A stretch of 64,000 bases of DNA from an uncultured Rivularia sp. (GTDB lineage Bacteria; Cyanobacteriota; Cyanobacteriia; Cyanobacteriales; Nostocaceae), in contig OY762007.1 in NCBI GenBank assembly GCA_963665115.1, positions 4,928,001 through 4,992,000 on the forward strand, in the 5' to 3' direction. The notes beneath the pieces were generated by a model, which saw only the letters and a list, made by a program, of their open reading frames with translations, was not told the DNA's origin and ran no database searches. This document shows positions 1 to 64,000 of this stretch, piece by piece. The translations under genes were made by a program, and so were the position numbers. Position 1 is the first letter of the stretch, and the number at the start of each line of letters is the position of its first letter.

Positions 1-1155
1 TTCATTAACTTCGACAAAAGTTTTATGTTTAACTTGACTAATTTTGAGATTATTTCCCATTTCTGAGAAATTTGCATTGTTGCTAAATGCTTCTTCCATC
101 CCTAAAGCCGAAAGCGCATCTTTGAGTGTAGCTTCGTAATCCATTTTGAAGCGAGGTAAACGTATGGAGCCTTCTCGCTGCTCAAACTGAGACATCCATT
201 TTTCCCAATTAGCTGCATTTAAGTTTTCATACAAAGATGTTAAATTAGAGTTTTGTTTGGGTAAAAATACATAAAAGCTGACTCTACCATCACCATAAGG
301 TAAACTAACGGCTTGAAATTTATCGGTTTCGTAATATTTATATTCACCCGATTGTGACATCATCGGATGCTGTTTTTCCTCACCCGATGAAAGATAAAAA
401 GGATAGTTCTGTGTTTTCTCTTGCTCAAATTCCTTCGTCCAATTACCTTTAAAATAAATTGCGTTAACTAAAAACAGTACTTGAGCGGGTTGAATTTGAT
501 CTACAATTTTTTCTATTTTACCTTCTGTATTTTGTTTAACCCAATTATTTATTATACTGGGTGCATTTGCATCTGCAAAATTTATATTTGTTACTTTAGC
601 TTGATAAAAATCTTGATTATTCTTAATAAATTCTGGTTTTAAGATAGAATTTTTATCTGCCCATAACGAATTAGCTATATTTAATTGTACTTGAGAATCG
701 GGATTTTCTAAACTTGCTTTTAAGTCAGTGAAATTAGAATTTATTTGTTGCAAACTCATACCCTTTAATTCTAAAGCTTTAGCCATTGCTTCTTGAGTAT
801 TACCACTAGCACCGTTGTAAGTCATGGCTAAAGCAAAAGAGATACTTGAAGGTGAAACAAATATATTTTTGTTACGCTCTTGAGTTAATAATTGGGAGAA
901 TAAATTGAAGCCAAATTGAGTGTTGGCAGATACTAATTTTGTATCAAGTGATGCAGCTTTATCTGACATTGGTAATTCCGATTGTGGTAAAGAAGATTCA
1001 GCAAGAGCGCTGTTATTACTATTATTTAATTGAGAGCATCCGATCGCACCCATCAGCATAACGCTTGCAGCAGCAAGAACGTAACGTCTTCCCAAACTAA
1101 CTGCATAACGTCTTTGTAAAAAGTTTTGCCGAGCATTGCTAAAATTTCGTTTCAT
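1..1155 (-). CDS. Serpin family protein, likely lipoprotein; 3' end lies outside the window
   Basis: Not in the ORF track; translated by hand from ATG at 1155: MKRNFS..MLMGAIGC (lipobox-like)..NIFVSPSSISFALAMTYNGASG..LVNAIYFKGNW..HKTFVEVNE, classic serpin motifs. Confidence 0.9.
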   Translation of the reverse strand, partial: MKRNFSNARQNFLQRRYAVSLGRRYVLAAASVMLMGAIGCSQLNNSNNSALAESSLPQSELPMSDKAASLDTKLVSANTQFGFNLFSQLLTQERNKNIFVSPSSISFALAMTYNGASGNTQEAMAKALELKGMSLQQINSNFTDLKASLENPDSQVQLNIANSLWADKNSILKPEFIKNNQDFYQAKVTNINFADANAPSIINNWVKQNTEGKIEKIVDQIQPAQVLFLVNAIYFKGNWTKEFEQEKTQNYPFYLSSGEEKQHPMMSQSGEYKYYETDKFQAVSLPYGDGRVSFYVFLPKQNSNLTSLYENLNAANWEKWMSQFEQREGSIRLPRFKMDYEATLKDALSALGMEEAFSNNANFSEMGNNLKISQVKHKTFVEVNE

Positions 1156-1418
1156 ATCACCACTAATATAGCCATTTGGGCTTTATCCCAACTATGACAT
1201 CTGAAATTAATCAATAGCTGTATGGTTACAGTTTTAGCAACAGAATCTAACAAGTATTTATTTAACTATTGAATATAAAACTTTAATATTTTAGCTATAT
1301 AGATTACAAATATAACAGACATATCTTATACTATTCCATAGATAGAAGCAAAATTGATTTAATTAATTGGCATTTAAAATATTATAATTAGACCTACGAT
1401 ATATAAGCTTTTGGTGCA

Positions 1419-3822
1419 ATGAGCGACAAAAACTATAATTCTCCAAGCAATAATATTCTCTTTCAAGAAGTTTTAAGACTTGTTGAAAATTTAATTATGG
1501 CTAAGACAGACAAACATCTTTCAAATATCGAGGTTTTAGTTTTACGCGGTTCTTGGAAAGGTCATAAATACAACCAAATCGCCGCTGAGGGTGGTTATAC
1601 TGACGAGTATTTAAAAAATGACATCGGGCCAAAACTTTGGAAACGTTTATCACTGGCTTTAGAAAAAAAAGTTACAAAAAATAATTTTAAAGCAATTCTT
1701 GAGCAATATATTTATCAAGCAGAAAAAGGAAAATCTATAGCTAATAAATTATTTACTAAAGAAAGTTTTCTCGAACCAAATAATTTTACACAAACACCAC
1801 AACCTACATATCATAATCTTCCCTCGCGAGACTATACAAGATTAGTTGGTCGAGAAGCCCAAGCAAAAAAACTTTTGGAATTACTTTCTTTTGAATGGTC
1901 AATTCCTTGTGTCAGTATTGAAGGAATTGGAGGTGCTGGAAAAACAACTTTAGCTTTAGAAATTGCTTATCGTTGTTTAAAAGCAAGTAATGATGTTTAC
2001 CTGGGAAGAACCTCAGAAAATAATCTACCCTCTTTTGAATTAATAGTATTCACCTCTGCTAAATCTCACTTTTTTACACCCACAGGCGTTCTACCTCGCT
2101 TAAGAAGAGAAAGAGGATTAGTAGATATTTTTACAAGTATTATACGTACAATTAGCTTTTACGATTCTCAAACAACAAGTTTTGAAGAAACCTACGAGCA
2201 AATTTACAAATGCTTGGCAAATATGCGAACTTTGCTGATTATTGATAATTTAGATACCTTAGAAGAACAACAGCAAGTACTAAGCTTTTTATACGAACTT
2301 CCTCCAACAGTTAAAGCTTTAATCACTAGTAGAGAAAAAACCCCTTTCAATACTGTTGCTCTATCATCTTTGACTAAAACTGAAGCTTTAATATTAATTC
2401 AACAGCAGGCAGATGAAAAGCAAGTAGATTTGAATTTGAAGCAGTGCGTTTCAACTCTATCAAACTACAGGAGGAATTCCTGCTGCAATTATCTATGCCA
2501 TAAGTCAGCTAGCCGCTGGTTATACCTTCGATAGTACAACTTCTCAGTTAATGCCAACTCAAGGAGACTTCTGCCGTTTCTACTTTGAAAGCTCCGTGCA
2601 GAAACTGAAAGAAAAAGCAGCACATAAATTTTTAATGGCTTTGTCACTATTTACTAAACCTGCTTACTCCGAAACATTAAAGGCTATTGCTGGTGTAGAA
2701 AATCCTTTGGATGTAGCTGATGGTTTCGCTAAGTTGCAACAACTTTCTTTGATAAATTATCGTCAAGGACGTTACGAGATGCTACATTTGACTCGTGAAT
2801 ACGCACTTTCGGAAATGTCTAGTAATCCTGAATTTGAAATCAGTGCGCGTAACCGTTGGGTAAACTGGTATCTTAACTTTGCCCAAGAGCATGGGTGTAA
2901 AGATTGGCGAGAATGGCAAGATTATCAACACCTTGAAAATGAATGGGATAATTTGACAGACGTGCTTGAATGGTGCATAGCAAATAATCGTTATTATGAT
3001 GCCTGCAAACTTTGGCAATACATGAAATGTTACACATATTCACTTGCCTATCGTCAAAATCGTTTAAGTTTTTGGAATGCGCCGTTGTTATGGTTAGAAT
3101 GGCTTGGTGAAGCAGCAGTTGAGCGCGAAGACTTTAAAACCGCTGCTGAAATAATTGGCGATCGCGCTTGGAAGTTGACGTTAATAGGGCAAGAGCAGCA
3201 TTTAGCTGTAGCTAATAATTTGTTTAGTCAAGCTTGGCAATTACATCAACACCTTACATTAGATATGCAAGTGGATTTAGCGATTCATATAGGTGTATGG
3301 CATATCCAAGAGCAGCAATTTTTGCAAGCAACTCACTGGCTTAATCAAGCTCAAAATTTATTAGATAATTCCGATAGCTTAGATAATCTTCAAATTGATT
3401 CTTATATTAAAACTCGCTTATCCTTACACATTATTTATTATCAAGGCGAGATCTATTATAAAACTGAAAATTATCAAGAAAGTAAAATTTTATTTAAACA
3501 AATATTTCAACAAGCTCAATCAATTGGTTGGAGACGTGCGAGTCTTCTTGCTAAAGACTTTTTGGCTGATATTGCGATTAAGCAGGGAAAATTAAAGCAG
3601 GCACAAAATTATTTAGTAGAAATTTTGCAAGTAGCAGAAGATAATCAAGATAAATGTAGCCGAGCATATACAAAGCGTTCTTTAGCTCGCTTGGAAAGAA
3701 AATTAGGCAATTTGACTATAGCCCAACGCTGGATAAATGAAGCAATGGCAGATTTTGAAACTTTAGGCATGAAGCCAGAAGTACGAGAAGCTCAAGCATT
3801 ACTTCAAGCTATTGAATCTTAA
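1419..3822 (+). CDS. N-terminal HTH-like domain + NB-ARC (STAND) NTPase + TPR-like helical repeats; one gene split by a frameshift near 2448
   Basis: Walker A GIGGAGKTT, Walker B LLIIDNLD, LITSR; the alternative frame from ~2449 reads FQLYQTTGGIPAAI (GxP motif) and runs directly into ORF 2551..3822. Confidence 0.8.
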
Positions 3823-4243
3823 TCAAATTAGATTTGAAAAGAGCTTATTTCCGAACAATAACTTATAATCAAGTGTATCGTATTTATTCTTGCTAAAAGA
3901 AAAATATAGCGTTATTGTTTTGCAACTTTTTTAATAATTGAAATTTATTTTTCAACTAAAATAACTACCTTTTACTTAACTTTTCCCTGCTGACAAATGA
4001 TAAATATTGCTTAATAATCTGAAAGTGTCATCTGTTTGTTACCTATAAAGTAGTTTGCCTTATTCAAGGTATACACAGTCTGGAACAAACTGATAGAGGT
4101 TTTTAAGTCAGGGTGACATCTTTTCTCACGCTTATAAAAAAGATAAGCATCACGCCAGGGGGATATATTTTATAGCATTTTGACAGCGACTTCAAAGTAT
4201 AGGGACTATATATCTAATTTTTATTAAAGTGTAACTAACAAGA

Positions 4244-4747
4244 ATGAACAATAATACAGTAAGTACTTTAGTAGTTATAGACCCCGCTATTAAAGATTTT
4301 CACTTATTAGAAAGACGTATTTCAGAAGGCATTATACCTCAAGCAGAAGTATTAGTATTAGAACCAAATAAGAAAGAAGTACAGCAAATTACTCGTACCT
4401 TACAAAAATACGCACAACTTTCATACCTTCATATTATTTCACAAGGTTCTCCAGGTTGTTTGTATCTAGGAAATAGTAGTTTATCCATGCATAACTTTAA
4501 CTACTTTGCTCCTCAATTGAAAAAGTGGCCAGTTAGCAATATTTTATTGTATGGCTGCAACGTAGGCTCTCAGACAATAGGCAAAAAATTTATTCTACGT
4601 TTGTACAAAACAACCGGCGCAAAAATTTCTACTTTAGTTAGCAGTTCGGGAATGCATACAAAAGTAGGAGTTGGTAATTGGACTACCAGTGAATATACAT
4701 TAATAAAACCAGAGTTATCAGTATTAACGGCATCGGTTAATCGTTGA
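4244..4747 (+). CDS. Stand-alone DUF4347-like domain protein
   Basis: LVVIDP..LHIISQGSPGCLYLG..ILLYGCNVG..FI.RL...TGA pattern. Confidence 0.75.
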   Translation: MNNNTVSTLVVIDPAIKDFHLLERRISEGIIPQAEVLVLEPNKKEVQQITRTLQKYAQLSYLHIISQGSPGCLYLGNSSLSMHNFNYFAPQLKKWPVSNILLYGCNVGSQTIGKKFILRLYKTTGAKISTLVSSSGMHTKVGVGNWTTSEYTLIKPELSVLTASVNR

Positions 4748-4935
4748 AGAAAATTAAATGGCGATTGTAGTATAGCCATTGAAAATAAAAAATAGATGGT
4801 TGTTAGTGGCAGCATCTTGCTCTCCGATCGCAATATCCGCAAGATGCTCCCGCTACGGAAATTAATTGGAACGACTATATCTTCTGGACTATTGAATAGT
4901 TGCATTTATTAATTATTTACTCTAAACAATATTTT

Positions 4936-5463
4936 ATGTTTAACGAGCAGAAAGTCAGCTTTGACACCGTTCGTACTTTAGTCGTTATTGACGATGCTGT
5001 GGAAGACTTTCAAAGTTTGGTTAAAGTTTTACTACCTTCATCAGAAATAATTGTAATTCAACCCAACCACCACGAAGTTGAACAAATTACTCAAGTTTTA
5101 AATAAATTTACCCAGATCCAAAATCTTCATATTATTTCTAACGGTTCACCAGGTTGTTTATATTTGGGAAAGAGTCATTTAAGCTTGTTTACTCTTAATA
5201 GCTATGCTTCTCAACTTAAAAATTGGTCAATTTTTAATATATTACTTTACGGGTGTAATGTTGCTGCTGAAAATGTCGGAAAGGTATTTATTCAACGCTT
5301 GCATTTATTGACAGGTGCTAATATTGGCGCATCAATCTGGAAAGTAGATGATGCAGCCAAAAGTGTTTGTTTGCAATTGAATTATTTTATCGGAGAAATA
5401 AACTCAAATTTGGCAATATTACCTCCAATATTGCATAGCAATTTAAAAGCCTTTCAAGATTAG
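4936..5463 (+). CDS. Stand-alone DUF4347-like domain protein (paralog of the upstream gene)
   Basis: LVVIDDAVEDFQSL..LHIISNGSPGCLYLG..ILLYGCNVAA..TGANIGAS; ATG at 4936 chosen over TTG 4900. Confidence 0.75.
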   Translation: MFNEQKVSFDTVRTLVVIDDAVEDFQSLVKVLLPSSEIIVIQPNHHEVEQITQVLNKFTQIQNLHIISNGSPGCLYLGKSHLSLFTLNSYASQLKNWSIFNILLYGCNVAAENVGKVFIQRLHLLTGANIGASIWKVDDAAKSVCLQLNYFIGEINSNLAILPPILHSNLKAFQD

Positions 5464-5532
5464 TAATAATAGGGAACAATAAATAATTATAAAAGAAGAT
5501 AAATCCAAGGTTATAAAAAAATATTCCTTGAA

Positions 5533-6054
5533 TTAATCTAGTAAAGATTCCATGCAAAAAACTTTACCAAAATCTACACGCGGTCGAGCAAGTTGTGTTA
5601 TCTTACCAATAGGTTGACAGTCAGCCGCAACGCTTTGTTTATTAGCAATATTCATACTTATTCCAAAGTGTTCTTGAAAAAGCACTTGGGTTTTCTCGAA
5701 ACCTTTTTGTAAGTTGTCTCGATCTATTTTCCCCCGCTCGCCAAAGTAAGGAAAATGATGAATAAACTTACCAAATAGTATTTCGCAGTCTTCAGCGTAT
5801 TTCATCGTATCAAGAATGTGAAAATGCCATACTCGGTCAATTTCTAAATTGGGAACAAGTTGACTGTTAGGGTAAAGGTGAATTAACAGCAAAAACATTC
5901 TATAATTTAATATAGCTTCTTCTGTTTGTTGAACATTCCATTTCTCTTCCTTAGAATGTATCAGTTTATAGGCAATTGGCTGTAAATCGAGCCGTGTTAA
6001 TTTTCCGATAAACATCCGCACATCGGTAGGTAAAGTAGATTTAACGAATAACAT
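5533..6054 (-). CDS. Glycine-rich-domain-containing protein-like (DUF1399/GRDP-like)
   Basis: LVP..EIDRVWH.HILDT.KY..DC..LFG.FIHH.P signature. Confidence 0.65.
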   Translation of the reverse strand: MLFVKSTLPTDVRMFIGKLTRLDLQPIAYKLIHSKEEKWNVQQTEEAILNYRMFLLLIHLYPNSQLVPNLEIDRVWHFHILDTMKYAEDCEILFGKFIHHFPYFGERGKIDRDNLQKGFEKTQVLFQEHFGISMNIANKQSVAADCQPIGKITQLARPRVDFGKVFCMESLLD

Positions 6055-6466
6055 TTCTGTTGCTCTTGGTAAAAGAATTGAGTAAAGAGAAAATTTAATT
6101 CCACATACTAAGTTCCGTTGAAATTAATTCTCTATCCGGGTTTTTTCTAATACAACGTTGTGTTTTATACTTACTTCATTTTAATGTAAAGTTTTGATGA
6201 AGAAGTTGGAAGTAATTGCAAGAATTCGCAAATATAAAATAACTAATTGACATTTGTCTAATTAGAAAATTGTGTTGATTTTTTATAGCGTTTTGATTAG
6301 GGTTTGCTGAATATGGGAACTCTAACTCCCTCAAAAAGGTCGGCTTTACGTAAGTCCTAATTAAGATTTCAATTCAAGATATTAAAAATCAACATACGAA
6401 AAAACAAGGGTATACAAAGTACCCTTTATTTAAATATTTAACTAAGACTAAACCAATTATTTATGA

Positions 6467-8072
6467 TTATTTAGATGCAGTCCACCAAGCTAAAGCATAA
6501 TTTTGAGTTGGTTCGTTGATGCTATTTTTAAATTTGACGCTAATTTTATAATTACCATCTTCAGGTACTTTACAAAAAATATGTTCTACGCTATCAACTC
6601 GGCTAACAGAAGCGCAAGCACTGCGATTATCTTTATCTTTTCCATCTGCTTTAACTAAATGCAAATCGAGATTATTTAAACCGCGATCGCGAAAAATCTC
6701 ACCTTTATCATATTTCCCATTCTTGTTAGTATCGCCAAGTTCTACCAACCTATCCCAAGCTAAAGTAACGGCAACAAAACTACCTTTTTGCAAAGATTTT
6801 GCTAAAGTATAATCGGCAGATGTTCCGGCGAAAATTGCCCGGTAATCCCAACCAATAGCGGGTACTGCTTTTTCTGGACTCCATTGTCCGGCACTAAACT
6901 GTTGATAAGCACGAAAAGCGTTTAAATGTCCGGTTCCCATTTGGGTATGCAAGGGAATTGCTGCATCTTTGTAAGCATCAGAATCCAACCAATCTTTATT
7001 TTGTTTGTCGATTAAAGTGCGAGTCATTCCCAACTTCAAGCCATTTCCATCATCTTTAATTTTCTCGCTGGAATTGAGCAAAACAGCTTTCATCACTTCA
7101 TGACGACGAGAATCAATACTCCAGGCAACTTTCTGTGATGATGATAATTTTTTCTGCCTGACTAACGTGCGATCGCCAAATTCTTGCAGCAAAGCCACAG
7201 TACCTGTAAGGTGAGGAGTTGCAAAACTCGTTCCAGTAACTTTTTTAATTTGTCCGTTTGGATTGAGTAAACTAATTCGATTTCCAGGAGCAACTATGCT
7301 GATAGTACGACGGGGACCTAAATTAAGTTCCTTCCCGGATAAACGTGCAGTCATTGACTGATTAATAGCCACCAAATTGGAAACATCAAGTTTTCTAAAC
7401 ATCTCTCCTCGGCGAGAGGAAAAAGCAACGTTCACTCCATTAAAATTATCTGTAGGAATGGGAATTCCGCCCTTACCTTGATTCCCAGCAATAGCATATA
7501 AAACATTATGAACGCGACTAGACCAATCAACGCATAATGTAAGTAAAGCTTTACCATCCAAAACGGGTTCCGGTCTGGGGGTCGCGGCTCAGAGGCTCGC
7601 CAAAGCTAAAGTTAATAGCACGAACATCATTACCATTTTGTAAAGCAATGTGTTGTGCCGAGAGACATTCCTCCGGTTGACCCATGCCCTTGGTAGAGCC
7701 GACAGCAGAAGAATACAAACGCGCTCCTGGAGCAACACCTCGAAACCCTTTGTCATTGCTAACCATCACCCCAGCAACATTATAGGCATGAGGATCGACA
7801 CCTTTATTCGATAAGCCAGGTTTATTACGTTGAAAAACACCCGCTAAAGTTATAGAACGATTTTTAGAAACAGATTTATCTACACCAAATTGACCCGGAC
7901 GACCAATTTCCACTTGACCCAGAGCAATTTTTCGACCAAATAAATTATATGGTGGTTGATGTAGCCTCAAAGCATCAATACCCCCACTACCAACAGAAGT
8001 AGTCAAAGCAAATACCGGAACGCTCAAGCAAGAAGCACTTAATCCCCAAATCACCCAGGTTAGTTTTTTCAT
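6467..8072 (-). CDS. Secreted S8 subtilisin-like peptidase; split by +1 frameshift in G run 7577-7581
   Basis: Signal peptide, PHAYNVAG, AIAGN, VAPG, TGTSFATPH; removing one base gives continuous SRDPRPEPVLDGKALL. Confidence 0.85.
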
Positions 8073-8081
8073 AAAGTAGTA

Positions 8082-8200
8082 GATAGTTGTTAGTTGTTAG
8101 TGGTTATTAGTTAGTTATTAGGAGTTAGGAGTTAGTAGTTGACAATTATCAATTACCAATTACCAATGCCCCATCCCCAATGCCCAATGCCCAATTCCCA
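8082..8200. repeat. STRR-type heptamer tandem repeats
   Basis: TAGTTGT/TAGGAGT/CAATTAC/CCAATGC tandem units. Confidence 0.8.
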
Positions 8201-8287
8201 AATATTTTATTTTGTTTTTTTTATGAGAAAAATATCAATATTTTGTTACAATGCATACAGAAGAGGACGCTTTAAGACCCCCTAGCC

Positions 8288-8998
8288 ATGATCAATAAAA
8301 ATTCTAAAAAACCCGTTGTTATCGCTCCATCCATTCTATCAGCGGATTTTAGCCGTCTGGGAGACGAAGTTCGCGCTATAGATGAAGCGGGAGCTGATTG
8401 GATTCACGTTGATGTAATGGATGGTCGTTTTGTACCTAATATAACGATAGGTCCTCTAATCGTGGAAGCGCTTCGTCCGGTAACTAAAAAGCCTTTGGAT
8501 GTCCACTTGATGATTGTGGAACCTGAAAAGTATGTAGAGGATTTTGCGAAAGCTGGTGCAGACCATATTTATGTTCATTGCGAGCATAATGCTTCTCCTC
8601 ACTTACATCGCACTTTAGGACAAATCAAGGAGCTTGGTAAAAAGGCAGGAGTTGTACTAAATCCCGGCACTTCTTTAGACATGATTGATTACTGTCTGGA
8701 TTTGTGCGATTTAGTATTGATAATGAGCGTTAACCCCGGTTTTGGCGGTCAAAGCTTTATCCCTGGAGTCTTACCTAAAATCCGCAAACTGCGTCAAATG
8801 TGCGACGAACGCGGACTCGATCCTTGGATTGAAGTTGATGGCGGACTCAAAGTAAATAATACCTGGCAAGTTTTAGAAGCTGGTGCGAATGCAATTGTTG
8901 CAGGTTCGGCAGTCTTCAAAGCCAAAAACTACAAAGAAGCCATCGAGGGTATTCGCAACAGCAAGCGTCCCGAAGAAGTTTTACCCAAGGCTTCCTAA
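8288..8998 (+). CDS. rpe: Ribulose-phosphate 3-epimerase
   Basis: [42 protein letters not shown]. Confidence 0.97.
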
Positions 8999-9080
8999 CA
9001 CAAATTAATTAAATATTCCCATCACCTGATACCCCCTCCTCTTAAATTAGCGGAGGGAATTTTTTATCTCATTATAAAAA

Positions 9081-9110
9081 TGTAGAGACGGGGCGCAATG
9101 CTACGTCTCC
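9081..9110. repeat. REP-like GTAG hairpin repeat, family A (other copies at 11824-11851, 16384-16411, 22054-22080, 32434-32461)
   Basis: Consensus TGTAGAGACGTAGCAnTGCTACGTCTCC; five intergenic copies, each downstream of a gene 3' end. Confidence 0.8.
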
Positions 9111-9150
9111 ATTAAAGTCTGTATTAAAACCAATTAATTACATTTCAAAT

Positions 9151-9550
9151 CTAATCCAAGAAACCCATCAAAGAGAAACTATCATCAACTTCATTAGAAG
9201 CAACCGGACGATTACCCATAACTCTATAAGTTTCCGAAACCACTAGATCGCTCTTAGCAATAGGACGAATTCCAGATAGATTAATTGTTTCAGTAAACTG
9301 CATCTTATTAGCTGCGATGGGACGAATTCCCATAACATTCATCGTTTCAACTATTTGTAAGTCGCTGCTGGTAATCGGACGTTGCCCCGGCAGAGCAAGG
9401 GGGTCCGGTAATTTCTTTCGCAGAACCCTCTTTTACATTATCTGTACTCATGCTTTCACCTTTTATATTTTCTAGTTTTGAACTGGTTTTTGCTCCAGTA
9501 TTGGTTCGCCTTCGAGTACTGGCTCTTCTACCATTACTGCTTACGGTCAT
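9151..9550 (-). CDS. Hypothetical protein with four ~19-aa GxRP(I/V) repeats; split by +1 frameshift at 9399-9403
   Basis: Removing one base joins ORFs 9347..9550 and 9151..9342: GPLALPGQRPITSSDLQIVETMNVMGIRPI... Confidence 0.7.
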
Positions 9551-9814
9551 AATCTTATACCTCTAATAGATAAATGAATTTAACTATGCTTTAGTAAATA
9601 AAAAATTTACTTTTATTCATCAAGTGTAACTTTAAAAAACCTTCTATAGGTATAAGTATCTTGAAAAATGAGACATAAGTCAAACTTAAGTATTAAGTAT
9701 TAACTATTGTAAAGATAAATGTATATAAATTATATTTTTTAGATTCAGATTCAAAGCTTCCCTATACGGCACTATTCGCTACCATTAAATAGGTTAAACT
9801 TTTTGCAAGCTGTG

Positions 9815-11819
9815 ATGAAAAATTTTCTGGTAAAAGCTCCTTTTGAACCCACAGGCGACCAGCCCAAGGCTATCGAGCAGCTTGTGGAAACTATTGAAGC
9901 AGGGAATCGCTATCAAACGCTTTTAGGTGCAACTGGTACTGGAAAAACTCACACCATTGCAAGGGTGATAGAAAAAATAGGTAAAGCCACTCTTGTCTTG
10001 GCGCATAATAAAACTCTTGCTGCACAGCTTTGTAATGAATTACGCGAGTTTTTCCCTAACAATGCGGTGGAATACTTTATTAGTTATTACGACTATTATC
10101 AGCCAGAAGCTTATATTCCCGTAACTGATACTTACATAGAAAAAACGGCTCAAATCAATGACGAAATCGATATGTTGCGACATTCTGCAACGAGGTCTTT
10201 ATTTGAACGTAAAGATGTTATTGTTGTTGCTTCAATTAGCTGTATTTATGGTTTGGGGATGCCCACAGAGTATTTAAATGCAGCTATTCCGTTTCAAGTT
10301 GGGATGGACGTAGACCAGCGGGAAATACTTAGGAGTTTAGTAGCAATTCAGTATAGCCGTAACGATATCGAAATGGGGTCGCGGAAAGTTTAGGGTTCGC
10401 GGCGATGTTTTGGAAATAGGACCAGCATACGAAGATAGAATTATTCGTATTGAGTTTTTTGGCGATGAAATCGACGCTATTCGCTATATTGATCCAGTTA
10501 CAGGTGAAATTCTGCAAAGTTTGCCAGCAGTTAATCTTTATCCAGCGCGTCACTTTGTCACACCGAAAGACAGGTTGGAAGTAGCTTGCGCCGATATTGA
10601 AGCAGAATTAAAAGCACGTAAAGCAGAATTAGAAGAAGCCGCTAAATTATTAGAAGCGCAACGTATAGATCAACGCTGTCGCTACGATTTGGAAATGCTG
10701 CGGGAAGTCGGTTATTGTAACGGCGTAGAAAACTATTCGCGTCATTTAGCAGGTAGAAAAGCGGGAGAACCTCCAGAATGTTTGATTGATTATTTTCCCA
10801 AAGATTGGATGTTGGTAATTGATGAATCTCACGTTACCGTTCCCCAAATTCGCGGGATGTATAATGGCGACCAAGCAAGAAAAAAAGTTTTAATTGAGCA
10901 TGGTTTTCGTCTTCCTAGTGCTGCCGATAATCGTCCTTTAAAAGCAGAAGAATTTTGGACAAAAGTTAATCAGTGTATTTTTGCTTCTGCAACTCCTGGA
11001 AATTGGGAATTAGAAGTTTCTGGAGATAATATTGCCGAGCAAATTATTAGACCAACTGGAGTAATCGATCCAGAAGTTATTGTACGTCCGACTGATGGTC
11101 AAATTGATGATTTGTTAGGAGAAATAAAAGACCGAGTAGACCTTAACGAACGAGTTTTAATTACTACCTTAACCAAGCGTATGGCTGAGGATTTAACAGA
11201 GTATTTAGAAGATAACGGTATTCGCGTTAGATATTTACATTCGGAGATTAATTCGATTCAAAGAATTGAAATTATTCAAGATTTACGCGATGGTGTCTTT
11301 GATGTATTAGTTGGTGTTAACTTGTTGCGGGAAGGTTTGGATTTACCCGAAGTTTCTTTAGTGGCAATTTTAGATGCTGATAAAGAAGGATTCTTACGTG
11401 CAGAGCGTTCTTTAATTCAAACTATTGGTAGAGCAGCGCGTCACATTAGAGGACAAGCTATTTTATATGCCGATAAAATGACCGATAGCATGATTAAAGC
11501 TATCGATGAAACCGAACGTCGTCGCGGTATTCAAACGGCACACAATAAAATGCATAATATTACCCCGCAGCCGATTGCGAAAAAGAAATCCAGCAATGCG
11601 ATTTTATCTTTCTTAGAAGTATCGCGGCGGTTAAATTCACAAGATTTACAAGTAGTAGACGAACACGTTGATGAAATACCTTTAGAAAATATTCCACAAT
11701 TAGTTAATAAGTTAGAAGCACAGATGAAAGATGCTGCAAAAAATCTACAATTTGAAGAAGCCGCGAAGTTTAGAGATCGGATTAAGCATTTAAGAGATAA
11801 GTTGGTGGGAAGAAGTTAG
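9815..11819 (+). CDS. uvrB: Excinuclease ABC subunit B; split by +1 frameshift in G run 10375-10378
   Basis: [35 protein letters not shown]-terminal UVR motif; corrected frame reads [18 protein letters not shown]. Confidence 0.95.
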
Positions 11820-12022
11820 GAATTGTAGAGACGTAGCAATGCTACGTCTCCCGGCATTATGGTTGATGTCAAGAATGCAATGAAATAGTATTAAAAGTTA
11901 AAAGTTTGGAGGGGAGCATCTTGGCGCTGTTCGTTCATGAAACATCATTTAAATCATATTCTTAATCATACTTCAGTGTAATTGCTGAAGATTTCATAAA
12001 ATGTGGAGTTGATAAATAGTTT

Positions 12023-12376
12023 TTAATGTTGATTTCTGCTATTCTTTGCATTCTTATCTTTAGCCCTACCCAAACTTTTTTGAATCGCATTCAGCAGAGT
12101 CTCTTTATCAAGCCGATATTCGTGAATATTAGAATCAGCTTGAGTGCTACCAGTTCCCTTTATAGAAAAAGATTTATTCACAAGCGCCAATTGAGCATCA
12201 AGAATCTTAGGATGCTTTTGATACCAAGTAGCAATAGCATTTGATAGTTGCTCGGTATCGTCAGGTATATTACTCATGAACTCCTTTAAATTGACAATCT
12301 TTTCTTGAGAAAACAAAGCAGGTTGAGTTTTGAGTAAATCGATAAAAGCGTCTAAATTTTGCTCTGCAAACGTCAT
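12023..12376 (-). CDS. Hypothetical protein
   Basis: 117-aa ORF with AGGAG RBS upstream of the ATG. Confidence 0.6.
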   Translation of the reverse strand: MTFAEQNLDAFIDLLKTQPALFSQEKIVNLKEFMSNIPDDTEQLSNAIATWYQKHPKILDAQLALVNKSFSIKGTGSTQADSNIHEYRLDKETLLNAIQKSLGRAKDKNAKNSRNQH

Positions 12377-12413
12377 ATTTTAACTCCTAATATTTAGCCA
12401 AGCCTCACCGAAT

Positions 12414-12488
12414 CGCCCCCTAGCCCCCAAAATTGGGGAGACAAGAATATTTTCCTGCGTCCCCCAGAATTGGGGGATTTAGGGGGCG
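12414..12488. repeat. GC-rich palindromic small dispersed element
   Basis: Terminal inverted repeat CGCCCCCTA/TAGGGGGCG with two internal CCCCA..AATTGGGG units. Confidence 0.65.
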
Positions 12489-12565
12489 CCCATAGGCTGA
12501 AACGAAGACGGGTAGGACTTATGTGTACACCGTAGCTTTACAAGGAGAGGGGCTGGGGTGAGGTT

Positions 12566-14591
12566 TTACTCGACTCCTAAATAAGCCTTTATCGCTTCAT
12601 TAACCATATCTGTCATCGGTTTACCCTGACTTTCGGATGCTTCCTTCAATTTGCTGTAAACATCATCTTTCACAGTAACTCGATGTCTCAATTTCTTGGC
12701 TGTTGTAGTATTATCGATCGCTACTGTATTACCGCCGCTCTCTTCTGTAACTGCTGCTGTTGTCGAATCTGCCATTGTTTCAACTAAGCCATCGCTATCG
12801 TCAGAGACTCCGGGAGCAACTTTTTTGGTTTCGTATTTGGCTGCATATTCGCGAATCGCATCAAATCCGACTCGATTACAAAAGTCACCAAAACTCTCTT
12901 CGGTTTGGCGGGATTCTTTAAAGTAAACGAACATTGGCTCTAACTGCGTTTCTAAATCATTCTGGTGCAGCCTTTCCATGTAAGGAATTGCTAACCGAGT
13001 TTGATTTGGCGAACCTCCCAGCCACAATTGATACGCATCCGGTGCGCTACCGACAAAACCCATTTCTGCCATGTAGGGACGAGCGCAACCGTTAGGACAG
13101 CCAGTCATACGTACCACAAAATGCTCGTTTTGTAAACCCACTTGATTCAAAAGCGTGCGAATCCGGTCTAAAATGCTGGGTATTACTCGTTCCGATTCGG
13201 CGATCGCCAATCCGCAGGTGGGAAGTGCGGGACAAGCCATTGCATAGCGTACCAAGGGTTCAATTTGGTCTGGGTCGCTATTTATACCGTGTTTTTGCAG
13301 TATTTCTTCGATGGCTGCTTTTTTATCGGGTTCGATGTCGCAGAAAATCAGGTTGTGATTGGCAGTAAGACGAACATCTAAGTTAAACTGCTCGACGATT
13401 TTCCGCAATGCAGTTTTGAGTTGAAATGTTCCTTCGTCTTTGACTCTACCGTTTTCGATAGAAATTCCTAAAAATAGCTTTCCGTCACCTTGTTCGTTCC
13501 AACCAAGATAGTCGTAATATTTAAACTCGGGTAATGGTTTAAAAGGTTCTAAAGACTTACCAAAATATTCCTCAACCTTGGAACGGAATTTTTCTACACC
13601 CCAATCGTTGATTAAATATTTTAAACGAGCGTGTCTTCTTTGAACTCTGTCTCCATAATCTCTTTGAGTGGCGACAATGGCTTTAACTAACTCGAAAACG
13701 TCTTCTTTTGAAACGTAACCAATTTCGTCAGCCTTTCTAGCAAAGGTTTCTTCTTTATTGTGGGTTCTTCCCAAACCACCGCCAGAAAATACATTGAATC
13801 CCTGCAACTCAGAATTTTCGTCAGTAATTACTACCAACGATAAATCTTGAGTATAAAGATCAATGCTATTATCACCCGGTACCGTGACGCTAATTTTAAA
13901 CTTGCGCGGCATATAATGGGTACCGTAAATCGGTTCGGGGTTATCGTGAAAAATAGTTCCCGTACCGTTGCGCTGACGTGCGGCTTTTACTTCCGGACTT
14001 TCTTCAGCGCTGATAGCCTTTTCACCATCGAGCCAAATTTCATAATAAGCGCCTGTTTGCGGCGTGAGTAAATCGGCAATTTTATCGGCGTACTCAACGG
14101 CGTATTGATATTCTGGTTTATTTTTTAAAGGAGCGGCAGGTGTCATGATATTGCGATTCAAATCTCCACAAGCCCCCAAAGTGGAACCCATGTTGTTCAC
14201 AATCGCGGCAATAGATGCCTTGAGATTTTTCTTTAAAATTCCGTGCAACTGGAAACCTTGACGAGTAGTTACCCGCATCGTGTGGTTTCCATAATCATCG
14301 GAGAGTTTATCTAAAGCTAAATACAACTGCGGTGGAATAAAACCCCCCGGATTCCGGGTTCGCAGCATCATTTGATAGTCTTTTTCTTGTCCTCTGGCGC
14401 GATTATCCCGGTTATCTTGCTGATAAGAACCGTGGAACTTAAGAATTTGTATCGCTTCTTCACTAAAGTGAGTAGTATCTTCTCGAATCTCAGTAGCTAC
14501 AGGCTCGCGCAAAAAATTGCTGCGTTCCTTGAGTCCCTTCAAGCTTAGAAGGTTTACGGTTTGTGTTTTCGGGAGGAGCGGACTTAACCAT
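12566..14591 (-). CDS. sir: Ferredoxin-dependent sulfite reductase; start at 14591 with +1 frameshift at 14535-14537
   Basis: [35 protein letters not shown] siroheme/4Fe-4S motifs; upstream frame [19 protein letters not shown] joins after removing one base. Confidence 0.93.
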
Positions 14592-15263
14592 TGCAGTGGT
14601 ATTGTGTTCTCGTAGTGGCTAAATATACTGCCGAGGCGCGACTTTTACAGTATTTCAATTACCAATTACCGTTTTAATAACACCGACTAAAATAACACCT
14701 TCATCTCTAATACCAATTTGAACTTGGAAAAAGTTGAAGATGTTTATAACAAAGAAATTTAACGGTATTACTAATTACTAATCGCTGGTAAATGACAACT
14801 GGTGAAACACTTGCGGTGGACGGGTTCCCCGGCATAAGCAAAGTGTTTAACCCGGAGGGCCACTGATAAAGATGCATCCCTTCGGCTAAGTAAATTCCCG
14901 GTATTCCGGTCGGAATTGAGGGGAATAACTTGATTTTATCACGCTAGTAAGCCCCATTCGCAATTGAAGCAAGACTTAACAGTGAGGAGTGAGGAGTTAG
15001 GAATTACCAATTACCAATCCCTAATTCTTTAAATTAAAAAAAAACCAGCTTCTCAACAAATATGCCGAGAAACTGAGTTTTGTTTAAGCTATATAGGTAA
15101 ATTCAAACAAAAATGTAAATGGTGTAGTTTCTGAGAATATACTCATGGAATATAAAGCTACGAGTCATTTACATTTTAATTTCAGTAATATTGCCAGTTC
15201 AAATTAATGGCAATAGTTGTTGTGACGGTTGGTAAAATTTCGGTGGAATGTAATTGAAACAAA

Positions 15264-15806
15264 TTAGAAAGTAAAACCAACACCACCACCAACGTTAACA
15301 GGCATAGCGCTGGTATTACTAAAACCATCAAGAGGTACAGTTGCATTACTGTAAACAACAATGCCTTTCTTAACTTGAGATTCGACACCAACACTTGCGG
15401 TTACTGAATCTTTGTTACCTAAAGGAGTTGATTTACCATCTTGTTCGATGAAGGAATAACCAACAGCACCATATACATTAGTTTTGGAACCAAGACCTAA
15501 ATCAGCCGAAATTTCAGGGTTGATTGCGGTTGCTTCGTTGTTCCACAAAACCTTGGTACGTGCGGAGAATGGAGTCTTTTTAATCTTTAGACGACCTTGG
15601 ATGTTACCACCAAGGTTAGCAGCATCGTTATTCTGTCCACCATTGGTTACTTGACCGCTAAGACCACCACCAACATAGGTATCATCAAAACCTTTAGGCT
15701 GTGCGGAAGCGGAACCAGCAGATAAAACAGCAGGAGCGATTAATAAAGATGATATTGCAGAAATTGTAAGGCAAGACTTAATAAAGCGTTTCATAATTTT
15801 CACCAA
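15264..15806 (-). CDS. Secreted outer-membrane beta-barrel-like protein
   Basis: Signal peptide ending ASA, alternating beta-strand pattern, C-terminal GVGFTF. Confidence 0.65.
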   Translation of the reverse strand: MVKIMKRFIKSCLTISAISSLLIAPAVLSAGSASAQPKGFDDTYVGGGLSGQVTNGGQNNDAANLGGNIQGRLKIKKTPFSARTKVLWNNEATAINPEISADLGLGSKTNVYGAVGYSFIEQDGKSTPLGNKDSVTASVGVESQVKKGIVVYSNATVPLDGFSNTSAMPVNVGGGVGFTF

Positions 15807-16474
15807 ATAAACTGGAGGTTGGTTTACATTTATAGTCGAAAAACAAAGCTATTAGGTTCCAAAAGTTTTCGGATAAATTGTTAATTTGCTACCTAAAACT
15901 CTGAAAATACTCGTATATAAATCTTTTGAGTTTTATTGGTTGATTTTTTACTAAAGTAATCGGTTTTAGATGACCGATAAATACAAAAAGATGTTTCTAA
16001 AACTGAGTCAGAAAACTCTTTAGTAGACTGTTTAGAATCTGTCACAAAGTAAAATGGATTAATCGAAAATTTTTAATAAATGATATTAAATAAATTCTGT
16101 TATCTTCCGGATGATTTTTCTCAAAAAAAATATGTCTAAAGGTTGAAAAATCATTTTAAGCATTTAGAAACCCGGTTTCTGGGACTTCATCACATCAGTT
16201 ATCAGGGGTTATCAAGGTTCGTAGTAGCGCTTCAACCCCTCTTCCGTTACGATCAAATCCCTGATCAAAGAAGGGCGAGCAAGATGCGAACACTACATTT
16301 TTATTACCTTTTAAAATTAATGAAATGTACTATTGGTAGTCGATTGCATTAAATTTAACGGGTTTGTTTTTCCGGAAACGTCGGGAGACGTAGCACTGCT
16401 ACGTCTCTACAATCCGTCAGAACAAATGCAAAGGACTATTAGACTATTGTTGTAACATTCCTAATTCCTAACTC

Positions 16475-17815
16475 CTAACTCCTAACTCTAATCCCCCGCT
16501 CAACTCCACAAATGGCACCTATTATTAACCAATAAAGGGTATTTAATCTAAAATCAAAGAGCGTTACGTCCACCGTATTGAAAAGAATCCAACCGAAAAA
16601 TACCAATAAATAACTGAAAAATATTAATTTGTCTTCCTTGGGGATAGTTCCTAAAAATCCCACACCTTTAATAAATATCCAACCCAGCAAACCGAAATAT
16701 AACAGCGTTGTAATTAGTCCAGTTTCAGCAGATAGCATTAAAAATAGATTATGCGGATGACCCAGCCAGAGGTTCATTTTAGTCTCATAAAGATCGGAGA
16801 AATTACGTAAACCCCAACCAGTCCAAGGACGCTGTATCGTTAAATCCCAGGCAAAATTCCACTGAGTTGTACGCATTAAAGCAACTGGTCTATCCGGGTA
16901 TAATTGGTCGTTGAAGCGTGCCCAGAAAAAAGCCGGAACAACCTTACGAAATAACTCTGCGATTGGTGAAGGAGCAAAAGCAGCCAAAACCACGCTACCT
17001 GCAATCCCCATTACAAACCCTACAATTAAGCGCCAGCCTTGGTAAAAAGCATAAACCAAACAAGCTACCAGAGCAATTACCCAAGCATTACGAGAGTTAG
17101 TTAGGATTAGCCCCGTGAAGTTGGCGATCGCCGCGAGGGTGAGGAAGGGGAAGTGATGGGGGGAGGGGGTAGAATTTTTTTCTGCCTTGTCTCCTTGTCT
17201 CCTTATCTCCTTGCCTCTTTGTCTCCTTGTCCTAAATTTGCCTAATTCTTGCAACCATAAACCCAAATTTAAGACAAAAACTATAGCTAAATACCCAGCT
17301 AAGATATTGGCGTAATTGAACGTAGAAGCCATGCGGTTGGGGGGATTTCCTCCAGCTACGAGCATCCAACCAAAGATGCTACTCCATAATTTTGGAGTGT
17401 TCCATCCTAGAAATAATTCTCCCATCCCGATTATTACTACTGGTAGAGAATTTATCGTTAAAATCCAGGATATTCGTTTTAATTGCGCCGTTGTTTGAAT
17501 TAAACGACTCCAGCCAATAAATAATGCAAAGAAAGGTAGTAAATTAAATAAACCTAAGATAGCCGCGATTTTATCCACAGCAAAAACAACGGTAATTACC
17601 AAAAATAAACCTAAAAGAATAAATCCTCGATGCAAAGGATCTTTAGGAATCTTACGGAATTCTTGTCCAAAAGTAATTAAACCACTTAGGAACAAACCGA
17701 CAGCACCCAAACCCGGAAAGAAAGGAAAGATAAATAGTCCAAATTGCAAGCAATGCCAAGAAAATCGTAATTTAGGGTCTGAATGTCGTAAATAAGACCA
17801 TACCTTTTTTATCAT
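16475..17815 (-). CDS. O-antigen ligase/polymerase family membrane protein
   Basis: Many TM helices, LTNSRNAW, RPWTGWG, HPHNLFL. Confidence 0.85.
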   Translation of the reverse strand: MIKKVWSYLRHSDPKLRFSWHCLQFGLFIFPFFPGLGAVGLFLSGLITFGQEFRKIPKDPLHRGFILLGLFLVITVVFAVDKIAAILGLFNLLPFFALFIGWSRLIQTTAQLKRISWILTINSLPVVIIGMGELFLGWNTPKLWSSIFGWMLVAGGNPPNRMASTFNYANILAGYLAIVFVLNLGLWLQELGKFRTRRQRGKEIRRQGDKAEKNSTPSPHHFPFLTLAAIANFTGLILTNSRNAWVIALVACLVYAFYQGWRLIVGFVMGIAGSVVLAAFAPSPIAELFRKVVPAFFWARFNDQLYPDRPVALMRTTQWNFAWDLTIQRPWTGWGLRNFSDLYETKMNLWLGHPHNLFLMLSAETGLITTLLYFGLLGWIFIKGVGFLGTIPKEDKLIFFSYLLVFFGWILFNTVDVTLFDFRLNTLYWLIIGAICGVERGIRVRS

Positions 17816-18056
17816 TCGATTTTGGATTTTAGATTTTAGATTTTGGATTGAGGGGAAAGAGTTAGGAGTAGAGAGTAGAGAGTAGAGAGTAGAGAGTAGA
17901 AAGTAGCAAGTAAATCACTTTTTATTCTCATTTTCATAAATGTTGCTGCCGTAGAGGCATCTATTTTTACTAGCTACTCATTACTCACTACTCACTACTT
18001 TAATAATGTCCCCTTGTCCCCTTGTCTTCTCATCTCCCCATCTCCCCAATCCCCAT
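17816..18056. repeat. STRR heptamer/octamer tandem repeats
   Basis: ATTTTAG, AGAGTAG, TACTCAC, CCCCTTGT units. Confidence 0.8.
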
Positions 18057-18923
18057 TTATGCCATTTCCCAACATTCCTCTCGGGTGAGACGAATTTGAG
18101 CTAGGGCGAAAATAGTGGGGATAATTCGACCATAGTTAGTGGCGATCGCTCTCCATCCCAAATCGGCGAAAAACCAAGCCCACATCATGGGACCAATAAA
18201 TGCAAATACGCTTCTGACGGCACCGTAACGAGCTGCACTCACTGCCATACCTCGACGTGCTATTTGGGAAGTAGCATAACCCTGAAACTGTTTGGCAGCA
18301 ACGGTACCACCCTTAATTGCTGCTTGTCTGGCAACTTGATAAGTAGCGAAATGAGTTGCAAACTGACGGGTGATTTGTTTGAGCAACATTGGTTGAATAA
18401 CCGAAGTCACGGCTATTGCACTACCGCCTTTAAAAATTAAACCCAAAGGATCTTTTTGTAAAGCCAGAGGTAAAGGTTCTTTGAGTTCGGATTTTATTAA
18501 TTGCTGCTGTACCTTCTCGGTTAACTTTCTTTTTTCACCCGCAGGTAATCTCTTCCAAACTTTTCCTAAAAGATGCAAAAATACTTCAGCTTCTAAATCA
18601 ACGGTTGTCAAATCATCACAATAAGAAATTTTTAAATATTTACATACCCCAATCAAAGCTTCGCGGTAAGTAATCTGCTTGCTGCGTCCCCGCAATACCG
18701 TCATTCCATCCGCAGCTAAAAAGCAAAAACGTTCTTCTATTGCATCCAGCCAAGCTTGATGGCTTTGACTTTGCACTTCTATCGGTTCCGGTGTTTGCAG
18801 GTAATCCAAAGGATTAAACTTACGACTAAATAAAATTGCAGTTAAATCTTGCAACTCCTCTTCAGTAGCTAATTCAAGCGCCGCCCTTAATTCATCCAAT
18901 TTCCCTTTCTCCCGAACGAACAT
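18057..18923 (-). CDS. YaaW-like conserved cyanobacterial protein (start uncertain)
   Basis: ELATEEELQDL..RKFNPLDY..FLAADG..ATNYGRIIP pattern. Confidence 0.65.
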   Translation of the reverse strand: MFVREKGKLDELRAALELATEEELQDLTAILFSRKFNPLDYLQTPEPIEVQSQSHQAWLDAIEERFCFLAADGMTVLRGRSKQITYREALIGVCKYLKISYCDDLTTVDLEAEVFLHLLGKVWKRLPAGEKRKLTEKVQQQLIKSELKEPLPLALQKDPLGLIFKGGSAIAVTSVIQPMLLKQITRQFATHFATYQVARQAAIKGGTVAAKQFQGYATSQIARRGMAVSAARYGAVRSVFAFIGPMMWAWFFADLGWRAIATNYGRIIPTIFALAQIRLTREECWEMA

Positions 18924-19009
18924 TTTTTGCCGTACCTTATTCTACTATTAGCTTTCGGCACTCATCAGTAATAGTTTGTACCACTACCTAAAACTGATAA
19001 CTTATACAA

Positions 19010-19355
19010 CAATTGGAGAGGGGGAGACAAGGGGACAAGGAGAGAGGGGGTGGAGGGGGTAGAGGGGGAGAGGGGGGAGAGGGGGAGATGGGGTAGAGGG
19101 GGTAGAATTATTATTAACTCCCTACTTCTAACTCCTACTCCCAACTCCCAACTCCTAACTCCAACTCCCAACTCCCAACTCCCAACTCCCAACTCCCAAC
19201 TCCCAACTCCTAACTCCCAACTCCCAACTCCTAACTCCCAACTCCCAACTCCCAACTCCCAACTCCCAACTCCCAACTCCCAACTCCCAACTCTTCCCAA
19301 TCCCCAATGCCCTATTCCCTATTCCTAAAATCCAAAATCCAAAATCTAAAATCAA
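19010..19355. repeat. Long STRR array (ACTCCCA)n with purine-rich and AAAATCC units
   Basis: About 20 tandem ACTCCYA units at ~19140-19292. Confidence 0.92.
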
Positions 19356-20408
19356 ATGACTGATATTGCAGTAATTGGTGCCGGAATTGCAGGTTTAGTT
19401 TGCGCTCAACAGTTAACCCAAGCCGGATATTCAGTAAAGGTAATAGATAAATCCCGTGGAGTTGGTGGAAGAGTCGCCACCCGTCGGTTATTTGATACCA
19501 AGGCAGATCATGGTGCTTGCTATATCAAACCTAGAGATGAACTTTCACAGCGTTTGATAACTTTGCTGGCTCAAAAAGGCGATTTAGAAGTTTGGACGGA
19601 CAAGCTTTACGTTCAAGATAACTCTTCATCTCCGATTGCCGACTCTCCATCACCTCTTCCCTACACCGCACCGGAAGGAATGAATGTGATAGCTAAATAT
19701 CTGGCACAAGGATTAGATATAGATCGCGGACAACGTGTTAATAGAATTATCCTTAATTCTCAAAATCAATGGCATTTAACTAGTGAAACCAATGAAGAAT
19801 TTACAGCTTCTTCCTTAGTCGTTGCGATTCCAGCACCTCAAGGCGTAATGCTATTGGAGCCATTAGCAGAAAATTTGTTAGATAATCATTTCATGGAAAA
19901 ATTGCGGAGTGTTGAATATTACGCTGCTTTAACCGTAATGGCAGGATATCCCGACTTATCCCAACAACCAGAATGGAAAGCAATTACTTTCAAAAATAAT
20001 CCCGTATTGGGATGGATTGGTTTAGATAGCAGCAAAAGAAAAAATCCCGCACAACCTCATTTTGTGATTCATAGCAGCGCTGACTTCGCGGAAAAATATT
20101 TTGAATCGGATTTGCAACAAATTGGACAACAAATATTAGAAAAAGCAGCTTCGGAGGTAAATTTAGCATGGTTAAATAATCCCCAATGGATGCAGGTACA
20201 TCGTTGGAGATACGCATTTCCCAAAACACCATTAGAACAAACTTGTTTACCAACAGAAATATCTTCACCTTTAGTGTGTTGCGGAGATTGGTGTGGTGGA
20301 AATCTCATCGAAAGTGCAATGCATTCCGGAATCGCAGCAGCAGAATATATTAATAGTAAATTTCAGCAGCGTCAATTACCGGGGATTAATTTGTTTGATG
20401 CTTTGTAG
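19356..20408 (+). CDS. Renalase-like NAD(P)/FAD-dependent oxidoreductase
   Basis: [35 protein letters not shown]. Confidence 0.88.
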
Positions 20409-20459
20409 CTACAAACTATAATTCCCTGATAGTAGAGTCAATCCAAAATCCAAAATCGA

Positions 20460-21992
20460 ATGACTGATGTAATAATAATCGGAAGCGGAATCGGGGGTTT
20501 AAGCTGTGCGGGATTATTAGCGAGATATGGCTTTAAGGTGACGGTTTGCGAAAGCCATTCTATTCCCGGTGGAGCAGCACATTCTTTTAATTATCAAGGT
20601 TATAAATTTGATTCTGGCCCTTCGCTTTATTCCGGTTTATCTTACAGCCCTTCAAATAATCCTTTGCGACAGGTATTAGATGCAGTTGGCGAAGATTGCG
20701 AATGGGCGAATTACGATACCTGGGGTTGTTTTCTTCCTGAAGGAGATTTCAACACTTCCGTGGGTGCGGAACAATTTTGTGAGGTGCTTTTAAAATATCG
20801 TGGGGAGAAAGCTGTTCAGGAATGGCAGGAGTTGCAGCGAGTTATGGCTCCTTATGCAGATGCTGCGATCGCGCTTCCTTCTGCTGCTTTACGTTTTGAT
20901 TTTGGTGCTGTAAAAACAGTGGGTAAATTTGCACCTAGTTTACTAAAACATTTTTTCAACGTTTTTAAGTTAACGGGACCTTTCAGTTCGATTATGGATG
21001 AAGTAGTCACCGATCCATTTATTCGCAACTGGTTAAATATGTTGTGTTTTCTGCTTTCTGGATTACCTGCCGATGGTACTTCTGCTGCGGAAGTTGCGTT
21101 TATGTTCGCAGATTGGTATCGCCCTAACGTCAAGTTGGATTATCCGGTGGGTGGTAGTGCTGCTTTAGTTGATGCTTTGCTCAGGGGATTTGAGAAACAT
21201 GATGGAAAATTACTTTTAAAAAGTCATGTTGAACAAATAATTGTTGAAAATAACCGCGCTGTTGGGGTGAGGTTGAGGGGTGGTGAGGAATTAAGAGCGA
21301 ATACAGTAATATCAAATGCTTCTGTATGGGACACTTTGAAATTAATTCCGAAAGATTCGGTACCGCAATTTATTGATAAACGAGAAGCAACACCCGAATG
21401 TGAAAGTTTTATGCATTTACATTTAGGAATTGATGCTTCTAATATTCGTTCAGATTTGCAATGTCATTATATATTTGTCAAAGATTGGGAATTAGGAATT
21501 ACTGCTCCGCAAAATTTAGTATTGATATCAATTCCTTCAGTAATGGATTCTTCCCTAGCACCAACAGGTAAACATTCGATTCACGTTTACACTCCTGGCA
21601 GCGAGCCTTACGATTTATGGCAGGGAATGGATCGGAATAGCGAAGAGTATTTACAACAGAAACAAAAACGCGCTGAAATCATGTGGCAAGCTTTAGAAAA
21701 AGTTATTCCAGATATTCGTTCTCGTTGCGAAGTTACGTTGATTGGTACACCTTTGACTCACGAACGTTATTTGAGAAGGAATCGTGGTTCTTACGGGCCA
21801 GCAATTCGTGCGGGAGAAAGTTTATTTCCCGGATCGAATACTCCTTTAAAAGGGTTAATGTGTTGCGGTGATTCGACATTTCCCGGAATTGGTTTACCAG
21901 CAGTTGCAGCTTCCGGGATGATTGCTGCTAACACTTTGGCTCCGGTTGAGAAGCATTTGGAAATGTTACAGGAGTTGGGGAATTGGGCATAG
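20460..21992 (+). CDS. Phytoene desaturase/carotenoid isomerase-like FAD oxidoreductase
   Basis: GSGIGGL, PGGAAH, FDSGPSL, GTPLTH, CGDSTFPGIGLPAVAASG. Confidence 0.82.
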   Translation: MTDVIIIGSGIGGLSCAGLLARYGFKVTVCESHSIPGGAAHSFNYQGYKFDSGPSLYSGLSYSPSNNPLRQVLDAVGEDCEWANYDTWGCFLPEGDFNTSVGAEQFCEVLLKYRGEKAVQEWQELQRVMAPYADAAIALPSAALRFDFGAVKTVGKFAPSLLKHFFNVFKLTGPFSSIMDEVVTDPFIRNWLNMLCFLLSGLPADGTSAAEVAFMFADWYRPNVKLDYPVGGSAALVDALLRGFEKHDGKLLLKSHVEQIIVENNRAVGVRLRGGEELRANTVISNASVWDTLKLIPKDSVPQFIDKREATPECESFMHLHLGIDASNIRSDLQCHYIFVKDWELGITAPQNLVLISIPSVMDSSLAPTGKHSIHVYTPGSEPYDLWQGMDRNSEEYLQQKQKRAEIMWQALEKVIPDIRSRCEVTLIGTPLTHERYLRRNRGSYGPAIRAGESLFPGSNTPLKGLMCCGDSTFPGIGLPAVAASGMIAANTLAPVEKHLEMLQELGNWA

Positions 21993-22156
21993 GGAATTGG
22001 GCATTGGGCATAGAAAGAAACGTTGGCAATTTAATTATGAATGATTGAAAAAATGTAGAGACGTAATATATTACGTCTCCAATAATTAGTCACATATTAC
22101 ATCTCTATTAATTACCAATTACCAATTACCAATTACCCATTACCCATTCCCAATTA

Positions 22157-22690
22157 CTAAAAATAATCTGGCTGCCAATTTTCGCGGTGGATGGAATAGT
22201 AAACCACCTTTATTTTGTAGAAATGAGCATCTTTTTCGTACTTTAAGCCAGCTTTCTCCATAACTCTCCGAGAAGCGATGTGTTTGGGAGATGCGATCGC
22301 CACAATTTTTTGTAACTTAACGAACTCGAAACCGTACTGCAAGCAGGCTTTAGTGGTTTCTGTCGCAATACCTCGGTTCCAGTAACTTTGGTCGAAACGA
22401 TAAAGAACTTCGATATCGGGGGTATTAGGTAAACAATTTAGTCCGCAATGGCCGATTAGTTTTCCACTAGTTTTTTCGATAGCAGCCCATACACCGAAAC
22501 CGTATTTTTCCCAATGCTCGATGAAATATTCAAGAATTTCCCGAGTAACTTGTTTTTCCTTCCCTTTTGGTATTGATCCCTTGGGTGAATACTTCATTAC
22601 CTCTGGATTGCTCAAAATTACAGATAATCTATCCAAATCATCCAGCGTATAAGGTCTGAGTCGCAGTCTCGCAGTTTCAATTTCTGCCAT
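22157..22690 (-). CDS. RimJ/RimL-type GNAT N-acetyltransferase
   Basis: IETARLRLRP, LIGHCGL, YWNRGIATE, SRRVMEKAG. Confidence 0.88.
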   Translation of the reverse strand: MAEIETARLRLRPYTLDDLDRLSVILSNPEVMKYSPKGSIPKGKEKQVTREILEYFIEHWEKYGFGVWAAIEKTSGKLIGHCGLNCLPNTPDIEVLYRFDQSYWNRGIATETTKACLQYGFEFVKLQKIVAIASPKHIASRRVMEKAGLKYEKDAHFYKIKVVYYSIHRENWQPDYF

Positions 22691-22770
22691 AATTTACTCA
22701 AATTATCCTTTTATCCAGTTACAAGTTTCACGTAAATTAAATCTTGTCCGGTTTTTTGGGAAGAGGGTTG

Positions 22771-22925
22771 TGAGGGAGCGGGGATGGGGAGAGGGGGTAG
22801 AGGGGGGAGAGGGGGAGAGGGGGACAAGGAGAAAGATAATTACTAACTCACTACTCACTACTTACTACTTACTACTCCCAACTCCCAACTCCCAACTCCT
22901 AACTATCCCCAATTCCCAATTCCCT
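22771..22925. repeat. STRR tandem repeats
   Basis: GGGGAGA, TACTCAC/TACTTAC, ACTCCCA, ATTCCCA units. Confidence 0.8.
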
Positions 22926-23760
22926 AACTCCAATAAGTTAATGGTTCTTCTTGGTTGCGATATCCGATAAACATGGACATGGAAACTCTGGGACCACCGT
23001 GGGAAGCTCTTACTGCATGAACTCTTGTAGAATCAAATAGTATTAGTTCTCCTACTTGAGGTTTTATTACAGAATAAGCTTCTGGTAAAATTCTTCGGTC
23101 GATGATTCCTTCGTATTTGTATTCTTGGTCGTGAATTTCTGGTTGTTTGATGCTTGAAGGTTTGACATTCCAGATTTCTAATTCTCCGCCAAATTTGGGG
23201 GTACGTAAGTAAATATTAGCGCTTAATTGAGTTACTAAGTAGGAGAAAGGATAGGTGGGATAAATGGGAGCATCTGATACGTCTCTGGCAAGAATATCTT
23301 GATGGGGTGGAAGTTCAAAATCATCTTCAAATACTCTACCAATTCCCGCTAACATGGTGCGATTGTGGATGTTTTCGATGCAGGCACCTGCTAACCACAT
23401 ATCTCCTAAATCTAATCTTAATTTGTCGATGGGTGAAAGAAAAGGAGAACAAACACCACGGATGTTTCTATTACAGGCTGGAGCTTGTTGGTAATAACGT
23501 TCGAGCATTTCGACATTACCGTTGGTTTCAAAGAAGGTAATTCCAGTTCTTTGCACTCCCACATCTGGCGCTCGATGATATCTTTCTAAGCTGTCTTGCT
23601 CGATTAATTCTTCACTAATTTTTTCGGCTTGTTCGTGGTGATAGTAGCTGGGAATTCGTAAGGCAAGTAATTTTCCTTCTAATAAATCCAGTAAATCTGT
23701 CATTACCAAACTTTGAGAAATTTTTACCAAGGTTTTTTGTTGCTGTTGAGTCGATTGCAT
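22924..23760 (-). CDS. 2OG-Fe(II) oxygenase superfamily protein
   Basis: HxD (PHQD), SANIYL..GGELEIW, GELILFDS..VHAV, R-x-S (RVS). Confidence 0.78.
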   Translation of the reverse strand: MQSTQQQQKTLVKISQSLVMTDLLDLLEGKLLALRIPSYYHHEQAEKISEELIEQDSLERYHRAPDVGVQRTGITFFETNGNVEMLERYYQQAPACNRNIRGVCSPFLSPIDKLRLDLGDMWLAGACIENIHNRTMLAGIGRVFEDDFELPPHQDILARDVSDAPIYPTYPFSYLVTQLSANIYLRTPKFGGELEIWNVKPSSIKQPEIHDQEYKYEGIIDRRILPEAYSVIKPQVGELILFDSTRVHAVRASHGGPRVSMSMFIGYRNQEEPLTYWS

Positions 23761-24197
23761 ACAATTGTTCCTTTGTAATTTAATGTGGACTACTTGACGA
23801 ACTTGAAATTGGGTGAAGACTGGAAATCCCTGTTTTGCTAATTAGTCAATCCTGTAGTTATACAAGGTGAGTCATAACTATTACGCACAAGTTTTAGAAA
23901 AAATATGCTGTAATTGCGGTAAGTCCTATCGGAAAGGGCTTTTGAGGAGATAAGAAAAAGGTAGAAGCAGTGATTTAACTTAGATTATGTGAAATATTTA
24001 TTCTGAGTAAGATCAAAAAAGCCTGATAACTGAAGGGAATTATTCTCTTGCTAGCAGAGGGTTATCGATTATAAAAACCTTACTAGACGCTGAGGGCGCA
24101 GAGGAAAGAAAGGAAGAGAGAGATAATTTTAGAGCGGGATAAAAGCAATTCCTAATTCCTAATTCCTAACTCCTCACTCTTAACTCCTAACTATTTA

Positions 24198-26516
24198 TTA
24201 AACCAATTTGACTTTCATCGTCATACTGTTGTCGTTGCCCGAATTAGCATCTGTCAAATCCCCGAAATCGAATTTAAACAGGCTGGTATTCCCACTACCC
24301 ACTTCGACAATACTATTGGAATCATTACTGTTAGCAGCACCGAAGGATAATAATGCTTCAGCTTCACCGTTTTCAAAGTCTTGAATACTCCCGTCTTGGA
24401 TTAAATAGGGAGCCAGCAGACTTTGCGAAGGTAAATCCACGTCGAATTTTTCTCTACGGGAATCGTCTTTGAGTTGAAAATCTGCCACACTATTAGAAAT
24501 TGCTGTTTTGAGATAATCCTCTCCATCTTCTGGCGTGAGGGTTTCACCCGTTACTTTATCTACAACTGTCCCTTTCTGATCTTTAATGGCATAAAAACCA
24601 ACTGTGTTATCAAATGATGATTTTTCGGTAACGGTAATTTTGGCTTTTCCGTCGTCATCTTGCAAATCTAATAATCCGTCGCTAAGCAGATTATCTTTAC
24701 TTAAGGGGTTATTTTCGGAAACTTTCAAGAAGACGTTTTCTTGAAGTCGATCAATTTCAGTGTTTGACTTGATGATGTCGGCATAAGTCGTCTCTTTTAT
24801 CTCCTTTATTTCCTTCCCAGTAAATATTCCACCATCTTTTCTCTTATTTTCAAACCAAAATCTATCGGCATCTCGCAACCGCTCAAATTGCTCTCCGACT
24901 ATGGCTTTGGTTGTTTCCCCGGCTCCGGAAGGTGCTACAGCATCTTCGGCAAATAACCCTATCAATAAATCAACGTCTTCTACAGTGCCGTACAAATCTT
25001 TCAAAGTTTTGGCTAAATCCTTATCGGAAGTTAACTCATCAAAACTTTTCACCCTTTCCAAGCCAAAATCATCACGTACTTGATTGTAATCGGCTAATCC
25101 TCGTTCCCTTCCCCGTTGAATATTTGCCGAATACAAATCAAATCCGACACCAGCAGGGGGAAATAAAGCGTTGCGTAAATCAAAGACTACATTAGTATCG
25201 ACATCTTCATCCAGAGTTACCGTGCTACCGCGCAATATTTCATCAACATCCTTACCCTCAGTAATATTCGGCGCTCCGAATGTGGTTAACAGCGGTAAAG
25301 TTGTCGCATTCCCCTCACTATCAACAGTCTCTATCTTGTTACCAGTTTGAGAGTGTCCAAAACGAAAACCGGCGGCGTTAAATTCGTCGGATATTTGGGG
25401 AGTTTCTTTAGCATCGTAACCCTTATATTTATCTATATCCCCTATCTGCTGTGGCAACCATTCATATGTAACCACCTGTTGATATTGAGCGATATTAATC
25501 TGCCGCGCTCTTTCAAATATCTGTTTATCATCCCATTTAGGATGAAATGCAGTTAAATCCTCGGCAATACGATTATGATTTCTCACCCATAAAGTATGTT
25601 GAGCAGCTAAAGCATCTTGCTCGCTAACTCTTTCGTCTCCAGCTAAAAATCCAACACCCTGAAAAAATCCTCCTCTCATTACCTGCTCGGTATCCGCTGG
25701 CATTAAATCATCGCTGGTAGATTCAGTCTCTTCAGAAAAAACTTTTAGCCTACCTCCTTTATTACTACGAAGAGATTTGGCTAATTCCTTATCGGAGCCG
25801 TAAACAACAGATAAATCCAGCCAGTGAGTTAAATCGTTAGGTACTTTTCCCGGTTTAGATTTACCATCTTTAACAACTCCAGTTCCCGATTTAAAAGCAT
25901 TTCTGGGAAACTCAAACTCTAATCCACCATCTTTCTGTCTGTTGATTGTCGGAGTTGGAGGAATATCCGGTGTAAAGTTGGCATCATTTTGAGGAATATC
26001 GATATTAAAACTATCCTCAGATAACCGAGCCAAATTCAAATCGTGGTTAATTAACTGCCCAAAAGACCAATTTATTGCAGTTAAACCTTTGGAGCTAGGA
26101 TCGGTTTCACCCTTATCTAATTTAGACGTTGCATTACTGATTACCCTGGCACTAGGGCGGTCTAAAGGATCGAGTAATACAAAGGGTGCATGAGCATTAT
26201 TACTTAAACCATCCTTATTTTTAACAACCTCCAAACCCGATTTTTTCAAGCTTTTTCTTTCCGCTTTACTAAAAATCGGAATCGGTTGACGACTTACAGC
26301 TTCACCATCAACACCAATTAAAGGATTACCTTCAGCATCCTTTGCAACCCCCGCAGGAGAAGCAACTCCATCCTCATACTCATAAGTACCAAGACGAATA
26401 AAAGGTGTACCATTAGCCCCCAATCGAGGCTTCTCTAAATTGTTCCCGGAACCATTAATCTTGCGAATCGAATCTAGCCTTTTGCCTTTATAGGGATTTC
26501 TGTCAAGAATTGACAT
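24198..26516 (-). CDS. Heme peroxidase of the peroxidase-cyclooxygenase (animal-type) superfamily with acidic C-terminal DUF4114-like region
   Basis: NGSGNN, FGQLINHD, WLDLSVVYG, AGDERVSE, FRFGHS, NIQRGRERG, QFERLRDADRFWFE. Confidence 0.87.
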   Translation of the reverse strand: MSILDRNPYKGKRLDSIRKINGSGNNLEKPRLGANGTPFIRLGTYEYEDGVASPAGVAKDAEGNPLIGVDGEAVSRQPIPIFSKAERKSLKKSGLEVVKNKDGLSNNAHAPFVLLDPLDRPSARVISNATSKLDKGETDPSSKGLTAINWSFGQLINHDLNLARLSEDSFNIDIPQNDANFTPDIPPTPTINRQKDGGLEFEFPRNAFKSGTGVVKDGKSKPGKVPNDLTHWLDLSVVYGSDKELAKSLRSNKGGRLKVFSEETESTSDDLMPADTEQVMRGGFFQGVGFLAGDERVSEQDALAAQHTLWVRNHNRIAEDLTAFHPKWDDKQIFERARQINIAQYQQVVTYEWLPQQIGDIDKYKGYDAKETPQISDEFNAAGFRFGHSQTGNKIETVDSEGNATTLPLLTTFGAPNITEGKDVDEILRGSTVTLDEDVDTNVVFDLRNALFPPAGVGFDLYSANIQRGRERGLADYNQVRDDFGLERVKSFDELTSDKDLAKTLKDLYGTVEDVDLLIGLFAEDAVAPSGAGETTKAIVGEQFERLRDADRFWFENKRKDGGIFTGKEIKEIKETTYADIIKSNTEIDRLQENVFLKVSENNPLSKDNLLSDGLLDLQDDDGKAKITVTEKSSFDNTVGFYAIKDQKGTVVDKVTGETLTPEDGEDYLKTAISNSVADFQLKDDSRREKFDVDLPSQSLLAPYLIQDGSIQDFENGEAEALLSFGAANSNDSNSIVEVGSGNTSLFKFDFGDLTDANSGNDNSMTMKVKLV

Positions 26517-26999
26517 ATTGCCACACTTTTGTAACTTTATATACAAATTGTAAAAAACTTTTTTCTCAATTGGTGTATCTGGAAATACTTGAAAATCAAA
26601 TTATCATGGATATGGGCACCATAAAGATCGCTTATTGTTCCCGAACTTGATAAAATTTTAGAAAAGGTTAATACCCATAAAACCCGAATATTACAGGAGT
26701 TTCGAGTGATATCATGTTGACTCCGGCAATTATTAATTTTAAGGAAGTGCAATAATCTCAAACCCTTGCAATAGCGCTCTTACACCCAAAATCGCACTTT
26801 ATACATAATCTATTTCATCTCACACTGCCGTAAAATTTAAACTTCTCGTAGATTTATTTGAAATATTCGATCGAATACTTCACGTTAAACAACAGCCGTC
26901 TTCCTCCCAATTGCAGATATAGCCAAGCCCTGTGGAGTGCAAACATCAATTAAAAAATACTGCCAAATTTTGATGAAAAATTAATATAATGCATTTACT

Positions 27000-28880
27000 A
27001 TGAGCATCTCCAAACCTCTAAAAAAATCTTATAAGCAAAACCGTCTTCGTAAAAACGATTGGCGATTATTTTTGCGTTTAGTTCCCTACGCTCGCAGTTA
27101 TAAAAAGCTTCTAGCGATTTCACTGTTATTGTTAGTACCAGTGGCAATAGCAAATGCCATACAGCCGCTAATAATCGGACAGGTAATTTCTCTCGTTCGT
27201 AAAGAACCCAGCACCTACGAATTTATCAGCAATAATCCCCAACAAGGATTGTTAATGCTGCAAATAGTTTTATTAATTACCGTTGTTATTAAGCTTTTAT
27301 TAACAGGCTTTCAAGGATATTTAGTTCAAAAAGTCGGACAGAAAATTACTGCCGATATTCGCAAAGACTTATTTCATCACGTTACTTCCTTAGCAGTACG
27401 CTTCTTTGATAAAACTCCCGTAGGTAAACTGATTACCAGATTGACATCCGACGTAGAAGTTTTAGGAGATGTATTTGCAACTGGTGCCGTAGGTATATTT
27501 GCAGATATTTTCTCCACTTTGGTAATTATTGGCTTTATGTTTTATACCCAATGGCAACTAGCATTAATGCTGCTGCTATTGCTTTTCCCCGTATCCGCTT
27601 TAATTACCTTCTTTCAACAGCAGTTTCGTAAAGCGAATTATAAAGCTAGAGAAGAACTTTCCATACTCAATTCCCAGCTACAGGAAAATATTACCGGAAT
27701 CAACGTAGTACAGCTATTTCGTCGAGAAAGATTCAACGCTCAATTATTTGAGAAAACCAATAACCTTTACGTAAAAGAAGTAGATACAACAATCTTCCAC
27801 GATTCCGCAGTTTCAGCTACTTTAGAATGGATTGCCTTAGTGGCGATCGCCGGAGTATTGTGGGTTGGTGGCTGGTTAATTTTAGGAGAGCAGTTAACAG
27901 TTGGGATATTAGCGAGTTTCATCCTTTACGCTCAACGATTGTTCGATCCTTTACGACAATTCGCCGAAAAATTTACCATCATTCAAGCAGGTTTTACAGC
28001 CATCGAACGAGTTTCCGATATTTTAGATGAGCCTATCGAAATAAGCGATAAAGTAAATCCCAGATATTCGCTGACAAATAACTTTGAGTTCGGATATATC
28101 GACGAAATAGTAGAAAACTTAGAAACCAACAATAAAATAGATCAATCAAAACTAGGAGAAATCCGTTTTGAAGAAGTTTGGTTTGCTTATAAAGACGATG
28201 ATTACGTCATCAAGAATTTGGATTTTACCATCAATCCCGGAGAAAAAATTGCTTTAGTAGGTCCCACCGGAGCCGGGAAAAGTACAATAATTCGTTTATT
28301 ATGTCGTCTTTACGAACCCAGCAAAGGACGTATTTTAGTAGACGGTATAGATATTAAAGAAATACCCCAAGCCGAATTAAGAAGATATTTAGCCGTAATC
28401 TTACAAGAAGGATTTTTATTTGCTGGTGATGTCAAAAGTAATATTACATTAGGCGACAACTACACCTTTGAAGAAATACAACAAGCAGCGCGCGCGACAA
28501 ACGTAGAAGAATTTATCGAACGATTACCCCAAGGTTATAACTCCGAACTTCGTGAAAGAGGAACCAACATTTCCAGCGGTGAAAAACAGCTTTTAGCCTT
28601 CGCGCGTGCCGCAATTCGTAATCCACAAATACTAGTATTAGACGAGGCAACAGCTAACTTAGATGTAGCCACAGAAGCCTTAATTCAAAAAGCCTTAAAC
28701 GAGCTTTTGCAAAAACGTACAGCAATTATAATCGCTCACCGATTATCTACAATTCGCAACGTCAACCGCATTTTCGTACTCAAACGCGGTGAATTAATCG
28801 AGCAAGGTACCCACGAAGAATTAATTGAACAAGGTGGATTATACGCAACATTACACAACTTACAAATGCTCAATCAGTAA
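27000..28880 (+). CDS. ABC transporter, fused permease/ATPase (MdlB-like)
   Basis: TM domain plus GPTGAGKS, ISSGEKQ, LVLDEAT, IAHRLST. Confidence 0.93.
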   Translation: MSISKPLKKSYKQNRLRKNDWRLFLRLVPYARSYKKLLAISLLLLVPVAIANAIQPLIIGQVISLVRKEPSTYEFISNNPQQGLLMLQIVLLITVVIKLLLTGFQGYLVQKVGQKITADIRKDLFHHVTSLAVRFFDKTPVGKLITRLTSDVEVLGDVFATGAVGIFADIFSTLVIIGFMFYTQWQLALMLLLLLFPVSALITFFQQQFRKANYKAREELSILNSQLQENITGINVVQLFRRERFNAQLFEKTNNLYVKEVDTTIFHDSAVSATLEWIALVAIAGVLWVGGWLILGEQLTVGILASFILYAQRLFDPLRQFAEKFTIIQAGFTAIERVSDILDEPIEISDKVNPRYSLTNNFEFGYIDEIVENLETNNKIDQSKLGEIRFEEVWFAYKDDDYVIKNLDFTINPGEKIALVGPTGAGKSTIIRLLCRLYEPSKGRILVDGIDIKEIPQAELRRYLAVILQEGFLFAGDVKSNITLGDNYTFEEIQQAARATNVEEFIERLPQGYNSELRERGTNISSGEKQLLAFARAAIRNPQILVLDEATANLDVATEALIQKALNELLQKRTAIIIAHRLSTIRNVNRIFVLKRGELIEQGTHEELIEQGGLYATLHNLQMLNQ

Positions 28881-28972
28881 TTGATAATTGGTAATTGGTA
28901 ATTGGTAATTGGTAATTGGTAATTGGTAGTTGATAATTGATAATTGGTAATTGGTAATTGATAATTGGTAGT
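28878..28972. repeat. (TTGGTAA)n STRR array
   Basis: About 13 tandem TTGRTAR units. Confidence 0.85.
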
Positions 28973-29001
28973 TGACTATAGATGAATATTAGTAAAAAAG
29001 C

Positions 29002-29035
29002 AAAAACCCGGCTTCTTTCGGAAGCCAGGAATTTT
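29002..29035. terminator. Probable bidirectional intrinsic terminator
   Basis: GGCTTC-tttcg-GAAGCC stem with A/T-rich flanks between convergent genes. Confidence 0.6.
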
Positions 29036-29101
29036 AATTAGATTAATTTTGTAATGTATCTATTTTTGCCTCTTCTTTCAAGGGAAAAACAGAATTACGA
29101 A

Positions 29102-29635
29102 TTATTTTTTAATGGGAGCCTTAACTTTACTAGCCATATCTAAAAATGAATTCATATTCGCACCAGGGCGACGGCGCATTCCATCATTTTTAGGTATCAG
29201 ATATTTAGGTGCAAAAAGAGTTTCCTTATTATCTTCGGGTTTATCTGTGGTTACAGCTTTCTTAGCAGCTTTCTTTTTCTCTTCTTTCTTCTCTACAGGA
29301 ACAGCTTTAGCTTCTACACCTTTAGCCGTTTGCACCATCTCGACATCAATTTCTTGAACTTTCTCGGATGCAACTTCCTTTACCTTATTATCCTTATCCT
29401 TTACCTTGACAGTATCTTCTGACTTCAGCTTAGTATCTGCTTGAGCTTTAGCATCTACTGGCTTATTTTCATTAGCTGGCTTGTTTTCATTAACTGCTGG
29501 TTTTTTGCCATTATTAGATGCTTCAACCGGCTTAGAATCAGCCTTTGGCATTGGCTCATCTGGCTCATCTTTTAATTGTAAAAAGAACCCACCATCTTTC
29601 TTGCTTCCGCCGAAAAGTCCAGATATAAATTTCAT
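29102..29635 (-). CDS. Charged low-complexity hypothetical protein
   Basis: 177-aa ORF with GAGG RBS; C-terminal RRRPGANMNSFLDMA. Confidence 0.7.
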   Translation of the reverse strand: MKFISGLFGGSKKDGGFFLQLKDEPDEPMPKADSKPVEASNNGKKPAVNENKPANENKPVDAKAQADTKLKSEDTVKVKDKDNKVKEVASEKVQEIDVEMVQTAKGVEAKAVPVEKKEEKKKAAKKAVTTDKPEDNKETLFAPKYLIPKNDGMRRRPGANMNSFLDMASKVKAPIKK

Positions 29636-30127
29636 AATTCCCTCAAATTAAGGTTTTGATAAAACGAAACGTGATTATTTCTTTTGTCTTTTATACCCGA
29701 ATTTTGACACAATTAATTAATAATTATGTATATTCGTAAATCATTATCAAAAATACTTAGTATCTATTACCCAACTACTTTCTAAAGATTTTAGTATCTT
29801 TGGATAGTCTAAGTAACATTTTTGTGTTAATACCACTGCTTGCAAACGCTAAATGTCTTATACTTCAAGCGATTGGAGGCAATCTACACTTGATCTCAAT
29901 TATTAAATTTTCTTGTAACTTAGAGCAAGAGTGTGAAAGATGATTTAACAAAACGTTACAGTGAACAGTTAGTAGTGAACAGTTACCAGTTACCAGTGAA
30001 CAGGAGTGGGGGAGGTGGGGAGATGGGGAGAAATATTAACTCCTAACTGATAACTGCTGACTGATGACTGGTAACTGCTCTCTGATTTCGTTACATTTAA
30101 TAGACTAAAGTAAATTCTATGTATTAA

Positions 30128-30742
30128 ATGAATCAACAGCGCAATCCGGTATTGTTAGTTCATGGAATTTGGGATACTGCTAAAGTATTTCGCAGAATGA
30201 TTCCTTTTCTCAACGAACGCGGTTTGAAGGTTTACGACTTAGATTTAGCACCTAATAACGGTACCAAGGGTTTGGATGATTTGGCTCAACAGGTGGCACA
30301 TAAAGTTGAATCTACCTTTGGAGCAGAACAGCCTTTTGATTTGCTTGGTTTCAGTATGGGGGGAATTGTAAGTCGTTATTATGTCCAGCGTTTAGGTGGA
30401 ATCAACAAAATACAAAGATTTATTACGCTTTCAGCACCAAGCCACGGTACTGTGATTGCTTACTTTAATCAAGGGTTGGGTTGCGTGCAGATGCGGCCGA
30501 ATAGTAGTTTACTAAAAGATTTAAACAGCGATGCTCAGATGCTGTCGCAAATTAATTTTACTTCGATTTGGACACCTTACGACATGATGATTGTCCCCGC
30601 AGATAGTTCTAAAATGCCTGTAGGAGATAACGTTGTGGTGTCGGTGATGAATCATGCTTGGATGCTTACCGATGAAAAAAGTTTGAGCGCGATCGCAACC
30701 GCATTATCGGCTCCAATTAAGTCCTGTCGCCAATCTGTGTAA
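30128..30742 (+). CDS. Lipase/esterase (alpha/beta hydrolase, class 2-like)
   Basis: VLLVHG, GFSMGG nucleophile elbow, D and H of the triad (YDMM, NHAW). Confidence 0.88.
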   Translation: MNQQRNPVLLVHGIWDTAKVFRRMIPFLNERGLKVYDLDLAPNNGTKGLDDLAQQVAHKVESTFGAEQPFDLLGFSMGGIVSRYYVQRLGGINKIQRFITLSAPSHGTVIAYFNQGLGCVQMRPNSSLLKDLNSDAQMLSQINFTSIWTPYDMMIVPADSSKMPVGDNVVVSVMNHAWMLTDEKSLSAIATALSAPIKSCRQSV

Positions 30743-31148
30743 ATTCGGCATTACCAAAAATGGCTTCCGGATGGCGGTAAAACTTATACTCCATCAAGTT
30801 GTAAAATGGGTCTTCGAGAAAAAAGGTACGATGTTCGAGGGGAGTATTGATAAAACGGTTTTTAGCTGATTCTCGAAAAGGTAAATTGCGTTTTTGCGCT
30901 CTTGCGAGTAAATCTTCCCAATCAGCTTCTTGAGTAAAAACCAAACCGAAATGTCTGGGATAAATACCGCGTTGAGGTGAAATCGGTTCCTTCGTAACGT
31001 GAGCAACTAACTGATGCCCGTAAAGATTGAGAATTAAAGCATTGCGATTTTCTCTACCGGAGGTGCATCCCAAACCATCGACATAATATGCTTTGGTTTG
31101 AGCAATATCAGTTACAGGGAATGCTATGTGGAAGATGACTTTGGACAT
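30717..31148 (-). CDS. VOC/glyoxalase family protein
   Basis: FHIAFPV, GHQLVAH, PRHFG, FFLEDPFYNLMEYK; start moved to MSK because the upstream extension is STRR. Confidence 0.85.
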   Translation of the reverse strand: MSKVIFHIAFPVTDIAQTKAYYVDGLGCTSGRENRNALILNLYGHQLVAHVTKEPISPQRGIYPRHFGLVFTQEADWEDLLARAQKRNLPFRESAKNRFINTPLEHRTFFLEDPFYNLMEYKFYRHPEAIFGNAEFTQIGDRT

Positions 31149-31368
31149 AGGGAATTGGGCATGGGGCATTGGGCATGGGGTATGGGGTATGGGGCATGGG
31201 TAATTGGTAATTGGTAATTGGTAATTGGTAATTGGATTTTTCTCCCACTCTACCCCCTCTCCCCCTCTAAAACTAACAGTATCAGAAATCGTATAACAAC
31301 CACCTATTAACCATTAACTAATAGCCGTATTATTTGATAATTGTTAATTGATAATTGTTAATTGAAAT

Positions 31369-32430
31369 ATGTTTGGAAACCATTTAATTGTCGGCGTTTT
31401 GGGTACTGAATTAACTGATGAAGATAAAAGAATTTTAAGTACAATCAAACCTATAGGAGTTTGCTTTTTTGCTAAGAATTTCCGCGATGGCGAACCTTAT
31501 GAATCGTGGTTGCAAACTTTCAAAAAACTTAGCGAAGAAATACGAGAATATACTGAACGCGAATCAATGTTTATCTCCATCGATCATGAAGGAGGAAGGG
31601 TAATTCGTCCACCTTTACCAATCACGCGATTTCCCTATAGTTATGTGTGTCGCAAACGAGCGCGGGAAGTGGCTGCGGCGATGGCAACTGAGTTAAAATC
31701 CTTGGGAATTAATGTATCTTGGGCACCAGTTGCGGATATATTTTCTAACCCCAACAATCCCATTATCGGGCCGCGCTCCTTCGATACAACACCAGAAACA
31801 GCCGCTGAATATGCTCGCGAATACTTCCTCGGATTAAAAGAATCGGGAATTATCGCTTGTGCCAAACATTTCCCCGGACACGGAGATACCAACACCGATT
31901 CACACTTAGCTTTACCGATACTAAATTTAACTAAAGAAGCAATAGAAAAGCGAGAATTAATACCTTTCAGAACCTTAATTGCCGAGAAAATTCCCTTAAT
32001 TATGACCGCTCATATCCTCTTCCCTGAAATCGGAGGAGATAAACCAGCAACATTTTCCCAACCAATTTTGAGCCAGATATTAAGAAAAGAACTTGGTTTT
32101 GAAGGAGTTGTGGTATCCGATGACTTAGATATGAAAGCCGTCGCGGATATGTATAGTAAAAGCGGTACCGTAGCAAATACATTAAATGCAGGCTGCGATG
32201 TATTTTTGATGTGCGGTAACTTGCCTTCATCATCCACCGAACGAATTGAATTTATTGCCGAAGATTTCGCGAAGTCGTTAGAAAACGGTAGCCTTAATGA
32301 ATCAGTTGTAGCAGCAGCAAATGGGAGAATTGAAAAGCTATTGAGCCAAACACCGCAATATTCTGTGGAAAAGCTTGAAAAAGATACTTTATTGCAACAC
32401 GCAGAATTGGCTATTAATTGTAGTTTTTAG
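31369..32430 (+). CDS. nagZ: GH3 beta-N-acetylhexosaminidase
   Basis: IDHEGGRV, APVAD, KHFPGHGDTNTDSH, MTAH, SDDL.M. Confidence 0.88.
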   Translation: MFGNHLIVGVLGTELTDEDKRILSTIKPIGVCFFAKNFRDGEPYESWLQTFKKLSEEIREYTERESMFISIDHEGGRVIRPPLPITRFPYSYVCRKRAREVAAAMATELKSLGINVSWAPVADIFSNPNNPIIGPRSFDTTPETAAEYAREYFLGLKESGIIACAKHFPGHGDTNTDSHLALPILNLTKEAIEKRELIPFRTLIAEKIPLIMTAHILFPEIGGDKPATFSQPILSQILRKELGFEGVVVSDDLDMKAVADMYSKSGTVANTLNAGCDVFLMCGNLPSSSTERIEFIAEDFAKSLENGSLNESVVAAANGRIEKLLSQTPQYSVEKLEKDTLLQHAELAINCSF

Positions 32431-32810
32431 CCGTGTAGAGACGTAGCATTGCTACGTCTCCAACAATGCGAACAGAAATAAATAATCTGTTTTGATATTC
32501 CCAATGCCCCATCCCCAATGCCCAATTCCCTATTTCCTAAAATTTACCATTATCCAAGCATCCTCTCAGCAAAAACTCATTTAACTTGATATAAATCATA
32601 TTTAAATAAATATATAAAGATTAAATCTGCTATCAGATTTTTGTCAGCCTTGTAGAATCAACAGTGGGGTGGGTTTTACCTACCACCGCTTTTTTCAATT
32701 TAATTTCAGCGAGTATACGTCCAACGTAGAGTTATTAATATTACTATTTCTATAACGAAACCTTTAAACCAAATTTTTCTTTCAATCGTAAATCTAAAAT
32801 CCAAAATCGA

Positions 32811-33779
32811 ATGACTTATTTAGAAACAGCAGCCAAATTTTATAGCGACGTAGCCCAAACTCCCGAGATTGGGCTTTGTTGCGTGCAGAGTACTCCTATG
32901 CAGTTACCGGGGTTACATATTCCTCTAAAGATGCAGGAGATGAATTACGGTTGCGGTACTACAGTTCACGCTAACGAACTTAGTAACGAACCTACAGTAT
33001 TGTATGTAGGCGTTGGTGGTGGACTAGAAGCTTTGCAGTTTGCTTACTTTTCTCGTCGTGCTGGTGCTGTAATCGCAGTAGATCCAGTTGCAGATATGCG
33101 TCAAGCTGCTTCATATAATTTAGAAGTAGCAGTTAAAGATAATCCTTGGTTTGATACTAGCTTTGTAGAAGTTCGCGAAGGCGATGCTTTCAACATACCA
33201 GTTGCTGATAGTTCGGTTGATATTGTTGCTCAAAACTGTCTTTTTAATATCTTTGAACCCGAAGATTTAACTCGTGCTTTAAAAGAAGCATATCGCGTCT
33301 TAAAACCCGGCGGACGCTTGCAAATGAGCGACCCCATTGCAACTCGTTCGGTACCGGAACATTTAAAGAAAGATGAGCGATTGAGAGCAATGTGTTTATC
33401 AGGTGCGTTAACTTATGACGAGTACGTTCAACGTATTATAAATGTTGGTTTTGGACAAGTTGAAATACGCGCTCGTCGTCCTTATCGTTTACTGGAAGCT
33501 ACTACTTATAACTTAGAAGATAATCTACTTTTAGAAAGTCTTGATTCAATAGCTTTCAAAGTACCGATTCCAGAAGATGGAGCTTGTGTTTTTACTGGTA
33601 AAACAGCAATTTATGCAGGTTCAGAGCCATTTTTTGATGACAACCAAGGTCACATATTACAGCGAGGAATTCCAGCCGCTGTATGCGACAAAACTGCAAC
33701 AAACTTAGCTGCTGCTTTACCAGAAAAAGTAATTGTCACGGATTCAACTTGGTATTACGACGGCGGCGGATGCTGTTAA
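32811..33779 (+). CDS. arsM: Arsenite methyltransferase-like SAM-dependent methyltransferase (arsenosugar pathway type)
   Basis: LCC, NYGCG, VGVGGG, QNCLFN, LKPGG, AMCLSGA, C-terminal GGGCC; adjacent to arsS-like gene. Confidence 0.75.
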   Translation: MTYLETAAKFYSDVAQTPEIGLCCVQSTPMQLPGLHIPLKMQEMNYGCGTTVHANELSNEPTVLYVGVGGGLEALQFAYFSRRAGAVIAVDPVADMRQAASYNLEVAVKDNPWFDTSFVEVREGDAFNIPVADSSVDIVAQNCLFNIFEPEDLTRALKEAYRVLKPGGRLQMSDPIATRSVPEHLKKDERLRAMCLSGALTYDEYVQRIINVGFGQVEIRARRPYRLLEATTYNLEDNLLLESLDSIAFKVPIPEDGACVFTGKTAIYAGSEPFFDDNQGHILQRGIPAAVCDKTATNLAAALPEKVIVTDSTWYYDGGGCC

Positions 33780-33990
33780 TATTTGGGCATGGGGCATAGG
33801 GGATAGGACATTGGTAATAGAGAATAGTTACAAGTTAGAAATTAATATGTAGTAGTGTAGTGGGAGCATCTTGCTCTCTTCTTATCTCTATAAAAAAAAT
33901 TATTTTCATAAACTAAAAAAATAGCCAATTACCAATTACCCATCCCCAATTTACAATGCCCAATGCCCTATCCCCAATTCCCAAATTATT

Positions 33991-34977
33991 ATGATTCAAA
34001 CAACAGTAACACCCTTTAATCGTAAACTTAATTCGACCTTAACAAAGAAAGAAATCAACGTTTTGCAAATTAATTTGGGAAAGCGTTGTAATCTTGCTTG
34101 CAGTCACTGTCATGTGGATGCGGGACCAAAAAGAACTGAAGAATTATCTATAGAAATTTGCGAGCAGTTAATTGAAGTAATCGAACGATTTCCTGAAGTT
34201 AAAATTGTAGACTTAACTGGTGGCGCTCCGGAAATGAACTATGGTTTTAAATCACTTGTTGAAGCTGCAAGGAAGAATAATAAACAGGTAATTGTTCGCT
34301 CTAATTTAACTATTTATTTTGTAGATGGATTTGGCGATATTCCAGAATATTTTGCCAAGCATAAAGTCAGAGTTGTTGCTTCTTTACCCTGTTATTTAGC
34401 TGATAATGTTGACAAAATGCGCGGCGATGGTGTTTTTGATGCTTCGGTGAAAGCGCTGCAATGGTTAAATCAATTAGGCTATGGCTCAGAATCGGATTTA
34501 ATATTGGATTTGGTTTATAATCCACAATTACCTACAAACGAAAAATTTGCTTTAACTCCCAATCAAGTTAAGTTAGAGCAGGATTACAAAAAGTTTTTGC
34601 AAGATAACTTTGGTATTGTATTTAATAACTTATTTGCGATTACTAATTTACCTGTCGGTAGAACTAAGTTTCATTTAGAAAGAACTAAACTGTATAAGCC
34701 TTACTTAGAATTCCTCGAATCGAATTTTAATCCCACCACTGTGGAAAACCTAATGTGTCGCGATGAATTATCAATTGATTATCTTGGTAACGTATACGAT
34801 TGCGACTTTAATCAAATGATGAATATACCCGCGAAAACTCGTAATGGTGGAAATATTACAGTCGCAAAGTTGCTTGAAGCTGGTAATTTAAATTTAATTC
34901 ACGAAGTGCAGACTGCTAGCTATTGTTACGGTTGTACTGCTGGTAGCGGCTCCAGTTGTGGTGGTGCTTTGTTGTGA
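33991..34977 (+). CDS. arsS: Radical SAM protein of the ArsS/DUF3641 type
   Basis: CNLACSHC, LTGGAPE, ASLPCY, YDCDFNQM, CYGCTAGSGSSCGGAL. Confidence 0.82.
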   Translation: MIQTTVTPFNRKLNSTLTKKEINVLQINLGKRCNLACSHCHVDAGPKRTEELSIEICEQLIEVIERFPEVKIVDLTGGAPEMNYGFKSLVEAARKNNKQVIVRSNLTIYFVDGFGDIPEYFAKHKVRVVASLPCYLADNVDKMRGDGVFDASVKALQWLNQLGYGSESDLILDLVYNPQLPTNEKFALTPNQVKLEQDYKKFLQDNFGIVFNNLFAITNLPVGRTKFHLERTKLYKPYLEFLESNFNPTTVENLMCRDELSIDYLGNVYDCDFNQMMNIPAKTRNGGNITVAKLLEAGNLNLIHEVQTASYCYGCTAGSGSSCGGALL

Positions 34978-35183
34978 ATTGAGGGAAGAGCGAACAAGAA
35001 AGATTAGCTATTACAACTAGGGAGCGAGACGCTCCCGCTACAAATGTATTGGTGTACTAGGTAACAAATACATGAATTTTAAACAAAATCATCTCGTTAC
35101 CAAAATTGTTACCAGCGAACTATTATTGTTTAAAAATTATACAATAGCTATCAAATAAGCAAGTCTCCTTACACCATATTAAA

Positions 35184-35224
35184 AACCGTGGACCTCCCTG
35201 AAATATCCCACGGTTTCTTTTTTT
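35184..35224 (+). terminator. Intrinsic terminator candidate
   Basis: AACCGTGG..CCACGGTT stem followed by a T tract. Confidence 0.55.
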
Positions 35225-35426
35225 ATTTATAAGTAGTTAATATTACAATATATTGAATAAGTAATTGCAATAGATGATTGTCTAATAAAAAGTCTTGTTT
35301 CAAAAATTGATACGTCAGCATTTGACCAGCTATTTGCTGGTTATAATAATTTTAACGTTAAGCTCCTCACATTACATTCAAAAGCCGTGAAACTTAGCGT
35401 TTCGCGGTTTTTTATTTGTTTTACTG

Positions 35427-35891
35427 CTATTTTACCCGTTCCCAAGTCAATTCAAAGATTTTAGGTGTATCATCGCTTTTACTTGGTGGGGTTTTCAAAG
35501 TCACTCGATTTCCATTTAATGTAAAAGTTCGAGTTAAACTCTTACCTATACGATTGGGAATTGATGCTATTTCTACGTGATGAATTACTTTGTTGCCATC
35601 AATGCTATAACTTCCAGCGTATGAATTAAAGGTGGAAAACGCTTCTGCTCTTTCTTCAATTGGTACTCCATGTATGGCAGCAGTAAGAGGTGAAGCTGAA
35701 TTACCGCTTAATAATGCGCGATCGCCTTTTGAGAAAATAACCATCATTTTACCTTCGATGGTATAGGTGATGTAGCCAATTGGGTTAGCTCCGAATACTT
35801 CTTTATCTATATTTCCGTTGGGGAATATGGCTGTTATTGATATTAGTTTCCAAGTTCCAATTAGCGGGTTATTTTGAGTAAAATTAGACAT
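35427..35891 (-). CDS. Lipocalin-like domain protein
   Basis: LIGTWKLIS, G.ITYT..G.M, SYAGSY, C-terminal LTWER. Confidence 0.78.
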   Translation of the reverse strand: MSNFTQNNPLIGTWKLISITAIFPNGNIDKEVFGANPIGYITYTIEGKMMVIFSKGDRALLSGNSASPLTAAIHGVPIEERAEAFSTFNSYAGSYSIDGNKVIHHVEIASIPNRIGKSLTRTFTLNGNRVTLKTPPSKSDDTPKIFELTWERVK

Positions 35892-35970
35892 ATATTACAT
35901 TACTTTTAAGGTTTGTAGTAAGGATTTTAATCCTTCATATTATAAGAGTTAAAACTCTGACTAGGAGCTT

Positions 35971-36630
35971 TTATTTCTCAAACAAATTCCCTTCATTTCG
36001 ACGACGATTAATTAAGCCTGGTAATTTTTTCCCACTACCATGAACCCAACGATTTAATTCGCTTGGTACGGCTTTGTAATCTTGATTATTTAATTTAGCT
36101 AATAATGTCGATGATGCAAATTGGGTTTCTCCAATATTAAATACAAAACTCACAAGGGCATCAAACTGATTTTGATTTAGCGGTACTTTGACTAATCTAT
36201 TAACTGTGTTTTCGGCTGTAATTACATCAGAGCGTAAGATTTCCATTGCTCGTTCTTTTGTAATCCCACTTTTAAATTCTTCCGGTTCGCTACCATTTAT
36301 CGGGCCATAATGTACCAAATGACCAACACCAATTGTTGCATGATTAGCTGGGTCATTATATAAATGTAAAATCATTCCTTCGTGTTCGGCGATAAATTTT
36401 AAACCATTATTACCAATTTTTTTATTATCGGAATTAGCTTGAATATTCGTATTTTCTAGCGGTAAAGAAACAATTTGACCAATTTGTAACCGTCGCGCTT
36501 CGTTTTCTGTAAAGCATTCTCCCGTGTCTTTAGTTATCTCCTGCCAACGGTTAGCGCTGCCTAGGTGAAGTTGTGCGATCGCGCTTAGGGTGTCACCAGA
36601 TTTGATCGTGTAAGAAGTACGATTTTTCAT
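35971..36630 (-). CDS. LysM domain + GH24 (phage-type) lysozyme
   Basis: YTIKSGDTLSAIA LysM; EHEG..YNDP..ATIGVGH (E/D/T), QNQFDALVSFVFNIG, LPGLINRR..E. Confidence 0.88.
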   Translation of the reverse strand: MKNRTSYTIKSGDTLSAIAQLHLGSANRWQEITKDTGECFTENEARRLQIGQIVSLPLENTNIQANSDNKKIGNNGLKFIAEHEGMILHLYNDPANHATIGVGHLVHYGPINGSEPEEFKSGITKERAMEILRSDVITAENTVNRLVKVPLNQNQFDALVSFVFNIGETQFASSTLLAKLNNQDYKAVPSELNRWVHGSGKKLPGLINRRRNEGNLFEK

Positions 36631-36730
36631 TAAACTCTTGTATATAAGTTGTAACAGTTAAATAATACAATAAACCCGATTCGTAAAAAAAACCGGGTTT
36701 ATAAATTGATTAATAATTATTTATAAGTGC

Positions 36731-36800
36731 TTAAGCAAAAGCGAAATTATCCGCACTCAAACTATCTACTTCAATTCCTTTTAAAACTGCTAAAAGCGTC
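36731..36800 (-). pseudogene. Remnant C-terminus of an RTX/type I-secreted-like protein
   Basis: Reads TLLAVLKGIEVDSLSADNFAFA* with no upstream ORF. Confidence 0.5.
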
Positions 36801-37012
36801 TAGATTAACATCATTATTTTTAAACAATGACAAAAGACAGCTTGTCATACACGAACAACTTTTAATTATCGCTAGTTTGGATTTCTGTAGAGAATAAAAA
36901 AAGTTGCGAAACAGCAAAAAATGGAGAAAGCATCTTTAATTTGATCGGTAAAGCTTTCTCCATATTCCTAAATAATTATCTAATTACTATTCATTAAAGC
37001 AATCAGATGAAA

Positions 37013-38440
37013 TTAAGCAAAAGTAACACTATTATTGCTGCCATTATCAACAATATTTTCAGCAGTCAAGTTTGTACCGCTGAGTATCTCAAGGATATTA
37101 TTGTCACCACCGATTACGATGGCTCCGCTTTCATTACCCTCAAAAGTGCTACTTCCAATAGTGATGGAATTCTCATCACCAGCAATATCTAATCCCCACT
37201 CACCATTATCAAAAATCTCTGTACCAAAGAGACTAACAGTGTTTTCATTACCAAGAATTTCAATACCGTCTTCAGCATTGCGGAAGATTTCAGAATCATT
37301 GATAGTTAAGTTATTGTTTTCTCCGGTATAGTCGAAAGAAAAACCACTAGAACCATTATCAATTAAGAAGCTATCTTTAATAGTAATGGTATTGTCATCA
37401 CCATCAACTTCAAAACCCTGCTCCTTGTTATCGAAAGATTGGACATCTTCCCAAGTAACAGTGTTATTGCGTCCAAAGATATCAAATCCATCATCACCGT
37501 TGTTACGAAATCCACTTTCGATAACTTCTATAGTGTTACCAGTACCTCTAAAGTCGATATCAAAGCCATCTTCCTTGTTTCCACCAAAAACGCTTCTATC
37601 TTGAATGGTAATTTTATTATCGCGCCCATCAATCTCGAAACCCTCTTCACCATTGCCATCAGAGGATACGTTATTTAAAATGATGGTGTTTTCGCTACCT
37701 TCGATATCAAAACCATCGTCACCGTTATCGCGGAATGTAGTTGCAGTAAGAGTGATTTCGTTACCAGTAGCAGTAATATCATCTCCGAAACCGTCTCCAC
37801 CATTAGAAGAAAAATTACTGTTGGTGCCAGTAATTGTGTTATTGCTACCATCAATCTCTACACCATCCTCAGCATTACCAGTTGAAGAGGCTCTATCTAA
37901 AGTAAAAGTGTTGTCATTACCAAAGATATCAATCCCATCATCCATGTTGTTAAAAAATGCAGAGTCTTGGATGTCGAAACTGTTGCCTACACCCGTGCGA
38001 GGAATTACTAAGCCGTCGTTATTTGTTTCAAATTCACTGGTGTCGATATTAACATTGTTATTTGTGCCATCAACTTCCAAGCCTGCTGCTTCATTAAAAC
38101 TAGCTTCAACGCGGAATAAATCGACTGTATTGTTTTCTCCAAAAACATCTATACCGTCATCACCGTTGAGATTGAAACTAGATTTATTTGCTGAAACTGA
38201 AGCATCGCTGACACCACCGCGAATTTCAAAGCCATCATCTCCATTGCTGGTAGATTCAACTCCCTCAAGCTCGACATTAGCACCATCGAGAACAGCAATA
38301 CCATCTCCTGCAAAGTTGTTGAAGGTTTCACTATCTAAATTGCTATCGGAGGTAATTTCTAGTCCAGTTCCTTTGATATCATCTGTTTCATTTTCAACTT
38401 TGTTATCGGTTGTATTCATGTCAGTTGTAGCTGTAGCCAT
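37013..38440 (-). CDS. Acidic right-handed parallel beta-helix repeat protein
   Basis: Many ~22-24-aa N-x-(D/E)-(D/E)-G-(F/I)-(D/E)-I..G..N repeats. Confidence 0.8.
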   Translation of the reverse strand: MATATTDMNTTDNKVENETDDIKGTGLEITSDSNLDSETFNNFAGDGIAVLDGANVELEGVESTSNGDDGFEIRGGVSDASVSANKSSFNLNGDDGIDVFGENNTVDLFRVEASFNEAAGLEVDGTNNNVNIDTSEFETNNDGLVIPRTGVGNSFDIQDSAFFNNMDDGIDIFGNDNTFTLDRASSTGNAEDGVEIDGSNNTITGTNSNFSSNGGDGFGDDITATGNEITLTATTFRDNGDDGFDIEGSENTIILNNVSSDGNGEEGFEIDGRDNKITIQDRSVFGGNKEDGFDIDFRGTGNTIEVIESGFRNNGDDGFDIFGRNNTVTWEDVQSFDNKEQGFEVDGDDNTITIKDSFLIDNGSSGFSFDYTGENNNLTINDSEIFRNAEDGIEILGNENTVSLFGTEIFDNGEWGLDIAGDENSITIGSSTFEGNESGAIVIGGDNNILEILSGTNLTAENIVDNGSNNSVTFA

Positions 38441-39114
38441 GATATTAATTATTCCCTGGATTTAATTGGTTTAGTGACATGAACTAAGTTAAAATGATCA
38501 ATTCAAAATTGCAGCAATTCAGCTACTAATTTCTCGATTCACTGATATACTTGTTTATTAAAAATGAAAAGTTACTTAGGCAATGTGGATGAAATGTAAC
38601 CTATTTATACAAAATATTTATGAAAAGCGTGCTAAATTACTTAATAAGATAAAAGTCTAACAAGGTTAATTCAACGCTATAATGTATAATTTCAGGATTC
38701 AATTGACACAACCAGTAAGTTAAGAATTTCTACTTAGCTCAAGTTATTTCAATAGTGACAACTAAAAATTATCTTTTCTTTATTCATAGTTTAAAAGTTA
38801 GTTGTTATTAAGTTAACAAAAAAATAATACTCCTTAAGAGACATGGGCATATATCTATGGGCGTATATATTTCGTAGTAGAAAAAATATTACAGGTTTTG
38901 AATAGCAATAGATTTTATATGTATCAAATATAATCTTACTAATTAAATAATTTTGGGTTGACTCATAGCATTAATACAGCGACTTAAATAAAGAATTCTA
39001 TATTTTGAATTTGTTTCATACATAAAATTTAAAATGTAGGAATTTTTAATCCAAAATCGATTCGGCTTCCCTTTACGCTAAAGTAATTTGTGAAGCGTGC
39101 ATCGAGGAAAAGCC

Positions 39115-40110
39115 ATGAAAGCAGTGTTAATCACAGCACCCGGAAACCCAGAAGTTTTACAAGTACGGGAAATTGCAAACCCGCTTCCTCCCCAAAATAC
39201 AGAGCTTTTGGTACGTTTAAAAGCTGCTGGAGTTAACCCCATCGATACCAAACTTCGCAAACGCGGTACCTTTTACCCAGATAAAATGCCTGCAATTTTA
39301 GGATGCGATGGTGCAGGAATTGTGGAAGCAATAGGAAATTCGGTAAAACGTTTTCGCGTAGGAGATGAAGTATATTTTTGCAACGGTGGAATAGGCGATC
39401 GCCAAGGTAATTACGCAGAGTTCACAACTGTTGAAGAGCGCTTCGTAGCTGCGAAACCGAAATCAGTCTCCTTTATAGAAGCTGCTGCTGCACCTTTAGT
39501 ATTAATTACCGCATGGGAAGCATTATACGAACGGGGACGTTTAGAACCCGGTGAAAAAGTATTAATTCATGCTGGTGCGGGTGGTGTTGGACACGTTGCA
39601 ATTCAACTAGCTAAACTAAAGGATGCTGATGTTTGTACTACGGTAAGTTCTCAGGAAAAAGTGGATTTTGTCAAGAACCTGGGGGCTGATTATGCGATTA
39701 ATTACCAGCAAAATGATTTTGTCAAAGCAGCTTTGGATTGGACAAATGGTGAAGGTGTAGATTTAGCATTCGATACAGTTGGTGGAGAGACATTTGAGAA
39801 AACATTTCCAGCGATACGAATTTACGGCGATATTGTCACCATTTTACAACCAAGCGACGCAACCAATTGGAAGGTTGCCAGACAAAGGAATTTAAGAATC
39901 GGTTTGGAATTGATGTTAACACCGATGTTGCAGGGAATGGTGGAAGCACAAGCCCATCATGGAGAGATTTTATCAGAATGTGCGAAGTGGATGGATCAAG
40001 GAAAGTTGAAAGTTTGTGTGAATAGGACTTTTGGCTTGGAAGAAGTTGCGAAAGCGCATGAATTGTTGGAAGCAGGTTCGATGATTGGGAAGGTTGTGGT
40101 TGTTAATTAG
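39115..40110 (+). CDS. MDR-family NADPH:quinone oxidoreductase-like protein
   Basis: AAGVNPID, LGCDGAG, HAGAGGVG, AHELLE..GKVV; ATG 39115 follows GAGG. Confidence 0.9.
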   Translation: MKAVLITAPGNPEVLQVREIANPLPPQNTELLVRLKAAGVNPIDTKLRKRGTFYPDKMPAILGCDGAGIVEAIGNSVKRFRVGDEVYFCNGGIGDRQGNYAEFTTVEERFVAAKPKSVSFIEAAAAPLVLITAWEALYERGRLEPGEKVLIHAGAGGVGHVAIQLAKLKDADVCTTVSSQEKVDFVKNLGADYAINYQQNDFVKAALDWTNGEGVDLAFDTVGGETFEKTFPAIRIYGDIVTILQPSDATNWKVARQRNLRIGLELMLTPMLQGMVEAQAHHGEILSECAKWMDQGKLKVCVNRTFGLEEVAKAHELLEAGSMIGKVVVVN

Positions 40111-40417
40111 TTCGTAGTAAGGACTTTAGTCCCTCATCTCCAGATACCTGGCGATTGAATATGCTGCACCTATTGGTGAACGCGGCTACACAGGCAAAGT
40201 CCACCTTCGTGGACTAAATATTTAATGTTTATTGTAGGGTGTGTTATGGCGACGAAATGGTTGTAGGGAAACAGATATGTTAGTTAATGCCGTAACGCAC
40301 CGTCTTGTTTTAGCGAAGTAATCTTTTAATTTTACTAGGGCGTTAAAGTCCTGGCTACACAGGCAAATTTCATCTGTGTGGGCTGAAAATTCTATCGATT
40401 TAATTCGCTACGAGCGA

Positions 40418-40461
40418 ACTAAATTCACAATATTCCAAATTTATGGTATATTGAATTTAGT
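40418..40461 (+). promoter_or_regulatory. Sigma70-like promoter embedded in a palindrome (candidate operator) upstream of the retron leader
   Basis: TTCACA (40424-29), 17-nt spacer, TG-n-TATATT (40447-52); perfect inverted repeat ACTAAATTCA (40418-27)/TGAATTTAGT (40452-61). Confidence 0.55.
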
Positions 40462-40462
40462 C

Positions 40463-41076
40463 GGATAAAAGGAGATGTTTGCCATTTACTGGATTGCTTC
40501 GGCATTCCGTGGAAGATAGTTATATATCTTCTATCGTGTTTCTAATTTATCTATTTGAGAAACGTGTAATTCACGCGGGTTGCCACACTAGAGACTACTT
40601 AAAGACTCCAGGAAAGAAACCTCAATGAAATTATCATTGCACGATTCCTAGAAATGTTTAGTAAACATAGAACTGTAATTATTTCCCCTATGAGTACGTT
40701 GTTCTAGGTTACTAACTAAACTAAATTAGGAAAATGAATATGAATAGAAAACACTCAAGCGCAGCTTTAGCAAATTAGCTGCGTAGGTATGGGGAGGGTT
40801 AAAACTGCTGTTCTCCTGGTTTGTTTGAGGCAACACTTATTTGTGGAAACTTGAATAAGTGCAAACAAAACATATGCATGAGGTTTTTATGCAAGAAAAA
40901 TCCGATAAACAGCAGCAGCAATCGAAAAAGCGTAAATCAAAACGGTGGCTGAAATGGCTCCGTCAACCTCAAACGCTCCGTCTACTGTTACAACTTGGTA
41001 CAATCATTTTTAATATCTTAAAATGGTTGGTCGAACGTTCACATGGTTGATATAGATTGCTTACCTCCTTTTATCT
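40463..41076 (+). ncRNA. Putative retron msr-msd-like structured RNA that also contains a small ORF
   Basis: GATAAAAGGAG (40464-74) is the exact reverse complement of CTCCTTTTATC (41065-75); at least seven internal stems including a C(UUCG)G hairpin; directly upstream of the HTH-RT genes. Confidence 0.7.
40889..41050 (+). CDS. 53-aa basic/amphipathic small protein, candidate retron effector
   Basis: GAGG RBS at 40880-83, ATG 40889; MQEKSDKQQQQSKKRKSKRWLKWLRQPQTLRLLLQLGTIIFNILKWLVERSHG. Confidence 0.6.
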   Translation: MQEKSDKQQQQSKKRKSKRWLKWLRQPQTLRLLLQLGTIIFNILKWLVERSHG

Positions 41077-41116
41077 ATAAAACTCCTTAATATCCTCTGT
41101 TCAAAGGAGGTTAACA

Positions 41117-41425
41117 ATGTTAAATGAGGCTCTAAGATTAATTAGAGTATTCTACGATTTACCACAGAAGCAACTTGCAGAGAAATTAGGAATATCTAAA
41201 TCATATCTTTCAGAAATTGAGTCGGGAAAAAAGACTCCTACAATTGATTTGCTAAATCGTTACGCAGATTTTTTCGATATCCCAGCATCCTCAATTATGT
41301 TCTTTTCAGAAAGCTTAGAAAAGGATGCAAAAGTAGAAAAACTGAGAAGTTTTGTATCTTCTAAAATTATAGCTATTCTTAACTTTATTGCTGAAAGGTC
41401 TGGTAATTCTTATGCCGAAAAATAA
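41117..41425 (+). CDS. XRE/Cro-like helix-turn-helix protein associated with the retron RT
   Basis: LRLIR..LPQKQLAEKLGISKSYLSEIESGKKTP; strong AAGGAGG RBS; overlaps the RT start. Confidence 0.9.
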   Translation: MLNEALRLIRVFYDLPQKQLAEKLGISKSYLSEIESGKKTPTIDLLNRYADFFDIPASSIMFFSESLEKDAKVEKLRSFVSSKIIAILNFIAERSGNSYAEK

Positions 41426-42311
41426 GCATACAATATATGAATTAGATCAATCACCTTTTTACTGTTTGAAGTCTAAAGCGAAACTCGAAAAGCTTTTACT
41501 TATAACTAAAAGCAAACTTCAAATGCTTACTAAATCAGAAGATTTGTATCGCGAGAGTAATATTTATGGAAAAAATGGTAAACCTCGTCCCGTACAAAAA
41601 CCAAGACCTGATTTAAAAAGAGTTCAAAAGCGAATTGAAGAGCTTTTAAAACGAATAAAGCTTCCAAGTTATATATATGCTCCTGCGAGGGGGCTTTCCC
41701 ATATTAATAATGCTCAAGCTCATATAAATGCTGTAGTCCTAAGAACGCTTGATATTGAAAAATACTTTCCTTCTACACCATCAAGGCACGTTTATTCATT
41801 CTTCCACAAACGGATGAAATGTTCTCCAGATGTTGCTGGAATTTTAAATAAGATATTAACATTCAAAGGTTATTTACCAACTGGCAGTCCATCAAGTCCA
41901 ATTATTTCCTATTTTTCACATATTGATATGTGGGAATCAATATACGAAATTGTGAATCAAGCTAATTGTAATTTAGCTGTTTACATGGACGATGTAACTA
42001 TTTCAGGTGATGTTGTTCCTGACAAATTGATTTGGCAAATAAAGCAGCAGTTTTATAGCTGTGGATTGCGTAGTAATAAACAGAAAGAAAAATTTTACGT
42101 TGGCAAAAAGTCATCTGAAGTAACTGGAATCATTATCAAAGAAGGTAAGTTAAAGATTCCTAATCGTATACATTGGAAAATGTATAAGATTCGTCTAACT
42201 CTTCATTCAGAAACTCAGCCAAACAAACGTAAGAAGCTGATGCAACAATTGGAAAGTTTAAAGGCATATGAGCGACAAATTCTAATATCAAACTCTGCTT
42301 CATTAAATTGA
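41412..42311 (+). CDS. Retron-type reverse transcriptase (299 aa from ATG 41412)
   Basis: KPRPVQKP..LKRVQKRI, NAQAH (retron NAxxH), LDIEKYFPS, LPTGSPSSP, YMDD catalytic motif, VTG (region Y); no maturase or endonuclease extension. Confidence 0.9.
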   Translation: MPKNKHTIYELDQSPFYCLKSKAKLEKLLLITKSKLQMLTKSEDLYRESNIYGKNGKPRPVQKPRPDLKRVQKRIEELLKRIKLPSYIYAPARGLSHINNAQAHINAVVLRTLDIEKYFPSTPSRHVYSFFHKRMKCSPDVAGILNKILTFKGYLPTGSPSSPIISYFSHIDMWESIYEIVNQANCNLAVYMDDVTISGDVVPDKLIWQIKQQFYSCGLRSNKQKEKFYVGKKSSEVTGIIIKEGKLKIPNRIHWKMYKIRLTLHSETQPNKRKKLMQQLESLKAYERQILISNSASLN

Positions 42312-42364
42312 ATGTTCAACAGCGGTATTATCTGCATTAAATTAACAAAATAAAAGGATAAAAA

Positions 42365-42592
42365 ATGAACACTTCTATCATTGACGAAGTAATTGAACAA
42401 CTCGGAACCATGCCGCAGCACTTACAATCGCAAGTACTAGATTTTGCTCGTAAACTTGTACAAAACGAAGTTAAAGGTACTCCTGGTTCGCAATTACTGC
42501 GTTTTGCAGGTTCTATTCCTGCTAATGACGTTAAATTAATGAGGGAAGCGATTGAACAAGACTGCGAACAGGTAGATGTCAATAAGTGGTAG
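42365..42592 (+). CDS. Putative antitoxin (DUF2281-like) of a PIN toxin-antitoxin pair
   Basis: 75 aa, MP..LQ.QVLDFAR.L..G..G..LLRFAG.I; overlaps the downstream PIN gene. Confidence 0.7.
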   Translation: MNTSIIDEVIEQLGTMPQHLQSQVLDFARKLVQNEVKGTPGSQLLRFAGSIPANDVKLMREAIEQDCEQVDVNKW

Positions 42593-42971
42593 GTTCTTGC
42601 TAGATACAAACATTATCATTGCTCTCTTTGCAGATGAAGAAGCAGTTAAAAATAAGCTTGCTCAAGCCAACGAAGTTTTTATTCCAAGCAATGCTATTGG
42701 TGAATTGTGTTACGGTGCTAGAAAATCGGGGCGAGTTCAGGCAAATCTAGCAAGAGTTGATGAATTGATTGCGAACAGTGCAGTGCTTGAATGTGATGCT
42801 GAAACTGCTCGGCAATACGGTGAAGTCAAAAACCAGTTAAGGTTAAAAGGTCGTCCGTTACCTGAGAATGACATTTGGATTGCAGCCGTTGCCTTACAGC
42901 ATAATTTAGTTTTGGTAACACGCGATGCTCATTTTCAGCAAGTTGAGAATTTGCAATCTGTCAATTGGTAA
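42576..42971 (+). CDS. vapC: VapC-family PIN-domain ribonuclease toxin
   Basis: LLDTNIII, GEL..GA, NDIWIAAVA, LVTRDAHF. Confidence 0.9.
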   Translation: MSISGRFLLDTNIIIALFADEEAVKNKLAQANEVFIPSNAIGELCYGARKSGRVQANLARVDELIANSAVLECDAETARQYGEVKNQLRLKGRPLPENDIWIAAVALQHNLVLVTRDAHFQQVENLQSVNW

Positions 42972-43189
42972 ATATTACCGTATAAATAGAATGCAATTAT
43001 TTGATTGTTTTTCGCTGCTTCACAGGTTTTCTCTCACGAAAATAACTAATCAAATACTCAGTCTTATTGATAAGACTTCTGCTATTAGCCCAGGGTTTGC
43101 AACCCTGGGTGGTTTAGGTTTAGAAGGAACAATATCAAACAAAAACTCCCAATTGACTTTATAATAAGTTTCAAGCGGAGAAATAAACC

Positions 43190-43783
43190 TTGAAACTAAT
43201 TTTAGTTGCCCCCGAATCATTATTAACAGCAGCTTTTCAACAACATTTCAATTATTTCCCTAACATCGAAATTGTTAACAACTACTTTGAATGGTTGCCT
43301 GTTTTCGATTGTTTAGTTAGCCCTGCAAATTCGTTTGGGATGATGGATGGTGGTATGGATGCAGCCATTATCAAGTTTTTTGGAGATTCCTTGATGGAAA
43401 AGGTGCAGCAGCGCATCCTTACAGATTATTTAGGAGAGCAACCTGTAGGAACATCAATGATTGTAGAAACAGGTAATCGTAAACATCCATTTCTCGCACA
43501 TACACCTACCATGCGGGTTCCCATGTCTATCGTAGGGACGGATGTTCCTTATGTAGCGATGTGGGCTATGCTTTTAGCAGTGCGTCGTCACAACCAATCT
43601 TCTCAGCATAAAATTAACACCGTTGCTTGTCCCGGTTTGGGTACGGGAATCGGTAGAATTGATTACGATGAAGCAGCCAGACAAATGGCTTTAGCTTACG
43701 ATAATTTTCTTTATCCCCCGAAGCATCTTAATTGTTTTGTTGCAGCTTCCAGACAACTTTTGATTTGGGAAGGTAATGGGTAA
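43190..43783 (+). CDS. Macrodomain (ADP-ribose binding/hydrolase) protein
   Basis: VSPANSFGMMDGGMDAAI, HTPTM, CPGLGTGIG; TTG start after GGAG. Confidence 0.87.
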   Translation: MKLILVAPESLLTAAFQQHFNYFPNIEIVNNYFEWLPVFDCLVSPANSFGMMDGGMDAAIIKFFGDSLMEKVQQRILTDYLGEQPVGTSMIVETGNRKHPFLAHTPTMRVPMSIVGTDVPYVAMWAMLLAVRRHNQSSQHKINTVACPGLGTGIGRIDYDEAARQMALAYDNFLYPPKHLNCFVAASRQLLIWEGNG

Positions 43784-43863
43784 TTGGTAATAGTAAATGT
43801 TCCTACCCCAATATTTTTTTGTTTGGGAAGGTGGTAATTAGTAATTTGTGGGAACATTTAATG
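43731..43863. repeat. Direct repeat copy 1 (copy 2 at ~44621-44755), flanking the YefM/RelE module
   Basis: First 44 bp match at 42/44 (ATTGTTTTrTTGCAGCTTCCAGACArCTTTTGATTTGGGAAGGT); AATGTTCCTACCCC and GAACATTTAAT also shared. Confidence 0.85.
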
Positions 43864-43868
43864 ATGCG

Positions 43869-44213
43869 TTATGGTTCTAACAATTTCTCCATCAGCGTAT
43901 AAATATCGTTTTTATCACCTTCTTTCCGTAAACCTATTCCTACTACTAAAACTATTATTTTCTCAAGTTCAACTTTGTAAATAATTCTGTAGCGTTGACC
44001 TACTGCTCTAAGACTGCGATAACCTAAAAGATAATCGACTAAAGCTTTACCTTGAAGAAGTGGATCTGTTTTTAACTTATTTATGCGTTGGCTCAAGCCT
44101 TTTCGATGACGCTTATCTTTAATACCGCTTAACATTTCTAATGCTAGCGGTGTCAGTTGAATTTCATACTCGGTATTAGCGGGCTGATTTGTATCTGAGT
44201 CCAACTTATTCAA
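43869..44213 (-). CDS. RelE/ParE family toxin
   Basis: YEIQLTP.A...L, GKAL...L.GYRSLRAVGQRYRIIY.V....VLVVGIG.R. Confidence 0.87.
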   Translation of the reverse strand: MNKLDSDTNQPANTEYEIQLTPLALEMLSGIKDKRHRKGLSQRINKLKTDPLLQGKALVDYLLGYRSLRAVGQRYRIIYKVELEKIIVLVVGIGLRKEGDKNDIYTLMEKLLEP

Positions 44214-44311
44214 ACTTCCCTAAAATTCAAGCACCTTACAATTAGAAATGTACATTAAAGTGTACATTTGTAGAAGCAGTATGGGAAAGTCCAAAAATAT
44301 ACTTACTAGAT

Positions 44312-44578
44312 TTATTCAAGTCCAAGTTTAGCTTTTGCTTCCTCCCAAGTTATAGTTTCTCCTCTTTGAGCCTGCTGAATACTTTCTTGCAACTGTTTGC
44401 TGAATTTTTTATCGGAAAGAATAGCTAAAGTTTCCATCATAGATTCAAATTTTTCAAAGCTAAGTGCTGCCATTACTGGCTTACCATGCTTAGTAATAAT
44501 TACTGCATCGTCTTTCAACTCATCGGGCAAATTTAATAACTGCTGTCTAGCTTCTGTAATAGTTAGATACTTAGGCAT
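44312..44578 (-). CDS. Phd/YefM family antitoxin
   Basis: TITEARQQL..L, VIITKHGKPV, FESMMETL.IL. Confidence 0.9.
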   Translation of the reverse strand: MPKYLTITEARQQLLNLPDELKDDAVIITKHGKPVMAALSFEKFESMMETLAILSDKKFSKQLQESIQQAQRGETITWEEAKAKLGLE

Positions 44579-44803
44579 ATTATGGAGCGTACAGAATAAT
44601 GTACATTCATTGTACTGTAGATTGTTTTATTGCAGCTTCCAGACAGCTTTTGATTTGGGAAGGTGGTAATTGGTAATTGGTAATTATCAATGTTCCTACC
44701 CCTACATTTTTTTATTTGAATCAGCAGTAATTTCTAATTCATGAGAACATTTAATCGTGAATTAGGTATTAATCAATTCCCAACGCCCAATGCCCAATGC
44801 CCC

Positions 44804-46969
44804 ATGCCTAAATTATTCTGCACGCTATTTTTATTTTTATTAATATATATTCAACCCGTTTGGGCTACGGAGCTTCAACCGCAACGGACTGTTTTAACTT
44901 TAGATTTATTACAAGAAAGGATTGCTGCCCCTATTGTCAATGAAGGAAGTCTGACGGTAGATTTACGGGAGATGGAAATCAATTTACAGCCAGAAAATAA
45001 AGAATTTCGCGATAATTTCTATAAGTCGTTGCAGGATATATTGCAAAAAAATGGTGTAAAACCTGTAGGTTTAGATTTAAGTGACTCTATAATTAGTGGT
45101 GATTTTATTGGTAGTGATTTGGGTTTAAGAACTCCTTTGTATGCTCAAGGGATTGCGCCAATTTTTACTGAAACCGAACAAAGTCAACTCGAACGCTTGC
45201 GTGAAGTTTGTTTTCAGTCGCTGGCTTATTCTGTTCCCAATTCTAAGGATTGTCGTTCTTTGTTAGGAAAAGATTCGACGACTTCGGCACAAATTTCGGT
45301 GTTTCGCGGTTCGTTAATTTTTAAACAAACTCGTTTTAAGGGTAAGTTGGAATTTAACCATACGTTTTTTCTGCAACCTGTAGAAGCAGAAGGAGCGATG
45401 TTTAATGAATCTACAAATTTGACAGAATCAAGATTTAGCCGCCGCGTTAGTTTTGCGAATGCGAATTTTCGCCGTCCAGTTGATTTTGGAGGAAGTGTTT
45501 TCTTTGATGAAGCCAATTTCAAGGAAACCCAATTTAAGAAAAATGCCGAGTTTAAGAATACAACTTTTGAAGATTCCGCCAATTTTTCCAATGCTAGTTT
45601 TCAGGATATAGCTAATTTCAGCCGTGCGCGTTGGGAAGGTACTACAAATTTTTCTAAAGCGCGTTTTCTGCAACAAATTCAGTTTACTAAAGCTAATTTT
45701 CAAGAGTTTCTATTTCTCAAAGAAACTAGTTTTACACAATCTGTCATCTTTCGAGAGGCACAGTTTAATTTACCTGTAAATATGCGCGGTGCCAGTATTC
45801 TCAGTCAAGCTGATTTTAGCGATGCTGTTTTTGCAAAAAGTGCTTATCTCAACGTACCAAGTTTAATTTTTAATTCCGACAAAGCCAAAATTTTAGGTAA
45901 TCCCGGTGAAATTGGTGCAGTTTTACGGGTACCAAGATTATCGGGAAATCAAAATGTATTGCGTAATTTGATTCAAAATTTTCGCCAATTGCAGCAAATT
46001 GCTGATGCTAACGAATTAGAATATAGCAAACAGCGCCTACATTTAAACTATTTAACTCGCCGTTTAGTTGACGCGAATATTAACGATGCTTCAAAAAAAC
46101 GTTTACTCAATTTGGGTTTTTCTAAAATTCAAGCAGAAGCGATAATTAAACGTCGTCAAAATCAACCCTTTCAAGTTAAAAGCGAATTACTGACATTAGC
46201 CGACATCGACGAAGAAACATTTACACAGCTTGCTTCGCGCTTCGTAGTTGGCGAAACTCTTACTCCAGCTAAATGGTTGCTGCAAACATGGAAATGGTTG
46301 GGGTTAAGTTTACTACTATTACTTTCCGGATACGGTACCAACTTTTATTTAGTATTTGGTGTAGGAATAATTGCGATCGCGTTTTTCAGTTTAATATTTT
46401 GGTTAGTCGATCGATTCCGCCGTTTGCATCCCAACCAAATCGTTCCCACCGCTTACGAAACCAGCTGGATGTTAGGAAGTTTTCTTATCAGTACCTTATT
46501 TGGTTTAATCGCCATCTTTCGCAACACACCACAACCATTGTTAACTTTAACTTGCATGGCAGTTATTATCGTACCCTTACCAGGTTTTTTATTATTCCGA
46601 CTTTACCAACAAGGACGCTATCACGATTTAATGGAGACATCATACTTTACCGAAGATGGTACTTTACGACAATTACGGTTATTAATTGGGCGTTTACCCG
46701 TAATACCAAGGTATGAATTATTTCGCGAACGTTATTTACCTTTATTATGGAATCGTCGCTGGAACTGGTTAAATTATTATGATTTTAGTTTGAACAACCT
46801 TTTAAAATTAGGCTTCAACGACGTTCGCTTGCGAGACGAACACCTTCCTGGAATTATCAGTACTTTAGCCTGGTACCAATGGAGCTTAGGTATACTTTAT
46901 ATCACTTTGGTTCTATGGACGCTTTCCCGCACCATTCCCGGATTGAACTTATTGATTTATCTTAAGTAA
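44804..46969 (+). CDS. Pentapeptide-repeat membrane protein with a helix-hairpin-helix-like segment
   Basis: Signal peptide, A.F...F pentapeptide run, NINDAS..RL..LG...AEAII..R, several C-terminal TM helices; upstream ORF extension is STRR. Confidence 0.78.
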   Translation: MPKLFCTLFLFLLIYIQPVWATELQPQRTVLTLDLLQERIAAPIVNEGSLTVDLREMEINLQPENKEFRDNFYKSLQDILQKNGVKPVGLDLSDSIISGDFIGSDLGLRTPLYAQGIAPIFTETEQSQLERLREVCFQSLAYSVPNSKDCRSLLGKDSTTSAQISVFRGSLIFKQTRFKGKLEFNHTFFLQPVEAEGAMFNESTNLTESRFSRRVSFANANFRRPVDFGGSVFFDEANFKETQFKKNAEFKNTTFEDSANFSNASFQDIANFSRARWEGTTNFSKARFLQQIQFTKANFQEFLFLKETSFTQSVIFREAQFNLPVNMRGASILSQADFSDAVFAKSAYLNVPSLIFNSDKAKILGNPGEIGAVLRVPRLSGNQNVLRNLIQNFRQLQQIADANELEYSKQRLHLNYLTRRLVDANINDASKKRLLNLGFSKIQAEAIIKRRQNQPFQVKSELLTLADIDEETFTQLASRFVVGETLTPAKWLLQTWKWLGLSLLLLLSGYGTNFYLVFGVGIIAIAFFSLIFWLVDRFRRLHPNQIVPTAYETSWMLGSFLISTLFGLIAIFRNTPQPLLTLTCMAVIIVPLPGFLLFRLYQQGRYHDLMETSYFTEDGTLRQLRLLIGRLPVIPRYELFRERYLPLLWNRRWNWLNYYDFSLNNLLKLGFNDVRLRDEHLPGIISTLAWYQWSLGILYITLVLWTLSRTIPGLNLLIYLK

Positions 46970-47045
46970 TTGGGGATTGGGGATTGGGGATTGGGGATTG
47001 GGGATTAGGGATTGGTAATTGGTAATGGGTAATGGGTAATTGGTT
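46968..47045. repeat. STRR array (GGGATTG)n/(GGTAATT)n
   Basis: Tandem heptamers. Confidence 0.8.
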
Positions 47046-47083
47046 ATAAATTAAAATATTAACTAACCACTAACAACTAATTC

Positions 47084-47890
47084 ATGAAAATCGCTACTTG
47101 GAATGTCAATTCAATTAGAACTCGTTTGGAACACGCTATTAATTGGTTAAAAGAAAGCGGTGTTGATGTGCTTTGCTTGCAAGAAACTAAGGTTGTAGAT
47201 GAACTTTTTCCCCGAGAAGCTTTTGAAGAATTGGGCTATCATCTTTACACTTCTGGACAAAAATCATATAACGGTGTCGCTATAATTAGTCGTCAACCAT
47301 TAGAAGATGTTTCAGTTGGGTTTACTTCGATTTTGCCAGAAGTAGATGCAACATGGGACGAACAAAAGCGAGTAATTTCGGGTGTAATTGATGGCATTAG
47401 AATCATTAATCTTTACGTACCTAACGGTTCTTCAATAGGCAGCGAAAAATATGAATATAAATTGCAGTGGTTGAAAATATTAGGAGATTATTTACAAAAA
47501 CAGCAGAAATCTACACCTAATATATGCGTGTGCGGAGATTTTAATATCGCTTTAGAAGACAAAGACATTCACGAAAAAGCCAAGCCAGCAACTCATATCA
47601 TGTCATCCGAAGTGGAAAGACAAGCTTTAAAAGATAATGTTTTAAGCTTAGGATTCGCCGATGCATTTCGTAAATTCACCTTAGAAGGCGAGCATTACAG
47701 TTGGTGGGATTATCGAGCCGCCGGATTTCCTCGTAACCGAGGCTGGCGCATCGATCATCATTACCTCACACCCGACTTATACGAACGTGCAAAAAGCTGC
47801 ACCATTGATATTGAACCAAGGAAACTAACTCAACCCAGCGATCATACTCCGGTGGTGGTGGAGCTTCAGGAGTTAGGAGTTAGGAATTAA
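47084..47890 (+). CDS. xth: Exodeoxyribonuclease III
   Basis: ATWNVNSIR, LQETK, GDFN, WWDYR, GWRIDH, SDHTP. Confidence 0.95.
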   Translation: MKIATWNVNSIRTRLEHAINWLKESGVDVLCLQETKVVDELFPREAFEELGYHLYTSGQKSYNGVAIISRQPLEDVSVGFTSILPEVDATWDEQKRVISGVIDGIRIINLYVPNGSSIGSEKYEYKLQWLKILGDYLQKQQKSTPNICVCGDFNIALEDKDIHEKAKPATHIMSSEVERQALKDNVLSLGFADAFRKFTLEGEHYSWWDYRAAGFPRNRGWRIDHHYLTPDLYERAKSCTIDIEPRKLTQPSDHTPVVVELQELGVRN

Positions 47891-48121
47891 AAACATTTTC
47901 TACCCCCTCTTCCCCCTCTCCCCCTCTCCCCTATCCAATGGGCAGCACAAAAAGAATTGGGTACTTTCCGCACTTTGCTAGAAAATTGATTTTTCTGTAC
48001 AACTAAAGAAGCCAAAATCTTAGATATTAGTTGTTAATTATTAGTTGCTAGTTATTAAGATCGATCGGTTAAAAAAAATACCTATTACCAATTACCAATT
48101 ACCAATTACCAATTACCAATT

Positions 48122-49618
48122 ATGAAATATTCTTTAGCTGCTGACGCATCCCAGGCACGCAGAACAAAACAGGAATTTGCTCAACCTGAAGAACAATTAT
48201 CTTATGAGTTGGGTAAAGCTGTACAGGAATTACCACCGCTTTATACTAGACTTTTAGCGGGGACTATTACTGCGATTGTGTTTGGTTCGATTACTTGGGC
48301 GCATTTGTCGAAAATAGATGAAGTGGCGACTGCACCTGGAAAAATTGTTGCTGCAACACAAATTCGACCTGTAACATCTTTGGGTAATGGCTCTATTGTG
48401 GGGGTGAAGGTTAAAGAAGGCGATAAAGTTGAGAAAGGTGAAGTTATAATTCAACGCGATCCAGATTTGCAGCAAGCGGATGTTGCTCGTTTAGCGAAAA
48501 GTGCTAATTTGATTCGAGAAGATTTGCGTCGCTTGGATGCCGAACGAACTGGTATTAAAAAAGCGGGTAATAAATTACAGGATGAGCTTTTGCAGTCTCG
48601 TTTACAAGATTATCAAGCGCGTCAAGCTGCTGCGGAAGCCGAAGCAAATCGTCAAGCAGCAATTGTAGAACAAGCAAAAGTGCGTTTAACTCGTTTGCAG
48701 GAAAACCTTGCTAACGCCAAAATTACTTTAAACAATGCTAGGGCTAACAAGAGCAATTCTGAAGAACTTCGCGAGCAAGTTGGAAGTAATGTTGCTTTAG
48801 CAAAAAAAAGGGAAAAAAGTTTACGCGGTTTAACTACTCAAGGTGCGGTACCGCGACTCGATTATTTAGATGCACAAGATAGACTCAACCGCGCTAATGC
48901 CGAGATTACCAGGGCTGGAGATCAAATAATTAACGCTAAAACTAAAGTAACTGAAAGCATAGACAAAGTTACATCTTTAGAAAAAGATTTAGCAGCACAA
49001 ACACAGGAAATTAGCCAAGCACAAGCAGCCTTTCAAGCAGCGAGCAGCCAAGCGCAACGCTTAGCTTCGGAACGTCAAAGTGAGATTTTGACCCAAATCA
49101 ACAAGCGCAAGGAAGAATTAACTAATATTACAGGTCAATTAAATCAAGCGCAAAAACAGCAGCAACTTGAAACGATTAAAGCTCCCGTTAGTGGCGTAGT
49201 TTACGATATCAAAGCAACAAAAGGTCCCGTACAAGCAGGAGAACAATTGCTCTCAATCGTACCTGAAGGAGAAGAATTATTATTAGAAGTCAAAGTTGTT
49301 AACCGCGATATTGGTTTTATTGATAAGGGAATGAAAGCAAAAGTCAAATTAGCAACCTTTCCTTTCCAAGAATTTGGAGCCATTACCGGCGAAGTAGCTC
49401 GCGTCAGCCCTAATGCAGTAGTAGACGAGGAATTAGGATTAGTATTTCCTACCACAATTAAATTAGACAAAAATACCGTAGTAGTGCGTGGTGAAGAAGT
49501 TGGATTTACACCTGGAATGACAGCTAATGCTGAAATTGTTACTCGCAAAAAGTCAATTTTAACATTCTTAGTTGAGCCTGTTACCCGACGCTTTAGCGAA
49601 GCATTTTCTGTCAGGTAG
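48122..49618 (+). CDS. HlyD-family secretion periplasmic adaptor
   Basis: TM anchor, VKEGDKVEKG, long coiled coil, IKAPVSG, DIGFI, PGMTANAEI. Confidence 0.9.
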   Translation: MKYSLAADASQARRTKQEFAQPEEQLSYELGKAVQELPPLYTRLLAGTITAIVFGSITWAHLSKIDEVATAPGKIVAATQIRPVTSLGNGSIVGVKVKEGDKVEKGEVIIQRDPDLQQADVARLAKSANLIREDLRRLDAERTGIKKAGNKLQDELLQSRLQDYQARQAAAEAEANRQAAIVEQAKVRLTRLQENLANAKITLNNARANKSNSEELREQVGSNVALAKKREKSLRGLTTQGAVPRLDYLDAQDRLNRANAEITRAGDQIINAKTKVTESIDKVTSLEKDLAAQTQEISQAQAAFQAASSQAQRLASERQSEILTQINKRKEELTNITGQLNQAQKQQQLETIKAPVSGVVYDIKATKGPVQAGEQLLSIVPEGEELLLEVKVVNRDIGFIDKGMKAKVKLATFPFQEFGAITGEVARVSPNAVVDEELGLVFPTTIKLDKNTVVVRGEEVGFTPGMTANAEIVTRKKSILTFLVEPVTRRFSEAFSVR

Positions 49619-49814
49619 TTATCAATTATCAGTTATCAATTATCAATTAACAGGCGAACAGTTACTAGGTAGGAGATGGGAGTTTGGAATTAGTAATTAG
49701 TAGTTATAAGTTAGAAATTAGTAGGGAGCAAGATCGCGGACACTACATTCCATTTAATTTAAGTAATTTTCTAATTCCGATCGCTGTTAATTGATAATTG
49801 ATCATTGATAATTC

Positions 49815-50810
49815 TTAAGCGCCTTTATATTTAAGAATAAAAATCACACCTATCAACCCTGCTAAAAGTAATATCCAAGCACCACTGGCTATTTGAGTCA
49901 CCTTTTTCGCTTGGATGTTTTTTAGCCAACCAGTTGGGCGTAAATCTTGAAGTACAAGAGTGGCGATCGCCGCTAAGTTTAAACTGGCAATGTTGGCTGT
50001 AACTAGCAGCATTGCTCCTAAAGCAGGTTCCCATTCACCGGAACCCATCAACATTCCCCAGGTAACTAAGGGTGGTAGTAAAGCAACCGAAACCATTACT
50101 CCAACAATTGAACTGATTTCACCAGCAGTCAAGGAAATAGCAGCAGCAGCACCGGAAGCAAGAGCAACAACAATATCGGGTAAAGTTAATTTGGTTCGGA
50201 TGGCTATTTCTGGTAAATCTGGACTGACGGGAAACAGTAAACCGATTAAAATCGAAAAAGCAATCGGTACAAAAACTCCGATTATTCCAACTCTTATAGT
50301 TTTTAGAGCTAAGGATAAATCTCCTAAGATAGTGGCTACCGCTAATGCCATATTCGGTTTTAGTAACGGTGCTATTACCATTGCGCCAATTATTACCACT
50401 TCACTGCCACGTACCAAACCAACAGCAGCAATGCTCGAAGATATTAACAATAAAGAAATTTGCGTCCAAGAGAAATGAACGCTTGTCGCTACGTTAGTGT
50501 AAATTTCTTCGCGGTTAATCCGAGTTGGTGCCTCTGGTAAACCAACTGAATTCTCAGATGATTCAAGTCGAGGTAAAGAAGCTTCTACTGGCAGTATCAG
50601 TAATCTAAAGCTTTCTACATGAGTAAATTGCTTAACTAAACAATCAACCAGCGGTTCTACTTCTCCACTTGAAAGCAATATTTTAAATAAAAGCTGATGA
50701 TTTTCTAATTTTTTTTGCCAAACTTCATCATAAGAATATTCGGCGATTAATTCCTCAAATCGTTCACCTTTTTCCTGTGGGAGATAAACCTCAACTAAAC
50801 GTAGATTCAT
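49815..50810 (-). CDS. TIGR00341/DUF389 family membrane protein
   Basis: IIGAMVIAPLL, VALASGAAAA, GVMVSVALLPP. Confidence 0.85.
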   Translation of the reverse strand: MNLRLVEVYLPQEKGERFEELIAEYSYDEVWQKKLENHQLLFKILLSSGEVEPLVDCLVKQFTHVESFRLLILPVEASLPRLESSENSVGLPEAPTRINREEIYTNVATSVHFSWTQISLLLISSSIAAVGLVRGSEVVIIGAMVIAPLLKPNMALAVATILGDLSLALKTIRVGIIGVFVPIAFSILIGLLFPVSPDLPEIAIRTKLTLPDIVVALASGAAAAISLTAGEISSIVGVMVSVALLPPLVTWGMLMGSGEWEPALGAMLLVTANIASLNLAAIATLVLQDLRPTGWLKNIQAKKVTQIASGAWILLLAGLIGVIFILKYKGA

Positions 50811-51285
50811 GTGCGGCGTTTTGTGGGAAAGTTTTTTAATGCTAATTATTCAGCGTAGCCGATTCTAATAGGAAAAGCTTGTCAAACTTATTACGCTGTG
50901 GGTATGAGTTTAATTTATTCCTTTTTATTGTTATTGTTTTGGATGCATTTTTAAATACATTTACTATTCCGTATGAATAAGTGTAAACTGCCGTAGTTTC
51001 TTAAAATATATATATTTTTTTTAATTTTGTACAACTTTTGACTTGAAATTATAAATATATCAAGAATTAATCTGAGAAGTTTGTTTTCTTAGGTGATTTT
51101 TGAAAAAGAAATTACCAGCTAAAGTGGTTGAGTCAATATATCCCATTTGGGTAAGAGTGGATTTCGCTGTAATCGAGACTCGACTTGTTTCATAGCTTTC
51201 TTTGATAGAGAAATACCTTTTTGGTAAACAGTTTTGCTTAAATTCAAGATAGGATTTATCCCTTTTCTGTTAGGTAAATTAATTT

Positions 51286-51534
51286 ATGCCACATACGCAC
51301 TTGTTACATACGCAACTGATTGAGACAATCAAGGCGAAAGATATAGAAAAAGTTCATGATTGTATTTCCCAAGGAGTCAACGTTAATTATGTGAATAATA
51401 CGTGTACATCAAGTGCAATAGAAGAGGCTACGCGAGTAGGTAGTATCGAAATTGTTGATTTGCTTATTAATTACAAAGCAGATCCAAATACAGCAGTTTT
51501 GAGGTTTATGAGGTACAGCAACAACAATTTATAA
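51286..51534 (+). pseudogene. Truncated ankyrin-repeat gene interrupted by a repeat element
   Basis: Ankyrin-like up to G..EIVDLLINYKADPN, then the sequence switches into the element at 51489. Confidence 0.6.
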
Positions 51535-51744
51535 ACCAATTTGTTAGATGTTGTGGATTAATTAATTGCAATGCGATTTTAATTAAACCATCAACTACCG
51601 ATGCATTTTTTGGAGAGAATTGTTTAAGAAAAGCTTTTACAGCCCTTTGCAGCTCAATGAGGTACAAAGCTATATTCCGAAAGTCTTGTGGGATAGGCAT
51701 CCCTGCCCGTCAGAATGTACTTCACCAAAACTAAATATGCTGTA
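51489..51744. mobile_element. MITE-like/small dispersed element with two left ends
   Basis: TACAGC..ATGAGGTACA at 51489-517 and 51638-666; inverse TGTACTTCA..GCTGTA at 51716-744. Confidence 0.55.
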
Positions 51745-51815
51745 AATTTGTTAGTAGCTGTAGGCTTGATTCTCAAATAAAGCTTTTAAAGCTTACTACA
51801 AAAGAAAACAGAAAA

Positions 51816-52949
51816 ATGTCTATCACTGCGCTTATCTTTAATAATTATCCAGAACAAAATAATACTGAACTTCATGAGGCAATTTCTGCTAACGATTTGC
51901 AGGAAGTAAAAAAATTGCTTGCAGGAGGTGCCAACGTTCATCATATTGGCGATTGGGGATGTACGCCACTTGAACATACTTCTCAATTAGGTTTTTTAGA
52001 AATTGTAAATGTTCTGTTACAAGCAGGAGCTAATCCAGAATTTGGGGTTAGCACATACCCCCTTAGTTTCGCTATTGAAATAGGACAATTAGATATTGTA
52101 TCTCTACTAATTGAAGCTGGTGTTAATGTTAATCAAAAACTTGAAAATAATCATACTTTCTTGATGGAAGCTGCAATCAGTAGTAATCTTGATATTGTGA
52201 CATTTTTAGTTGAGATGGGTGCTAATGTCAATGTGATTAGAGAAGATGGTGCAACTGCCTTAATGTGCGCTGCAATGACAGGTCAACTTGATATATTTAA
52301 ATACCTAGTTCCATTAACTTTCCCTGAACTAAGAGAAAAAGCATCTCAAAAATTATCAAATGGTTTGCTCTACCGGCAAAGAAAAGACGATAAATTAACT
52401 GAAGCATTTATTTTTGCATCTGGGCAAGGTCAAACTGATGTGTTAAGAGAAGCTATTTATAAAGGTATAAATGTTAATGCTACTGACTCATATGGTAATA
52501 CTGCCCTATGTCTTGCAGCTTATTGGGGAAAGCTGGATACAGTACGTATCTTATTAAAATCTGGAGCTAACTTAGAACAGAAAGATGAACAAAATGCTTG
52601 GACTCCTCTAATTGCTGCAATTCGTTTAGGGCAATTTGAAATAGTTAAACTATTAATAGAATCAGGTGCAAATATTCATACGATATATAAAGGTAAAACA
52701 AGCTTAGTGTTTGCTATAAATTACGCAGTTAATAAGAAAATTTTTGGAACTAGCCTATTTCCTGAAACATCTTTTCGGCATATTGAAATTATTAAATTTT
52801 TGATAGAAAAAGGTGTTGATGTAAATATTAAAGACGAATTTGGAATGACAGCTTTTATGATAGCAAAACAAAATAAAAAGACAGAAATTATTGAGTTGAT
52901 TCAAAAGATGAGTACCAAGAATAAGAAGATATCATATAATACACACTAG
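51816..52949 (+). CDS. Ankyrin repeat protein
   Basis: About 9 G.T(P/A)L..A...G...IV..LI..GANVN repeats. Confidence 0.9.
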   Translation: MSITALIFNNYPEQNNTELHEAISANDLQEVKKLLAGGANVHHIGDWGCTPLEHTSQLGFLEIVNVLLQAGANPEFGVSTYPLSFAIEIGQLDIVSLLIEAGVNVNQKLENNHTFLMEAAISSNLDIVTFLVEMGANVNVIREDGATALMCAAMTGQLDIFKYLVPLTFPELREKASQKLSNGLLYRQRKDDKLTEAFIFASGQGQTDVLREAIYKGINVNATDSYGNTALCLAAYWGKLDTVRILLKSGANLEQKDEQNAWTPLIAAIRLGQFEIVKLLIESGANIHTIYKGKTSLVFAINYAVNKKIFGTSLFPETSFRHIEIIKFLIEKGVDVNIKDEFGMTAFMIAKQNKKTEIIELIQKMSTKNKKISYNTH

Positions 52950-52950
52950 G

Positions 52951-53400
52951 TTGAATTGGGGAAGATTAACTACTACCAAAGATGTCAGAACTGGTGCAAC
53001 TAGTACTAAAAAATACGATGCAGGTGGTAGAGTAACCGAAGAAATCGACCCATTGGGAATGTTTACCAAATATCTATACAACACCAACGACGGTAAACTA
53101 CAGCAAACCCAAGCCGGAAAATATCAACTGAATGCTGATGGAAAAGTTATTCTTGATGCTGACAATAACCCCGTAGTTGACACAAACGTAGAAATAAGAA
53201 CTTGGAATTACGAGTATAACGGTACAAACACCACAGTAATTAACCCTATCGGATGCAGAACAACTTCCGTTACTGAAGATTATTACCTCCCCACAGAAAC
53301 CATTTACCAATTGCGTAACGGGTAAATTTACAGCGAGAAAGCAGAATATCTCTACGACAATAACCTCTAAGAAGCCAAAGATTATCTCACAAAAATTTCG
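52951..53400 (+). pseudogene. RHS/YD-repeat gene fragment
   Basis: YDAGGRVTEEIDPLG, YEYNG; the same frame continues through stops at 53323 and 53368 (IYSEKAEYLYDNNL*EAKDY). Confidence 0.72.
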
Positions 53401-53669
53401 GTAAATTCTTTCTTAGAAATCGCCTTAACAGTTTTTTTTTAATCGGCTTCATTTTATAGAGATAACTTCATCCTCTTTTCAGGGAACTTACCCTTGGAAA
53501 TATATATTTTTAAAAGTTACAACATACATATAATAAATAACTAATTTCTCACTTTGATTTTGTAAGTCCTATTTGTAATACAAATTTAGCCTAATTAAAG
53601 CTTGAACTAAAAGCAGCATTTATTTGTTGTTATTCAGTGCTGAAATTTTAACAAAAAGGTATATATTAT

Positions 53670-54410
53670 ATGCGATTCTCTCTATGGATGATACCAATAT
53701 CATTATTGATAAGCACTTGCGGTCAATTTTTTCAAATTAATCCCTCTTCGGCAGAATTACCAGTCGAATATAAAGTTGCTCAAGTCAAAACTAGTCCAAC
53801 TTTATTAGCACGAGCAAGCTACCTCTCGCAGTTAGAAAAAGAGGTAATTATTGAGATGAATAAAGTGCGGGAAAATCCTCAGTCATATATCCCAATTTTA
53901 AAAAAGTATAAAAAACGTTTTCAAGGGAACAAAGTAAAAATTGGTAAGCGCAAATATATGCTGACGAGAGAAGGAGTTGCAGTAGTTGATGAAACAATTG
54001 CATTTCTCTATAAACAGCAACCTGTTGTCTCATTACGTCCATCTAGAGGAATGTCTTTAGGGGCTAGAGATCATGTAAATGACCAAGGCTCTACGGGTGA
54101 ATATGGTCATTATGGCAGCGATAAAAGCGACCCTTTTACCCGCGTTAATCGTCATGGAAAATGGAGAAAAATTGCAGCAGAAAACATTGCTTACGGTTAC
54201 AGCACTGCTCAAGATATCGTTATGCAGTTAATTATTGATGACGGTATACCCGATCGCGGACATCGAAAGAGTATGTTCAACCCAGAATATAATATTACTG
54301 GAGTCGCTTTCGGAAACCATTCTGTTTACAAAGTAATGTGTGTTATTAATTACGCTGGTGATTATCAAGAATCGGAAGTTTATGTAGGGAATAGGGAAAA
54401 AGGTTCGTAG
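53670..54410 (+). CDS. CAP/SCP domain secreted protein
   Basis: Signal peptide, MNKVRENP, H..D, GHYGSD, ENIAYG, GHRKSM. Confidence 0.87.
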   Translation: MRFSLWMIPISLLISTCGQFFQINPSSAELPVEYKVAQVKTSPTLLARASYLSQLEKEVIIEMNKVRENPQSYIPILKKYKKRFQGNKVKIGKRKYMLTREGVAVVDETIAFLYKQQPVVSLRPSRGMSLGARDHVNDQGSTGEYGHYGSDKSDPFTRVNRHGKWRKIAAENIAYGYSTAQDIVMQLIIDDGIPDRGHRKSMFNPEYNITGVAFGNHSVYKVMCVINYAGDYQESEVYVGNREKGS

Positions 54411-54645
54411 TTGGGCTTTAGCTCTTCCGAATTCAAAATTATGAGGCGAGTCACCGCGCTACTAAGAACTCTTAAAAAAAACCTTGTTAGGGCGCAGAGT
54501 ACACAAAGGAAGAAAAGAGAATTAATTCAAGTAGGTATAAAATTGATGTTTGTAGTGGGAGCGTCTCGCTCCCTATTTATAATTCGCTACGCTAGAAGCT
54601 GCTTATTTACAAGCAGGAAGGAAGATGCTCTTTATCGCTGAAAAA

Positions 54646-56163
54646 CTAAAACAAAATTTCATTCTCTTCAAGCATACTTTCAACATTACTACCAAATATT
54701 CGATTATTCTGACTCAACAAACTATTTTGCTCGTAGGAAATAAACTGCCGTTCAAAAGGAGCATTTGCAGACTTGTTAATGTCTGAAAATAAGTCGAAAT
54801 CTGTACTAAAGCTTTGTGTTATATTTTGCGTTATATATTTGCTACCAGAACTATATGCAAAGCTTTGATTAGAATTTGAATTTAGACTTAAACCGGGGAA
54901 AAAATCGCTAAAATCCGGTAATAAAGGCATATCTGGACTATCATCACCCGATGTTTCCTCTAGAATCTGTCGTATCTGCTCGTTATTAAGGCTAGAATTT
55001 GCACTTAACATTAAAGCTACTACTCCCGCAATATGAGGAGTTGCCATAGATGTACCGCTATAAGATTCATATTGATTATCTGGAAGTGTAGAGTAAATAT
55101 CTACTCCTGGAGCGGTAACATATGTCAAAGCATCTGAACCTGCACGGTTAGAAAAATTAGCCAGACTTTTATCTTCATCTATAGCTCCTACAGCAATTCC
55201 ATATCTATCGGCATAACGAGCCGGATAAAGAGGCATTTGCCCACCACTATTTCCTGCTGCCATCACCACGGCAACTCCTTGCTGGCTAGCGTATTCTACC
55301 GCTGCTGCCACATCAGAACTAGGTAGAGAACCACCCAGTGAAAGATTAATCACATCTGCTCCATTATCTACGGCATAGTAAATACCGTCAGCAACGGCAT
55401 TATTAGAGCCAGAGCCAAAATCATCTAAAACTTTGACTGGCATTATTTGAGCATCGTAAGCAATCCCAGTCACACCAAAACCATTATTTTCTCCGGCGAT
55501 AGTACCAGAAACGTGGGTACCATGCCCATCTACATCCATAGTATTGTTATTATTTCCATCAAAGTTCCAGCCATACAAATCATCTATATATCCATTACCA
55601 TCATCATCCCTTCCGTTACCCGCAATCTCACGGCTATTAGTCCAAATATTATTTTTTAAATCATCGTGATTGCGATCGATACCAGTATCTAACACCGCAA
55701 CTACTACACCCTCACCCGTATATCCTTTTTCCCATACTTCTGGAGCATTTATAGCATCAGCCCCCCAATCATTGCCCCCTTTATCGGGAACATCATCAAA
55801 AGTATCTTCTCCAGCAGCTTCCGCGACTGCTTCTGCTGCATTTGCTAAACCATAGCCATTACTAGAACTATATCCTTCACTATCGGAGGCATAAAAACTA
55901 GTTTTACTAAAATTATTCTTCTGGGAAGATAATTGAATTGTGCTGTCTGTAACTGCGACCTTAGAATTATTTAGGTTAGGTGTTATAGATGATTCAGCCG
56001 TATTCACAAGTGAATCATCAATAGAAGATTCAAAACTACTACGACTTAAAAGGTTGAAATTATTTGGTTTTAAATTATCATTTAACTCATCTATCGAGGT
56101 GATAGAAGTAATATTATGTTTTCTTTCAGGAAACAAATTGCTATCACTAAAATTAGCGTGCAT
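54646..56163 (-). CDS. S8 subtilisin-like serine peptidase
   Basis: VAVLDTG, GHGTHVSG, AAGN, GTSMATPH. Confidence 0.92.
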   Translation of the reverse strand: MHANFSDSNLFPERKHNITSITSIDELNDNLKPNNFNLLSRSSFESSIDDSLVNTAESSITPNLNNSKVAVTDSTIQLSSQKNNFSKTSFYASDSEGYSSSNGYGLANAAEAVAEAAGEDTFDDVPDKGGNDWGADAINAPEVWEKGYTGEGVVVAVLDTGIDRNHDDLKNNIWTNSREIAGNGRDDDGNGYIDDLYGWNFDGNNNNTMDVDGHGTHVSGTIAGENNGFGVTGIAYDAQIMPVKVLDDFGSGSNNAVADGIYYAVDNGADVINLSLGGSLPSSDVAAAVEYASQQGVAVVMAAGNSGGQMPLYPARYADRYGIAVGAIDEDKSLANFSNRAGSDALTYVTAPGVDIYSTLPDNQYESYSGTSMATPHIAGVVALMLSANSSLNNEQIRQILEETSGDDSPDMPLLPDFSDFFPGLSLNSNSNQSFAYSSGSKYITQNITQSFSTDFDLFSDINKSANAPFERQFISYEQNSLLSQNNRIFGSNVESMLEENEILF

Positions 56164-56553
56164 AATCTTATACCTCAAATAGATTAATATATATTTTGAT
56201 GGCAGCATCAATTGTGAAAAATATAAAATAATTCAGATATAAAGCTGCGAAAATTTCTGATTAAATATATTTACTATGAAATTAAAATCAAATTTGCTAA
56301 TTATTTTACAATAGCTTTATTTAATAGGTATTTATTGATATGAATCAAAAACTAATAATAAAAAAAGAATCAAGTTAAACATCTATAGATTATAAAAATG
56401 TATGTTATTAACTTTTAATTTTTGTGAGTGCTTTTGTTTATAAAAATAGCTTTTTAAACAGCTAAAAAGGTTCGTAATAAGCGATTTATTGCTTCATATA
56501 AGAACTAAATCCCTCACTACGAACCCCTTTTATTTTTACCTAATCCCTATTTA

Positions 56554-59500
56554 TTACGTAGAAACCACATTACTAATCGTAGAATCCCAATAGCTAAAGT
56601 TACTACTAATTTCGTTCCAACTTAGTTCTAGAGTTCTAGATTTTAAAGCATTATTATCAGTACTCCAAGGATTTAATAAAGTAAATTTTTGAGTATCAGC
56701 ATTGTAATCGATTAAAGCGTAAGCATGAGAAGCAACAATATTTGATTCTATTCCAGCAGATTTTGAACCAAATCCTATAACTTCACCAGAATTAAACGCA
56801 TCAACTACCTTGTTGAAGCTCAGATATCTACCTAAAGCAGATTTTTCGCCAGTAATATGTTTGAATGCATCGCTTAAATATCCAGCATTACCAATACCGT
56901 TATATGAATTGGTATTATCTTGATTTATCCATCCAGATTCATTAAGTTGAGCATAAGCTTTTTCAGCAAGTGCTACCCATAACTCATTGCTAGCATTGCC
57001 ATGATAATAGCCTGCATTCGCATATACGAAGTTACCAATATTATTAGTTGGTAAATATCTGTCTACAGTTACATAGTCGGCAATTCCTTTATTGTAAAAG
57101 CGGACGGTAAAAGTACCATCTCCATTATCGACAAACATATTTTGAATAGTCTCGGGTGACTGTACTAGAGTTGCACCTAAACCAGCTAAGAAGAAACAAT
57201 TATTGATATAGCCTTGTCTGATATCATCATGACTGATTCCATTTTGGAACAAAGAACCTTGAGCATATTGATAAGTGTGGGAGGTTTCGGGACGCTCGCT
57301 TCCTAAGAACCACTTATTAATTAACTTGTCTAATTGATCGGCGCTACTTCCAGCTTGTAAGTTGCTCGATTTATTTGCAGTGTCACCGTTAATCACTTTA
57401 TTGGACAAAACTGTTACATAGTCTTGCATTCCTAAGTCTGAAGCACTATCAACTATGGTACGTAAGTCTGTAATCTCAGTGGAATCTACAACACCGTTAT
57501 CTTTTGCATCGCGGAGAATTGTAATCATGTCGTTACGATCTAAATTATTGTCTGAAAATAACGACTCACTTAATGCACGTATGCTTGTATCTTGAATATT
57601 CTGTTCAAACCAATTTTGCTCGGGTTGCGCCGGTATAGGAATATAGTTTTCGGGTTGCGGTATGGGAGTTTTATCGATAACTTTGAAAGACTTTTCCCAG
57701 CTATTACTGTAACTATCTGCTTTATCCCGGCTTCTAGCCCATAACACATAATCTCCAGCTTCTAAAGAATTAACACTGTAATCAAAGCCGAACGAACCAT
57801 CTTCATTGCTACGGAATTCCACAGCATCAGCGATATTTTTCCAGCTTTCATCTTCTTTCTTCAACCAAAAATCAACTCTGGTTAAATCATCTATACCGTT
57901 AGCATCAGATACTTTAGTGTTAACAACACGCACACCATCATCAATAGTTTCGATTTCAAATAGAAAATCTGTTGGTGCAGCATTCTTAACATTGAAGTAA
58001 GTTGTTAAAACATTTCCAGAAGCACCGGCTTTATCGTAAGCTGTGGCTTTAAGTTGGTAATCACCTTGTTTCAAGGCATTAATACTGTAATCAAAACTAA
58101 TGGAACCATCCTGATTTTTATTAAAATCAAGAGCGTCTTGAATCTCAATCCATTCGCCATCTTCTTGCTTAAGCTGAAAATCGATTCTTTCTAAATCATC
58201 TTTACCATCTGCATCAAATATTGTTGTATTGTTTAACTCAACTCCTCCATCTATTTGCTTAAGATTAAAGTCGAGTTGACTGGGTGCTGCATTACCGATG
58301 TTAAAAGACTGCTGCCAACTATTACTATAGTTATTTGCTTTATCGCGAGTTCTTGCCCACAATACATAATCACCTTTTTCAAGGGACTCAATACTGTAGT
58401 CAAAGCCAGTGGAACCATCTTCATTGCTTCTAAATTCAACAGCATCGTCAATATTTTGCCAATTTCCACCCTCTTTTTTCAACCAAAAATCAACTCTGCT
58501 GAGATCGGTTACACCATTCGCATCGAATACTCTGGTATCTTTGAGACGAACACCACCACCTTCAATAACTTCGACTTCAAACCGTAAATCAGAAGGGTTA
58601 ATATTCTTAACTTGGAAATAACTTTTTAAAGTTTGACTCGCAGCACCAGCTTTATCGTAAGCCGTGGCTTTAAGTTCATAATTGCCATGTTCTAAGCTAT
58701 CAATGCTGTATTCAAAACCGAATGAACCATCTCCCTTGTCAGTAAAATCGAGCGCGTCATTAATATCAACCCATTCACCACCCTCTTTTTTGTACTGAAA
58801 ATCAACTTTTTCGAGGTCATCTATACCGTTTGCATCATATACGTTTGCATTCTTTAGCTCAATTCCTCCATTTTTAGCCTCGATTGTAAAGTCTAATTTT
58901 GTAGGTGCTAGGTTCTCAAGCTCGGGATTAATAATTTTTTGTACATCAATAGCTTTTCTCCAACCATTGCTTCTCGCGTTAGAATTATCGGTTGCTCTAC
59001 CCCATATATAATATTTGCCTTCTTCAAGATTGCTGATATCGTAGTCGAAACCAATTGAACCATCATCGTTGCTGCTAAAGTCTAGTACCCTACCAGCTTT
59101 TGTCCAATTCCCACCCTGTTTCTTTAGCCAAAAATCAACTTTATTAATGTCATTTACGCCATCAGCATCAAAAATCTTAGTATCTGTAAGCTTAATACCA
59201 CCGTTGATTACCTCTGTATCGAATTGAAATTGAGGTATATAGTTGCTTTTCACATCCAAATTGTAGGAAGTAATAGCATCATCCACTTGATGCACCTGAA
59301 TATGGTATGTACCTATACCTAAAGTCTTATTAATATTTTCATTTCCGATACCATCGGCAGATGAAACTGCAATTTCTGAGCCGTTATCATCTAGTAGTAG
59401 AACATCAACGTCGGCTGATAGATCGTTTAATGCAAGACTAAAATTACTGCGACTGCTGATAGTGAAAGTGTAGTAATCATCAGTATTATTCAAACCCACC

Positions 59501-59583
59501 GTATCTTCGATAGTTTGCCATGTTTGGGTAATATCCAAAGATGTTGAAGAGCCGAAAAGGTTCCCCGCATTATCCATTGACAT
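56554..59583 (-). CDS. PPC-like domain + five tandem ~97-aa repeats + calpain-like (C2) cysteine peptidase
   Basis: QGYINNCFFLAGL, LWVALAEKAYAQ, SHAY, LNPW catalytic C/H/N. Confidence 0.82.
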   Translation of the reverse strand: MSMDNAGNLFGSSTSLDITQTWQTIEDTVGLNNTDDYYTFTISSRSNFSLALNDLSADVDVLLLDDNGSEIAVSSADGIGNENINKTLGIGTYHIQVHQVDDAITSYNLDVKSNYIPQFQFDTEVINGGIKLTDTKIFDADGVNDINKVDFWLKKQGGNWTKAGRVLDFSSNDDGSIGFDYDISNLEEGKYYIWGRATDNSNARSNGWRKAIDVQKIINPELENLAPTKLDFTIEAKNGGIELKNANVYDANGIDDLEKVDFQYKKEGGEWVDINDALDFTDKGDGSFGFEYSIDSLEHGNYELKATAYDKAGAASQTLKSYFQVKNINPSDLRFEVEVIEGGGVRLKDTRVFDANGVTDLSRVDFWLKKEGGNWQNIDDAVEFRSNEDGSTGFDYSIESLEKGDYVLWARTRDKANNYSNSWQQSFNIGNAAPSQLDFNLKQIDGGVELNNTTIFDADGKDDLERIDFQLKQEDGEWIEIQDALDFNKNQDGSISFDYSINALKQGDYQLKATAYDKAGASGNVLTTYFNVKNAAPTDFLFEIETIDDGVRVVNTKVSDANGIDDLTRVDFWLKKEDESWKNIADAVEFRSNEDGSFGFDYSVNSLEAGDYVLWARSRDKADSYSNSWEKSFKVIDKTPIPQPENYIPIPAQPEQNWFEQNIQDTSIRALSESLFSDNNLDRNDMITILRDAKDNGVVDSTEITDLRTIVDSASDLGMQDYVTVLSNKVINGDTANKSSNLQAGSSADQLDKLINKWFLGSERPETSHTYQYAQGSLFQNGISHDDIRQGYINNCFFLAGLGATLVQSPETIQNMFVDNGDGTFTVRFYNKGIADYVTVDRYLPTNNIGNFVYANAGYYHGNASNELWVALAEKAYAQLNESGWINQDNTNSYNGIGNAGYLSDAFKHITGEKSALGRYLSFNKVVDAFNSGEVIGFGSKSAGIESNIVASHAYALIDYNADTQKFTLLNPWSTDNNALKSRTLELSWNEISSNFSYWDSTISNVVST

Positions 59584-60718
59584 AGTAATAGCTGTTTTTT
59601 ATATAAAGTTTGTAAATAACGCCTCGCATAAAAAGAAGCAAGGTAAGGATTTTATATTGGTTTGTAAATTCCTTATCTTTTAGATAGGAACTTCTATAGT
59701 GCTATTTATATTGCCAAAACAGCTAGGGAAAAATTACGTATTAATTAAAAATACAAAAATCTTATATATTACCTAAGCATCGAATTTTTATTGAAATAAA
59801 AGATACAAGTATTCTTCATTGACTTGAATATATTCAGTATTCATTCGATGTCATATAAAGTTATTCAAAACTAGCTTAGTATTTTTTTATATATTACGCT
59901 CTAAGGTTAAACTCCCTAGCAGCAAAGCTTCCAAGAGATTATACTTTTATCTAAAAATATTATCTCTGTAGCAAATATTACTTTAACAACTGATAAAAGT
60001 TGATTTATCATTATCTATGTTTAGCAGTATAGCTTTTGTACTTAAGTAGTAGAAGATAAATAAAATACTCTATTCTATTAATTATTGACTGGAAATAAGT
60101 ATCAGTTCAAAAAATTTACTATATTCAAGGAAAAATAAAACAGATCCGGAAATAATGCGTTCAAAAACTATTTTTTTACTATTCCAGGACGCAAATATAG
60201 CGGGTTTACATTAAGAAGAGATTAACGAGAGCAACACAATTCAAAGCTTTTCCTTACCTTCGCTTTATATTATTTGCTTTGATTCCATATTCCTCTACAC
60301 CTTTCAAATTTCACAAAGCGAAGAGATGATTACAAAACAAAAAGGCATTTGGGAATCGAGAATATACTGAATTCCCCTTCACCAAATGCCAATTATTAAT
60401 TATCAATCAAAAAGTCTCTTCCGTAGTAATCCACTACATTAATTTTGCCGAGTAACACATTTGTAGTGGGAGCGTCTCGCTCCCTATTTATAGCGATTCT
60501 AAATAGAAACCGATTGATTTGTAGTGCGTTAGCGCACTACGGAAATTAATTGGAATGACTATACTCTGCCTTGATTAATACTTTTTCCTTCTACGACTAT
60601 TTAATGCCGCATAACAAGTACGCCTATAACCAAAATAAATATAGATGCTACGCCTTTATTTTAAAAAACGAATCTTGAAAACTATGCTTGATATCTTTTG
60701 CCAGATCGATCGGCGTAC

Positions 60719-62903
60719 CTATGCAAAACCTCTAGCAATCGCTAAAGCCCTTCGCACCGCCGCATCGGCATTTATAAACCCGTTACCATAAGCCTCGTCA
60801 TAGCCTTTCTTACCTAAATCAAAAGCTGTTTCGGAGATAATTGCTTTTACTTGCCCTGCGCTCAAATTGGAATTAACACTCCATACTAACGAAGCAACTC
60901 CGGAAACGTTTGCTGTAGAAGCTGAAGTTCCATTGAATTTTTCGTTGTAACCAAAATCAAACTTACCTGAATCGTTACGATCTGCGCTGGTTGTAACAAA
61001 CTCAGATGGAGCAGTTACGGTTAAACCCTTACCGTAATTTGAACCCCACCAGTTATCATAAGAAACCCTTTCACCTGGTGTTTTAGCATTACCATACCAG
61101 TCTTGAGTTCCCCAAGAAGAACCGACAGCCACCACATTACCGTATTTCGCCGCTAAATCTGCGGGGACTGGCAATTTTATTACTATCACCATTACCAGCA
61201 GCAATTACAAATAAAGCTTTATCCTGGTTATCTGCAATTAGTTGCTCAAATTCTGCTGAGTAACCACCAGCCAAACTGATATTAACTACTAAACGTTTGC
61301 CCTGAGCGTTAGCTTTGTCTATCATGGCTTGCGTTGCAGTAGCCAAGTTGTAATCTAGGGCATCTTCCCCAACGACATCAACGTGCATCAAGTCAGAATT
61401 CCAGTTGATACCTGCCCCTCCTTTTTTATTATTGCTTTTAGCTGCAATACTTCCTTGTACTAAAGTTCCATGAGAAAAATCGCCCCACTCATCGAGGTAG
61501 TTTTTACCAATAAAATCAGTTTTACGTAAATCTGAATGAATTTTTCCACTACTATTAGTTCCCAAACCCGTATCTTGGATACCAATCATTACATTATCTG
61601 TACCCTTAGTAAACCGCCATGCATTATGAACTCCCATTCCATGCAAATTCCACTGCTTGCTAAATTGAGGGTCATTAGGATTTACTGATAAATTGATCGT
61701 AGTATCGGCAAATTTTATTGCTTCAATGCCTTCAAACAGAATCTCACTACCATCGCCAAGCGTCAAGGCATCAAATATTCGATTGCCATTCCCCGAATTG
61801 TAAGCGATACCTCCATTCGGATTGGTTGCATAATTAAAGGCAGCTGAAGTTGAAGCAAATTGGGATAAATCAATTAAATCCCGCGCTCCACTACCATAAT
61901 CAAAATTACCGTTACCCGAAAAAATTGTCCGACTGTAACCCGATTGGAATGTAAAGGTATCGGCTCTCAAAGTTCCTACTTGACTGCGCTTACCTTCTGC
62001 ACTTTGAGGTATGGGTGATGAAGTCGGAATCGGTGATACTTGAACAGCTGCGGTTACGGCTTCATTCCCAATAGAAGTAGGAATTGACTGGCGTAATGCC
62101 GAAGGCATCAAGCTTCGCTTATCGCCTTTGTTTGAAGTTATTTGTGATAGTGAAGATGCACTTACATCGAGGTTGTAGAAAGTCTCGCTGTTGCTGTAGG
62201 AATTTACCTGTAGGTAATAAGTTCCGGCTTCTAAAGTTTGAGCAATTAGCTCCGAAGCAGTACCGATATTAACCGAGCTAGCAAGAATATTTCCTTGACT
62301 CGACAGCAACCGCAAATCAGCATCAGCACTCAAACCGTCAACTACAACTTTAAACTCACTGGTACCAGCAAGATTAAACCTGTAATAGTCGTCTGAATCT
62401 AGTTTGCCTACCCAATCGCTAATACTTTTGCCCTGGGAATCTACAGCAACTTCACGAGCATCATTAAAAGTATTTCCCGCACTGTCAAACGGTACTGCTG
62501 AAACACTTAAACGATAATTGGTTTGTATATTGCCGTAAGGATAAACTTCAACATAGTAATTTCCAGCAGCTAAATCGGTGCTAATAGATTCAGCTAGCTT
62601 ACCTCCATTATTGGAATAAGCGATAGTTTCGCCTTTATCAAATTTCCCATTCGCATTTTTATCCTGAATCAGCTTTACGTCTGCATCCGCACTTAAGCTA
62701 TCAAGGGTGAGATTAAAACTGCTACGTCCTTTCAAACTGAAACGATATAAATCATTTGCTTCCAAACTACTTACTGTATCAGTAATTGTTTGAATAGTAG
62801 TATTAATACGTAGCTGGCTTGCTGAATCTGAAAGCCTTATTGGAAGAGTTTCTGACATGTTTATCAAATCCGAAGAAACGGTATTTATACATTCAATATC
62901 CAT
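60719..62903 (-). CDS. Two PPC-like domains + S8 peptidase; split by +1 frameshift at 61163-61166
   Basis: IQDTG, SHGT, AAGN, NGTSAS; corrected frame reads KIASPADLAAKYGNVVAVG. Confidence 0.83.
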
Positions 62904-63681
62904 AAGTACTCTCTTTTTGTGTAAAAAAAGAGACTCTGCGTCTACTTTAACCTCAAACCTATAATAAATTTACTTAATCTTCATGAAAACTTTGAATTAA
63001 TAAAATTGTCTATCTAGAGAAAATACTCAGGTTTTTCTTTTGATAAGAAAAATTATAGTGCGATTTTATTGTTACGTGTTTTCCCCATCTAAAGTTATTT
63101 ATGGCTTATTTCTAGATATGGGTAAAATGAAAAGCTATGTACGATAGATGGACATGAATTATACCTTAATTATAAACTTTTACAAAATGTTTTTGTGTAT
63201 AGTTTTGTTTTTCACTTAATTATTGCCTCTATTGTTTTGGCTAATACGTTGTAATTTGATGCTCCCTCGGAAGATGAATACTTATTTAATCTGTTGTCAA
63301 AAAATATAGTTATTTATATATAAGCTGTTATTTGCTGCGTCAATTGAAATGAAAGTTGATCGAAATAAATTAAGATAACAATCTAGCTAAATATAAAAAA
63401 CGCTTTTTTACTGGTGCGGGAGTAAGAAAACTAATTTTTTTAATTTTTAGCCAAGTAAGGCATAAATGGGCTTAAATATTTTTAGTTAAATGTAGAATTT
63501 ATGCTTGAGATGGTAAAAATTTTGTAAACTACATTATAAGAATCCGAAAACGGTTAATTGAAGTAGGGAAAGCTAACGCCCTACGGGTTGAGAACAGGTA
63601 AAGGTTGATATTGTACCTTGGCGTATGGACGGTTAATTGCAATACTTATGATGTAAAACAAACATTAGTAGAAAATAGCTG

Positions 63682-64000
63682 ATGCTGTCTTTATCCGATT
63701 TTTCTAATTCCTGGCTGATAGCAGTGGGATTGAACGCCGTACTTTTAGGTATAGTTTGGCTGGCACCAAAGAAACTGCTTACTCCTGCTGGAATACTTAA
63801 TGCCTGGTTGCTGGGTGTTTTGATTTGGGGAACGCTTGGTTTGAGGGGATATGCAGTAGTTTGCGCTTATTTTATAGTTGGTTCTGCTGTTACCCGTATC
63901 GGGATGGCACAAAAAGAAGCTGAGGGAATTGCCGAAAAGCGTTCCGGTGCAAGAGGCCCCAGAAAACGTTTGGGGTTCGGCTTTTACCGCAGCATTATGC
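63682..64000 (+). CDS. DUF92/TIGR00297 family membrane protein (partial; +1 frameshift at 63957-63960)
   Basis: Translated by hand: KKLLTPAG...YFIVGSAVTRIGMAQKEAEGIAEKRSGARGP[ENVWGSA]. Confidence 0.8.
   Translation, partial: MLSLSDFSNSWLIAVGLNAVLLGIVWLAPKKLLTPAGILNAWLLGVLIWGTLGLRGYAVVCAYFIVGSAVTRIGMAQKEAEGIAEKRSGARGPRKRLGFGFYRSIM

Follow-up and report, generated by a model that had tools for sequence, protein, structure and literature searches.

An open reading frame for a reverse transcriptase (RT) in a cyanobacterium, overlapped by a gene for a helix–turn–helix (HTH) protein and preceded by a hairpin-rich leader, raises two questions, namely to what kind of system these genes belong and what serves as its effector. 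The locus lies in a stretch of 64,000 nucleotides from an uncultured Rivularia sp. (hereafter the window, whose numbering we use throughout). A sequence-only reading had taken it for an intact type VI-like retron in which the RNA itself codes for a peptide effector, with an implied claim to high novelty.

Family assignment of the locus

Judged by its sequence, the locus is a type VI retron with the gene order RNA–SP–HTH–RT (SP, small protein), a family that is already known. The RT (299 aa, 41412–42311, + strand) scores 302 bits against the PADLOC model RT_VI, compared with 149 for the next model, 99 for RT_V, and 74 for RT_IV, and the top 25 of its 39 PADLOC matches are retron models. The second protein, an XRE/Cro-C1 HTH protein of 102 aa (41117–41425, + strand), scores 122 bits against HTH_VI and 36 against the next model, placing both best matches far above other models. 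NAQAH (41709), YMDD (41982), and VTG (42120) motifs are present in the RT and correspond to the retron hallmarks, that is, NAxxH in region X, the catalytic YxDD, and VTG in region Y (PMC7736814); departures from near-invariant columns number two in this RT and range from 0 to 7 in 55 relatives. The best PDB matches of the RT are the retron RTs Ec86 and Ec67. In a quick tree built without type IV/V references, without non-retron RTs, and without RT fragments of <170 aa, the window RT falls inside a type VI clade of 58 rows (SH-aLRT 99), and 11 rows form a separate clade. Type VI retrons are recognized by a clade 3 RT, a Cro/C1 HTH protein of 91–110 aa encoded upstream of or overlapping the RT gene, and a small protein encoded upstream of the HTH gene; the window has an RT of this group, an HTH protein of 102 aa whose gene overlaps the RT gene by 14 nt, and a 53-aa SP upstream of the HTH gene.

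The RT_VI and HTH_VI profiles, together with the leader, SP, and HTH shared by relatives, bear out the type VI-like reading. Two outcomes that would have spoken against it, an RT clustering with non-retron clades and homologs lacking the leader and HTH, were not encountered: the three NCBIfam families matched by the RT are all retron families, each below its cut-off, and the relatives retain leader, SP, and HTH. As had been observed, the RT has no large effector fused to it or encoded beside it, and the next genes encode a VapBC-like pair. The proposed peptide effector within the RNA is supported as well and matches the published type VI architecture (bioRxiv 10.1101/2025.10.22.683967; bioRxiv 10.64898/2026.04.27.721009); the implied novelty finds no support. 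We therefore regard the discovery value of the locus as modest, given that it is a cyanobacterial addition to a family whose mechanism appeared in 2025–2026.

The structured RNA and the embedded small protein

The leader (40459–41085) folds with a z score of −5.2, and none of 20 shuffles is equally stable. From the fold and from covariation, we predict a hybrid RNA of about 620 nt with putative boundaries (40459–41080, + strand), composed of an msr-msd portion, a riboregulator, the SP coding region, and a 3' tail. Rfam returned 10 matches up to an E value of 5, none of which reaches its gathering score. The RNA helices covary among relatives, as the sequence-only reading had suggested checking: six helices are 86–100% paired with 2–5 compensatory pairs each, outperforming each of 500 shuffles and of six slides. 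The reading was right that the leader is folded, contains a small open reading frame, and carries an exact 11-bp inverted repeat (40464–40474 with 41065–41075, + strand), but this repeat is not the conserved closing pairing. It is perfect in this copy only; by eye, the closest kin keep 10 of its 11 positions, and in an alignment of 18 relatives 69% of its cells are paired, below the range of the six helices. The pairing of an arm at 40784–40800 (+ strand) with the same 3' tail, downstream of the SP stop (about 41061–41077), is better conserved; it covaries, and its duplex amounts to 16.2 kcal/mol within a locus versus 10.9 with other loci (0 of 20,000 permutations).

The remaining elements, all on the + strand, follow one another from the 5' end. 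A TTGCC segment (40479–40483) forms an "anti-repeat" that is complementary to both of two direct repeats, with covariation across 19 representatives. Two conserved msr-like hairpins (40488–40533) correspond to RNAalifold helices in columns 255–302 that show compensatory changes. The variable msd-like domain (40536–40754), which aligns poorly among relatives and is long in this copy, is the predicted RT template; the predicted template span is 248 nt in the window, 96–266 nt in the cyanobacterial clade, and 49–109 nt in other loci. The covarying msd terminal hairpin (40759–40784), which would form the 5' stem-loop of the msDNA, carries repeat 1 in its loop (AGCAA, 40769–40773). Beyond the long-range arm lies a covarying riboregulator (40805–40860), which is composed of a helix between 40805–40812 and SP codons at 40908–40915, an anti-Shine–Dalgarno (anti-SD) CTCC at 40813–40816, repeat 2 (GGCAA, 40829–40833), and a hairpin at 40835–40860.

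The helix joining the leader to the SP coding region is 98.6% paired, with compensatory changes in four of its eight pairs, and in 8 of 18 loci such a change alters an SP codon. The SP start codon is fully paired and the SD partly paired in the folding ensemble; the pairing of anti-SD with SD was read by eye from the fold. The direct repeats covary, with a shared word of 6.0 nt within a locus versus 4.1 nt between loci (0 of 20,000 permutations), a comparison that involves 19 representatives of <55% RT identity, among which kin are not independent, with 19 landmarks set by hand and a pattern noticed by eye before the test windows were fixed. The set had first been cleared of exact duplicates and of short-flanked loci, and L001 was excluded because a neighboring stem had been picked automatically in place of its hairpin. 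The anti-repeat is paired with repeat 2 in 100% of cells of alignment A3, scoring 14.7 at its own locus, 11.1 between loci, and 9.6 in own-composition shuffles, and of 19 loci, 12 show a closer fit to repeat 2 than to repeat 1, one shows a poorer fit, and six show a tie. An RNA that encloses the SP, a buried start codon, tail pairing, and covarying direct repeats are the features by which a type VI hyRNA of the Vpa2 kind is recognized, and all are found here.

The SP itself (53 aa, 40889–41050, + strand; ribosome-binding site GAGG at 40880–40883) is a basic amphipathic protein with a net charge of +10 and a hydrophobic moment of 0.56; it is conserved in relatives and is the predicted toxic effector. 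It is 58–79% identical to six cyanobacterial SPs and 19–23% identical to two proteobacterial SPs. Neither the window SP nor those of four clade-mates match the PADLOC SP_VI models (0 of 5), compared with five of six SPs in the separate 11-row clade; the clusters modeled in PADLOC are of the cl2075/2760/3272 type, and the loci that match SP_VI form a separate clade. A GTG-extended form of the SP (63 aa) and a 49-aa open reading frame at 40479 were rejected, as both are unconserved in relatives.

A candidate operator upstream of the predicted promoter

The unit had been thought to start at 40418; it begins instead upstream, at a palindrome, TTCGC-N5-GCGAA (40404–40418, no strand assigned), that is likely the operator of the HTH protein, judging from its conservation, its rarity, and its association with the recognition helix. 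It occurs once in the 64-kb window (0.02 expected) and three times in the host genome (about seven expected). In a survey of 47 related loci, drawn up without exact duplicates or short-flanked loci, it is present with at most two mismatches in 38, across phyla, and its spacer is fixed at 5 nt (spacers of 3, 4, 6, and 7 nt occur in 1, 1, 2, and 0 of the 47). All 38 are among the 43 loci with an intact HTH recognition helix, compared with none of the four in which the helix has decayed, the joint loss of palindrome and helix representing a single evolutionary event. A prediction about the palindrome written in advance was correct in seven of seven new loci, and alignment A3 shows no compensatory change within it (18 loci).

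The palindrome lies just upstream of the −35 and −10 boxes of a predicted sigma-70 promoter (40424–40452, + strand), with TTCACA (40424–40429) and the extended −10 box TGnTATATT (40444–40452) in the arrangement TTCACA-17-TGnTATATT. This is the best of seven sites scanned; since seven is no more than expected by chance, the call rests on conservation, the TGnTAnnnT box being conserved in alignment A3. Transcription is predicted to start near 40459. Two spacing modes, of about 18–22 and 27–31 nt, occur among the surveyed loci and are suggestive only, given that −10 assignments are unreliable in GC-rich promoters. A second palindrome-type site overlaps the −35 box in L103 and L107 and is partial in the window; tallies from this comparison are disregarded, as tied, wrong sites were chosen in four rows (L007, L047, L057, and L059). 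The predicted RNAs of Aeromonas and Escherichia coli members span 454–471 nt, close to the 470 nt measured for Retron-Vpa2, which places the palindrome outside the RNA. The hairpin at 40418–40461, once read as an RNA element, covers the predicted promoter and is probably outside the RNA as well. We rejected it as a conserved element, as it is strong only in the window (z −5.4) among 30 loci folded; two other loci reach z of about −2.5 in this region, with different stems.

A palindromic site that goes with the recognition helix and sits beside the promoter of the regulator itself is also the mark of the controller proteins of restriction–modification systems, which likewise are XRE-type HTH proteins co-transcribed with a toxic gene. 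C.BclI is among five PDB matches of the window HTH, although weak (E 3.3e-7), and the match to Control_protein is also weak (E 8.7e-6); residues R7, Q17, S32, E33, and E35 are conserved. The C-box of C.PvuII reads GACT-N3-AGTC, and its downstream half-site and the −35 box overlap (PMC2175313), whereas the core in the window is CGCT-N3-AGCG. The sister lineage, whose SPs match SP_VI, mostly has TTGAC-N5-GTCAA (at most one mismatch in 6 of 10 loci), with GACT-N3-AGTC as in the C-box. The candidate operator differs from controller sites in a period of 20 bp rather than 15 and in usually consisting of one full site. Mestre et al. describe the type VI HTH as "potentially targeting transcriptional regulation" (PMC7736814). 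The main text of Zhang et al. (bioRxiv 10.1101/2025.10.22.683967) mentions neither the palindrome nor the 5' anti-repeat, and both are undescribed in the type VI literature examined, the supplements of which may include the anti-repeat and cyanobacterial entries.

Proposed mechanism and its alternatives

The closest likeness is to Retron-Vpa2/Retron-Eco12 of the "Large" lineage (bioRxiv 10.1101/2025.10.22.683967), which share with the window the order RNA–SP–HTH–RT, an RNA-embedded SP of about 55 aa, a three-arm layout in which the tail pairs back to the first arm and the start codon is buried, direct repeats that lie in the loops of the msd and of the riboregulator, and Arg7 in the HTH. They differ in an RNA of 470 nt (predicted about 620 in the window), an msDNA of 86 nt (predicted about 250), and YADD in place of YMDD, and the window host has no recC that we could find. 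SPs of the "Large" lineage lie outside the named clusters, and Vibrio parahaemolyticus RTs match the Aeromonas/E. coli subclade of our tree. The Vpa2 RT itself is absent from the tree and its accession (WP_069548583) from the 31 listed members of three Vibrio clusters; a place of the window in the "Large" lineage is therefore tentative, drawn from the size of the SP, the layout of the RNA, and other RTs of V. parahaemolyticus. Retron-Sen3 (cl2075; bioRxiv 10.64898/2026.04.27.721009) has the same gene order, an SP coding region embedded in structured RNA, and long-range pairing to a tail past the SP stop, but a 79-aa SP of another cluster, constitutive msDNA, and post-translational control. Canonical retrons (Ec86/Eco1) share the RT family with its NAxxH and VTG motifs; they have a large enzymatic effector, absent here, and in the window system the msDNA would activate the toxin rather than restrain it.

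From the observed gene set, family assignment, and covarying helices, we consider it probable that the locus works as a Vpa2-like type VI retron whose RNA hides the toxin start until reverse transcription is triggered by phage. The RNA, starting near 40459, would bind the RT and the HTH protein, the latter restraining reverse transcription as in Vpa2. The leader would pair with SP codons 7–9 and the SP ribosome site, and the tail beyond the SP stop with 40784–40800, beside the predicted template start. Upon infection, the RT would copy from about 40790 back to about 40536. In the resulting msDNA (about 250 nt), the 5' loop is predicted to complement repeat 2 and to match the 5' TTGCC segment almost exactly. 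Competition of this loop with the TTGCC segment for repeat 2 would open the riboregulator, and the SP, a basic amphipathic helix, would arrest growth, the membrane being a guess as to its target. Release of SP translation by msDNA is likely, given that the helices covary in the layout published for Retron-Vpa2.

Three extensions of this model, taken together, we judge about evenly balanced between right and wrong. The HTH protein likely also binds the palindrome, as a dimer, and thereby regulates the operon that encodes it. Activation is the more likely mode, as in controller proteins, which activate and then repress transcription; this second role would tie the output of toxin-bearing RNA to the HTH level. 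The switch would be an exchange among three strands, with the msDNA loop prevailing over a 5' RNA segment that has the same sequence. Both studied systems, Vpa2 and Sen3, respond to Red or RecBCD perturbation (bioRxiv 10.1101/2025.10.22.683967; bioRxiv 10.64898/2026.04.27.721009); since the search of the host genome turned up no recC, the trigger in cyanobacteria without RecBCD may differ.

It is quite unlikely that the SP is instead made constitutively and restrained by contact with the HTH, with constitutive msDNA and the RNA as a scaffold rather than a switch. Such control has been demonstrated for Retron-Sen3 (bioRxiv 10.64898/2026.04.27.721009), the C-terminal half of the window HTH is conserved, and the SP moment is nearer to that of Sen3 (about 0.6) than of Vpa2 (0.3–0.4), on scales that may differ; however, the window belongs to the 58-row clade of short SPs, of which none of five matches SP_VI, its SP start codon is paired, and its repeats covary. 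We also think it unlikely that the family is as described and the window copy weakened or decaying. Relative to the closest kin, repeat 1 has changed from GGCAA to AGCAA, the SP ribosome site is shortened by 4 nt, and the RT carries Q253I and G282S; the SP tail reads ERSHG where kin have EFLQD or ELLQD, with the lowest tail hydrophobicity of 13, and the RT is interrupted in the orthologous copy of G010. "Intact" aptly describes the reading frames, all three of which are open with catalytic motifs preserved, and is less apt for repeat 1 and for the ribosome site and tail of the SP; against decay, the number of RT departures is typical for relatives, operator, promoter, and helices are retained, and the repeat 1 change, common to L016, still permits a wobble pair.

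The palindrome might instead serve a host factor, or it might form a hairpin in RNA that resembles the 18-nt Sen3 stem-loop, which is essential and precedes the 5' repeat (bioRxiv 10.64898/2026.04.27.721009), and there is a slight pairing tendency around the −10 box (76% of alignment cells). We give this little credence: the palindrome travels with the retron across phyla while being rare in the host genome, has a fixed spacer and lacks compensatory change, lies upstream of the −35 and −10 boxes, and is absent from the loci with a decayed recognition helix. A distinct hairpin downstream of the −10 box in L068 (by eye) fits the Sen3 stem-loop better. A selfish cassette that kills cells losing it, rather than a defense system, would suit the patchy distribution (a match at E ≤ 1e-30 in one of 26 genomes of the genus) and the many relatives on plasmids and prophages; this is very improbable in view of phage defense by Vpa2, Eco12, and Sen3, the lack of toxicity of RT-dead Vpa2, and the alternation of the retron with methylase genes at the same site.

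If real, the candidate operator would supply the type VI HTH with a DNA target, could explain how a toxin-bearing cassette is safely established in a new host, and would affect the interpretation of HTH mutants under native promoters. The covarying 5' anti-repeat pinpoints bases for the riboregulator question left open by Zhang et al. (bioRxiv 10.1101/2025.10.22.683967), and a host in which no recC is found would allow RecBCD sensing to be separated from msDNA stabilization by phage annealing proteins.

The insertion site is a hotspot that is also occupied by methylase genes of restriction–modification systems. We rejected the VapBC pair (42365–42971) as part of the retron: a VapB-like gene directly follows the RT in 4 of 16 loci of the cyanobacterial clade, the window included and some of them with short flanks, and in L101 a VapB-like gene is found at the same site without a retron. 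Viral contigs yielded no relative with either query, and 17 records of an annotated phage collection contain a match.

Assignment to the type VI retrons

The locus genuinely belongs among the type VI retrons and is a new representative of this system, which is already known; what it adds is modest and testable, namely a candidate operator, an anti-repeat, and a host without detectable recC. The reverse transcriptase (RT; 41412–42311, 299 aa, with NAQAH, YMDD, and VTG motifs) and the 102-aa HTH gene that overlaps it by 14 nt (41117–41425), both on the forward strand, are as the sequence-only reading described them, and the small ORF placed inside the leader most likely begins at ATG 40889 after GAGG, yielding the 53-aa form of the small protein (SP; 40889–41050, forward strand) that is kept in relatives. 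The proposal of a type VI retron with an RNA-embedded peptide was borne out when PADLOC and an RT tree were run as checks: the best models are RT_VI for the RT (302 bits; runner-up 149) and HTH_VI for the HTH (122 bits; runner-up 36), and the SP is conserved. NCBIfam returned retron families only for the RT, every one below cut-off, and the closest solved structures are retron RTs.

A tree of 76 RTs, built by a quick maximum-likelihood method (SH-aLRT support only, midpoint root, types XI and XIII as the sole non-VI rows), places the RT inside a 58-row clade (support 99), nested in a 19-row group (support 97); those members of the group that have a name or a classification are cyanobacteria. 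None of five SPs tested from the 58-row clade matches the SP_VI models; five of six tested from a separate 11-row type VI clade do. The absence of such matches fits the "Large" lineage, which is reported to include Retron-Vpa2 (Garcia-Rodriguez et al. 2026, bioRxiv 10.64898/2026.04.27.721009). Vibrio parahaemolyticus RTs match an Aeromonas/E. coli subclade of the tree, and the Vpa2 accession itself was not found, so the placement in the Vpa2 lineage is indirect. Five loci from a small-genome family of the same phylum (L025–L029) form their own branch (support 100) and are possibly a type VI variant judging from their genes: RT_VI is the best model for all four RTs scanned, the XRE HTH and the palindrome discussed below are missing, and the upstream gene encodes a roughly 70–80-aa protein, excisionase-like by eye. 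At another locus, L075, an SP-like ORF immediately precedes the type VI-like RT, and no HTH was detected.

A candidate operator upstream of the predicted promoter

The palindrome TTCGC-N5-GCGAA occurs once in the window (40404–40418), directly 5' of the −35/−10 boxes. The 8.7-Mb genome holds three copies against about seven expected, and it is thus not a common host site. Of 47 loci drawn from cyanobacteria, alphaproteobacteria, and gammaproteobacteria, 29 carry the palindrome with no more than one mismatch and 38 with no more than two, and spacers of 3, 4, 6, and 7 nt give 1, 1, 2, and 0 sites. More distant loci carry symmetric variants (ATCGC..GCGAT, TACGC..GCGTA) and, unlike the RNA helices, the palindrome shows no compensatory pair in an 18-locus cyanobacterial alignment. 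We consider it likely that the HTH binds the palindrome as its operator. Four E. coli loci lack the palindrome, and in their HTH the conserved recognition residues (Q and SxSxxSE) are gone; another five loci, in which the helix is intact, reach no better than three mismatches. The prediction that the site goes together with an intact helix was fixed in writing before seven new loci were read, and it held in all seven: the six whose helix is intact all have the site (exact in five, a symmetric variant with two mismatches in the other; 28–32 nt from palindrome to −10 box by eye), and the seventh, whose helix has decayed, does not. Because that locus is related to the E. coli set, the loss counts as a single event.

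In general, a site just 5' of −35 is suited to an activator, and we give even weight to the HTH activating, or not activating, through the palindrome. In Pasteurella phage Pmp14 one palindrome lies 5' of −35 and another right after −10, a position that would suit repression. In the E. coli and Klebsiella type VI retrons L060–L064 and L105, most of them in a P2-like prophage setting, the recognition helix has decayed and the palindrome is absent, which suggests that these retrons can do without DNA binding while retaining the HTH protein. The other type VI clade has TTGAC-N5-GTCAA with at most one mismatch in 6 of 10 loci, counted without a spacer control; the C-box GACT-N3-AGTC given for C.PvuII (PMC2175313) equals its core. 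At title level, our literature search returned no paper on an operator or controller-type HTH in type VI retrons, or on a cyanobacterial type VI retron, and "cyanobact", "operator", and "palindrom" are absent from the main texts of Zhang et al. and Garcia-Rodriguez et al.

Leader RNA, repeats, and mode of control

The leader was rightly called hairpin-rich: it folds more stably than all 20 shuffles (z = −5.2), and in a covariation check on 18 aligned loci of the cyanobacterial clade RNAalifold gave 71 pairs, 35 with compensatory change. Six named helices are 86–100% paired with two to five compensatory pairs each, and the seven-helix set that includes the palindrome outscores each of 500 shuffles and each of six slides. 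Leader positions 40805–40812 pair with SP codons 40908–40915 in one helix, the two sides of which co-change in 8 of 18 loci despite the altered amino acid, and the SP start codon is paired in the predicted ensemble. An alignment-free test on 19 representatives (<55% RT identity) scored this helix at 17.3 own-locus versus 12.6 cross-locus, the middle arm (40784–40800) with the tail at 16.2 versus 10.9, and the 5' arm with the tail at 10.0 versus 8.5. The 11-bp inverted repeat said to close the leader is exact (40464–40474/41065–41075) but is the weaker conserved pairing, because its margin is smaller than that of middle arm and tail; in the window copy the two are near-equal in energy (18.8 and 17.2 kcal/mol). 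The 40418–40461 hairpin is probably not a leader element, being strong in the window alone among 30 loci and overlying the predicted promoter.

The last msd hairpin loop (repeat 1, 40769–40773) and the riboregulator loop (repeat 2, 40829–40833) have a common word that co-changes across loci (GGCAA, GGCGA, GGTGA, GATGGC, GACGAC, and others). The shared word is 6.0 nt within and 4.1 nt between loci (0 of 20,000 permutations), in a test whose windows were fixed after the pattern was spotted, with 19 hand-set landmarks, one locus dropped, and non-independent kin. A 5' segment, TTGCC (40479–40483), is complementary to the word and co-changes with it. Subject to the same limits, this anti-repeat scores 14.7 own-locus versus 11.1 cross-locus against repeat 2 (own-composition shuffles 9.6) and 12.8 versus 10.5 against repeat 1 (shuffles 9.8). 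Repeat 2 is the better partner in 12 of the 19 representatives and repeat 1 in one; over 40 loci the counts are 17 and 6, with 17 ties. Since an msDNA copy of repeat 1 would carry the anti-repeat sequence, the two would probably compete for repeat 2.

In Retron-Vpa2, as reported by Zhang et al. (2025, bioRxiv 10.1101/2025.10.22.683967), the SP coding region lies within a 470-nt RNA, the HTH represses reverse transcription, SP translation is released only with msDNA, and 7-nt direct repeats are proposed to mediate this release. The repeat covariation supports that proposal, and we lean toward a Vpa2-like mode of control for the window retron; control like that of Retron-Sen3, described as differing from Vpa2 and post-translational (Garcia-Rodriguez et al. 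2026), seems unlikely here. The copy in the window appears intact. It does differ from its closest kin in an altered repeat 1, a shortened SP ribosome site, and a polar SP tail, and the RT of its orthologue in another genome (G010) is interrupted; these private changes and the interrupted RT would allow for a weakened copy, which we regard as unlikely.

Distribution, host, and gene neighborhood

One of 26 same-genus genomes carries the RT (E ≤ 1e-30), as do 16 of 401 genomes across the phylum, window counted (E ≤ 1e-40); five of these 16 are without the type VI HTH. A search for recC and recB in the 99.9% complete host genome found no recC with two models, both positive in E. coli, and placed recB below cut-off; recC exceeded the cut-off in none of five other carrier genomes. 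Among cyanobacteria, recC is reported mostly from marine picocyanobacteria (PMC5101192).

With the upstream gene as site marker, 22 same-genus loci matched and 13 were fetched: two hold the retron, four a gene with a common N-terminus (the one scanned is an Eco57I-type methylase), one a VapB-like gene without retron, one is empty, and five hold other genes, which fits a defense hotspot. Within the genus, methylase genes are alternative occupants of the site. In the window, a VapBC-like pair (42365–42971), a macro-domain gene (43190–43783), and a second toxin–antitoxin pair, RelE/Phd-like by eye (43869–44578), follow the retron, and a short dispersed repeat with about 24 genomic copies (40184–40222 and 40353–40391) flanks this variable site on its left side, outside the retron. 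A 247–255-aa gene, nuclease-like by eye and without Pfam match at E 0.001 in both copies scanned, sits immediately 3' of the RT at 5 of 16 loci in the cyanobacterial clade (L004, L006, L012/L049, L015, L036) and behind an RT remnant in L009; it may be an accessory gene. On three alphaproteobacterial plasmids (L050, L055, L056), an annotated TIR-domain gene lies directly 3' of the type VI RT.

Follow-up and report, generated by a model that had tools for sequence, protein, structure and literature searches.

Among the retrons described so far, Vpa2 and Sen3 offer the closest comparison for the locus presented here. For Vpa2, the searched text of the preprint of Zhang et al. (10.1101/2025.10.22.683967) describes a three-armed hybrid RNA (hyRNA) of ~470 nt that has direct repeats of 7 nt and folds its 3' end back onto arm 1. 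The msDNA of Vpa2 is 86 nt long, and its 23-nt 5' stem-loop is needed to derepress translation of the small protein (SP). The experiments reported in the same text cover the toxicity of SP, a complex of reverse transcriptase (RT), helix-turn-helix (HTH) protein and hyRNA, and msDNA-dependent translation. For Sen3 (type VI, cl2075), the searched text of Garcia-Rodriguez et al. (10.64898/2026.04.27.721009) gives post-translational HTH-SP control, constitutive ssDNA and sensing of RecBCD. Canonical retron ncRNAs follow the order a2-G-msr-msd-a1 in the searched text of Mestre et al. 2020 (PMC7736814).

The window analysed here is a stretch of 64,000 nucleotides from the genome of an uncultured Rivularia sp. 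(assembly GCA_963665115.1, contig OY762007.1). In a preliminary description, its positions 40463 to 41076 had been read as an unusually long retron RNA of ~610 nt, bounded by a terminal a1/a2 helix. The feature is real, but it was partly misread as a pure ncRNA: almost certainly, the region is the hyRNA of a type VI retron. With it, a cyanobacterial locus joins a known kind of type VI retron, whose hyRNA type is already in print. The RNA and the three genes of the cassette are as follows.

40459-41095, plus strand: predicted hyRNA of ~637 nt, comprising msr, msd, riboregulator and SP coding sequence (both ends inferred)
40889-41050, plus strand: conserved ORF of SP, 53 aa, with a basic N-terminus and an amphipathic C-terminal helix; predicted toxic effector
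41117-41425, plus strand: Cro/C1-type HTH protein of type VI retrons, with Arg at residue 7 (PADLOC HTH_VI, E 2e-36; Pfam HTH_3)
41412-42311, plus strand: retron RT of type VI, 299 aa, with NAQAH, YMDD and VTG (PADLOC RT_VI, E 9.7e-91; next family 3.6e-44)

The SP-HTH-RT order, as given by the PADLOC family matches and the ORF, is that of type VI retrons. The 53-aa ORF takes the place of the small accessory protein upstream of HTH, the HTH gene is of the type VI kind and overlaps the RT start at 41412, and the RT carries the NAxxH, YxDD and VTG motifs of type VI (clade 3). In an RT tree of sequences other than that of Vpa2, a clade of 41 rows stood apart from 14 other RT_VI matches. The SP ORF was intact in 23/23 homologs, its differences by codon position (3005/1680/4707) showed a third-position bias, and SD-like purines were present upstream in most homologs. 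Only a sub-threshold Pfam match was obtained for SP and no match among the PADLOC families, and one SP homolog is annotated as a CDS on a Scytonema plasmid. In HTH, residues Q17, S27, S29, S32, E33 and E35 were invariant in 27/27, with S27, S29, S32 and E33 lying in the helix, and relatives with solved structures include C.BclI. Three plasmids of alphaproteobacteria have a TIR-domain gene downstream of their type VI RT (L038, 2465-3424; L043 and L044, 2411-3376).

The cassette is placed between an oxidoreductase gene and a macro-domain gene. The site is variable: of 26 other genomes in the genus, 24 matched the flanks and 2 the retron part; in genome G067 the oxidoreductase-side and macro-domain-side flanks lie ~96 bases apart. 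As a whole, the insertion site (40111-43190) is nearly empty in G067, is occupied by different cargo of 1-5 kb in several congeneric genomes and is possibly a defence hotspot. RT relatives at E <=1e-50 were found in 18/301 genomes of the family and 6/401 of the phylum, counts that include this genome, and those named include Rivularia, Crinalium, Pelatocladus, Coleofasciculus and Scytonema. The genome itself holds 0 second copies of the hyRNA, and Rfam gave 0 matches in the window at the gathering threshold. The sequence of the locus recurs base for base in DNA contigs from 3 runs of one study, which may be its source. A blastn search of E. coli genomes with a distant homolog gave no match. 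Directly after RT lies a DUF2281-like/PIN gene pair (42365-42971, Pfam), which also follows RT in L033 and L005. Upstream of the cassette, an imperfect 39-nt direct repeat (40184-40222 and 40353-40391) with partial matches elsewhere in genomes of the genus looks like an intergenic repeat. A pair of small minus-strand ORFs at 43869-44578 resembles a RelE/Phd toxin-antitoxin pair.

For the comparative alignment, 23 distinct loci of the cyanobacterial clade were used, this locus included. Dropped as duplicates or near-duplicates were L011, L012, L016, L030, L031, L032 and L035; also outside the alignment were L009 and L026 (no HTH match), four distant loci, L037 (apparently the same as L014) and L068. 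The RT of L008 matches in two pieces, L009 is a fragment, and near the RT of L026 neither HTH nor SP was matched. The homologs are related, and the pair counts given below therefore overstate independence. Two features downstream of the msr make up most of the variable part of the RNA.

40536-40754, plus strand: long, variable, branched msd hairpin closed by GUGUUU/AAACAC, the predicted RT template (closing helix 119/138 cells paired)
40760-40783, plus strand: 24-nt stem-loop (133/138), predicted 5' end of the msDNA; direct repeat 1 lies in the loop

Across the 23 homologs the RNA measured 518-673 nt (median 547); at 637 nt, the one described here is long for the set and not the longest. The msd together with the stem-loop took up 94-295 nt (250 nt here) and RNA length followed msd length with r=0.98, leaving a remainder of 375-424 nt. 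The length of the RNA here is due to the 162-nt ORF and an expanded msd, an expansion common to two close relatives. What had been called an over-long pure ncRNA includes this conserved ORF (40889-41050), which the preliminary description overlooked, and the folded unit reaches to at least 41095. Since hybrid RNAs of such a kind are published for type VI retrons and account for the unusual length, the finding as first posed is not new. The spread of msd length and the msd expansions suggest that template length is tolerated; short tandem duplications were seen in L003 and L006 and large insertions in L013 and L025. Little covariation was found in the msd interior among three close relatives (2/62 pairs with a positive covariation term) and the per-locus msd folding z-scores ranged from +1.3 to -6.1, for which reasons its inner structure is a prediction only. 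A sequence-only model of the cyanobacterial 3' half matched 2/29 distant loci.

The comparative fold of the RNA is built from the following elements.

40463-40474, plus strand: 5' strand of terminal helix P1, with predicted partner 41083-41095 and not 41065-76 (unconstrained MFE fold)
40491-40532, plus strand: two msr-like stem-loops (95% and 92% paired; double changes in 5/7 and 3/7 pairs)
40785-40797, plus strand: IR1, an a1-like arm directly 3' of the template that pairs with IR2 (recovered by RNAalifold)
40805-40915, plus strand: arm 2, the riboregulator, with base helix 40805-12/40908-15 (179/180 cells paired in 23 homologs; double change in 3/8 pairs)
40917-41061, plus strand: arm 3, closed by base helix 40917-23/41055-61 around the remainder of the SP coding sequence (155/161 paired; double change in 4/7 pairs)
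41064-41076, plus strand: IR2, an a2-like arm after the SP stop that pairs with IR1; formerly read as the 3' arm of a terminal helix

The region proved to be strongly folded (-167.5 kcal/mol, z -6.95, 0/20 shuffles as good), and for 40459-41095 the z-score against shuffles was -5.85. All ten stem pairs listed in the preliminary description are present, GGAtTGC/GCAtTCC with the U-U mismatch already noted and CGTGTTTCT/AGAAACGTG requiring G-U pairs. Over the 23 sequences, conservation was found for the stems at 40491-508 (153/161 cells paired), 40512-531 (148/161) and 40760-783, for CACTTATT (167/179) and for the GGTTTGTTTG helix (200/225). The first two short stems are conserved with compensatory changes and are msr-like, as had been proposed, and the unpaired linker G40509 between them is kept in 23/23. 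For CGTGTTTCT/AGAAACGTG (84/195), CAATGA (54/103), GTTGCC40579/GGCAAC (40/96) and CCAGGA (36/54), all of which involve the poorly alignable msd, conservation was not shown.

On 15 sequences, RNAalifold recovered IR1/IR2 together with two helices extending into the coding sequence of SP. IR1/IR2 was paired in 265/298 cells across the 23 homologs, with double change in 6/13 pairs. The 39-pair model for the 15 sequences was 95.7% paired (slid controls 30-53%) and had 14 pairs with double changes; 0-2/500 shuffles reached any of its measures, the structure having been derived from the same alignment of related sequences. As a comparative prediction, the fold has the features described for the Vpa2 type, namely three arms, a 3' end paired back to arm 1, and RBS and AUG inside arm 2. 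Arm 2 encloses direct repeat 2 (GGCAA, 40829-33), the RBS of SP (GAGG, 40880-83) and the SP start codon. Predicted anti-SD sequestration of this RBS is variable, with a median of 1.5 expected pairs across homologs. A pairing of GGAGA at the 5' end with UCUCC reached 109/115 by columns, but its probability was ~0 in whole-RNA folds; it could possibly be a helix of the ON state. For the ribosome-binding site of HTH (41093-41112), possible partners are IR2 and a pyrimidine tract close by (column support 61/91, weak).

A short element in the leader ties the two direct repeats together.

40479-40483, plus strand: leader pentamer UUGCC, complementary to both direct repeats and covarying with them; candidate lock, which would be a pseudoknot

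The pentamer was complementary to GGCAA at 40829-33 in 108/108 cells, and its complement recurs in the loop of the 24-nt stem-loop. A leader-complementary direct repeat of at least 5 bases was present in 29/40 loci (shuffled leaders: mean 4.4, maximum 10). In this three-way test 40 of 41 loci were scored, L065 being without an anchor; L044, near-identical to L043, was left out. Outside the main cyanobacterial clade the match was found in 12/17 loci against 2.7 for shuffled leaders, with two doubtful (L041, L066). The repeat motif changes in step with the leader in at least 7 variants (GGCAA, GGCGA, GATGGC, ATGAC, AAGAC, GGTGAC and ACGACA), and the G of the pentamer is A in L046 and L008, where the repeats compensate. 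At the present locus the three-way score is only 4, with 4/5 bases of repeat 1 (AGCAA) matching. Across the clade the direct repeats lie ~60 nt apart, in the msd loop and in the riboregulator, as in the Vpa2 type. The msDNA loop would carry the sequence of the leader, which suggests strand displacement at repeat 2. The word 'pseudoknot' does not occur in the searched text of the Vpa2 and Sen3 preprints. Leader covariation, the absent priming G and the upstream palindrome are likewise not found in their searched main text, and the Vpa2 covariance model (Fig S4) may show them.

By analogy with Vpa2, we propose, with a probability of about 0.65, that the locus carries a Vpa2-like toxin message that would be silenced by its own RNA until msDNA accumulates. 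This reading starts from the directly computed SP-HTH-RT order, family matches, conserved ORF and covarying helices. The promoter at 40424-52 would give rise to an RNA of ~640 nt, which RT and HTH would bind. Arm 2 would hold the SP RBS and AUG enclosed, with the leader UUGCC paired to repeat 2 as a lock. HTH would dampen reverse transcription and likely also bind the upstream palindrome, thereby setting the output of the operon. Reverse transcription may start at the IR1/IR2 helix, from the strand after the SP stop codon, and proceed through the 24-nt stem-loop and then the long msd, with an ssDNA of ~250 nt as the predicted product. Upon phage infection msDNA would accumulate, and its 5' loop, in which the leader sequence recurs, could compete for repeat 2 and open arm 2. 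SP would then be translated and would arrest the infected cell. The proposal is favoured by the independently recovered three-arm fold with its 3' end on arm 1, which matches the description of the Vpa2 hyRNA, and by the direct repeats in the 24-nt stem-loop and arm 2, as in Vpa2. It is weakened by the variable RBS sequestration, by the departures of this copy from consensus in repeat 1, RBS and SP C-terminus, and by Sen3, which has the same gene order and is controlled post-translationally with constitutive ssDNA.

Control of the Sen3 kind would mean that the type VI hyRNA yields constitutive ssDNA and SP, that HTH neutralises the SP protein and that the RNA helices act as a scaffold. We regard this as unlikely, even though the SP-HTH-RT order and the flanking of SP by IR1 and IR2 are common to Sen3, since SP measures 52-70 aa and nearly all homologs are without the ~25-residue N-terminal extension of the Sen3 lineage. 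The weak anti-SD/RBS pairing in many homologs would suit such control, and so would the strongly amphipathic C-terminal helix of SP (hydrophobic moment 0.56 over an 18-residue window); against them stand the near-complete pairing of the arm-2 base helix around RBS and AUG (179/180) and the paired direct repeats. The latter are conserved and covarying and are described for Vpa2, while the term 'direct repeat' is absent from the searched Sen3 text.

A reading to which we give still less weight holds that the family works as described and that toxin and switch are weakened in the present copy through attenuation or decay. The copy is indeed off consensus, with AGCAA as repeat 1 (GGCAA in most homologs), GAGG as RBS and RSHG in place of LLQD at the SP C-terminus. 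Compared with its two closest relatives, the G to A change in repeat 1, the change of LL/FL to RS at the SP C-terminus and the remodelling of the RBS into a local hairpin are all private, and the sequence is confirmed by the DNA contigs, possibly its source. Against decay, L017-L019 carry the G to A change too, none of the three ORFs is disrupted, and RT retains its motifs and sits on a branch of ordinary length (0.18 versus 0.16 for its sister). The 5' end is fully complementary to IR2 (-17.2 versus -16.1 kcal/mol for IR1), but the MFE structure remains the conserved one.

It is very improbable that the RNA is a canonical retron ncRNA with 40464-74/41065-75 as its closing helix and G40477 as its priming base: the helix is a perfect 11-bp one in this genome and forms when the RNA is cut at 41076, but it is paired in 149/233 cells (64%) across homologs, within the 45-71% of slid controls, its pair probability falls to 0.02 once the tail is included, position 40477 is G in 2/23 and A in 21/23 homologs, and the template would need to traverse the SP ORF. 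When 40459-41095 was folded, IR1/IR2 reached probabilities of 0.71-0.98. The terminal pairing was thus specific to the segment chosen, as the 19 added 3' bases switch the fold to IR1/IR2, and the a1/a2-type helix is formed internally by IR1 (40785-97) with 41064-76 and not by the 5' end with 41065-75. In whole-RNA partition functions, IR1/IR2 was found in 21/23 homologs, the helix formerly proposed in 1/23 (at least 5 expected pairs of the 5' end with IR2) and a helix of the 5' end with the 3' tail in 20/23 (at least 4 expected pairs). The last of these is the weaker inference, because the duplex beats 95% of tail shuffles in only 5/23. Of the preliminary description, the folding and the stem coordinates have stood, while the terminal a1/a2 helix has not and the ORF had been missed.

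No canonical terminal a1/a2 helix directly bounds the msr-msd, and immediately downstream of the a2 arm no branching G is conserved. IR2 is followed by A in 17 homologs, by G in 3 (all of one subclade), by T in 2 and by C in 1, and a conserved G was found neither there nor just before the first msr stem across the 23 homologs. According to the searched text of the retron census paper, the base that branches is in most cases a G following TTA. On the predicted fold, the elements of a2-G-msr-msd-a1 are permuted, a2 having its place downstream of the ORF. The start of RT was placed at the IR1/IR2 helix, on the IR2 strand, because the msDNA of Vpa2 begins, by position, at the stem-loop adjoining the repeat. 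We hypothesise that priming occurs from a 3'-OH or from a base other than G. The ssDNA of Sen3 is RecJ-sensitive, which its authors read as debranching (10.64898/2026.04.27.721009, searched text); this is compatible with such priming and no proof of it. No branching base is named in the searched text of the Vpa2 and Sen3 preprints, and a literature search on retron priming and circular permutation found no paper containing the term 'circularly permuted'.

Two elements precede the transcript.

40404-40418, no strand: palindrome TTCGC-N5-GCGAA upstream of the promoter, conserved at fixed spacer; candidate operator of HTH
40424-40452, plus strand: predicted promoter of the sigma70 type whose -10 is extended (TG-n-TATATT; 10/12 matches, TG present), with transcription expected to begin near 40459

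Promoter sites were no more numerous than in shuffles, and the -10 position is conserved in the homolog alignment; the -10 box predicted before was retained as an extended -10 at 40447-52. TTCGC-N5-GCGAA at 40404-18 is the sole exact match in the window (0.02 expected) and one of 3 exact copies in the 8.7 Mb genome, of which the other two lie inside open reading frames. Within 1 mismatch, the palindrome was found at spacer 5 upstream of 34/42 loci of the RT clade (0.007 expected per window), and with spacers of 3, 4, 6, 7 or 8 in 0-2/42; its conservation within this clade crosses phyla. None of 10 loci of the other RT_VI clade carries it. The P2-like phage loci L064 and L067 form a natural control, their HTH being without the recognition-helix pattern and the loci without the palindrome. 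Four loci with an intact helix miss the cut-off: L027 has 2 mismatches, a TCAC/GTGA variant was recognised by eye in L007 and L045, and the lack of any palindrome in L048 speaks against the operator reading. On balance, the distribution of the motif points to TTCGC-N5-GCGAA as the probable operator of the retron HTH. Two other explanations of the palindrome were rejected: a box for a global regulator of the host (3 genome copies versus 6 for the reversed control) and a terminator hairpin, ruled out by the fixed sequence and spacer. Mestre et al. 2020 (PMC7736814, searched text) proposed HTH as a possible transcriptional regulator. The terms 'operator', 'palindrom' and 'autoregulat' are absent from the searched text of the Vpa2 and Sen3 preprints, and the literature search by title or abstract found no paper on an operator palindrome of a retron HTH. 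In the other RT_VI clade, long palindromes unlike this one, with a centre of 3-5 nt, were seen 600-650 nt ahead of the HTH gene in L058, L062 and L049; L058 and L062 (HTH helix SKSYLSL) carry AAGTTTTC-N5-GAAAACTT.

In this 99.9%-complete genome, RecC and AddB gave no match, and RecB and AddA only sub-cutoff helicase matches. Nostoc PCC 7120 is without recB and recC of the E. coli type (PMC5101192, searched text). Since neither RecBCD nor AddAB was found in the host, inhibition of RecBCD is unlikely as the signal here, and the trigger likely differs from the published ones.

The value of the locus lies in the comparative set, through which open questions on type VI retrons become directly testable. 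The three-way covariation names the exact bases by which msDNA may open the toxin message. The candidate operator bears on whether HTH binds DNA, two phage loci having lost both recognition helix and palindrome, and the negative search for RecBCD and AddAB in the host suggests a trigger different from the published ones. Taken as one scheme, the hyRNAs of the clade would be circularly permuted and primed without a branching G, from a 3'-OH at the IR2 end or the 2'-OH of an adenosine; a leader pseudoknot would act as a lock displaced by msDNA; HTH would act at a TTCGC-N5-GCGAA operator from cyanobacteria to proteobacteria; and a branched msDNA of 250 nt would answer to another phage trigger where RecBCD is not found. 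We put this scheme forward tentatively, as in its full extent it is rather doubtful.

Compared with the known systems, the locus shares with canonical retrons (Mestre et al. 2020, searched text) the NAxxH and VTG motifs of RT, the short msr stems and the long msd hairpin. Unlike them, it has its a2-like arm behind an ORF at the 3' end, part of its RNA is coding, and a conserved branching G is found at neither expected place. With Sen3 it has in common the gene order, the extended transcript across SP (predicted here), an IR1 that adjoins the msd on its 3' side and an IR2 that follows the SP stop. Sen3 differs by its SP of 79 aa with an N-terminal extension and by an essential upstream stem-loop with a variable loop of 3-14 nt, where the present locus has a fixed-spacer palindrome. 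In the Vpa2 comparison, the RNA here is longer (~637 versus ~470 nt), as is the predicted msDNA (~250 versus 86 nt), and the msd is branched; the RT motif is YMDD versus YADD, and the host is a cyanobacterium in which RecBCD/AddAB was not found. The leader complement and the upstream palindrome seen here are not mentioned in the searched main text on Vpa2. Like Vpa2, the locus has an SP-HTH-RT operon, an SP coding sequence inside a structured RNA, three arms from a central node, a stem-loop of ~23-24 nt at the predicted 5' end of the msDNA and one direct repeat each in msd loop and riboregulator. Its SP is likewise ~55 aa long with a hydrophobic C-terminal helix, and its HTH has Arg7, the position number mutated in Vpa2. 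This architecture suggests kinship with the Vpa2 lineage, the 'Large' lineage of type VI.

Follow-up and report, generated by a model that had tools for sequence, protein, structure and literature searches.

The 64,000-nucleotide stretch of DNA analysed here (the window) carries what is, on the evidence of its sequence, a new cyanobacterial example of a type VI retron, made up of a small protein (SP), an HTH protein and a reverse transcriptase (RT). We put at roughly 60% the probability that the SP gene lies within a conserved three-arm RNA and goes untranslated until phage-induced msDNA likely opens the arm that holds its start, as in Retron-Vpa2. For this locus the gene order, the coding constraint on SP and the conserved helices with compensatory changes round its start are established.

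From upstream to downstream, the SP open reading frame is followed by the 102-aa HTH gene and then by the 298-aa RT, the start of which overlaps the HTH gene by 11 nt (Table 1). Two public-run contigs agree with the letters of the stretch with zero differences, and these contigs may be its source. No RNA run was listed as containing the stretch, an outcome that carries no weight for or against expression. The RT, with its YMDD motif intact, belongs to the type VI group, since the second-best PADLOC family scored E 3e-44 compared to 1e-90 for RT_VI, and the Cro/C1-type HTH protein falls within the 91–110 aa of type VI proteins encoded upstream of, or overlapping, the RT. Furthermore, the upstream RNA is structured, with msr-like hairpins and a long stem (z −4.5; compensatory changes). 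Because the HTH and RT genes downstream of the 53-aa ORF fit type VI models, we take the ORF to be the SP of this type. The nearest named relatives are cyanobacterial, and such an RT is present in 29 of the 389 genomes of the window's family, its own genome counted. The RT of the window is only 33–35% identical to type VI RTs of Vibrio parahaemolyticus, and the accessions shown for three Vibrio clusters do not include the RT of Vpa2; a scan of viral contigs with a Vibrio RT gave no match. An Rfam search of the stretch returned no family at its threshold, and no terminator-like site was found in 40300–41250. For comparison we examined 54 loci, 50 of them with an HTH match; once 8 distant loci and 4 duplicates had been removed, 38 remained, the window among them.

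Table 1 Features of the retron locus, in window coordinates.
Feature	Position	Strand	Evidence
Palindrome TTCGC-N5-GCGAA, 5 nt ahead of the −35 box	40404..40418	.	likely HTH operator
Sigma-70-like promoter TTCACA-17-TATATT with TG	40424..40452	+	best match in the region, 10/12; −10 conserved in alignment
a1, predicted to pair with the post-stop arm in this genome	40464..40474	+	not in most relatives
5' segment TTGCC, complement of the two direct-repeat loops	40479..40483	+	98% and 93% of cells paired
Two msr-like stem-loops	40490..40532 (40490–509, 40511–32)	+	9 and 6 compensatory events; controls 0–1
Long variable stem, predicted msd template, contains 40617–24	40536..40754	+	base helix 95% paired
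Conserved hairpin, first repeat copy in loop; predicted 5' stem-loop of msDNA	40760..40783	+	AGCAA here, mostly GGCAA
IR1, with which the post-stop arm usually pairs in the family	40787..40800	+	88–90% of cells paired; preferred in 31/37 loci
5' strand of helix closing the RBS/AUG arm, pairs with 40908–15 inside the ORF	40805..40812	+	99% of cells paired
Riboregulator-like stem, second repeat copy AGGCAA (40828–33) in internal loop	40818..40871	+	4 and 10 compensatory events
Local hairpin over weak RBS and AUG	40875..40893	+	pair probability 0.81–0.99
SP, 53 aa, net charge +10, two predicted helices; probable toxin	40889..41050	+	conservation, dN/dS
Post-stop arm: 41055–61 pairs with 40917–23; 41062–76 is IR2 (earlier a2)	41055..41076	+	6 compensatory events in first helix
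Short hairpin over the HTH ribosome-binding site	41093..41110	+	weak: 92% paired, 0 compensatory events, slid controls ≤83%
Cro/C1-type HTH gene, 102 aa	41117..41425	+	PADLOC HTH_VI E 2e-36; Pfam HTH_3
Retron RT, 298 aa from ATG, YMDD intact	41415..42311	+	PADLOC RT_VI E 1e-90

A first-pass annotation of this DNA, with coordinates and letters that were all correct, had proposed that a 53-aa candidate toxin is encoded inside the retron RNA. The ORF indeed encodes 53 aa, and its stop lies 14 nt before an arm (41065–75) that is itself complementary to 40464–74. The small-protein gene, upstream of the HTH gene, is intact in 37 of the 38 cyanobacterial loci, stands above chance as a reading frame and evolves under constraint (dN/dS 0.28 in 32 loci, 5 near-duplicates excluded), while all five remaining frames over it are interrupted by stops in 32/32 loci. 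Its synonymous divergence is lower than that of the HTH gene in the same loci (0.47 compared to 0.60), which would follow if the RNA fold is maintained as well. Length is likewise held, at 52–58 aa in 35 of 37 loci. A profile search collected 57 relatives with no consistent family name among them, and neither PADLOC nor Pfam has a meaningful model for the protein. AlphaFold2 predicted helices at residues 3–24 and 27–52 (pLDDT 80.5, pTM 0.35), and the best 19-residue hydropathy is 1.56; charge, helices and hydropathy would be compatible with membrane activity. By analogy with Vpa2 and Sen3, SP is a probable toxin. Two upstream starts, GTG 40859 and ATG 40874, were rejected, as they have no ribosome-binding site and are absent from most relatives. 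In one relative (L031), an insertion of ~105 nt interrupts the SP gene (about 2800–2910, minus strand) while the RT and HTH genes look intact.

In the consensus fold of the 38 loci, inverted repeats close a three-arm RNA that encloses the SP gene, with the msr hairpins and the long template stem in one arm, the RBS and AUG in a second, and the rest of the ORF in the third. Compensatory events were counted on a phylogeny of the HTH and RT genes; slid controls of the msr, riboregulator, third-arm and closing helices gave 0–1 such events. Overall, 95% of the cells of the structure are paired, compared to 88.8% in shuffled and 34–47% in slid versions. The inner part of the variable stem ranges over 55–254 nt across relatives and is unalignable. 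When models built from the cyanobacterial loci only were applied to distant loci, they picked out corresponding elements upstream of SP, several of them with weak E-values. The closure by a1 and a2 put forward in the first-pass annotation is predicted in the genome of the window, where a1 is the preferred partner of the post-stop arm and the duplex energies for the two partners are nearly equal (−17.2 and −16.1); however, the arm prefers 40787–800 in 31 of 37 loci, so that this pairing does not extend to most of the family. The ORF is enclosed whichever partner the arm takes. Formal covariation for 40787–800 is weak, with one event per half and slid controls up to 81% paired. We also observed a 5-bp pairing, GGAGA/TCTCC, of 40471–40475 with 40812–40816 (88% of cells paired, 3 compensatory events), which runs across the arm-closing helix and may represent a conformation used for priming. 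A candidate hairpin over the HTH start (41056–71/41103–18) had an ensemble probability of 0 and was discarded.

Two features of the fold bear on the start of SP. The first is the local hairpin 40875–81/40887–93 already noted in the first-pass annotation, which in the window is predicted to pair the AUG with a probability of 0.99 and is stronger than chance (−6.1 kcal/mol; 2/100 shuffles as good). Among the relatives, the RBS or AUG is predicted to be paired at >0.6 in 28/37 loci, in keeping with a Vpa2-type start held in stem-loops, and a hairpin of −2 kcal/mol or lower covers one or the other in 33/37, with different letters; only 6/37 of these local hairpins are better than 95% of shuffles. 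The second is the helix 40805–12/40908–15, which on comparative evidence is the conserved long-range lock, instead of the 40617–24 segment considered below. We counted 2 compensatory events in this helix and 0–1 in slid controls, and both sides have changed at 3 of its 8 pairs, one such change exchanging Gln and Arg at an SP position. The helix is thus maintained even where it alters the protein. Together with 40818–27/40862–71 it bounds a start-region loop, which measures 36–42 nt in all but two of 14 loci (57 and 60 nt in those two). Blocking the closing strand in silico lowered the mean opening energy from 11.0 to 7.7 kcal/mol (14 of the 37 loci), and blocking the riboregulator loop with the outer stem lowered it from 11.0 to 9.1 kcal/mol in the same loci. 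In the window alone, the closing-strand block gave 8.8 kcal/mol and the riboregulator-loop block took the energy only from 10.5 to 10.2 kcal/mol, since it is the local hairpin that prevails there.

In Retron-Vpa2, one RNA is both the RT template and the repressed mRNA of a small toxin that is released on infection, and a direct repeat is present in the msd and riboregulator loops, where the DNA copy of the first is proposed to pair with the second, according to the main text of the preprint (10.1101/2025.10.22.683967). In our set the repeat is at least 5 nt long in 28/38 loci, at least 7 nt in 9/38 and at most 4 nt in 10/38; in the window only 4 nt are exact (GCAA), compared to the 7 nt by which the Vpa2 repeat is defined. 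The two copies vary in step, with 5.84 matching nt compared to 5.07 under permutation (0/10000 permutations, 19 representatives). In 12 loci where the loops were located by model, 4 of them scoring zero, the covariation had p 5e-5; with loose windows in 19 distant loci p was 0.038, and with fully automatic loop location, which often failed in distant loci, it was 0.06 (24 loci). The TTGCC segment near the 5' end, which contains an invariant G40481 as a candidate priming G, shows one compensatory event with each of the two loops (permutation p 0.0005 and 0.027). Judged by eye from folds, the triple of repeat, repeat and 5' segment recurs in 17 of 21 distant loci with differing letter sets, which include AAGAC/GTCTT, ATGAC/GTCAT, GATGGC/GCCATC and GGCGA/TCGCC; it is weak in L060 and L062, partial in L015 and missing in L016. 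Tests independent of the eye gave p 0.063 and 0.035 (7 loci) and 0.09 and 0.06 (19 loci). All of these p values for the repeat and the 5' segment overstate the significance because the loci are related. Since an msDNA copy of the msd loop would share letters with the 5' segment, the arrangement suggests strand displacement. Neither the 5' complementary segment nor the promoter palindrome described below is named in the main texts of the Vpa2 and Sen3 preprints, and Fig. S4 of the former may show a 5' pairing.

Taken as a Vpa2-like system, the locus would work as follows. One transcript would start at about 40459, with the RBS and AUG shut in the local hairpin, in the loop closed by 40805–12/40908–15 and 40818–27/40862–71. 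The RT would copy from near 40786 back through the hairpin 40760–83 and the variable stem, and the DNA copy of the hairpin loop could then pair with the loop 40828–33, perhaps displacing the 5' RNA segment 40479–83, which has the same letters. The cationic, amphipathic peptide thus released would arrest the cell, while the HTH protein would restrain the RT and probably also bind the promoter palindrome. The proposal in the first-pass annotation that a single RNA serves the RT as template and doubles as a repressed mRNA for the toxin fits the Vpa2 mechanism, and the architecture matches, although one of the two locks it named, 40617–24, is a chance complement. The 4-nt repeat and the small effect of the riboregulator-loop block in the window both count against a Vpa2-like mode in this copy. 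For the reading in general, the repeats of at most 4 nt in 10/38 loci, the few local hairpins that outdo 95% of shuffles (6/37), the constitutive toxin of Sen3 and the low RT identity to V. parahaemolyticus weigh on the same side. We hold more tentatively, at odds below even, a fuller version of the scheme for type VI retrons, in which a 5' RNA latch containing the candidate priming G pairs at rest with the riboregulator or msd loop, msDNA, whose 5' loop shares the latch's letters, displaces it and frees the toxin start, and the HTH protein adds transcriptional control by binding a promoter palindrome shared across phyla.

The strongest competing explanation, though an unlikely one, is that SP is made constitutively and is kept inactive by the HTH protein, the RNA fold serving the RT complex and not translation. 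Such control has been shown for Retron-Sen3, which has a similar RNA layout and in which the toxin is constitutive even though the RBS is buried and inverted repeats enclose the ORF, as the main text of that preprint describes (10.64898/2026.04.27.721009). The modest local start hairpins of most relatives would also agree with it. However, SP here has neither the 25-residue extension nor the length of the Sen3 cluster, and the direct repeat, which is unnamed in the Sen3 text, co-varies here. The retention of the start-closing helix even where SP residues change likewise argues against Sen3-like control.

Less probable still is that the family is Vpa2-like and this copy is weakened or silent. 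The C-terminus of SP (41035–41047) is ERSHG, where relatives that are 90–95% identical end in ELLQD, the usual letters; none of its last five residues is hydrophobic, compared to at least two in 36/36 others. The short repeat, the weak RBS, the strong hairpin and the shift of the post-stop arm to the 5' end would all point in the same direction. Against this, a second protein, P0026, also ends in ERSHG, which makes the ending a lineage variant, and the three genes are intact with a likely operator and a promoter near consensus.

The segment TGAGGTTT (40879–86) over the RBS is, as reported in the first-pass annotation, an exact complement of AAACCTCA (40617–24), but the pairing has a predicted probability of only 0.005 and is at chance level. 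Some portion of the 20-nt start region met with an 8-nt complement in 609/5000 shuffles, and this exact 8-mer did so in 49/5000; 129 of the 594 20-mers of this RNA have an equivalent distant complement. The segment sits in the unalignable part of the template stem, where letters differ even between nearest relatives; an 8-nt start-region complement within the variable stem was found in 3/37 loci and was significant in 0/37. Removing the template in silico left the start region shut, with an opening energy that went from a mean of 10.5 to 11.0 kcal/mol in 14 loci and remained 10.5 kcal/mol in the window, so the claim that reverse transcription removes an anti-RBS is unsupported. A switch in which 40617–24 holds the RBS until reverse transcription destroys it is thus very improbable, its exact 8-nt match notwithstanding.

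Transcription is predicted to start near 40459, downstream of the sigma-70-like promoter, and the palindrome just upstream of the −35 box is likely the operator of the HTH protein. When up to 2 mismatches are allowed, it was found in 57 of 61 loci with an HTH match, which span cyanobacteria, proteobacteria and phages, compared to 5 of 61 control stretches inside the RT. The window contains one exact copy where 0.02 are expected, and the whole genome has 3 exact sites compared to 6 for a control pattern, which indicates that the palindrome is not a general regulon motif. Its position resembles that of the C-boxes of restriction-modification controller proteins. In many cyanobacterial loci a weaker half-site lies over the −35 box. 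The words operator, palindrome, pseudoknot and cyanobacteria are absent from the main texts of both preprints. Sen3 depends on a 5-bp stem-loop upstream of its 5' repeat, to which the palindrome may or may not correspond.

Upstream of the promoter, at 40184–40222 and 40353–40391, are two 39-nt copies that are 79% alike and contain an internal hairpin; one has a weak, below-threshold match to Rfam CRISPR-DR28, and the pair is probably a dispersed repeat. Downstream, 42365–44578 holds a DUF2281-PIN (VapBC-like) pair, a macro-domain gene and a RelE/YefM-like pair, the last recognized by translation alone; from these gene assignments the region is a small toxin-antitoxin cluster. Among the other loci, a TIR-domain gene follows the type VI RT on two alphaproteobacterial plasmids (L055:2465–3424 and L061:2205–3170), and temperate phages carry type VI retrons (L057, L058, L064, L065, L066 and L072), in several records of which the SP gene is unannotated or mis-started.

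These results extend type VI retrons with RNA-embedded probable toxins to filamentous cyanobacteria, with an SP family that has no model. Because this kind of system has been known since 2025, the finding itself is unsurprising, and the added value lies in two conserved elements, the 5' segment and the palindrome. The Vpa2 study, in its main text, does not settle by what route msDNA relieves the block on translation or what the target of the HTH domain is (10.1101/2025.10.22.683967), and the co-varying repeat, the 5' segment and the palindrome pinpoint bases whose mutation would address both questions. A literature search, which covered papers outside subscription, found no further studies of type VI mechanism.

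In the part of Mestre et al. 2020 drawn on here (PMC7736814), type VI is described with a clade 3 RT, a 91–110 aa HTH protein of the Cro/C1 type, plus a small auxiliary protein, as in the present locus, and the HTH protein is only suggested to act in transcription; SP here is shorter than the 75–79 aa clusters of that study and differs in having no meaningful PADLOC or Pfam model. As far as the main text of its preprint describes it, Sen3 (Salmonella enterica, cl2075) shares the SP-HTH-RT order, structure inside the SP coding region, and an IR1 at the end of the template stem that pairs with an IR2 past the SP stop. In contrast, the Sen3 SP is 79 aa long with an N-terminal extension (75–79 aa in cl2075, compared to 53 aa here) and is controlled post-translationally, and a direct repeat goes unreported in that text. 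Compared to Vpa2 (V. parahaemolyticus), again as described in the preprint's main text, the window differs in its cyanobacterial lineage, in an RNA of about 620 nt compared to 470, in a predicted template of about 250 nt compared to an 86-nt msDNA, and in a repeat of just 4 nt in this copy compared to 7. The two share the SP-HTH-RT order, an SP gene within a three-arm hybrid RNA closed by inverted repeats, the placement of RBS and AUG within stems, repeat copies in the msd and riboregulator loops, which in most of our loci are shorter than the 7 nt of Vpa2, an SP of similar length (53 aa here and 55 aa in Vpa2) and an Arg at position 7 of the HTH protein.
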